From: Flaccisagitta enflata
Taxonomy: Eukaryota
Direction of reading: 5' to 3'
Assembly: GCA_965153355.1 (NCBI GenBank)
Contig: OZ231126.1
Location: 7,440,001-7,504,000 of the forward strand
Length of the DNA: 64,000 bases
This document shows, piece after piece, positions 1 to 64,000 of the stretch. A model generated the notes under the pieces. The model searched no databases and had not been told where the DNA came from. It saw nothing but the letters and a program-made list of their open reading frames with translations. Each line of letters opens with the position of its first letter. Positions within the stretch are counted from its first letter, which is position 1. A program made the translations under genes and the position numbers.

Positions 1-3000
1 CAGAATGCTGCAAGCCATATAGCGACTGGGCATCATTCGTCCACTGTCTAAAAGTATGGCGGTTAGGAGCAGCCCCAAGTTGGTTGATGAACAGCGCATC
101 TTTATTAACCCTGCAACCACTGGCTCTCAATCGCTGCTTAACAACTGACAATCCAGCCAGTACTTTACGAAGAAAATCCAGCATGTACCTTGGCCATATA
201 GCAAGATAAGCCCGTTTACCCGAGGCAATGCGTTTGTGAAAAACACTCGGGTGGTTTGAATTCTTGTTCGCCAAGTTGCCAGCTATTGTAAGAATTTCTT
301 GATCGGGATCATTGGCCTTATCAAATTCCTTGATGGCACTCTCTACCCCAGAGACAGTGACAGTGGTAGCATCAGAGGTTCTATTACAATTCCAAGTGCT
401 ATAAATAGCGTACGTGGAGTACATGACTACATGAAGGAGTAGTTTTAGATCATCCAATGGCATATTCTCCTTATCTGCTTCATGGAAAATATCAGCAACA
501 TAGTCAAATTTGCCATCAAGGATGGCTTTTGACAAATCAGAAGCCGTGTAATTTTCAATTTCTTCTGACTGCTCCTGACGATTATTTTGCCGACGATCCT
601 GTTGAATGAGCGAAATAGGATGGAATAGTGCCCTGATTTTCTTGTCATTCTCCTCAAAGCGTTGACTCTTTTCGAGTATGGATCCTTCAACCAAAAATGA
701 GTGAAATTTTCCACAATATTCTAGGGTTTTGTCAATGCAATCATACTTCCGTCCATTCTCAACGTGAAGCATGAGATATTGAGAAAGAAGTTGTACATCT
801 TCTAAACACCTGAAAGCAGCAGACTTATCATCTTCGTTGGTGATATCTAAACCTTTTTCTCGACAGACGAATGACAGGAACCGCGCGACAGCATTCACTA
901 TGTTAACATTTTTATCTCCAACACCTTCAATTTTTTTTTGATCAGCTTTACGACAGCCTTCGTACACTCGACAGTGCCTTACAAGATATTTTGCAAACGT
1001 GTATGGACCATCCTTATGTATAGGAGAAATGTAAGTAGTACTTATCACTGTATCATGAACCAAAGAATCAATGGGGGCAAATTTATTGCAATGAGTTTTC
1101 ACTGGCTCATACTGACCATCAATATGTGGAGAAAATGGGTCATCGATTCCATCTGGACGAAGGACACATTCAACTTCACAGTCCACTGAAGCATTGTCAC
1201 TAACTTCAGTTGCTTTGGCAATCTCAAGAAGTTCAGCCATTTCTTCTAGGCGATGTTGTTTTCTGAAGTGGATGTCCGGCTCATGCATGCCGGGCTCATT
1301 TTCAAAGTCGGAAACATCACTGAGGTCACTTACAAGATTTATAACCTGTATCGCATCCTTATTGACTTTGGTTCTTTTGCAGTTACGACTCAGTTTTGAT
1401 GACCGGGTTTGCTTTATGGGACTTGACTCGATGACAACTTTAAAGATGTTGGCCATATCCCCTTTTTTGATGGATGCCTCTTGCGAGGAGTGTTCTTCAG
1501 GTCTTGCATCGGAACCAAACAATGAAAGAGAACTCCCACGTTGCAATGGCTCAGCAGAAGATGAATCAACGGAGGATTGAGTGACAACAGGGTTTCTAAG
1601 GACAGGACTCTTGTCAATGTCTGAAAGATCACTTTCAACAGGGCATCCAGGCTGCAATGAACTTATTGTTGTGTTGACCACTAACTCTGATGTTGCTGGA
1701 CCTGGGATGTCATTTGATTTTTCTGCTCTATTTTCATCCACATTTTCTCCAACTCGTATCGTGGTGATTTCAACAGTATTAGCTCTCAAGGCACCACCAC
1801 TTTCGGTGCAAGGTGGCTGATTGGGCCCACCGCTATCTGATGCTCCACCTTCCTTTGAAGTATGCGATGCAACAACATCTTCATTAAAAGCTTGAGTGAA
1901 GCCGCCTTCATTTACCTGAGATGAAACATGCGCTGATGTCTTAGAGTCCTTTGTCTTGGATTTGGAGGAAGCTTTTCTTTTAGGTCTTGTCGCCTGTTGT
2001 TTATTTTCACTTGCTTGAGACTCGTTAGCTGACACCAATGTTGTACTGCTTAGTGGCTTCACAGGTGAAAGGGGTTTTTCAATGTGCAGTAGTGCGGGAC
2101 CAGTAGCCGATGATAACTGTATAGAGCTGATTGATATGGGAGCAACATCAGTAACTGGTAAAGTTGTGTTTGGGCTGATTGGAAAGTCATTACAGGATTG
2201 CGAACTAAGAGCAAGAGTTTGAGCGAAATCCTCCGCTTGAGTAAGGATTCCATCACCAAAAGTGACTGGAGAAAAGACCTGTGTTTCAAGTGTTTGGTCC
2301 TGTTGATCAGCTGGTTTGGGCCTTGCCTCAGCTTCCGTGCACACCATCTCCACAAAGGATGGATTTGGGAAGGGTGTAAAAGGGTCTGCGTCACTTCGAG
2401 TGGATGAATCTGGAAGATTAGCCAATGGAATCACACCAGGCACAGAGGGATCGCTACCCACAATGATGGAGCCATCTTCAATATTTGCACTCAATGGCTC
2501 TACAACATCTGATGAATGAACATTGACAATTCTATCGGAAAGTGGACGAAACTGAAACTTGGAAGCTGTGGTGGTTGCAACCGATTTAATGTTTGAAGAT
2601 AATGGCACTGCCACGGTTTCCAAACCTTTTCTTCTTCGAGAGGATCTCTTGCTGGCTGGTGCTGTTGTAGTTGACATTGTCGTTCTAGGCATTACCCTTG
2701 AGGCCGTTGACGTCTTTGTAAATGCTGTTGTGGTTGCCGCTGTTGCAGTTGTTGTGGTTGCGCCCATAGTTACTGCTGCTGTTGTGGTTTCTGTGATTAT
2801 GGTTGGCTTTGATGAGCTCCCTGCCGTTGTGCTTGCTGTTGCACTTGGCGCCATTGTGGTCGGTGCTGTTGTGCTTGCCGTTGCACTTGGCGCCATTGTG
2901 GTCGGTGCTGTTGTGCTTGCCGTTGCACTTGGCGCCATTGTGGTTGGTGCCATTATGGTTGGCGTAATTGTTGTAATGGCATTTAAGGATGTCACAGCTG

Positions 3001-4970
3001 CGTCAATTGCAGTCCCACTTCTCGCAGTGAAACTTCTTCCAACACTGGTTGTGTCCGTAATTGTTGTAGTTGTACTGGATGTAGTTGCGGTCACAACATT
3101 CGAAATGGCTTTGGTGGTATTGACTGACTCACTTGAGGGCACATCAGGAACTTCCCAATGACTTACTGCATCTGCTAGAAATGTAGCTTTTGGTGTATGA
3201 TCATCCATCACCCGGACATTGGTCACAGGTATAGCAGGACAAACAACAAGTTCTTTTTCTCCCAGATAATTGAATTTCAAAAATCGGTTACCTATGTCAT
3301 TGCATTTGAAGATTTGATCCCAAACTAGTTCCGGGCTTGAAGAACTGATATTCATGTTTTTCACAGTAGTCAATGGATTGGCTGAGTCATAATGTGAACG
3401 ATATTCTTGGTCCTTCAATTTTGCTCCCGACTGATGAAGGAACACGTCTTGCAAATCTTCACGATTGAGTGATAAGTGAAAAATCTCTTGCAGTGAAGGT
3501 ACCCCTTGCAAAGGAGATATGATGATGATGAATCGAATCATGAGAATGATGCTCAAGGCCACAAAATCAGCATAAGAGATTTCAAGCTTGTTGTAATTGG
3601 CACTGTAGTTTTGCTTGACGGATGATCCCGGAACACCTTTCAAAAAAGGGTAATCTGTCAATAGCTGGGTTTCAACATCTTTATTCCAATGATGAAGAAT
3701 CCAGTTTTTAACAACTGATCGAAGAGTGTAAAGCATTATCCAATATTCCTGCAAGTCAGGATCGATAACGGGCCAGAGACTTCTCAAGATTGCATGATAG
3801 CCACATTTTCCATCCATTTCACAGGGCAAAATGGCCATGGGATTTGGAAATCCCTCTATCTTCAAGATCTTGATGGGACGACTCATCTCAACCACACAAT
3901 TGGCCTCATAAACGCAAGTCCTGTAAAAGAACAGGTCACTGAGTTGCTCCTTAGAACTTGCCAAGACCTCAGGGCTTATTCCATATGCAGCTAGTTGGGC
4001 TAAAAATGATTCGGGGAAATTTTTGGCCGTCAAAGCAGTGGCATTCGAAGGAACAGCAGTCATAGGGGTCGAGCTTCTTCGCGATCGAAAAGGGGTAAGA
4101 AATGGATCGAGTAAAGGAGCACTGCTCGGCATCTCCCACTTGAACACCATACTTTGAAGGTATTCTGTCAAGTCTGGAGAACTGGAGTGTGGAGCAAGCG
4201 AAAGCCGAGTAATAACCTTCTTCCCGTCTGAGACAGCAATAGTTTTGACAGCTGAATCTGAGAAGCATAAGGTGATGCCACTTTCCAATACTGAAATACT
4301 CTTCAATGCAGGGTTAGCTTGCTTTAACAAATCATGAATTTGAGCAGCATGTGGTCCTGACAGCAAGTCTTCTAGAAAACACTTATCTCGAACTGTTTTA
4401 AGAGTGCAGATATAACCATCAGCACAGGTAACATTATGAGACTTGTCCTGCCCAGTGTTGCTTTTTGGCTGTTCTGGGCCAAGGCGAGGTCGCTTTTGTT
4501 GGGGACGTCTTTTATCTTGTGTAGGACCATATGGAGGTGAACATGGGGATATGGATGAATGTAAACTAGCTCCATCTGCAGGTAAAGTACTGGTGGCTTC
4601 TGGCTGAGCCTCGGAGATTGATCCATCAGAGGGTAGGGGAGTTGTAATAAGAGAAGCAGCTGATTCTGAGGGTGCTGCTCTATCAGATGGTGAAGATAGT
4701 TGTGGGGTAGCAGCTCTAGATTCAGGTTGATCCAGATTATTGGAGGCATCATCAACATTTGCCACCCCATCAAATTGATAGGAACCATGAGGTTGGAGGA
4801 GATTGGATGTTGATGGTGTTAAACGAAAAGGGTAAATAAGGTCCCCATGCAAGAAAACAAGACGCCGGTCCCCTCTTGATTCTTCCAATGAAACATGATT
4901 TTTGGCATAGTTGGGACCAAACATGTCTTTGTGAAGATAGTGGATCGCAAGACCGTTGGCTTCCACAAAC
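1..4970 (-). CDS. Giant exon (1656 codons, 3'-truncated by the window edge) encoding an OTU protease, an S/T-rich linker and a putative tyrosine recombinase
   Basis: I translated the frame whose codons start at 4969 by hand down to position 2 and found no stop. A tttgctctag acceptor precedes 4970. Motifs: DGKCGYHAI (Cys 3803-3805), LRSVVKNWI, HYDS (His 3392-3394), then NAVARFLSFV, QYLMLHVENGRKYDCIDKTLEYCGKFHSFL, WNCNRTSD (Arg 380-382), VFHKRIASGKRAYLAI and DALFINQLG. It is absent from the ORF track because the window contains no stop for it. Confidence 0.9.
2823..2950 (-). repeat. 42-bp coding tandem repeat, about 3 copies (MAPSATASTTAPTT)
   Basis: gttgtgcttgccgttgcacttggcgccattgtggtcggtgct repeats in frame within the giant ORF. 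Confidence 0.9.
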
Positions 4971-5027
4971 CTAGAGCAAAATAAAGGTAAATACTGGTTC
5001 AAGCTTAATGGTTTCCTTAAACTGATT

Positions 5028-7140
5028 CATTTGGACAATTTTGGACAACTTGACAACATTTGTACAATTTTAGATAACTTGACAGAATTTGGATAAAATT
5101 GGATAACTCGAAAAAATTTGGACAAAATTAGATAACTTGACAACATTTGGACAATTTTGGATAACTTGACAACATTTGGACTATTTTGGATAACTTGACA
5201 ACATTTGGACAATTTTTGATAACTTGACAACATTTGGACAATTTTGGATAACTTGACAATATTTGGACAATTTTGGATAACTTGACAACATTTGGACAAA
5301 TTTGGATAACTTGACAACATTTGGACAAATTTGGATAACTTGACAACATTTGGACAATTTTGGATAACTTGACAACATTTGGACAATTTTGGATAACTTG
5401 ACAACATTTGGACAATTTTGGATAACTTGACAACATTTGGACAATTTTGGATAACTTGACAACATTTGGACAATTTTGGATAACTTGACAACATTTGGAC
5501 AATATAGGATAACTTGACAACGTTTGAACAATTTTGGATAACTTGACAACATTTGGACAATATAGGATAACTTGACAACGTTTGAACAATTTTGGATAAC
5601 TTGACAACGTTTGAACAATTTTGGATAACTTGACAACGTTTGAACAATTTTGGATAACTTGACAACATTTGAACAATTTTGGATAACTTGACAACATTTG
5701 GACAATTTTGGATAACTTGACAGAACTTGGACAAAATTGGATAACTTGACGAAACTTGGACAAAACTGTATAACTATACAAAATTTGGACAAAATTAGAT
5801 GATTTTACCAAATTTGGATAAAATTAGATAACTTGACAACATTTGGACAATTTTGGATGACTTGACAACATTTGGACAATTTTGGATGACTTGACAACAT
5901 TTGGACAATTTTGGATGACTTGACAACATTTGGACAATTTTGGATGACTTGACAACATTTGGACAATTTTGGATGATTCAACAACATTTGGACAATTTTG
6001 GATGACTCGACAACATTTTGACAATTTTGGATGACTCGACAACATTTGGACAATTTTGGATGACTCGACAACATTTGGACAATTTTGGATGACTCGACAA
6101 CATTTGGACAATTTTGGATGACTCGACAACATTTGGACAATTTTGGATGACTCGACAACATTTGGACAATTTTGGATGACTCGACAACATTTGGACAATT
6201 TTGGATGACTCGACAACATTTGGACAATTTTGGATGACTCGACAACATTTGGACAATTTTGGATGACTTGACAACATTTGGACAATTTTGGATGACTTGA
6301 CAACATTTGGACAATTTTGGATGACTTGACAACCTTTGGACAATTTTGGATGACTTGACAACATTTGGACAATTTTGGATGACTTGACAACATTTGGACA
6401 ATTTTGGATGACTTGACAACATTTGGACAATTTTGGATGACTTGACAACATTTGGACAATTTTGGATGACTTGACAACATTTGGACAATTTTGGATGACT
6501 TGACAACATTTGGACAATTTTGGATGACTTGACAACATTTGGACAATTTTGGATGACTTGACAACATTTGGACAATTTTGGATGACTTGACAACATTTGG
6601 ACAATTTTGGATGACTTGACAACATTTGGACAATTTTGGATGACTTGACAACATTTGGACAATTTTGGATGACTTGACAACATTTGGACAATTTTGGATG
6701 ACTTGACAACATTTGGACAATTTTGGATGACTTGACAACATTTGGACAATTTTGGATGACTTGACAACATTTGGACAATTTTGGATGACTTGACAACATT
6801 TGGACAATTTTGGATAACTTGATAATATTAGTACAATATTTGATAAGTAGACAACATTTGGACAAAATTGGATAACCTGACAGTATTTGGACAAAATTGG
6901 ATAATTTTACAGAATTTGGACAAAATTGGATAAATTTAAAGAATTTGGACAAAATTGGATAACTTTAAAGAATTTGGACAAAATTGGATAACTTCACAGA
7001 ATTTGGACAAAATTGGATAACTTTACAGAATTTGGACAAAATTGGATAACTTGACAGAATTTGGATAAAATTGGATAACTTGACAGAATTTGGATAAAAT
7101 TGGATAACTTAGACAGAATTTGGACAATATTGGATAACTT
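5028..7140. repeat. 29-bp minisatellite array 1 (about 70 units), intronic
   Basis: Unit GGACAATTTTGGAT(A/G)ACTTGACAACATTT. A GGATAAC block (about 5130-5720) and a GGATGAC block (about 5840-6800) are homogeneous; the edges are degenerate. Confidence 0.97.
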
Positions 7141-7285
7141 TCAGAAAATCATACCATCAGAGCCAAATTTGGATGACATTAGTAAATCTTTTTTATTTCG
7201 ATGATTTTGGACAAATTTTATGTTTCAAAGCAATGGTTGAACCAAATCCAATAACTGTTTATTCAACATGCATGAACATTTTCAA

Positions 7286-8937
7286 TCACCATCTTTGCTC
7301 AAGGACGGCCTGGTAGATGAGTTGGTCGGTAATTTGAATAATGAAGGGCAGAACGGCAGCAACTTCGTCTTTGGTGAATTTGTGAACTTTGGAAAGATGT
7401 TCTTTGATGGAGTCAAAAAGGTCCAACGGATTCAAGGCAACCATTTGTGGATCTTTCATCCAAGGCTCGGTGCTGAAATAAATGAATGTTTCATTCTTTT
7501 TAAAAATTTCTAATCATCTTTGAGGAAAGCTTGCCCATGAATCATACTGTGATGTTTACACTTTTTTTATCCAGCTTAAGAAATAACTAAAAATGTTCTG
7601 GTTTTAAAAATTGAGGACATTGAGGTGGATAACTTATTGGGTGCAATCAGACTTACAAATCGCATTTGCTGTTTCCTTGGCAGAAAGGACAGTATCGTAG
7701 ACGGTTAGTTCTTCGTGAGACTATGAAATCCCTCAACGGCGCATGGAGAAATCGATAAGTTATGGAAGCAGTCTTGTAAACAATCTGGGACTTGCCGTGC
7801 AAATATGACTCGGTCCTTTAAAAAGATAAGCAATTGAAGAAATTTTATATAAACTAAAAATGAAGAAAGGCATGCGAAAGTTATTCATCACTGAATTTTA
7901 TCAGAGCTGAAAAGAGAAAAAAATCTTCACCTTAGAATGCCAAATTGTGGCACTTTGACGACTTCTTCCTCCTTTGATCCACAAATTGTAAAGCAGTTTG
8001 GCGCGGACTCGTTGCTCTCCACAATTTCGGATAACGCATCACCTTAAAGAAATGTAAACATCTTACTTTTGGACATGAGAATCATGTCAATTTTGACTTG
8101 TTACACAGTAAATATTAGTTATCAATAGACATGGGTAAAAGGCACTTCAGGATTACTGAATCTTCATGGATCAAACCAGAACAATACTGAGGTCAATAGT
8201 TGTTTCACTAGTTGGTGAATAAAAGAATCAGCTAGGCTGCCTGAAGGGCACCAAACGATAAAAAAGGCAGTCTTTACACAACAAACTAATGGATAAGAAA
8301 ATAGAAGTGCCTTTTGAACATGTATAGGACACACAAATGTAAAGGACACATCATTAAAAGCATTCAACAAGCACCATTTCAAACAATTGTCAATTCAAAC
8401 TATAATTAAATTGCTTCTTATTTTTCAGGTTAGGAAATAATAGTGAAGCAACACCAAAGATAATTAGTCTTACCTTGAACTTTGTCTGCTTGATTCATTA
8501 GTCTGACGGTTTCAGATCCTACAAGGCTGGGACCGACATCTACTTCTATGGCCAACTTCACCGTATCATGCTCTTCCATTGGTTCAGAATCTTTCTTTCG
8601 GCGTTTTGAAGCACTTGCCTCATAAACCTCCTCAACGTTGGCATACTGCAGCCCTAAGAGATAATTGGCAAAAATCCACAAATTACATTCATAAAACAGC
8701 ATTGTATGTCACACAACATTTGTGACCACAAAACATTCAGGACACTGAAATAACACAAAATTGACTCACAAACAGGAAACTGAAATAACACCAAATTGAC
8801 TCACGAAGACGTGACGCAAATGACGAGGCATCATAATCCCCCGTGCCGCAAATATCGGATGGATCAATGCGAACCACCCCATCAGGATCTGTAGCACGCT
8901 CCTTGAAAATTTTCTTGAAAAATGGTGGAAGAACCAT
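7286..8937 (-). CDS. Five coding exons (8937-8805, 8653-8474, 8042-7931, 7815-7657, 7472-7290/7286); N-terminal 256 aa with a C2H2/BED-like zinc finger
   Basis: All introns are GT-AG with matching phases (1,1,2,2). Translation: MVLPPFFKKIF...ASKRRKKD...RYCPFCQGNSKCDF...SIKEHLSKVHKF...LEQRW. It ends at TGA 7288-7286, or splices at TG|gtgatt (7290/7289) in phase to the acceptor at 4970. Confidence 0.8.
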
Positions 8938-9509
8938 AGTAAAGTCTAGTTTAGATAATCAGAAACAAGAGGCCCATTCTGAAAAAGAAAACAATAACGG
9001 AATGAACAAAGAATTGCCAAAAACCAAATCACGATTGCTTATTCATCGGAGAACAGCAAATGCTTCAATCAAATCTTGATTCCAGCCTCAACCAAAATCC
9101 AACCTTGACAGCGCCGCCTCAAACCACAGGCCAGCCCTTATCTTCAGCCAAGCCCTTAAGCCTAAACCCAAATTGGCATGCTCATTCCTTACTGTACTCC
9201 AGAAATGCATGCTATTGTGAAATGGACATAAACAAAAAATAATGGCTAGCCCGACAGTGACCCCACGGCTAAAACCCCCTAAAAAATGATATCCAGATGA
9301 GTGCTGGTAAAAAAACATCTTTCAAGAAAAATTTATACATGCTGTAAATGTAGATATTAGACCCTAGGCTCAAGGCAAGGCTGGGATGAGGTAATGAAGC
9401 TAATAAGCACATACAATTTAGACAAAATAGAACACTTTCACAGGATAACAGAAAACAGCTCTGTTGTCTGTAAATGACAAAATCTCAGCAAGTCTCTTTG
9501 CACAATTTT

Positions 9510-11442
9510 TCAGAACGAGCGACGCCTCTTTTTGAACGGAGGAACTTTCTCAACTCCCATGAGAATTGCGGATTCTTCTACCGAGCGACGCTTGCGTTCA
9601 GCACGGTCCACGCGTTCAGCACGGTCCACGCTACCCAAGTGCTGTAGTTAAAAGCAAGAATATTAGACTTGAGTACCAGGTAGTAAGCATTTATAAATGG
9701 TAGCTATTTATCTGGCCTTGTTAAAACTTCATTTTACAACAGCCCATCAAATTGGAATGTTAAAAGTTTTTAACTAGTATGACGTCAGTTTGTCAGGAAT
9801 TTGCATGTCACAGTCATTCACCCACAAGTACAGCCATGGCCCTGGATACAAGGCAATGCTTCATCACATTTGATGGAGAAGGAGTAACGCCCCATTGCAT
9901 GGGATACTAAGGCATCAAAGGCAGAATTGACTTACCTTTCCAACAGAAGCTTCAGTGGTTGGTCTGGTAAAGCCAATGTCAGGGCTGACATTCCCTGACA
10001 GATTGGCAAATGAAAGGGCCATCTCGCCGGGTTCTGAAATATTGTCGATTTCGTAATCAGAATCTGAAATCCCCTAATTAGAATAAATAAAGCAAAGACA
10101 TGGATGACACAGTGGGATCAGAATAGAAATGGAAGCATGCACAAAAGATAATGCCTGTCACCTATTTTCTTAATTTGCCCAATGGCACCAACTTCAAATT
10201 GCAGTAGTACCAATACCTACAAAGCCAACTGCAAAATTATTCAAAAGTAATTTTGATGTTGCATTTTCTGTATTTTTTCTTAAAAGCGCCCTGGGCCCTT
10301 TTGAAATTTAGATAATACCAGGCTTTTTAACCCTCCAATTAGCGCCCCTTTTATATTGTAGATGAACTGTCATTCAGTCTATCTTTTTCATGAAAGGCTA
10401 CCAAAATGCTAAATTATACTGACTGATTGTGTTGTTCTATATCATTTTATTCAATATTTCTGTTCAAATCTCTTCTGAAAGGAAAAACACTAACAAAAAA
10501 AGAAAAGGGGCGCTTTTTGGAGGGGGGGGCGCTTTTTATAAAAAATACAGTTAATATATTAGACAGATATTACCATGGAATGGTGGTCCATTTTAGGAGT
10601 TCTGAGGCCATTGACAGTTGGACCAGTTCCAATATGCGCATCATGGGGCACGGTAGAGGGTGGTAGGAGCTGGAGGTCAGCAGCCGCTTCAGGGCTGCTA
10701 CTTCTGCCATCAAGATTGCCTGCATCATAAACCAGGTCAAGAGGAGTAACATCTTCGAGGATGTGGGAAGCCGTGGCTGACGGCGAAAGTGGAGAAATGT
10801 TGAAGTTGCTTCCAGGATCCAACTAAGTGAACAAGGTGTGATGGACATATAAATATAGTATGAAAGTGAAGAGTAATTACTAGGAAACACTAAAGCCTGT
10901 AGAAGAAGCACTAAACAAAACACATAAACAAACATGACAAATAAGATTTGACCATTAGGCACACCATAGAACAAAGGAAATAAAATGGAATGTGAGGAAA
11001 ATAAAGCAATTTTTCTTAGCCTATCAGCAAGCATACTTTCAAAATCAGAGAAATTTCAACATAAACAACTGAAAACATTTACCGTAGTCTGGATTATTTC
11101 CACTTCTGGCGAGTTTAATCGAGATGCTTCACGTTCCAGGGCAGTTTGGAAATGACATGCATCAATTGCAAGAAGTGAGACCGATTTAGGCGAGGTTGTT
11201 GCATCTGTCCAATGTTCGAAAAGTCGATTTATCTTGCCATTGAAGTTCCCATTGGAAAGAACCTCAGCCAAGTAACTTTTTACAGCTACACCTTTTTCTA
11301 TTGCAACTGTAATCAATCGACAAGCAAGCACGAATCTCATGTCTGCTGTTCCCTCTGGTAGGGCAGAGTATTTGATGAAAAGTTGTTGAAGCAGTTCAGG
11401 GTCATCTGACCCCGCATAGCTAATCAAATCAATTTCCGACAT
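9510..11442 (-). CDS. Four-exon orphan gene, 292 aa (11442-11083, 10822-10574, 10073-9936, 9641-9510)
   Basis: ATG at 11442 lies just after a cag acceptor (exon starts 11461). Three phase-0 GT-AG introns keep the frame open to TGA at 9512-9510. The C-terminus RKRR...PFKKRRRSF resembles a nuclear localisation signal. I recognise no family. Confidence 0.75.
10268..10550. mobile_element. MITE in an intron of the orphan gene
   Basis: Inverted ends CTGTATTTTTTCTTAAAAGCGCCC and GGGCGCTTTTTATAAAAAATACAG. Confidence 0.65.
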
Positions 11443-11515
11443 AATTAGCTAAGTCACTGACCTGGAAAAAAAAGAGCAGCAAATGGCGATGAAAGTCAAC
11501 TTGTTAGATACCAAA

Positions 11516-14072
11516 CGCGACCAAATTTGGACAATTTGGTCAACCTGACCAAATTTGGACAATTAGGACAACGCAACCAAATTTGGACAATTTGGACAAC
11601 GCAACCAAATTTGGACAATTTGGACAACGCGACCAAATTTGAACAATATGGACAATGCCACCAAATTCAAACAATATGGACAATGCGACCAAATTTGGAC
11701 AATTTGGACAACACAACCAAATTTGCACAATTTTGACAACGCGACCAAATTTGAATAATTTGGACAACAAAACCAAATTTGGACAATTTGGACAATGCGA
11801 ACCAAATTTAGACAATTTGGACAACGCCACCAAATCTGGACAACGCCACCAAATCTGGACAACGCCACCAAATTTGGACAATTTTGACAATACAACCAAA
11901 CTTGGACAATTTGGACAAAGTGACCAAACTTGGACGATTTGGACAATGCGACCAAATTTGGACAATTTGGACAAAGCAACCAAAATTGGACAATTTGGAA
12001 AATACGACCAAATTTGGACAATTTGGAAAACGCGACCAAATTTGGACAATTTGGACAACGCGACCAAATTTGGACAATTTGGACAACGCGACCAAATTTG
12101 GACACTTTGGACAAGGCGACCAAATTTGGACAATTTGGACAAGGCGACCAAATTGGACAATATGGACAAGGCGACCAAATTTGGACAATTTAGACAACAC
12201 GACCAAATCTGTACAATTTGGACAACACAACCAAATTTGAACAATTTGGACAACGTGACCAAATATGGACAATTTGGACAATGCGATCAAATTTGGACAA
12301 TTTGGACAACGCGACAAAATTGGGACCATTTGGACAACGCGACCAAATTGGGACAATTTGGACAACATGACCAAATTCAGACAATTTGGACAACACGACG
12401 AAATTTGGACAATTTGGACAATGCGACCAAATCTGGACAACTTGAACAATAGGACCAAATTAGGACAACGCAACCAAATTTGGACAATGCGACCAAATTT
12501 AGACAACGCGACCAAATTTGGACAATTTGGACAACGCAACCAAATTCGGACAATTTGGACAAGGCGACCAAATTTGTACAATTTGGAAAAAGCGACCAAA
12601 CTTGGACAATTTGGACAAAGCGACCAAACTTGGACAAAGCGACCAAACTTAGACAATTGGACAAAGCGACCAAATTTGGACAAAGTGACAAAACTTGGAC
12701 AATGCAACCAAATTTGGACAATTTGGACAACGCGACCAAATTTGGACAATTTGGACAACGCGACCAAATTTGGACAATTTGGACAACGCGACCAAATTTG
12801 GACAATTTGGACAACGCGACCAAATTTGGACAATTTGGACAACGCGACCAAATTTGGACAATTTGGACAAGGCGACCAAATTTCGACAATTTGGACAAGG
12901 TGACCAAATTTGTACAATTTGGACAACACAACCAAATTTGTACAATTTGGACAACACGACCAAATTTGAACAATTTGGACAACATGACCAAATATGGACA
13001 ATCTGGACAATGCGACCAAATTTGGACAATTTGGAAAACGCGACCAAATTTGGACAATTTGGAAAACGCGACCAAATTTGGACCATTTGGACAACGCGAC
13101 CAAATCTGGACAATGCGACACAATTTGGACAATACAACAAAATTTGGACAACACGACCAAATTTGGACAATACGACCAAATTTGGACAATTTGGACAACG
13201 CGACCAAATATGGACAGCGCGACCAATTTTGGACAATTTGGAAAACGCTACCAAATTTGGACCATTGGACAACACGACCAAATTTGGACTATTTGGACAA
13301 CAGGACCAAATTTGGACAATTTGGACAACGCGACCAAATTTGGACAATGCAACTAAATTTGGACAATTCGGATAATACGACCAAATTTGGACAACACGAC
13401 CAAATTTGGACAATTTTGACAACGCGACCAAATTTGGACAACGCAACCAATTTTAGACAATATGGACAACGCAACCAAATTTGGACAATTTGGACAAAGC
13501 GACCAAATTTGGACAAAGTGACCGAAATTGGACAAAGCGACCAAATTTGGACAATTTGGATATCGCGACCAAATTTGGACAATTTGGACAACGCGACCAA
13601 ATTTGGACAATTTGGACAAAGCGACCAAATTTGAACAATTTGGACAACGCAACCAAATTTAGACAATTTGGACAACGCGACCAAGTTTGGACAATTTGGA
13701 CACACGACCAAGTTTGGACAATTTGGACAACGCGACCAAGTTTGGACAATTTAGACAACGCAACCAAATTTGGACAATGCGACTAAATCTGGACAATTTG
13801 GACAACGCGACCAAATTGGGACAATTTGGATTACGCGACAAAATTTGGACAACACAATCCATTTTAAACAACGCGACCAAATTTGGACAATGCGACAAAA
13901 TTTGGACGACGCGACCAAATTTGGACGACGCGACCAAATTTGGACAACACGACCAAATTTGGACAACGCGACCAAATTTGGACAACGCGACCAAATTTGG
14001 ACAACGCGACCAAATTTGGACAACGCGACCAAATTTGGACAACGTGACCAAATTTGGACAACGCGACCAAAT
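11516..14072. repeat. Minisatellite array 2 with mixed 28-bp and 19-bp units
   Basis: Units GACCAAATTTGGACAATTTGGACAACGC (28 bp) and GACCAAATTTGGACAACGC (19 bp); the array starts about 55 bp upstream of the acceptor at 11462. Confidence 0.97.
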
Positions 14073-14329
14073 TAGAGAACAGTGGCGCAAAAGTGACGTA
14101 ATAGTAAAGTTAAGATGTAATAGCTATTCAATTTTCAGCTTAATTGACCTAGTAGTTGCAAATTTTAGAGTTTCAAATTCCAAAAAAATCTGAACAGTAA
14201 TTGGGTCCACGACGGAGGGGGGTTAAAGATCACTAATTCCATAAAATCACCAATTCCATATAAACGCTATGACCAAAAGGTCCCTAACCCTATAAATTTG
14301 CTTAAACTATAAGTCTATCCACTTAGAGT

Positions 14330-14940
14330 GAAGTTATGCATGTTTTCCACTTTTAGGCTAGTATGATGGTAGGGTGGTAGGCTGGTTTTACGGGACAAAT
14401 AGTGTGCATATGTCGAGTTCTTCCATTTAGAGACTGTACCAAGTTTGAACCAAATTGGTTGAAAAATGTCCAAGTTATGCAAGTTTTTCACTTTTAGGCC
14501 AGTAAGCTGGTTGGGTGGTAGGTTGGTTTGGCCAGTTAGCATGCTCAAACATAAATAAATCACATACATGTGTTGAGTCCTTCCAATGAGAGACTCCATG
14601 CCAAATTTCAACCAAATTGGTTGAAAAATGCCAAAGATATGCACATTTTTAACTTTTAAACTGGTAGGCTAGTTGGGTGGTTTGACAGGATAAATAGTGA
14701 GCATATGTTGAGCTCTTCCATTTAGAGACCCCATACCAAGTTACAACCAAATAAGATGAAAAATGACAAAGTTATGCAAGTTTTTCACTTTTAGACCAGA
14801 AGGCTGGTTGGGTGGTAGGTCGGTTTGGCCGGTTAGCATGCTCAAATGCATATAAATCACATATATTTGTTGAGTCCTTCTATTTAGAGACTCGATACAT
14901 AATTTCAACTAAGTCAATCAAAAAATGGCAGAGTTATGCA
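14330..14940. repeat. Degenerate tandem repeat of roughly 130-170 bp, probably transposon-internal
   Basis: Recurrent AAGTTATGCA...TTTTCACTTTTAG...GGTTGGGTGGTAGG...TGTTGAGTCCTTC...AACCAAATTGGTTGAAAAATG. Confidence 0.7.
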
Positions 14941-14942
14941 TG

Positions 14943-15132
14943 TTTTTAGTCGCGTGCGCGCGACTCTACAACCCACTTTGTCCATCGGTCGGTCGGTTGG
15001 TCGGTCACACTTAACTTTTTTTTATGATTTTATTTCTTTGACCTCACTGCTCTTGCCCAAATGGTCTAGTGACCTAAAAAATGGCCCCTGCCCACCCGCA
15101 CGCGACTTCGGTAGCCGTGTATCCAGCCTTGT
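14943..15132 (-). mobile_element. HINE/DINE-1-like non-autonomous element
   Basis: ACAAGGCTGGATACACGGC start, AGTCGCGTGC motif, (GACC)n tract and terminal hairpin AGTCGCGCGCACGCGACT followed by an A run. Confidence 0.7.
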
Positions 15133-15574
15133 TCACTTTTAGGCTGGTTGGGCCGGTTGGGTTGGTCAGATCAAAAAAATCGGATGGAATGTAAAGCACC
15201 TTACCCTAGTACAACTTCCTACCAAATATAAACCAAATTGGTCAAAGCATAAAAAAGTTATCCATTTTTTAAAATCCGTGACAACGACGACAACTATGAT
15301 GACGACGATGACAACACCCACCCGCCTTGAATTAAATCCGCGTCAGAATGATATTCCGTCGTGGACAAAAAAAAATTTCCTTTTTGTCGCTAGGAGATAG
15401 AGGAGATACAGTTACATATCCTGGCAAAATTTGGGCAAAAATGGCTTGACAGTTTGTAAGTTATGAGAGTTTGAAGTTTACCTGATATTAATCCAGCATG
15501 GGCATATAAAATCTTTATTGATCGTTTTGAAGATCAAAATCTTTCAAGGGGAATTGTTACACTAATGAAAAAAG

Positions 15575-15923
15575 AATATGAAAAAAATGTAACAAAAAAG
15601 TAGCAAAAAAGTAACAAAATTGTAACAAAAAAGTAACGAAATTGTAACGAAAAAGTAACGAAATTGTAACAAAAAAGTAGCAAAAAAGTAACAATAAAGT
15701 AGCAAAAAAGTAACAAAAAAGTAGCAAAAAACAAACAAAAAAGTAACAAAAATGTAGCAAAAAAGTAACAAAAAAGTAACAGAAATGTAACAATCTTTTG
15801 TTACATTTTTGTCACATTTCTGCTAAATTTCCGTTACATTTCTGCTACATTTTTGTCACATTTCGGTTACATTTCGGTTACATTTTTGTTACACTTCCGT
15901 TACATTTCCATTACATTTCCGTT

Positions 15924-15925
<2 letters not shown>
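15575..15925. repeat. 11-bp tandem array followed by its inverted counterpart
   Basis: (AAAAAAGTAAC/AGC)n at 15575-15792, then (GTTACATTTYY)n at 15799-15925. Confidence 0.85.
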
Positions 15926-15978
<53 letters not shown>

Positions 15979-17730
15979 AAACAAAATTTAAGAAGTTCGC
16001 GCGATTCTGTATGTATTCTAAGATATGATCAATGTAAATCGAAAAATCAAAAGTCGAGTGTTCTTTTCTTCTCAGCGCCATCAAATAATCGACGATGCAG
16101 CATAACCATAGCAACAGAGAAGGTTGGTTATTGGTCGTAGAGTGTAGAAGGGGCCAAAAGACTTTAAATAAATACCTCATCTATTAAATGTTAGGTGAGA
16201 TATTGAAAATACACTCGAGAGCGCTCTTTCCTTGTGCTCCCATTATAATTTGTCTTGTGTCAAATGAAGCCACAAACAGGATTAGCATACAAAGGATAGT
16301 GTTTTAGTTGGTTCTATGCTCACCCAATACAGGGAATAACGCGCCAAATGGACCAAAGTAAAACGACATAACTTTACTTCTAGAGATCAATTTTATAAAA
16401 AGATCCAGAGAGCTGTTAAAAACGATTTTTACTGATCAGCTCAGAGTCTATGAGGAAGAACTACTTAGTGCTCACATCGTTTTTAAAAACTACAGCTTTT
16501 TTTAATGTTTTAAAAAATTGAGGATTTTTAATGGTTTTGAACATAAAATTAGTGGTTACCATAAAGATATTGAGGAAAAATTGTAGGATTTTACCAAACT
16601 TGATTCAAATTCAATTTAAATTTTCGATATGCTCACTGTGTTTTAAAAATCAAACATTTTGAATAATGAAGACAACTCAGAGGATCCATCTTCTTTAAGT
16701 AACATATTGGAAGTGGTGAAAAAAAAGTTGTCTTAATTTGAAGTATCCCCACTGTTCCAACAATTTCATAAAAAAATTTTGAATTATCTTTAATATGCGC
16801 CCAATCTCATGTATTTAGCTCAATTCGTTTGGAAATGATACTAAATTAAAGATGAAAGGTTCAGCTGCTTTGAATGAGAGAAATTTGGTAGAATGATTTT
16901 TTACAAAATGAATGTTTTTAAAACACATTCTATGGAGTGCCAAAACCGTTAGGAGGTTATAATGTATCAGAACAGGATAAATTGTTTTTACAGTGCTTTC
17001 TAACACTTTTTTCAGATTCGCAATATTTTTTTCAAATGCAGAATTACATCGTTTTCTTTGGTTTCTTTTGGCGGGGTATTCCCTGTAGAAATTCGATTAA
17101 AACGTAGGAAAATCGATCAATATGCACATGATTAGAACGTAGGAAAATCGGTCATTATATCAAGCAAGCATCAATCAATCAATCAAAACTAAATACTAAC
17201 CATGTAGGCAGCGGTTTCAAATGCTTGAGAAGAGATTTTAAAGAATGCTTCAAATAATTAAAAACTTCACTTTTGAAGAAACTACTATGGAAATCGAAAC
17301 GCATTCCAAAGTGATCTAAGGCTTTGTGAGTAACAGGCTTTGTTGGTAACATTTTTGAAATGCGAACGGTCTTTTTTGTCACTGCCCCTGCCCAACCCTC
17401 CACAACTGTCCTGCCGCGCAACCAGCCTTGTTCAATGTACTTCCGGCGTTTCTTCATCCCACAACTGCGCAAACCGAAAATAGTCTCAAGTTAAATCATT
17501 TCTTCAACGAAATTCCGAATCCCGAATTCCTCACCAAGCGGGCTCCATGCCTTCCATCGAGGATTATGTCTACTACTACTACTACTACTACTACTAGAGC
17601 AATGGAGGTAATACTCCTCCGTCAAGCTGACTAATCAAGCCACGATGAGAGTGATCTGGCAAAAATTCGTCACCTTAGATTTAACATATGAACAATTCAA
17701 TGTTCATATGTTAAATCTACAAGAACAGGA

Positions 17731-17855
17731 ACAAGGTCAAGTAGGCCAATAAGTTGCGACGTGTGGATCGTCGAATGGATGCATGACCAACAGACACACA
17801 GACCAACGAACGAACGAACAGAGCCAGTTATAGAGATGCTTTGTCGCACCTGAAA
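17731..17855 (+). mobile_element. HINE-like element (AGGTGCGAC subfamily)
   Basis: ACAAGGTCAAGTAGGCCAATAAGTTGCGACGTGTGGATCGTCG...TATAGAGATGCTTTGTCGCACCT; same family as 50403, 53392 and 62457. Confidence 0.7.
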
Positions 17856-18544
17856 AAAAATGTGATCGTATTTATCAACATGTATTCACATAACCTACAT
17901 GTTTTTCAAGCATTATCATGCAACGTAAATAAATAACACAAATTACCCTTTGATCCTGAATGCGTTCACGTAGGAGAAAATTACAGCAGGATCATCGCAA
18001 ACGCAATTTGAATATCCCATATGGGAGGTCGATTAAATCTCATGCATGCTCAACATTCAAACCTCACAGTGACAGACGAAAAAGTTTTCTCATATATGAA
18101 TCGAAACAAATCAACAAAAATTACCTCGCCTACTTCAGACTTTATGAAAAAAAATATGAGTGAAGAGGAATAAATCCATAAGTCCTAAAAGGTTGGGTAG
18201 TAGCAGTACCACAAATACCCATACACAAGCATGCACAACCCAAATCAATTCAAAACCGGGGTCACAATATTGTTGTGGGCAGGGCCATCAACTCCCATCC
18301 ATACCCCAACTCCCTACCCCCACACACGAACATCCACAAAAGTATCCAAATCACTTGTCTTTCCACATTTTGACTTGATCATTACCAACGGACCGACGGA
18401 GCCTCTTAAAGAGTAGCATGTCCGCAACTTCAAATGACAAAACAATGACAGCTTAAAATCATACCAACAAACGGAAGGACCGACACCTCACAGAGTACAG
18501 TTGCGCGTCCCTAACTAAAAAGGGACTGGAAAAAAATCACTCTG

Positions 18545-18850
18545 TCCAAATTTGGATAACTTGTCAAAATTTTAATAACTTGTCAAAATTTGGACAAGTT
18601 TTCCAAATTTGGATAACTTGTCCAAATTTGGATAACTTGTCCAAATTTGGATAACTTGTCCAAATTTGGATAACTTGTCCAAATTTGGATAACTTGTCCA
18701 AATTTGGATAACTTGTCCAAATTTGGATAACTTGTCCAAATTTGGATAACTTGTCCAAATTTGGATATTTTTTCAAAATTTTGATAACTTGTAAAAAGTT
18801 GGATAACTTGTCAAAATTCGGATAACTTGTCAAAATTTTGATGATTTTTC
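18545..18850. repeat. 19-bp minisatellite array 3 (about 15 units)
   Basis: Unit TCCAAATTTGGATAACTTG contains the perfect palindrome TCCAAATTTGGA and shares TTTGGATAACTTG with array 1. Confidence 0.95.
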
Positions 18851-19159
18851 AAAATTTATGTTCCCGGTTCAATTTTAGATAACTAGTACAAATCTGTAAA
18901 GATGTTACCCTTTGCAATCTCAATCCATGTCTCTTGCTATTTTAAGTGTTTTTAAGCGGATAATGATTCAAGGCTAAGGATTGGGTTGGGGATAGGATTA
19001 CGGCTCGTGTTTTCATTATATATTTTTAGCTTGAGTGTCTGAATAAGCTTCGCCCAGTGGGAATTTTGCCTAAAAAAAGCGTACACAGGATTGAATGTTA
19101 CGATAGCCATCAAAATTCGAATAACCTGTAAAATTTGGATATATTGTCCAATTTCGAAT

Positions 19160-19532
19160 GGAGTTCCTTCAATAAGTTCCTTCAATAATTACATTCATTA
19201 ATTCCCTTCTTAAAACTCAGCAAACAGGTTTGCGCAAAACATTGGGCCATTATTTGCCATCATTAATAATATGAAGAGCTTCCAGCATTGAGCTCCACCG
19301 ATAAGTTCCTTTAATGGTTCCTCCAATACTTCCTCCAATAGTCCCTCCAATAGTTCCTTCAATAGTTCCCTCAATAGTGCCCTCAATAGTTCCTTCAATA
19401 GTTCCCTCAATAGTTCCCTCAATAGTTCCCTCAATAGTTCCCTCAATAGTTCCTTCAATAGTTCCTTCAATAGTTCCTTCAATAGTTCCTTCAATAGTTC
19501 CTTCAATAGTTCCTTCAATAGTTCCTTCAATA
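19160..19532. repeat. 12-bp minisatellite
   Basis: (AATAGTTCC(C/T)TC)n with its main block at about 19300-19532. Confidence 0.93.
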
Positions 19533-20022
19533 ATTTGCAAAATCCCCCTTTAAAACCCCTGCCAGAAAGCCCCAACCTTTCCCCGGATAAATTTATGATT
19601 GAAGGAACTGGAAAAAAATCGCCGATGAGATACTTCCATCTCTTCTTCAAGAGAGAGAGAGAGAGAGAGAGAGAGAAGTAAGTGGAAGTGACAGGGGGGA
19701 GGGAGGGGAAAGAATACATGGGGAAGTGAGGAAAAAAATTTGATTGGTGATGATTTTCTGATACAGATGACAAATCTTCAAGCAACTAAGCTACCGAATC
19801 GGGAATTTGAATAAATACAGGGATAGAATTTCATGTCCTATCGGTATCAAGTATGAAATGTATCAGATGTATAAAATGTATAAAATGTATAAAATGTAGT
19901 TATCTCTCAAGTGGCAATATAAAGCAGCTTTACTGTATAGCCGAATTGTGTTCAGTCCCTTGAAGTGCACTTTGGTAAAGCTTCACTGCGTTTCTCTTGA
20001 ATTGCTGATTCGTTTAACTTAC

Positions 20023-34687
<14,665 letters not shown>

Positions 34688-35617
34688 CTGAATGAGGAGA
34701 TTAATGTTAGAATGAATGAGTGAATGAGTAAATGAATGAATGAGTGGATGAATGAATGAATAAATGAATCAATGAATGAATGAATGAATAAATGAATGAA
34801 TGTACCAGTAATGGCGGCTGTCGCCGTGAGGAAAAAAGTCGTAAGCAACGGTCACTTTTCACCAAGCTTTTATCTTCAATTCCCGCATTTTTTTATTTGT
34901 TAGATCAAATTAAGAGCAGCTGTATGTATTGATTTCACTGAAAATCAGAAAAAAATAAAATCAAGCCAAATGAGCTAGATGAGCTAAAATACTCAAAATC
35001 ATTCAACCAAATATCCAGCTATGCTGACTGAAAAGTTTTCTTGTGTTTGCATGCTCAATTAAGAAACTTATTCATCCCATTAAAACTCAGATAAAAAACA
35101 AAGCTAAATAAGCTAAAATACTTAAAAACACCCTCACAGATGAGCAGCTCTACTCACTGACATGCTTTCTTATGGCTGCTTGCTTAAACATAAATCGGAA
35201 TATTTATTCATTTGTTGCATCTAAAATCAGAAAAAAAAAACTGAGCTAAATGAGCTAAATGAGCTAAAATACTTGAAAACACTCACAGATGAGCAGCTTT
35301 TCTCATAAACATGTCTTCTGAATGCCAAATGAAAGAGAATTATCAAATTTGCTTACCCTATCAATTTCATTGGAAGGCTCAATCACCTCTATCAGTTTCT
35401 CAACTTTCTCATAAGAAAATGAAATCCCTGTTTCTCTTGAATATGTCAAAAAGTCAAAGACTGACTTCGACTTTTTTCCCGATGAATGAATGAATGAATG
35501 AATGAATGAATGAATGAATGAATGAATGAATGAATGAATGAATGAATGAATGAATGAATGAATGAATGAATAAATGAATGAAAGAAAGGAAGAAAGAATG
35601 AAAAAAAGAAAGAACGA

Positions 35618-35681
<64 letters not shown>

Positions 35682-36921
35682 ATGAAAGAGAGAATGACGT
35701 CTGAAAAATGAAGAGAGTGGACAACTTTTAAAGCTATAGAAAGCATACAAAAAACACTTAAATGGAATGAAATAAAAGGTTATAGAAGGAATCAATAATT
35801 GGAAATACATCGAAGAAAGGGCAACATGACGACAAGAAATACTACTGACACTTGAGCAGGCCTGATTTTAGCTATTTCTTTGAATGAGCATTTTGGGCTC
35901 GCTTCTCACAATTTGATTGAGCCCGACCGTAAAACAACGAGCCCGATAAAAGACTTCATAAAACCCTAATTTGCATATTGAAGTTACGAGGGGAAAGATT
36001 TTGTTTAAGCGAAAAACAAAAACTTTTCCTATTGATTACTCAGTGAGACTACTCTGTCATCATCAAATTCTATTTGGTGGATTAAACTAAGTACTTTCGT
36101 CAATTTTCAACTTTTACCGCAACAAACTGTCTCTCATCAGACTTGTCCCAATGGATTTTATGTTGGAGGAGCATTATATAAAGAAATCCACTTTCTCGGT
36201 GTATCCTACCATCTTATGTAAGTGCCATATTTCTTCTAATTTTGAAACGACCTACGGATCGGGTCGTCACTAACTGCTACGCTACAGAATGTACAGTTCC
36301 TCATACAGGATAGCCGGTCCGCGACTATGCATTTTTTCCAAACTTGTTCACAAACTTGGCACCGTTATCTGTTCACACATTTTCTGTTAAGTAGATTGAT
36401 TGATCAAATGATTCAGGACGTGAAAATTTGCATATTTTAAAGGTTAAAGTATCATCAATAGGTCCAATGGAGATTCAGAATGTATGCGACTTGTGAGCAC
36501 GATATGCAGCCTGATTTGAAAGAGCCTCCCGGACTCACATCTAGCAAAACATGAAAGCCCAACAGCAAAATAGAGAGCATCGGGCTCGCGGGCTCGCATC
36601 AAAATCAGGCCTGCACTTGAAAGCACGACAGTACGGAACAACGACAGGTAGCATGACTGGATATCTTCCAGACAGTACGAATGTCATGATGACAGACGGC
36701 ATGAAAGACAAACCGACAGAGAGCATGACATGCGACACGCCGAATGAATTTGCACCTAAGACTCGCGGTTGACGACCTCAACTGAACTCCAGATTCTATC
36801 AACAAAACCAGAAAAAAAATGTAACAAGGATTCAATTTATGAGATGATCTAAAAGTTGAGATTCAATTAATGAGATGAATTATTTCAATCCTATTAATCA
36901 TGACAAATACATCGACAAAAA

Positions 36922-37022
<101 letters not shown>

Positions 37023-37853
37023 ATTAGACTCCCCACTGCTTCATATCCTGGACCGTAGATCATTTTAAGGGTTACAAAATCATTAGGGTTACGAAATCAT
37101 TAGGGTTACGAAAGCATAAGTCACAGTGCAAACGAAGACGAAATTTGACCAGTCAAAGGGTGATAAAAATGAAGTTTGTATATTCATGAATTTATTTTAC
37201 CATTCTATAAGATAATTTATGGGGTGTTAAAATACAAAAAATCAATGCAAAATCTTTTTTTGTCAGGGCGCTATATCAAAAAATGTAATTTAAAAAAATT
37301 GTAAAACTAAAGCTAACTTCAAATGCAATTTTTGGTGTTTTAAGCGCTTTTATTTTGACGAAATTTAACATGGAGGTACTACTTGATGTGAAGTACCTCC
37401 AGTTAAAATTTCGTCCAAGCTGGTCTACTTTAAGGGGGGTAACAACAGCATTTTTCATTAATATTACAAAAAAACATGTTTTTTTCTTAATTTAGGTACC
37501 TGAAAATTATCACACATTAATTTTTTTTTCTATACAACTTATTTAGGGTCCATTTGATGTGCATGCCAAGTGTCAGGGCTATAAATCAACTTTTAGAAAG
37601 CTTGTAGAGTGAAAAAAAACTTTGAATTAGCAAATTTTGCAATTTTTGGTTGACAGCCTTTAAATAAATTGTTATATGACACCCAAAAATGCCTCCCAGG
37701 GTCATGAACATTTTACAGGCATCACCAACAGACCCTTTAAGGAATTTTGGCCTATGGTTTATAGGTCCCTGCAATGCCATATCAAAATATACAAAATTAT
37801 GTTACAAGAACATCAAAAAACTTTCCTCAATTGACATTGGTCATAAGAGTAGA

Positions 37854-38816
37854 ACAAGGCCGGATACACGGCTACCCTAGTCGCGTGCGGGTTGGCAGGA
37901 GCAGTGCTGGAGAAGGTCATTAGGGCATCTGGGCAGGAGCCGTATGCTCAAAAAGCTCAAAAGCGCCGAAAAAGTAAAAAGGGGACCAACCAACCAACCG
38001 ACCGACGCCAACAGACCGACGGACCGACATAGCAGGGTGTAGAGTCGCGTAGCACGCAACTAAAAAACGAGCCCGAGCGGGCAACTCGATGCGTCATCAG
38101 CGCGATATTAGAGAAAGAGTAACGGACATACCTAGGGACCGACGGACTGACAGACAGACGGACGGACCAACAGTACCTCTTATAGAGATGCGATTACGCA
38201 GCATAATAGAGTGAAAAGGGTAGAGGCATAAGTATTTGCAGAATGGAGACACCCGACAATAAGCAAAAGTTCTTTTAATCAAACCATAACGCTTGCACGG
38301 CATGGGGATATGAATTCTAAGACCTTCATGGTTTTCCTTTTGAGTTGCGGACATGCAACTCTATAAGAGGCTTTGTCTGTCGGTCCGTTGGTCCATTAAT
38401 CCATTGGTCCGTCCGGCCGTCAGCATGAGTCAAAAAGTGGAAAAACGCGCATATCCACCCCTGCCCACCCGTCCGCAACTGGTGGCTGTGTATCAGGCCT
38501 TGCTCCTATTTTCATTTATCTTCCGTTTTTGTTTCGCAAAAAACATTTCCAGCGTCATGCAAATTAGGATAAGAGGCAACATTTCTGTTTGTCTATCTAG
38601 TAGCTACAGTACCTTCCGAGCAAACCCGGCTAAAATTGGAGGATTAATTTTTGTTACTTTAATTTCAATTCCCAAACTTCATTTTTAGTTGCGGACACGC
38701 AACTCTATAAGAGCCTTTGTCCGTCCGTTGGTGTGCACGAGTCGAAAATGTGAAAACGCGCATATCCGCCCCTGCCCACCCGTCCGCAACTGGTATGGCC
38801 GTGTATCCAGCCTTGT
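37854..38816. mobile_element. Cluster of HINE-like elements (37854-38067 +, 38339-38502 -, 38682-38816 -)
   Basis: Each has an ACAAGGC-type start, GGGTGGGCAGG-type core, GACC/GACG repeats and a terminal TAGAGT(C/T)GCG...GC(G/A)ACT-type hairpin. Confidence 0.7.
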
Positions 38817-39112
38817 TTGTACATAACTTAATTAAAAGATACTTAATTCCTTGAACATATTTGGCTGTCAAAAAAAAATAACTCGTGAAATCAAAGTGCA
38901 TGAAGACATTAATATTCAGTGTTCTAACCCAGACCAGAGCAGGATCTTGACTAGGATTACCTCAACTTTCATTTGATCCCCTTTCACTCAGATTCACCAT
39001 CCTCATCGGGCGTAAGTCAGAACAGAAGCTAGATCGAAACACTACACTGCTTTGTCAGTCCGACTGTCTCCCTCTGACTGTCTCCTATTGTCTATCTCTT
39101 TTACCGTCTCCA

Positions 39113-39179
<67 letters not shown>

Positions 39180-39267
39180 CTCACATGTTAACTAGAGTTG
39201 TTCACGTTGTCATCCAGTCAGGGACAAATTTCGTGTCAAATGCCTTTTGGACAATGACTGAAACATT

Positions 39268-39342
<75 letters not shown>

Positions 39343-39419
39343 ATTTCATGAACAAGTTTTACGGTGAATCTGGCCTTACGTTAAGATGAACCCTGGCTTA
39401 AACTTGGTATCTGCATTGT

Positions 39420-40100
39420 TCCAGTCCAGCGATATTTTAGCTTGTTTTTAGCCTGTTATAGCCCAGCAAACAGTTTCCAAAGATCTCATTAAGTATATTT
39501 GACCCCGTTCTGACTGGAATGAGTGAGATTTGTAAAAAAATTCCATACAACTATAATTTTTCTAGATAAAAATGTTAATTTTGGTCATTTTAAGCCATTT
39601 TTTGCCTGTTTTAGTCCTGGTATCAGTTTTCAAAGCTCTCAATGAGTATATCTGACCTAGTTCTGACTGGATAGAGTGAGATTGGCAAAAAAATTATCGA
39701 TAACATTCATCTTTTTGTAGAAAATGCCAATTTTGGCTATCTTAGGCTATTTTTGGCCTGTTTTTGGCCTGGTATGACCCCCATATCAATGTCTAAAGCT
39801 CTTATTGAGCATATTAGACCTAGTCTTGACAGGATTGAGTGAGATTTGTGAAAAAAAAAATTGAATATCAATGATCTATACAAAGAAAATGCCAATTTTG
39901 GCCATTTGAAGCCATTTTTGGCCTGGTTTTAGCCTGTTATGATCCCATAGCAGTGTCTAAAGCTCTCAATAAGTGTATTTGTCCTAGTTCTGACCTAATT
40001 GAGAGTGATTGACAAAAAAATTTTAAATAACACTGATGTTTTTAGGAAAAACTGCTGCTTTTGGCTGTTTTGGGTCATTTTTGGCCTGTTATTGGCAATA
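39420..40100. repeat. Degenerate tandem repeat of about 120-135 bp, 5-6 copies
   Basis: Recurrent TTTTGGCCATTT...GCCTG...AAAGCTCTCAAT...GACCTAGTTCTGAC...GAGTGAGATT. Confidence 0.75.
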
Positions 40101-42329
40101 CACAATCCCTGTATGGCTGCAAAGTTCTTGTAAACTGTATATTAATTTCAATTCTTGTTAGGTTTGATTAAAAGATGCAACAAGGTGATGATAGTGTACT
40201 TCAAATAGCCAGAAAAATGCATTTTTACCTAAAAAATTGCAAAAAAATGAATTTTTGAAGGGTGGGCCAAAAAATATTCCAAAATAGAGGTCAGATTTGT
40301 GTTCACCACAAAAAAATATGTCAGAGTAATGAAGTTCCAGAGTTTTTTGGCAATATTGACTCTACACTTCCTTTAGCTCCCTGACTAGAAAACAAAATCT
40401 GCAAAATTCTGTTTGAGTGTTCTCCCGTGAAAGTCTAAGTTTGCATAGAAACGTACAAAATCAAAAAAATAAACACATGGCCCTGTTCTACATTCACTAG
40501 AGATCACAGCCATGTTCTTGGAAATGCAAAATTTGACTCGTGGAGGCAGTCTTAGACTTTCACGTCCAAGAAATAATATTTTCAAAAGCCCTCAATCCTG
40601 ATATTTTTTCTGGAGTAAGGTCAAAATAAGCGGAAAAAAACTTTCGCGAGGGTGAATTTTTGGGACCTAATGATGGTCAGGGTTCCAACTGATGAAGATT
40701 AAATGGCGGTTTTGTGTTTGAGTCACTTATGATAATACAATACATCAAAATTCCCTGACTTCTCTGAATATGCAAATTTGTTTCGCAACCAGAGGGAGGT
40801 ACATGTTTTTAGGGACTCTTGCTTCTTGGCTGGGAGTAAATACCAGTGAACACAAGAAGTCGCACCGTAGGTCTATGGCACCACCCATAACCGGTCATTT
40901 AGTCTTCTGGTCTATATCATACAAAGAAAATATGATATCACACTCAAGAGGTAGGAAAATGTCGCAACGCTAGATTCTCCCTTTGGTGGAATTTCCCAAA
41001 GAGGTTTTTGCTATTTCCTTCTTGTTTCTGGACTTGGAATCGGTTCAAGCATGTCAATAGGTACCTTAGCTATTTTCCCACTGGTGTAAAGGATGGAGGG
41101 AACAAAACGGAAAAGATTTAAATGTGTTTTACACCTAAAAACTTGATGAAAAAATTGTTTTTTGATCATCAACACTGCGACATAAGGGTTACGAAATCAT
41201 TTTAAACGATAAAATTTTTTGAAGCCTGTAATTTGGATGATAACGGATGAGACCATGTTCCATAACTTGCTCGATTTTCCCTCCTTGATCTGAGAGGCAC
41301 GATTCAGATTTCCGCTTCGGTTCTTCGATTTGCGAGTATCAAGACGGCAATATTGATATAGAAACAACAACAGCAACAACTAGAACGATAATAACGTCTG
41401 GATTTACGAAAAGCAGCAACAAGTGACGCGGGGTCAAAATATCGTTGCGGACGGTCGAGCCGGGGTATCCAACCCCTATCCACACCTTATGACCCCACAC
41501 ATACATTTAAAACCCTACAAAACGCTCATTTTCGCACTTTTTGACTCACATCCCCCACCCCACTACCCCCACCGTCCAACATGAGTGACATAACCTCCGA
41601 AAAAGCGGGATACAGCACCAGTGCGATCCGAGTGGGCAGAGACGGTAATGCGGATGGATGGGCGGGGGCTATAATGTGGTTGTGCGGGTGCATTTATGCT
41701 CACAAGTACAGTTTCTTTCAGTTTGACATCTCTCAAAAATTCGCTTTCGGACTGACCCTCCTTCCAAGGGACGCACAGACACACCCTAGTCGGTACTGTT
41801 TTCGAACTCGCTGATGTCTTTTGTTTTACTGACTTTCTAAGCGGGTATTTATTAAGGGTTAGGGGTAGGGTTAGGGATGAGGTTGGGGTTGGGGGTGGTT
41901 TAAAGGTTAGGGTTAGGGTCAGGGCTAGCGTTAGGGCTAGACGAGAGCTGGGTTTTATACATTTCAACCCGAATCTTCTCGAATTAAAGCTTTCCCCAAA
42001 CGGGAAAACCCGGTAAAAACAAAAGATCAGTACAACGTCTTCGAAATTTCTTCCCAGACACACCTTCATGAAAAGTCGCTAAGCAAGCGACTAGAAAGCG
42101 AATGAAAAACCAACCCGACAGAATATAAATTGAATTAAGCAGACTGGATTGAGTTAAATCTGATATCCGGTATCCTCAGTCAGTCCTCAGTCGTTACCAC
42201 TCCTCAACCCAATCCAACATCATTCACCGAGACTGAAGCAAGGCAGAGACTAAACAACCCCCCCCCTTCCGCCAAGAAGGGATAGTCGCAAAAGCGTTAG
42301 ATGGTCAATGCGACGGTAACCGTGCCCTA

Positions 42330-42750
42330 CTTAAGTCGGTCACGATTGTGGTTGGAGGAGGGAGCAGGGCAGCGGCCCGAAGGGGTTGATGTCCCACGCT
42401 TTCACACATATGGGGAATGTTCTCCTCCTCCTTCTTCTCCTCCTCAGCACCCCCCCCCCCCCCAACCTCCAGGCCCATATCTCGGCTTTGAGGCCCATAT
42501 CCCAGCCTTGAAGCCCAAATCCCGGTATTGAGGTCCGAATCCCGTGGGGCTGGAATTCGGGCCTTGGGTTGGGATTGTGGCCCTGAGGTTGGGATTTGGG
42601 CTTCAAGACTGGGATTTGGGCCTCAAGAATGGGATATGGGCTTTGAAGCTGAGATACGGGCCTTGGGGTGGGGGAGTTACAAAGAAGGAGAAGAAGGAGG
42701 AGGAGTAGAAAATTCCTCATATGTGTGAAAGCATAGGGCCGCTGCCCAAA
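42330..42750 (+). mobile_element. Non-autonomous element with GGGCAGCGGCCC inverted motifs and ~21-bp internal repeats
   Basis: GGGCAGCGGCCC at 42367 and GGGCCGCTGCCCAAA at 42736; inverted TTTCACACATATG(G/A)GGAAT arms; related to the 26730 and 59921 family. Confidence 0.55.
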
Positions 42751-43805
42751 GAGGAATAAACAAAAACATCAAGGTCAAGTAGGTCAATAGGTGCGCTCGG
42801 TGGGATATCAATCGTCTTCGAGACGGATGAAGAAACTGGCCTACCCACCCAACGAACAGACACGGCCGGTGGGGGAGATAATTTTGCGCACCAGTAAAAA
42901 AAACTTTTATAATCCAATTCGGATAGAACCTGGCTGCTTTCATGTTGATTATTTGGGTGAAATTGCCCCATTGGAACTCTCTATATAAAATGGCATTTCT
43001 TTCAATGGTGATTCTAGCCATAGCCATAGCCACAGCCATAGCCATAGCAATAGTCATAGCCATTTATGTCACTTCCTGTGCCAAAGTTATAACTTTGATT
43101 TTTTTGTCGATAAAAATGTTTAGCTTTTAAGCCAAAATTTGTAATTTTCGGCTTTCTCCGTCCGTATGTCAATGCATGTGCGCTTTAGATGATAACATGA
43201 AAGGTAAATGAAAAGGTTATAAATTGAATTGTTTGGACCCATTCGTTTTTGCGCAGTTGCTAGAGAAATCTTTATTACTCTCCTGTCTATTCATTAATTA
43301 AGAGGTTCCACGCCTAAGTTGATCATTCTCTGTCTGACCTAAAAAATATCTAATAAGAAATCAAACTCTTTTCAGTCTTTCGACATTCTTGCCTTCGTTT
43401 TTCCAAGCTATTCTTTCTTTTGTTTCTTTTTCTAGTCATGGAAGCGCGACTCTATCAGAGGCTTTGTCTGTTCCTCCGTCCATGAGGAAATGTAAGTGTT
43501 TTACGTGTTCGTGTGCGTGTAAGGGGGATGTGGAACGGGACCTGCTCATTCATCCGCGACGATGTATTGTAACCCCCTTTTTAACTGTGCCGACAAAGCG
43601 GGATACAGGACCAGTGCAAGTGGGCAGAGGCGGTAAAGCGGATGGATGGGGGGGGGGGGGCTGTAATGGAATGTTCGAACCAATTTTTAGCTACCATCTG
43701 GAAGGCTGAAGCACTGCATCTGGAATTTTGAGCCCAGGACAGTTTGGCATCAGAGTCTCAAGGCGCAGCGCACCCGGAATCTCACTCCGAAATGACGCCA
43801 CTACA

Positions 43806-44073
43806 CAGTCTAAGGACATTCCGATATTTGTAGATATGTCAGCAGTTTGGTGTATTTGAACCCGTTGAAATCTCTCATTCTGGCATATTTCAACGGGTTG
43901 AAATGTTTAATTTTGGCACATTTTAACACGTTGAAATCTCTCATTCCACAAGATTTATATCAGTAAAATGAAAGATTTCAACCTGTTGAAATATGCCAGA
44001 ATGAGAGATTTCAACGGGTTGAAATATACCAAACTGCTGACATATCTACAAATACCGAAATGTCCATAGACTG
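43806..44073. mobile_element. Palindromic MITE
   Basis: About 100-bp TIRs starting CAGTCTA(A/T)GGACATT; flanked by TACA on both sides. Confidence 0.85.
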
Positions 44074-44211
44074 TACATTACATAATGTGCTTGGTTGTGA
44101 CTAGTGAGTTGCGATGAAGAGCGATTCGATTGAAAATTTTACATGTCACGTACTCGACACGGTTAAACAAGTTAAAAGTGCCTCTATGTGGTAAGTTTAC
44201 AAGCCATAGGA

Positions 44212-44670
44212 GGTGGTGGTGGTGGTGGTGGTGGTGGTGGTGGTGGTGGTGGTGGTGGTGGTGGTGGTGGTGGTGGTTGTGGTGGTGGTGGTGGTGGTGG
44301 TGGTGGTGGTGGTGGTGGTGGTGGCGGTGGTGGTGGTGGTGTCTTTTTTAGCGCGCTGGTCGAAATCATGAAGGAAATCGAAGAGAGCCAACCGAGGCAG
44401 TGACCGGTTGGCTGACTTCTGCTTGCTCGTTCTTTCTTTCTTTCTTTCTTTCTTTCTTTGTTATTTTCTTTCTCTTTTTCTGTTTTTCATTCTTTCCGTT
44501 CCTTGTATAAGTTCCTCGTTCCCATTTCTTCTCATGTTTTTGTTAAATCTATTTATTTTTCTTTCTTTTTCTTTTTGCACGTTTATGCTATCTCTCGTTT
44601 CAAGCTTGGTTCTTTGTCTATTCTTTCTCTTCCTCTTTTTTATCCTTTTTTTGTCATCTTTTTCGTCGTC

Positions 44671-44730
<60 letters not shown>

Positions 44731-44750
44731 GCCATCATCATCACTATCAT

Positions 44751-44839
<89 letters not shown>

Positions 44840-44846
44840 CCACCAC

Positions 44847-44936
<90 letters not shown>

Positions 44937-45520
44937 TCCTCCGTCGGTCACGAATTTTTCTTCATCTTCATCTTGATCTTCATCTTGATCTTCATCTTCT
45001 TCATCTTCTTCTTCTTCTTCTTCTTCTTCTTCTTCTTCTTCTTCTTCTTCTTCTTCTTCATCGATCATCTTCTTCATCTTCATCTCTTTTTTACTGCTAA
45101 TAAATCTCTTTCTTTCCACTCTTTCCTATCTTCTTCATCCCGCCTCATCTCACAACCCCCCCCCCCCCTCAACTCGATCTTGACATTGCTTTGGCCTCTC
45201 TCTGGTCTGCCGACTTTTTCTTCCCTCGTGATTTCGATCTCGTGTGTTAATATGAACCAATTCTCTCTCTGCAGCAGTTGTTGTATTTTTTCGCCGCAGC
45301 AACCCGACAGCAGCCGCGACCACAGCAGCATTAATCTATTTCGGCTGCTGCAGCAGCAAGGTTAGAAAAAAAGTTGAGGCTAAGCTAAGCGAAGAGCGAA
45401 GGAGGTTGAATTGTAAAGGGCAAGAAAGAAGCAGGGTTCAGTTTTTCGCACAATTTTGGTCAATTTCAGTCAATCGAGGCTGGACCATTTATTGACCTGT
45501 GTGTAAACTTTGCACTTGTT

Positions 45521-45611
<91 letters not shown>

Positions 45612-45612
45612 C
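44212..45612. repeat. Trinucleotide microsatellite cluster (GGT)n, (CAT)n, (TTC)n, (CAA)n
   Basis: Pure tracts at about 44212-44340, 44672-44935, 45000-45058 and 45521-45612. Confidence 0.95.
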
Positions 45613-45753
45613 TTTATTTACCATTATTGGGCCCAACCAAGGATTCCACTACATTAGTGACTAATCTATTCTTACTTCATTGTTGTTACCATCCTAATCC
45701 TTGTCCTAAGTACAGATACATTTATACATCTTTAATCACGAATGATGCATAAG

Positions 45754-46264
<511 letters not shown>

Positions 46265-47774
46265 TGCATAAGATAACGAAATTATGGAAAGAAAAAAAAC
46301 ACCTGTCACCTGAAACCTTTAGCGACTAAAAGCTACATGCCAAATGAATAGGAGACAATTCCGTTACTCAGAAGAATGAAATTATAACCAACAACAATTT
46401 TTATGTGCGTCCCGACCTTTCTATAAGAGGTTGTGTCTGTCTGTTGTTTCGTCCGTCGGCCTTTCACGCAAAAGTTTATTATCACAAAATCTGACACTCT
46501 TTCATTAAAAGAGCGACACCAATTTAAGTTTTAATCTTTCCTTAATTGATTCAGAAATTCAAAAAATGAATACATTCATTCATAAACAAGAGTCATTCTT
46601 GAGAGAAACGTTCTTTAACTTCATTCATAAACAATTTTGCTCCGATACATTTTCAATCAGCCAGGGCACAAATGCTGGCCTTTACTTGACCTTGTTGATA
46701 TGATCTTGTGACATCTAAAATACCAAGAATGCGAATCTGTTGATTAAGGACAAGGCGGAGGTGTTTAATATTCTAGTCACAACTTCACTTGTTTTCCATT
46801 GCAACAGGATATTACGTCCAAATCCTTAACCATCAGGTGACTTTATTTGCGCGCGATTTATGCGTCATCCTGTCGTGTCGCCAAATCGTTATTCAAAAAC
46901 AAAGATCCTCTGCACCCTCGCATGTATCAACAGATGCCCCGTTTATGCATTAGGGCGTGCCCGCGGCCGCTGTTGGGAAGATGTATCATCAATGTTGTGA
47001 CCGATTTTGTAAACGAAAGTTAGGTCAAGATTTGAAATTTTGGTCAATTTTGACCGTAATCTCTCATTAGTCGAGTGTACGCGATTTTATAACCCGTTTT
47101 GTTGGTCGGTCGGTCGGTCGCCGTATGCTTTTTCGACTTTTTTGGGTGTCTTTTGCATTACTGCTCCTGCCCTAATGCTCGAGTAAGCCTTTTCATCACT
47201 TCCCCTGCCCACCCGCACTTTACTTCGGTAGCCGTGTATCCGGCCTTTTCTTCCTCTTCTTTCAGGCCTGTTTATCATTGAGTTCCCCTCCCCCCCCCCC
47301 GTGGGTTGGGGGAAAATCAAAGGGTTTGGAGATAGGGAAGAAAATCAAAGGGGGAAAAAGAGAAAAAAAGGGGAAAATATAACTTTTGACAGTACTAAAT
47401 CATGAAAAACTAATTAGAAAAACACAATTTAACACTAACTACAGTGTTATGTGGAAGAAAACCATAATTTCAAAACGCAATGCAACACATCACGGGGAAG
47501 AAAATCAAAGGCAGGGGGGGGAATCAAAAGCGACTCAATTATATACACCCCTCCTTCTTCTTCTTCTTTTTCTTCTTCTTCGTTCTTTTCTTCCTCTTCT
47601 TCTTTTTGTTTGATGTCACTTTGTTCCCTCCACCTTTAATGATAAAAAGCGGCTTAAGAAAAGCTAAGCCGTGAAAAATGCGATTTCCAGCGAATATTAT
47701 TAATAATTCAAATAAGAATATATAAAAGCGCAGCTGAAAGCAAAAAGGACCAACGTTTTATTACTAATATCGTC

Positions 47775-48390
47775 TTGTTCGCCCCCGTTTGTTTATTTGT
47801 TCACTCCGATTGTTCATTTCTCCCCCCGTTTGTTCATTTATTCGCCCTGTTCGTTCATTTATCCGCCCTGTTTGATCATTAGTCCGCCCCATTTGTTCAT
47901 TCATTTGCACCCGTTTGTTCATTTGTTCACTCCGATTGTTCATTTCTCCGCCCATTTGTTCATTTATTTGCCCCGTTTGTTCATTTGTCCACCCTGTTTG
48001 ATCATTAGTCCGCCCCATTTGTTCATTCATTTGCACCCGTTTGTTCAATTGTTCGCTCCATTGGTTCATTTATCCACCCTGTATGATCGTTAGTCCGCCT
48101 CATTTGCTCATTCAGTTGCACCAGTTTGTTCATAAGTTTGCCCCATTTGTTCACTTGCTCGTCCCATTTGATCATTAGTCCGCCCCATTTGTTCATTCAT
48201 TGACATCCATTTGTTCATTTGTTCGCTCCATTGGTTGATTTATCCACCCTGTTTTATCGTTAGTCCGCCTCATTTGTTCATTCAGTTGCACCAGTTTGTT
48301 CATAAGTTCGCCCCATTTGTTCACTTGCTCGTCCCATTTGTTCATTAGTCCGCCCCGTTTGTTCATTCATTTGCACCCGTTTGTCCATTT
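47775..48390. repeat. Minisatellite of TTGTTCATT-based units with a higher-order period of about 126 bp
   Basis: The block at 47789 recurs at 47915. Confidence 0.85.
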
Positions 48391-48773
48391 AGTGTTCTAA
48401 ATCCTTTTTCGTGTCTGCAGTCGCACCCACTCAAAATGTCTTATACATTTTATCCTTATTGCGTCTTTTGGTGTGTGCATACATGCTTGGGTGACAAGCA
48501 AGGGCAATGTGGAACGAGTTACATCAACATCAAGTAAAGTTACAGTTACGTCGACAAGGCACAGTGTGTTCGTTTTCCTAGTCTTTAACACAACGACAGT
48601 GACCGACACAAAAAGTCAAGTGTAAATGTACACAATATTAACAAAATCGTTCTTCTTGCTTCAACTTTTTAACTAAACTAAGTCACTTCACCACCAAATT
48701 CGCGAAGGATGATTCATGATTTACAGCCTCAACTTTTTTACCCATCTAGGTTACATGTTCACGTTCTAGCACC

Positions 48774-49943
48774 AGGTATATCATAGCCGATGCAGGCTCA
48801 TGAATTTATGGTAATCTTATGTCATAAATTTATGGGCAATAGCTACCCATTAATTTATGGAATTTTTTTCCATAAATTTATGCCAAAAAACATATGATTT
48901 TTTATGATCCCAAAAAAGATAATAAAAAAACTGCATTTTTTTGCCATAAATTTATGGGTACCTATTGCCCATAAATTTATGATTATTTTTTGTCATAAAT
49001 AAATGCAATAAAAACGTATAAATTTATGCAAAAAAACATATGATTTTTTATGATTCCAAGAAAAATCATAAAAAAACAGTGTTGTTTTGCCATAAATTTA
49101 TGGTCACTTTTTATGATAAATTTATGGAAAAAAACAAACATAAATTTATGCTAAAAACATATCATTTTTTTATGATTCTCTAGAATATCATAAAAAAACG
49201 CCTTCTTTTGCCATTAATTTTTGGGTAGCTAATGCCCTTTTGGGCCGCTGCCCAAAAAGGACCATAAATTTATGGCAAAAAAATACTGTTTTTTTATGAT
49301 TTTTTTTGGAGTCATAAAAAATAACATGTTTTTTTTGCATAAATTTATGCATTTTTATTGCATTAATTCATGACAAAAAGTAATCATAAGTTTATGAGCT
49401 ACCCGAAAATTAATGGCAAAAAAATGCGTTTTTTGTATGATATTCTATTGAATCATAAAAAATGATATGTTTTTAGCATAAATTTATGCTTGTTTTTTCT
49501 CATAAATTTATCATAAAGAGTGACTATAGATTTATGGCAAAAAAACGCTGTTTTTTTATGATTTTTCTTGGAATCATAAAAAATCATACGCTTTTTTGCA
49601 TAAATTTATGCGTTTTTATTGCATTAATTTATGACAGAAAATGATCATAAATTTATGGGCAATAGGTACCAATAAATTTATGGCAAAAAAATGCAGGTTT
49701 TTTATGCTTTTCTTTAAATTCATAAAAAAATCATATGTTTTTTGCATAAATTTATGGAAAAAATTTCATAAATTTATTTGTACCTATTGCCCATAGATTT
49801 ATGGCGTTTTTTTGGCCATAATTCATGCTTAATAAAATGCCATAAATTTATGCTAATTTTTGGGGTATTTCTTATGATTTCATAAAAAATGACCCATAAA
49901 ATGGCCATAAATTATGAAATACTGCGGGGGTATGATATATCTC
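48774..49943. mobile_element. AT-rich foldback element with probable 9-bp TSD (MULE/Foldback-like)
   Basis: TCTAGCACC at 48765-48773 and 49944-49952; imperfect terminal TATATCATA inverted motif; body built from CATAAATTTATG palindromes in two inverted arms. Confidence 0.7.
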
Positions 49944-50402
49944 TCTAGCACCCACTTACTATCAACCTAAAGACCCGTTCAATCATAAGACAAAGACCTT
50001 TGTTTACTTCATAATGTGTGCCAGTCTGTCTTTCTGTCTATCTGTCTGTCTTTCCAAGTCTCGTTCACTTTTTTTTTATAGGAACGTCATTTTTTGAGCA
50101 AGCCTTCAATGTTCTTAAATTTTGAGCAGTCTCGAAGCTTGAACGTTCTTGAATTTTTCTTAATCTAAATGCACTTTTTACCTTCAGTTAAGAATGTTCT
50201 TAATTAGTTATAAGTGAATTAAGATCAATGAAAGTAGAAAAAGTATATGCTATATAAAGTGAGACATGATTTGCTGTACAGAAAAGAAACAGAGTTTGTT
50301 TATTTTCAAAGAACAATTTATTAAAAAAAGCCCCCCCCAAAAAGGTCTAAAATTTTTAATGATTTGAAGCCTAACGTTTTTATAAACTTGGTTCTTATAG
50401 AA

Positions 50403-50517
50403 ACAAGGCCAAGTAGGCCAATAAGGTGCGACGTGTGGATCGTCGAACGAATGCGTTACCAACCAACAGACCGACGGACAAAGCCAGTTATAGAGGTGCT
50501 TTGTCGCACCTAAAAAA
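50403..50517 (+). mobile_element. HINE-like element (AGGTGCGAC subfamily)
   Basis: ACAAGGCCAAGTAGGCCAATAAGGTGCGAC...TATAGAGGTGCTTTGTCGCACCTAAAAA. Confidence 0.75.
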
Positions 50518-50566
50518 GTGTATGTCCATTGTCCAAGATCATGCACTCACTTGCGTACATACCATT

Positions 50567-50679
<113 letters not shown>

Positions 50680-50882
50680 ACTTATTTCATGAGAACTATC
50701 TCCGTTCTCCCAAACTTCAAGGCCTAAAATCGAGGCAACCATGACGATGTTTATTACCGTACAAAGTCGTAAAAAGGCAGGTTTCATAATCAAAAGAATG
50801 TTGACTTACTTTTTGACTATCTGCTTGAGTGTAGCTTCTTCTTCTTCTTCTTCTTCTTCTTCTTCTTCTTCTTCTTCTTCTT

Positions 50883-50913
<31 letters not shown>

Positions 50914-51234
50914 ATTTTCTTTTTTATTCTTCTTCTTTTCTCCTTCTTCTTCTCCTCTTTCTGTTTCTCTCTTTTCTATTCCTCCTTCTTTTTCTTTCTT
51001 TTCTATTCCTCCTTCTTTTTCTTCCTCTCCTCCTTCTTTTTCACCTTCTGTTTTTCTTCTTCTTCTTCTTTTCCTCCACCCTTTTCTTCTTCCTCTGCTA
51101 TATGGTATTGACAAAAGGGATATCGAAAAATGGAAACATGAGTATATGATATTGACAGTCCACTTCGTCCGTTTACGACTGACAAACACGTAAAATAGGA
51201 TATCTATACTTCTGTTTATCTGATGTCTATCGTT

Positions 51235-51327
<93 letters not shown>

Positions 51328-51799
51328 GGCGTAACTCCTAGCTCCACGGAGTAGAAGAAAATTCCTTGCATGTGTGAAAGCGTAGGTCATGTTGTTGTTG
51401 TTATTGCCACTCCTTGAAGTGGAAACTTCCCATACGCTATGCATACGGTAGGGGGCGGTTTGGCCTACCAAAGTTCTCAGCAGTTATGCAGATCCACCAC
51501 GCAAGGCTCCCCCATTCGGATCCCTTTTGAACCCTCACCCAACCTGCCACCCTACTCCCCCGCCCCACTACCTAGCTAGTTACTGGAATTCTATGAGACC
51601 CATCACAAGGTTGAGGATTCCAACCTTCGTTGAAAAGACTTGTCCATTGCGGGACACTCTACCGCTGAGCAATCCTCCCCCCACCACTATAAGTCATCAA
51701 CAGCGGCGTATCTGAGCTAAGATTTTAGCAGCTGCCGCCTCCAATCTATGTCCGACAAAGCTCCTGTCCGACCTATATTACTAAAATTATTAGTATATA

Positions 51800-52579
51800 C
51801 AGTATGATTGTTTTCGTTTGTAACATTACACGACGACATAACTTTAAAAGTTGTAAAGATAATCATATTATGAAAAAAGATAGTGAAAGATATTGAAAAT
51901 ACATTTTATGCTATTAAACTTCCAAGACTTTTCAGCAAAAATTTGATCCAGATTTCTTACTATTAGTTGTAAGACATATTTGACTAAAATGAACTGTTTT
52001 TCATGTTTGGAGATAAACTGTTTTTCTTTGGATTGCTCTTATTTCTAAACGATTTGACCTACAGATACCAGGTTGGTCTCAAATGAAAGATAATTTGAAG
52101 TAGTTTTAGAAAATGTAAAGAAAGAAACCTATTTGGAAAGACATATCATAAAAAACATAAAAGAAATGGGATCATTTTTGAAAATTTAAAAAAAGTACTT
52201 GCCTATAGTTTTTGAATTGTATTCAAAACATCAAATCAGTGCTTACTTTTCAGAAAACCTAAAAACTAGATCAAATTATCTTTCATTTAAGACCAATCTG
52301 GCATCTGTAGCTCAAACCGTTTAGAAATGAGAACAATTTTAAGGTAAACAGTCCATTTGTTAAATTTTTACAAAATTTTTCAAATCGACAATTTGTCAAG
52401 TTGGTGTGGTAGTTTATTTTTTCATCAGAGAATCAGATGTTACTAAGTAGATCCTTTGATTGATATATTATAAAATGTATTTTTATAGTCTTTTAGGAAC
52501 TTTTTTCAGAATTCATTTATTTGAGTTATTTTTGGAATTACGTCGTCATGAAATGTTACAATCGAAAACAATCATACTG
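51800..52579. mobile_element. Tc1/mariner-type MITE with TA TSD
   Basis: TIR CAGTATGATTGTTTTCG(T/A)TTGTAACATT flanked by TA on both sides. Confidence 0.88.
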
Positions 52580-52711
52580 TATAACTATGTATTTTTATTC
52601 AAAACTATACATAAATATCTATTACTATATACATATAACTGAACATGACCATATATAAATTGTTACAGCAGTGTGTATTGTGTAACTACTTAGTACAACA
52701 TTTGTCTAATT

Positions 52712-52866
<155 letters not shown>

Positions 52867-53391
52867 TCCTTCTTCCTCTCTCTCTCTCTCTCTCTTCCTC
52901 CTTCTTCTTCCTCTTCTGCTTCTTCTTCTTCTTCTTCTTCTTCTTCTTCTTCTTCTTCTTCTTCTTCTTCTTCTTCTTCTTCTTCTTCTTCTTCTTCTTC
53001 TTCTTCTTCTTCTTTCCTTTGTCTGTCTGTCCGACATCGATCCTGTCCGACATGGTACAGCTGCCGCGGCAGCTGCGGAAGCCCCTTCAAATACGCCGCT
53101 GGTCATCAACCTCTTCCGGGCCGCTACCCTGCTTCCTCCCCCAATGTTGATCACAACCTACTTGGTCAGGGCACGGGTATCGCTGACCATGTAACGCTTT
53201 TGTGTCTATTCAATTCAAACACGGCATACTTGATCTATGGAGCACCTTTCAAAACATGAATGAGATGAAGTTCGCAGCTGAAAATTATTTTGCATTGAAG
53301 TGTCATACTCAAAGCATTCGTGAAGTTGAAATATTTCATTGTATTGCATTGTTTGTACCTGGTTTTGGGATGATTCCTCAACATAACCGAA

Positions 53392-53517
53392 TTTTTAGGT
53401 GCGACAAAGCACCTCTATAACTGGCTGTGTCCGTCGGTCTGTCTGTCTGTCTGTCGGTTGGTAACGCATTCGTTCGACGATCCACACGTCGCACCTTATT
53501 GGCCTACTTGGCCTTGT
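53392..53517 (-). mobile_element. HINE-like element (AGGTGCGAC subfamily)
   Basis: Reverse complement of the 50403 element. Confidence 0.75.
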
Positions 53518-53614
53518 TTTGCTGGTTCAAGGTTTTGGCCTTCAAAAGCAAATCTGGTTTTGGCCAGTCTTAACTCAAATGATCGTTTTGGGTGAGGTTC
53601 GGGGAATCGCGAGC

Positions 53615-53659
<45 letters not shown>

Positions 53660-53720
53660 TGTCTATCTGTCTGTTGTTTGTGTGTTTTTGTCTGTTTGTT
53701 TGTTTTTTTTTGTTTTTTTT

Positions 53721-53824
<104 letters not shown>

Positions 53825-53904
53825 TGTCTGTCTGTCTGTCTCTGTGTTACAAGTTCATCTTTTGAATCAGTCGAAAAATAATCCTCTCTGTATATACACT
53901 TTTT

Positions 53905-54582
53905 TTTTTTATAAGCACCTCGTTTATAAACACGCCCAGCCTCAGATATTGGGAAAATTTAAGCACATTGCTAAGCACGCCAATTTTTATACATTTTTGG
54001 TTGGAATTTCACAAAAACAAATGGAAAGTTTGATAGAATTTGAAATCCTCTATAATATCAGTCTGTCAGTACATTCAGGATTTTGATAATGATAAAAATA
54101 ATTGAATTTCTAATAATATTTAGGAATATTATTGCTAAGATACTATTGTTAATAAGAATTTATTGCTGTAAAAACACCACCACAAAAGAAAGATATAGCA
54201 TGATACTAAATAACAAAAAAAATCTGAAAAAATGTATATCAGGTCATGATCTTAATCTCATCTCATGGTTTATATGAAAGCAGGACAACGCCAGTGAAAG
54301 ATACTGTATATTTTCTTATAAAAAATACATTCATTACTGTGTTTTATACTGTACTTTATTCTATATTATACAATACTCTATGCTTTACTGTTTTCTATTC
54401 CCTACTGTGTTCTTTGTTCTATACTGTTTTTGTTCTATCCTGTGTACTTTGTTCTATCCTTAATAGGATAATTATTTACCGATAAATAATAAGCACGCAC
54501 TTAAGCACATTTTAGCCTCGAAAATAAGATTTTGCTAAGCACGCTCAGCCTCAGCCAAAAAAGGAGCGTGCTTATAAAAAAA
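53905..54582. mobile_element. MITE-like element with TTTTTATAAGCAC ends
   Basis: TTTTTATAAGCAC...GTGCTTATAAAAAA; a similar architecture occurs at about 50072-50402. Confidence 0.55.
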
Positions 54583-56347
54583 CAAGGCCGGATACACGGG
54601 CCAAGACGGTGCGCCGGGCGTTATTAATTCTTAGACCTATCCCTAGCTCCATCAGATCTATCCCTAGCTCTATCAGACCTATCCCTAGCTCTATTAGAGC
54701 TATCCCGAGCTCTATCAGGCCTATACCTAGCTCTATCAGACCTATCCCGAGCTCCCGAATGTATGAATTAGTGAATGAACTGAATTTTAGTGAATGAAAT
54801 GTATTTTAGTGAATGAAATGAATTTTAGTGAATGAAATGAATCTTAGTGAATGAAATGAATTTTAGTGAATGAAATGAATTTTAGTGAATGAAATGAATT
54901 TTAGTGAATGAAATGAATTTTAGTGAATGAAATGAATTTTAGTGAATGACCTCAGCGTAGCTGATTATTCTAGTGAATGAAATGAATTTTAGTGAATGAA
55001 ATGTATTTCAGTGAATGAAATGAACGAAATGAGTTTTCAATTGATTTTAAACATTTTCAGTGAATGAATGAAATGAATGAATGAATGAATGGAATGAATG
55101 AATGAAATGAATGAATGAATGAATTAATAAATGAATGAATGAATGAAATGCATGAAATTAATGAAATGAATGAATGAATGAATGAATGAACGAATGAATA
55201 TATGAATGAATGAATGAATATATGAATGAATGAATATATGAATGAATAAAATATATGAATGAATGAATGAATGAATAAATATATGAATGAACAAATGAAT
55301 ATATGAATGAATAAAATATATGAATTAATGAATGAATGAATGAATGAATATATGAATGAATGAATGTATGAATATATGAATGAATGTATAAATGAATTAA
55401 TGAATAAATGAATAAACGAATGAATGAATGAATGAATGAATGAATGAATATATGAATGAAATGAATGAATGAATATATGAATGAAATGAATGAATATATG
55501 AATGAAATGAATGAATATATGAATGAAATGAATGAATGAATATATGAATGAAATGAATGAATGAATATATGAATGAAATGAATGAATGAATATATGAATG
55601 AAATGAATGAATATATGAATGAAATGAATGAATATATGAATGAAATGAATGAATGAATATATGAATGAAATGAATGAATATATGAATGAAATGAATGAAT
55701 GAATATATGAATGAAATGAATGAATGAATATATGAATGAAGTGAATGAATGAATATATGAATGAAATGAATGAATATATGAATGAAATGAATGAATGAAT
55801 GAATGAATATATGAATGAAATGAATGAATCAATATATGAATGAAATGAATGAATTAATACATGAATGAAATGAATGAATGAATATATGAATGAAATGAAT
55901 ATATGAATGAAATGAATGAATGAATACATGAATGAAATGAATGAATGAATATATGAATGAAATGAATGAATGAATATATGAATGAAATGAATGAATGAAC
56001 ATATGAATGAAATGAATGAATGAAATGAATGAATGAATACATGAATGAAATGAATGAATGAATATATGAATGAAATGAACAAAATGAGTTTTCAATTGAT
56101 TTCAAACATTTTCAGCGAGTTTTCATTCAAGCGTGACCGACGGATGGACAGACGGATAGAACCTCTTATAGAGGTGCTATGGCGCATCTGGGAATCATCC
56201 TAGCATATTTCTGAATCATTTCAAGTGATTTTTGCTTCTTTTTTTTCGAGATTTTCAACTCGAGCGTGACCGACCAACCGACCAACCGACCAACCGACCG
56301 ACCGACAGACAGAGCTAGTTATAGAGGTGCTATGGCGCACCTAAAAA
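54582..56347 (+). mobile_element. Expanded HINE-like element carrying three tandem arrays
   Basis: ACAAGGCCGGATACACGG...GGTGCGCC start; 21-bp, 19-bp and TGAA arrays; ends TATAGAGGTGCTATGGCGCACCTAAAAA. Confidence 0.7.
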
Positions 56348-56587
56348 CGTGTAAGTCAACACATTTTACGGTGAACTCTGTATGAGTCAGACTCACGAGA
56401 ATATCTCGACTTTCGGCCTGACGTGTCCTTGACAACAAAATGAAACATTGACCGATTTCGATTTTAACTCTTACCTTTCAAAATTATTCGTCATCGCGTA
56501 TCACTAAGAAAATATCAATTAAATAGTAATTGAATATGTTTTGCCAATAGGCCAGGCCGGACGCATCAATCAGGCTCGCTCCTTTGA

Positions 56588-56822
56588 TTTTTAGATGCGG
56601 ACGCGCAACTCTATAAGAGTCTTTGTCTATCGGTCCGTTCGTTCGTTGGTCCGTTGGTCCGTCACGCTCGAGTTCAAAGCGCGAAAAATGCGCATTCATT
56701 ATGCTGCTGTTGCCATCGGGTGTTTGCGAGTGTGTGGAAGGGTGATTAGGATAAGGTGAAGCTAGGGGTTAGTTGCCCCTGCCCACCCGTCCGCAACGAT
56801 ATTGTGACCCCGCGTCACTTGT
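56588..56822 (-). mobile_element. HINE-like element (GTGACGCGGGGTCAC subfamily)
   Basis: Same ends as 22380-22600. Confidence 0.7.
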
Positions 56823-57364
56823 TGAGATATCTAATGATGAAAATCTCACCAATAGATATACGTCAAACGTTTTACGATTTTTTCTAATTCAAACAATGTT
56901 ATACTATAACACCTGTGCAGATACAGTTTCTACGTAGCATAATTCATAGAATGCCGGTTTACTTACGTATGAAACGAGACCATGAGACTCGTATGAGATA
57001 TGCCACATCCCTGATAATAATACATCTCAAGGCCACTGGGCAAGAATTTCACCTACAATCGACGGGAGTTCAAATTGGTTTTTCCCGTTCGATCAATTAT
57101 GAATTTTAACTAAATCCGTTTCAAGAATGAAAAGCCTTTAGGAATTAATGTCCTTACGTTCCTACCAATTCAAACGTGACAAAAAGGATTTCTTTTCATA
57201 TACCTAAAATTGCGAACTTATGATGTTTTACTGAACAAGACAAAAAATTAAAAAAATTGAATTGCTTCAAGTTGGTAAGCGGCGCTGTGATTTAGCTTGG
57301 CTAGGACCATCATTTCAGCCAATTTCGCGCAATCCAAAATCACTTATGGACGCATCCTCGTATA

Positions 57365-57966
57365 ACACCCCTGACATAATTAGGCGAACTAGAAAAATTA
57401 GCAAAATTAACAGAAATAATGCATTCAGTGGGCTGAAATTTGACAGAGAGAGAGCTTAAATATAGTATTTTCACAAACCGGGGCAGATTTTAATACCGAG
57501 GAAAATGCGTGGCTCTCGGAAAGTGATATGCCAAAAAAGAAGTGAAAGATTTTGGCTGATTTCGACATGGAAATTTTGGATGATGAGACAACATTAACTT
57601 CTTCCAGTTTTACAACAAAAAATGCAAGAAAACATCAAATCTCAGGTTCTGGCATCGCTGTCAGACAAAAATGAGTCAACAGTGCAAAGATACAGTCAGT
57701 GACAGCTGCAAATAGTCACAAAACCCCTTGTAAAATAGAATGGTTTTACCAACAAATTTGAATCTAATAAAAACCTAGAATTTGCATGATATCATTTGAT
57801 GATGCTATTTGCGACTCCTGGTTGACTTAATATGAACTTTTTTTATAAAACCCTCATGGAAATAACATGTCATAATATCATCCTTAACCTGGAGTCCTGT
57901 TTTGGACTTTAAAACGCAATTATAAACATGTTCTGATCCCTGTTCGCCTAATTTTGTCAGAGGTGT
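57365..57966. mobile_element. MITE flanked by TA
   Basis: TIR ACACC(C/T)CTGACA(T/A)AATTAGGCGAAC. Confidence 0.8.
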
Positions 57967-58342
57967 TAGAGTCGCTTAGCAAGCGACTAAATAGACAAAT
58001 AAGAATATCATTGTCATTTCTTTATGTTTGCTTTTTGCAATTGAGAAAGTTCAGCTGGAGGACAAAATCTATACCAATCTCTTTTTAAGTTTTTTCTATT
58101 CTTATTCACCTGAAAAAAAAGGAGGAAAAGACAGAAAAGAAAATTGTTTTCACGGGAAATAATTCTCGTTCCAGTTCAAACACAAATTTTGTACGAATAT
58201 TTTCTCGTCTAAGCGTGTCAAATGAACCTCAGTCCTCAGTTACTGGGTCATTGAGCCACTCGCGTCGACCACGTTGAACTACCGCACTGTATCCAATGCG
58301 AGTATAGTTTATTTTTCTGTGCCCTGTGGAAATCAACTGGGC

Positions 58343-58893
58343 CAGGCGTGCATTTTTTGGAGTAACCAGTAACGCCGTTACTCGGAAGGACGCGGGGCCT
58401 CTCGGAATAGGGAGAAGAAGAAGAAGAAGAAGAAGAAGAAAAAGAAGAAAAACAAAAAGAAAAAGAAGAAGAAGAAGAAGAAAAAGAAAGGGAGAAGAAG
58501 AAAATGAAAAAGAAAAAGAAGAAGAAGAAGAAGAAGAAGAAGAAGAAGAAGAAGAAGAAGAAGAAGAAGAAGAAGAAGAAGAAGAAGAAAGAACAAGGCC
58601 GGATACATGGCTACCGAAGTCGCGTGTGGGTGGGCAGGGATAGTGATAAAAAGGGCTTTTCATACATTTGGGCAGGAGCAGACATGCAAAAACTGTTCAT
58701 ATTTGCCAAAAAAACTAATGGTGACAAACCAACGGACAAACAAACCGACATAGCGGTTTAAGGAGTTGCGTGCGTGCGACTGAAAAAAAAAAGAAAATAG
58801 CAGAGTAAAAAAAAAGTAAAAAAAGAACGTGAGAGACAGAGAGAGAGACAGACTGAGAGAGAGACATAGAAAAAGAGACAGAGACAGAGAAAA

Positions 58894-58973
<80 letters not shown>

Positions 58974-60807
58974 TGAGAGAGAGAGAGAAAGAGCCACATT
59001 TAATAGCGACTCAAATTTAAGTTTCTTTTATTTAGATTTATTAATCATTCAAATCATCCGAGGGGCACAACTTTCTGAATGCAGTTTCAGACGCTTTCAA
59101 AAACAAAAAGTTTATAAATCGGATGAATGAGCCATTAGTGCTCAAAGCCTCAAACCCAAGCGCCAGGTTGCCAGCTCACAGTGAGCAACCGCATCCCTGC
59201 AAAAGCCTTACGAGCGAAGCGAATGGAAGATAGATTCCAGCATTGAAGATTTCAAAAAAGATTTATTAAATGCATTGGCATTGCATGGATCCGTTTTTAC
59301 AAAACTTCACAATGAATAAAACCAGTATGATCTTTTTACACATGGAAAGTGAAAATTTTATCTGTTCATTTAATTTAAGCAGTGTGCTAGTATTTGGCTT
59401 TTATTCAAAATGACTAAAGTTTGAATGATTGTCATTTCAAAAACCAGAAGTCTTAAAACTGCATTATGCAAATTAGATGATTGATGATGAAACAAATTCA
59501 TCTTCATAAAACTCAGGGTTGGTGAACTTGAAGTTAGACAGGATTGGCAAGTCGGAAAATCCCAGGGGAAAATATAAGTTACTCGGAAGGAAAGAAAAAA
59601 ATGCACGCCTGGCGGGGCCTCTCGGAAGAGGAGAAGAAGAAGAAAGAAGAAGAAGAAGAAAAGAAAAGAAAACAAAAGAAAAAGAAGAAGAAGAAGAAGA
59701 AGAAGAAGAAAAAGAAAAGAAAGAAAAGAAAGAAAAAAGAAAAAGGAAAGGGAAAAGAAAAAGAAAAAGAGGGAGAAGAAGAAGATGAAAAAGAAAAAGA
59801 AGAAGAAGAAGAAGAAGAAGAAGAAGAAGAAGAAGAAGAAGAAGAAGAAGAAGAAGAAGAAAGAACAAGGCTGGATACATGGCTACCGAAGTCGCGTGTG
59901 GGTGGGCAGGGATAGTGATAACAGGTCGCCCAAGGGCAATATGTGGTCAGCGATACCCGTTGCCCTGCTTTGAGTGATTGTGAATTGGAGTAAGGGGAAG
60001 CAGGGCAGCGGCCCCGAAGGGGACGAAGTCCTGTAGAACACAGGGGGGACTTTGCTGTCCTGAAGAAGTGGATGAGATGCTATAGAGGACTGACTGAGGG
60101 CATTCAAGAGCCTAAACTGAGGTCTAAGAAGGCTGATATAAGGCCTCAGAATGCCGATTGGGAGCTTGAGAGGGCTAACTTGAGGCTTGAGAGAGCTGGA
60201 TTAAGGGATGAAAGGCCAGAGGACTGATTTGAAGGCTGGGAGCAATAAATAGAGGTTTAGATGGCTGATTTGAGGCCTGAGAGGCCTAATTTGAGGCATG
60301 AGAGGCCAGGTTTGAGGCCTGAGAAGCCAGATTTGAGGCCTGGAGGCCAGATTTGTGGCCTGAGAGGCCAGATTTTAGGCCTGAGGTCAGATTTGAGGCC
60401 TGGGTGGCTGGATTTGAGACCTGAGAGGCTGGATTTGCAGCCTGAGAGGCCAGATTTGAGGCCTGAAGGGTCTGATGAAGGGGACTAACGGACGAGCGAC
60501 GGACTAGCAACGGACGGCGAAAGTCCGAACACGGCCGGATACATGGCTACCGAAGTCGCTGTGGGTGCCGCTGATAAAAAGGGCTTTTCATACATTTGGG
60601 CAGGAGCAGACATGCAAAAACTGTTCATATTTGCCAAAAAACTAATGGTGACAAACCAACGGACCAACCAACCGACATAGCGGTTTAAGGAGTTGCGTGC
60701 GTGCGACTGAAAAAAAAAGAAAATAGCAGAGAGTAAAAAAAGAACGTGAGAGACAGAGAGAGAGACAGACTGAGAGAGAGACATAGAAAAAGAGACAGAG
60801 ACAGAGA

Positions 60808-60882
<75 letters not shown>

Positions 60883-61515
60883 ATGAGAGAGAGAGAGAAA
60901 GAGCCACATTTAATAGCGACTCAAATTTAAGTTTCTTTAATCTAGATTTATTAATCATTCAAATCATCCGAGGGGCACAACTTTCTGAATGCAGTTTCAG
61001 ACGCTTTCAAAAACAAAAAGTTTATAAATCGGATGAATGAGCCATTAGTGCTCAAAGCCTCAAACCCAAGCGCCAGGTTGCCAGCTCACAGTGAGCAACC
61101 GCATCCCTGCAAAAGCCTTACGAGCAAAGCGAATGGAAGATAGATTCCAGCATTGAAGATTTCAAAAAAGATTTATTAAATGCATTGCATGGATCCGTTT
61201 TTACAAAACTTCACAATGAATAAAACCAGTATGATCTTTTTACACATGGAAAGTGAAAATTTTATCTGTTCATTTAATTTAAGCAGTGTGTTAGTATTTG
61301 GCTTTTATTCAAAATGACTAAAGTTTGAATGATTGTCATTTCAAAAACCAGAAGTCTTAAAACTGCATTATGCAAATTAGATGATTGATGATGAAACAAA
61401 TTCATCTTCATAAAACTCAGGGTTGGTGAACTTGAAGTTAGACGGGATTGGCAAGTCGGAAAATCCCAGGGGAAAATATAAGTTACTCGGAAGGAAAGAA
61501 AGAAATGCACGCCTG
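58343..61515. mobile_element. Non-autonomous hAT-type element with 8-bp TSD and an internal tandem duplication
   Basis: TIR CAGGCGTGCATTT; AACTGGGC at 58335-58342 and 61516-61523; 58392-59611 is repeated from 59612; contains nested HINE-like copies. Confidence 0.9.
59921..60528 (+). mobile_element. Insertion of the ACAGGTCGCCCAAGGGC element with a 21-bp GATTTGAGGCCTGAGAGGCCA array
   Basis: Present in the second duplicated copy and absent from the first (GGGATAGTGATA|AAAAGGGC). Confidence 0.75.
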
Positions 61516-61906
61516 AACTGGGCTGCTGAATTCATTTGCGGATATGATGTAAAAAAAAAAAACAAAAAAAACAAACTAAAGCATTATGCTAAATTATGGA
61601 GTAATTCTAACCAATACAACCACCTAAACGCGGCTTTGGGATAAACCCAACGGGGTCGTCAGACAACGAAAGCGAGACTAAATCAAATCGGAATTCAGAT
61701 TTTGAGTCATTTTGACTCAGACCATCATCAGACCACCGAAAAAGGAACTAGAAATAATCTTTCATCGCGTCTCGAAAATTCCGTCTTTTTTTGGTTTGAA
61801 CAAGATAAGATTTGATTGATCGTGACACTGTTTAGTATTTTTAGAATAAGTATTAAGTATCAAGCATTAAAATCGTTAACGGCCGATGAAAACCAGGACC
61901 ACCCTA

Positions 61907-63030
61907 ACAAGGCCGGATACACGGCAATCCAGTCGCGGACAGTTGGGCAGGAGCAGTGATGCAAAAAACGCTCACAATTCAAAAATGTTACGGAGAGACA
62001 GACGGACCGACCGACCGACACAGCAAGGTGTAGAGTCGCGTGTCCGCGAATAAAAATCGCGGATGGATGGACAGGGGCGCAAAATACCCTAAAGGTAGTT
62101 GTTGACCGAGAAACGGATCAACGGACGGACCAACAGACACACCGATGGACCAAACGACTGAAGATGACGAACAATACTGGACAATCTACTGGACAATCAA
62201 CTGGGCAATCATATGACTAGGTCATACTGAGACTTGACATAGTTGTGTTAATAACTGATGAGTGAGGGAAGTGAGGAAGAGGAGCAGAAAGAGAGGGCGG
62301 AGTTGTTCCACTTTGAAAGACACCAAAAACAAAGAATCTATTTGTTCTTCACAGAACAATTCTCACTTAATTCAACTCACAAAGACACAAACGATTCAAA
62401 ATTAAACAAAACCTATTTAAAGTGAAAAAAATTTCGGAGTTTTTCTTTTCTTTTTCTTAGGTGCGACAAAGCACCTCTATAACTGGCTGTGTCCGTTGGT
62501 TGGTCGGTTGGTCGGTTGGTCGGTTGGTAACGCATTCGTTCGACGATCCACACCGTCGCACCTATTGGCCTATATGGCCTTGTTTCTTATCAAGTTGCAC
62601 GCACGTCGCACGCGACTGGAAATTATCAAGTCCAAAATCATTTTTTCGTCAGTCCATCCATAAGTCCGTATTGCCTATGTTTTGGTTTCGTTCTACCGCA
62701 CCGTCACTCTTGAGTCTTGACCATTTTAAAAAAATCAAAATTAAAGTGGGGGGGAGGGGGGGGTGGTTAATTTTTGGACCAGTGCCGGGGCTTCTCAACG
62801 ATTGCTCGTTTTAAAACTAAATCGTGGTAAAACAAGGCCGGATACACGGCTACCCAATTCGCGTGTGGGTGGGTACTGGGTAGTGGCCGTATTTGAGGTC
62901 ACTAAAGCATTTGGGGAGGAGAAATTAGGTCAAAGAAAAATGAGAACAAATTATGACCGACCGACCGACCAACTGACCGACCGACGGACGTACTAAAGCA
63001 GGGTTTTTAGAGTCGCGTAGCAACTGACTA
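61907..63030. mobile_element. Cluster of HINE-like elements (61907-62056 +, 62457-62583 -, 62831-63030 +)
   Basis: ACAAGGCC starts and terminal hairpins as in the other copies. Confidence 0.65.
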
Positions 63031-64000
63031 AGAATACTGGTGATACCGTGTATTTGAAAATGAGGCTCACAAGAGGAAGAGTAAACATTTGGGCAATTCA
63101 TTGACGAACAATAATCCACAAGTAATCAAGTATATTTAGTGAGATTTCGATATGACTCACTTGGGATGTTTGCACACGTGAAGCATTTTGACACGTGTCA
63201 AGATCAAGGCTTCTGTCATTTTTTTGAGGGTCGATCTCAGGGGCAAGTTGATATCGATCTCAGGGGAAAGTTGATATATCAAATTTTGAATCCAACAAAT
63301 AGGATTAGAAAGAATCAAGAGATACGAGCGGATTCAGGTTTCAATACTCGTGACTTTGCCTCTACAAATTTCGAGTGTTTGATTTAACCTTCTTTTTTCC
63401 ATCTTTGTCACGTGTCTGTAACTATGGCAAAAAAAAAACCGAACAACTTTTGAGAGAGCAAAAAAGTATGAAGATGTTGACCGATTTGCATAAAATTTAC
63501 AGTGAATGATAACCATGATATGGACTATGTCTGGTTAAAATTTCATCAAAATCCGTTGAAAACATTAGCCGTTATCACGTTTTTACTGAAGTCACCTCTT
63601 TTTTGGACTGCCAGAGATGACGTTTGTCCTAAATCAAAATAATACCATTTTTAGTAAAATTGGCATTGTGCAAAAAGTTTTGGGAGTTTTGTCATGATTT
63701 TTGAACTGTAGTCTGATAGTAATATTTACTAATACTAGGCAAAATTCGCATCTACTCAGATAAAGTTTAGTGGGGTAGATAATGGTTGATTGTAAGCTTG
63801 CTCAGGATAAGAAATATTCTGCTACCTGTTAAAATATTTTTGCAATTTGGGGGTCTAAAAATGCTTCAATCTTCACAAAAATTTTACTGGAGATGAATCA
63901 TATATACAAAAGTTCCCAGTTAAAAAATCATGATAATTGGTAGAAAACTCTGGCCTTAGCATCGATTTATACTTCAGATTTCATCTTCATTTACTTCATT

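Follow-up and report, generated by a model that had tools for sequence, protein, structure and literature searches.

The left end of the window, by which we mean the whole 64-kb stretch of DNA analysed here, is occupied by one very long open reading frame (ORF). According to the ORF list and its translation, it runs on the minus strand from position 5002 to position 2, i.e. over 1667 codons, and no stop codon closes it before the left edge of the window. The chance of encountering an ORF of 1667 codons is estimated at ~1e-37 by simple arithmetic, assuming ~5% stops per codon. The ORF and its main parts are as follows:

2-5002, minus strand: giant intronless ORF, 1667 codons, the first Met being codon 27 (window 4922-4924)
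3392-3805, minus strand: OTU-protease-like segment, D-G-x-C with Cys at aa 400 (3803-3805), H-Y-D with His at aa 537 (3392-3394), counted by hand
1163-3082, minus strand: Ser/Thr/Ala/Pro-rich linker, probably disordered, ~aa 641-1280 (S 93, T 86, A 64, P 47 per 640 residues)
2-1162, minus strand: region homologous to an unnamed family of tyrosine recombinase-like (YR-like) proteins, aa 1281-1667, found by tblastn of family proteins and by HMMER (best E 3e-39)

The linker contains a 42-bp unit in tandem (3.1 copies, window 2822-2950). Related satellite arrays lie near the ORF at window 5028-7140, 11514-14073 and 18543-18857, and the right 59 kb of the window, in which satellites, microsatellites and dynein exons occur, contain no ORFs of viral type. 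The 5-kb intronless ORF thus adjoins the short dynein exons of the right flank. Rfam gave no match anywhere in the window, and Pfam scans of selected ORFs detected no reverse transcriptase or RNase H, either in the giant ORF or in the ORFs of the visible 59-kb right flank. A second copy of the YR-like region was not found within the 64-kb window (tblastn with family proteins), and neither element termini, nor a target-site duplication, nor an empty site was seen. A search for copies at 90% or more in DNA contigs of the same organism (run X1) returned low-complexity pieces only, a weak test confined to these contigs, one of which continues for 897 nt to the left of the window; in the one poly-A RNA run from this organism, 0 reads fell on the locus in the 6% sampled, too little to count as a test.

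Window 2-1162 is the part of the ORF that has relatives. A full HMMER scan of 1.84 billion representative proteins identified 19 unnamed metagenomic proteins homologous to it (E 3e-39 to 3e-4), i.e. the stretch of motifs that had been picked out by an earlier note on this DNA is not a product of chance. With tblastn, 24 family proteins (P0002-P0026; P0016 had no match) all map inside this region, and no family protein matches the ORF outside it, so that the shared part is the YR domain alone. The 90%-identity cluster of one of the relatives comprises 5 variants on separate contigs. The domain is a member of a small unnamed family that is not recognised by Pfam: Pfam scans gave 0 families for the 1667-aa protein and 0 families at E 0.1 for ten relatives. 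The Phage_integrase family PF00589, which had been proposed as a check, matched neither the ORF protein nor its relatives and was absent from the Pfam matches of 20 family sequences up to E 10. DUF3504 was not listed for the same number of family sequences at E 10, or for the ORF protein at E 1, and the Starship captain family DUF3435 matched neither the ORF protein nor the family sequences in the Pfam scans. A search of PDB sequences with the single window sequence returned chance-level matches only, and none of the databases searched contained a named orthologue. In the word-indexed homologue search, the C-terminal region had no homologue among proteins of 916-2918 aa, and the profile of the family alignment, termed A2, retrieved P0027 and P0011 only. 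No integrase family of PHROGs was matched; IMG/VR and the JGI metagenome contigs contained no relatives, nor an exact match to the first 48 bases of the window, and scans of the JGI contigs yielded no sequence that continues the ORF past the left edge.

The layout of aa 1281-1667 is an N-terminal extension, core-binding helices and a catalytic domain that can be followed up to the F-I-N..G motif. The elements within it are:

692-895, minus strand: core-binding (SAM-like) helices, aa 1370-1437, columns paired by hhalign with the XerD N-terminal domain
866-895, minus strand: NAVARFLSFV, aa 1370-1379
692-781, minus strand: QYL...HSFL, aa 1408-1437
353-394, minus strand: WNCNRTSDATTVTV, aa 1537-1550, contains R1541
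380-382, minus strand: R1541, candidate box-I catalytic Arg, in N-x-x-R-x-x-D after a hydrophobic helix; R in 10 of the 11 family sequences covering the column
263-265, minus strand: K1580, best candidate for the catalytic Lys, in a K-N-S-H motif at the start of a long strand 2-3 loop; K in 12 of 12 sequences
197-244, minus strand: VFHKRIASGKRAYLAI, aa 1587-1602, contains K1590 (233-235)
191-196, minus strand: conserved W-P at the end of strand 3, aa 1603-1604 (W 10 of 11, P 11 of 11), corresponding to XerD 'vPL' by hhalign
74-100, minus strand: DALFINQLG, aa 1635-1643 (F 11 of 11, G 10 of 11), aligned to the XerD 'vLF' region and equivalent to the 'LF....G' of YRs

All five motifs quoted in the earlier note, which had read them as a divergent tyrosine recombinase, were recovered at these positions within the 1667-codon minus-strand ORF, and most of the roles assigned to them agree with the alignments. 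The helical segments taken for a core-binding domain pair with the N-terminal domain of XerD through the QYL...HSFL helices, the proposed catalytic Arg at 380-382 is conserved in the relatives and its column pairs with the catalytic box-I Arg of XerD ('TGLRVSE'), and the F-I-N..G of DALFINQLG pairs with XerD 'LF..G' (hhalign). The catalytic Lys has to be reassigned. K1590, the residue originally put forward, is a Lys in only 5 of 10 relatives, and the fully conserved K1580 lies ten residues upstream of it; K1580 is itself two columns off the XerD Lys in the hhalign alignment, and the surrounding loop is poorly modelled.

The relationship to tyrosine recombinases was assessed by aligning A2 to 13 E. 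coli K-12 proteins of PF00589. In local mode hhalign returned P 8.6e-5 (Prob 60%), in global mode P 5.6e-7 (Prob 86%); none of the 22 controls, of which 20 were column shuffles and 2 were reversals, had a P better than 0.19. When A2 was trimmed to the last residue of the window the values were P 2.3e-4 (local) and 6.1e-6 (global); the window sequence alone does not match the YR profile (P 0.06). Both Arg residues of the family pair with the catalytic Arg residues of YRs, and the H-x8-Y stretch is misaligned in a low-confidence extension of the alignment. Single members of the family point in the same direction, as weak matches were found to Phage_int_SAM_1 (E 0.027, 1 of 20 members) and to XerC TIGR02224 (2 of 20 members, best E 0.025). 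The best match of the A2 profile among PDB sequences (E 0.083) is chain 9i5v_14, which is labelled RaiA, and the aligned stretch resembles the Xer N-terminal domain.

Fold comparisons were made by Foldseek with AlphaFold models of two relatives as queries (pLDDT 79.9 for model 1 and 68.8 for model 2); the strand 2-3 loop of model 1 is long and has a pLDDT below 50. YR enzymes account for 28 of the 44 rows listed for model 1 against the PDB, including the 9 best, and for the 11 best rows of model 2 (3nkh_A, prob 0.99). Against BFVD, model 1 has the Mx8 integrase as its first match (E 8e-3, prob 0.99), and integrase or VLF-1 names appear in 19 of the 50 rows listed; the BFVD matches include baculovirus VLF-1 and Feldmannia virus proteins. 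The Foldseek E-values all lie between 0.008 and 1, none reaching 0.001, and the TM-scores do not exceed 0.46. These values, together with the local hhalign probability and with the absence of Pfam and PDB sequence matches, would fit a helical domain of some other function that resembles a YR by chance. We consider this very improbable: the profile comparison, the two fold models searched against two libraries and the single-sequence matches agree on one superfamily (even though all of them derive from the same family alignment), the negative controls are clean, and the family has five conserved polar residues in the canonical order, with both Arg residues in register with the catalytic ones. 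The reading of window 2-1162 as a tyrosine recombinase domain is thus supported, at the level of sequence and models.

The five residues include three that the window does not reach. By alignment to the closest relative, P0004, the second catalytic Arg would lie 5 codons and the nucleophilic Tyr ~51 codons past the window edge. In relatives that extend beyond the cut, a W-R containing the second Arg is present in 9 of 9 and H-x8-Y-R in 7 of 7, so that R, K, second R, H and Y follow one another as in canonical YRs. The HxxR motif that had been predicted just beyond the window holds in the relatives for its Arg, but mostly not for its His: at that position five of the nine relatives have Arg, two have His, one has Cys and one has Thr. 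It had been suggested that the reading would fall if there were no YR fold match and no second Arg or Tyr downstream; in the relatives both residues are present and the best fold matches, though weak, are YRs, and the tyrosine recombinase reading stands. The placement of the domain at the C-terminus probably does not: the relatives run on for ~165 to 600 residues after it, and the domain is therefore probably not C-terminal in the giant ORF either.

A second putative enzyme may be encoded upstream in the same ORF. The Cys and His boxes of the OTU-like segment are 137 residues apart, and when aa 300-640 were compared by protein-language-model features, OTU occurred in 23 of the 30 nearest clusters (score 0.91, 173 shared features), a result to be read as a lead only. 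The segment has no Pfam match (PF02338), no PDB sequence match and no homologue in the word-indexed search. We regard an OTU-like cysteine protease at this position as a lead, suggested by the motifs and by one language-model look-up.

The nearest feature clusters of the OTU-like segment are 98-100% viral, mostly Nucleocytoviricota, the two nearest clusters of the YR part are mostly viral as well, and the viral proteins among the BFVD matches were mentioned above. One could therefore think of an endogenous viral element: a large DNA virus with a YR integrase as well as an OTU protease would have integrated and left part of its genome here. This, too, appears very unlikely. The Atlas itself warns against taking the taxa of feature clusters as evidence of origin, the right 59 kb with their satellites, microsatellites and dynein exons show no ORFs of viral type, no relative was found in IMG/VR, and the fusion of protease, disordered linker and recombinase into one ORF does not resemble the separate genes of viruses.

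The explanation that we favour, and consider probable, is that window 2-1162 encodes the first three quarters of the YR domain (minus strand) of a Crypton-like mobile element or of a recent descendant of such an element. An intronless ORF in the intron-rich, satellite-rich genome of a marine eukaryote, combined with the fusion to an OTU-like segment and a linker, makes the recombinase of a Crypton-like element the most likely candidate. An alternative is that the ORF is a host gene domesticated from a YR element, as the DUF3504 genes were from Cryptons, which serves a cellular role and no longer moves. It would fit the single copy in the window, the absence of any other long match of at least 90% in the organism's DNA contigs and the integrity of the ORF across 5 kb, and the domestication of Cryptons has a precedent (PMC3212892). 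We nevertheless find it unlikely, as the relatives keep the complete catalytic set, whereas DUF3504 proteins are described as lacking the full tetrad (PMC3212892). Moreover, the members of the family have the YR domain alone in common, as is typical of mobile genes that evolve fast, the ORF has no introns within a genome of short exons, and the databases searched hold no named orthologue.

The putative enzyme would be expected to act like Cre, XerD or lambda Int, clamping DNA between its two domains. The two Arg residues, the Lys and the His would activate the scissile phosphate, and the Tyr would form a 3'-phosphotyrosyl link, after which strand exchange and rejoining would need no energy cofactor. 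The YR domain appears to share its ORF, which exceeds 1667 codons, with a segment that resembles an OTU cysteine protease and with a long linker that is probably disordered. Fusions of this general kind have precedents, since OTU or Ulp1 proteases are recurrently fused in eukaryotic DNA transposons such as Ginger1, Helitrons (PMC2836005), Helentrons (PMC6431247) and, with Ulp1, CryptonS/F (PMC3212892). We speculate, although we are rather doubtful about it, that the ORF could be the first representative of a superfamily of YR mobile elements in marine eukaryotes that has so far not been described. In these elements a single giant ORF would fuse an OTU deubiquitinase-like protease, by way of a long disordered linker, to a recombinase with a topoisomerase-IB-like R-x-x-R active site; the adjoining satellite arrays might in that case be recombination or landing sites.

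Standard transposon annotation would miss this family, because it is invisible to Pfam, has no named member and yielded only 19 relatives in the scan of 1.84 billion representative proteins. To our knowledge few eukaryotic YR lineages have been described, i.e. DIRS/Ngaro/VIPER, Crypton, the Starship captains and some viral integrases. With every such lineage that came to light, views on how large DNA segments move in eukaryotic genomes have changed. If true, a fusion of OTU and YR would make the YRs the third enzyme class in the recurring association of ubiquitin-like proteases with transposases, and the family, if active, would provide a new site-specific recombinase scaffold native to eukaryotes.

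It is instructive to compare the domain with the known tyrosine recombinases and their relatives. The bacterial and phage enzymes (XerC/XerD, Cre, lambda Int and Tn1549 Int, PF00589 with PF02899) are the best fold and profile matches of the family. Like the family, they have a helical core-binding domain followed by a catalytic domain, the motif order R, K, LF..G, xxxR, H, Y is common to both, and the spacing of 9 residues between H and Y in XerD is the same as in the family. The differences are also evident. Firstly, identity is ~10% and the family falls under every Pfam threshold. Secondly, the His of HxxR is mostly replaced in the family, by Arg most often. Thirdly, the second Arg and the His are 37 residues apart in the family, ~14 more than in XerD, for which we take the spacing to be 23 residues. 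Finally, the ORF has an N-terminal extension and a long strand 2-3 loop, and its domain is embedded in more than 1667 codons.

The replacement of the His is a feature shared with type IB topoisomerases, which likewise have a basic residue three positions before the second Arg; in the poxvirus topoisomerase IB the motif is presumably K-x-x-R. A ResT/TelK cluster of telomere resolvases is found among the feature neighbours of the family (score 0.93, a lead only). In the fold searches, however, topoisomerase IB appears only in the PDB matches of model 2 (rank 21, prob 0.06) and telomere resolvases are in no listing of the family models, and the N-terminal domain of the family, unlike theirs, resembles the SAM-like domain of Xer proteins.

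Among eukaryotic elements, DIRS/Ngaro differ in that they carry a reverse transcriptase and RNase H beside the YR, which the ORF and the visible 59-kb flank do not. Cryptons, like the ORF, are eukaryotic and intronless, with the YR as the only recognisable DNA-processing domain and, as in the ORF and its visible flank, no reverse transcriptase. Some Cryptons carry the cysteine peptidase Ulp1, the YRs of CryptonA match DUF3504 at E 8e-12 or better, and the Cryptons of animals, far shorter than the ORF, lack an additional domain at the C-terminus (PMC3212892). By contrast, DUF3504 (PF12012) is not listed at E 10 for any of the 20 family sequences, and the protease of the ORF is OTU-like and fused in one ORF with the YR. 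No OTU fusion to a Crypton or another YR element is described in the titles and abstract openings of the literature searched. In Ginger1, Helitrons and Helentrons the partner is a DDE integrase or a Rep-helicase rather than a YR, and their OTU domains match PF02338, whereas the segment of the ORF does not. The general design is nevertheless alike, in as much as Ginger1 and the animal Helitrons/Helentrons also fuse an OTU-like cysteine protease to a DNA-processing enzyme, and such OTU-fused eukaryotic DNA elements occur in aquatic invertebrates among others (PMC2836005, PMC6431247).

Scanning the window for ORFs gave one of 1667 codons on the minus strand (5002-2), with no stop codon before the left edge; beyond low-complexity frames long ORFs are scarce in the window, and this giant ORF is the exception. 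It is fully covered by DNA contigs of the same organism, one of which reaches 897 nt further left, and pieces of 151-207 nt are present at 99-100% identity in two marine metagenomes. The entire 1667-codon protein matched no Pfam family at E 1, and a PDB sequence search with its last 368 residues gave chance-level matches only. When these 368 residues were run with HMMER against all 1.84 billion representative proteins of the library, 19 relatives were found, 8 of them at E <=1e-10 (the best at 3e-39, with 31% identity over ~348 residues). The ten relatives that were looked up are all unnamed proteins of ENA metagenome assemblies, in clusters of 1-5 members. When all stored family proteins were compared with the window by tblastn, the matches were confined to 2-1162, so the remainder of the giant ORF is not common to the relatives; the same search found no second copy of the domain within the 64-kb window.

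An earlier note had read this region as a divergent tyrosine recombinase (YR) domain, and the five motifs that it quoted are all found in the translation where it placed them, as is its candidate catalytic Arg, R1541 (window 380-382). Its candidate Lys, K1590, was correctly located at 233-235 but does not hold as the conserved Lys, because that column is K in only 5/10 sequences; according to the alignment columns, the invariant Lys of the family is K1580 (window 263-265). Residues were counted in the family alignment A2 (20 sequences), each column being scored on the sequences that span it; the divergent relative P0018, which by eye has His at the box-I position, was excluded. The box-I Arg column is R in 10/11, with D or E three residues on in 11/11. 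The Lys of the K-N-S-H motif is present in 12/12, W-P has W in 10/11 and P in 11/11, and the F..G of the F-I-N motif has F in 11/11 and G in 10/11. The second Arg (9/9) is preceded by W or F, the residue three before it being R in 5 sequences, H in 2, C in 1 and T in 1, and a His followed nine residues on by Tyr and then by Arg is found in 7/7. At the level of sequence, the order R, K, (H)xxR, H, Y is that of tyrosine recombinases, and the H-to-Y spacing is the same as in XerD.

Residues beyond the edge were placed with P0004, the closest relative spanning the window cut (about 50% identical). On this alignment the second Arg of the window copy would lie about 5 codons, and its Tyr about 51 codons, past position 1. 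The domain had been placed at the C-terminus of the giant ORF, which is probably not its true position since relatives have roughly 165-600 more residues after it; it lies mid-protein in the longest two, of 1255 and 1512 aa, and several others run beyond the residue where the window ends. By eye, the relatives P0002, P0003 and P0006 have in common a short basic Arg/Lys-rich stretch after the YR domain, which in P0006 is near the protein end, where the model shows two long helices (pLDDT about 68-82). A basic tail of this kind may also follow the domain in the window copy, past the edge.

For a profile comparison, the 13 PF00589 (Phage_integrase) proteins of E. coli K-12 were aligned and compared with A2 by hhalign. 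The local alignment gave Prob 60%, P 8.6e-5 and a score of 42.9 over 197 columns, and the global one Prob 86% and P 5.6e-7; 22 controls, made by shuffling the template columns (20) or by reversing the template or the query, scored 18.6 at best, with P 0.19 or worse. The match held with A2 trimmed to the last residue of the window, at P 2.3e-4 (local) and 6.1e-6 (global); the window sequence alone was not recognised by the PF00589 profile (P 0.06). The helices containing the QYL...HSFL segment were matched to the N-terminal domain of XerD, the family box-I Arg stood opposite the Arg of XerD TGLRVSE, F-I-N..G opposite the XerD 'LF' region and W-R opposite H-x-L-R. In a low-confidence extension the H/Y stretch was misaligned, in keeping with roughly 14 extra family residues there.

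The domain reached none of the curated model thresholds. Single-sequence scans gave marginal matches to Phage_int_SAM_1 (E 0.027, 1/20 members), Integrase_2 (E 0.08, 1/20) and XerC (2/20, best E 0.025). Atlas features of the YR part, which serve as leads only, gave a ResT/TelK cluster and a Phage_int_SAM_1 cluster at score 0.93 and no family on 28/30 matches. Against PDB sequences, the family profile matched chain 9i5v_14 best (E 0.083); this 401-aa chain is labelled ribosome-associated inhibitor RaiA. Its aligned stretches resemble the N-terminal domain and 'LF..G' motif of a Xer-type recombinase, and the label may be wrong.

The domain of P0002 (445 aa) was modelled with AlphaFold (pLDDT 79.9) and compared with the PDB, and YR enzymes made up 28 of the 44 rows listed, including ranks 1-9 (Tn1549 Int, XerA, XerH, staphylococcal integrase, Cre). 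Four further rows were the phage repressors YopR, MrpR and SroF, of which we take YopR and MrpR to be integrase-fold proteins, SroF being uncertain; the other 12 were unrelated, with prob 0.12 or lower. E was 0.037 and above and the TM-score at most 0.38. Among viral models the top match was Mx8 integrase (E 8e-3, prob 0.99), and 19 of 50 rows were named integrase or VLF-1. For a second model, with P0006 as target (pLDDT 68.8), the 11 best PDB rows were YRs (3nkh_A: prob 0.99, E 0.021, TM 0.46). No row in any fold search, PDB or viral, reached E 0.001, and taken alone the modelled folds are consistent, if weakly, with a YR. The conserved residue order, the hhalign P of 8.6e-5 and the YRs at the top of the fold matches support the YR reading, with the corrections made here.

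The remainder of the giant ORF contains two further features:

3392-3805, minus strand: OTU-protease-like Cys box and His box, from motifs and language-model neighbours
2822-2950, minus strand: 42-bp unit x3.1, 96% matches, within the disordered linker

Residues 300-640 have a D-G-x-C motif (Cys aa 400) and an H-Y-D motif (His aa 537, hand count), like the Cys and His boxes of OTU proteases, and OTU accounts for 23 of the 30 nearest Atlas clusters (score 0.91). This segment had no match in Pfam, PDB sequences or the homologue search, and we treat its possible OTU identity as a lead. Residues 641-1280 are Ser-, Thr-, Ala- and Pro-rich, and the 42-bp repeat encodes three copies of a 14-residue Ala/Pro/Thr/Ser-rich peptide.

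Overall, the window resembles the nuclear DNA of a eukaryote, with 74 tandem-repeat rows that include many microsatellites; an Rfam scan of it found no family. The main features are:

5028-7140: 29-bp satellite, 73 copies, starting 25 nt upstream of the giant ORF
11514-14073: related satellite array, units of 28/19 bp
18543-18857: related satellite array, unit of 19 bp
20172-20543, minus strand: second exon-like ORF, putatively dynein-like by its motif
30065-30797: tandem repeat, 94-bp unit x about 7.8, 95% matches
30661-30972, minus strand: dynein heavy-chain exon (PF12774 AAA_6, E 3.9e-13)
25024-25386, 38668-38961, 41545-41811, 58508-58750 and 61960-62217, both strands: dispersed short repeat with an 'ADGWAGA'-like peptide in translation

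All three satellite arrays have a TTTGGACAA-like core in common, and in two consensus units there is also a short palindromic stretch (CCAAATTTGG). The dispersed repeat is probably SINE- or MITE-like. The 94-bp repeat covers the 3' end of the dynein exon and sequence beyond it, with the same short reading frame in every copy. The motif at 20172-20543 presumably belongs to the AAA2 region of dynein; this ORF had no Pfam match at E 0.01. Both exons lie upstream of the giant ORF on the same strand, which suggests that a dynein gene runs towards it. As a dynein heavy chain requires thousands more codons, the giant ORF may be intronic within this gene.

The sequence comparisons support homology of the domain to the integrase/Xer/Cre superfamily, and it would be expected to act like the enzymes of that superfamily. 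We regard it as a Pfam-invisible new variant within a known enzyme class, and its source is probably an undescribed mobile-element lineage. Titles or abstract openings in the literature searched name no OTU-YR element. OTU or Ulp1 fusions are known in Ginger1, Helitron and Helentron, and CryptonS/F elements (PMC2836005, PMC6431247, PMC3212892). The domain described here resembles Cryptons in that it is a YR and no reverse transcriptase is visible alongside it. CryptonA YRs match DUF3504 strongly (PMC3212892), whereas the present family is without a DUF3504 match.
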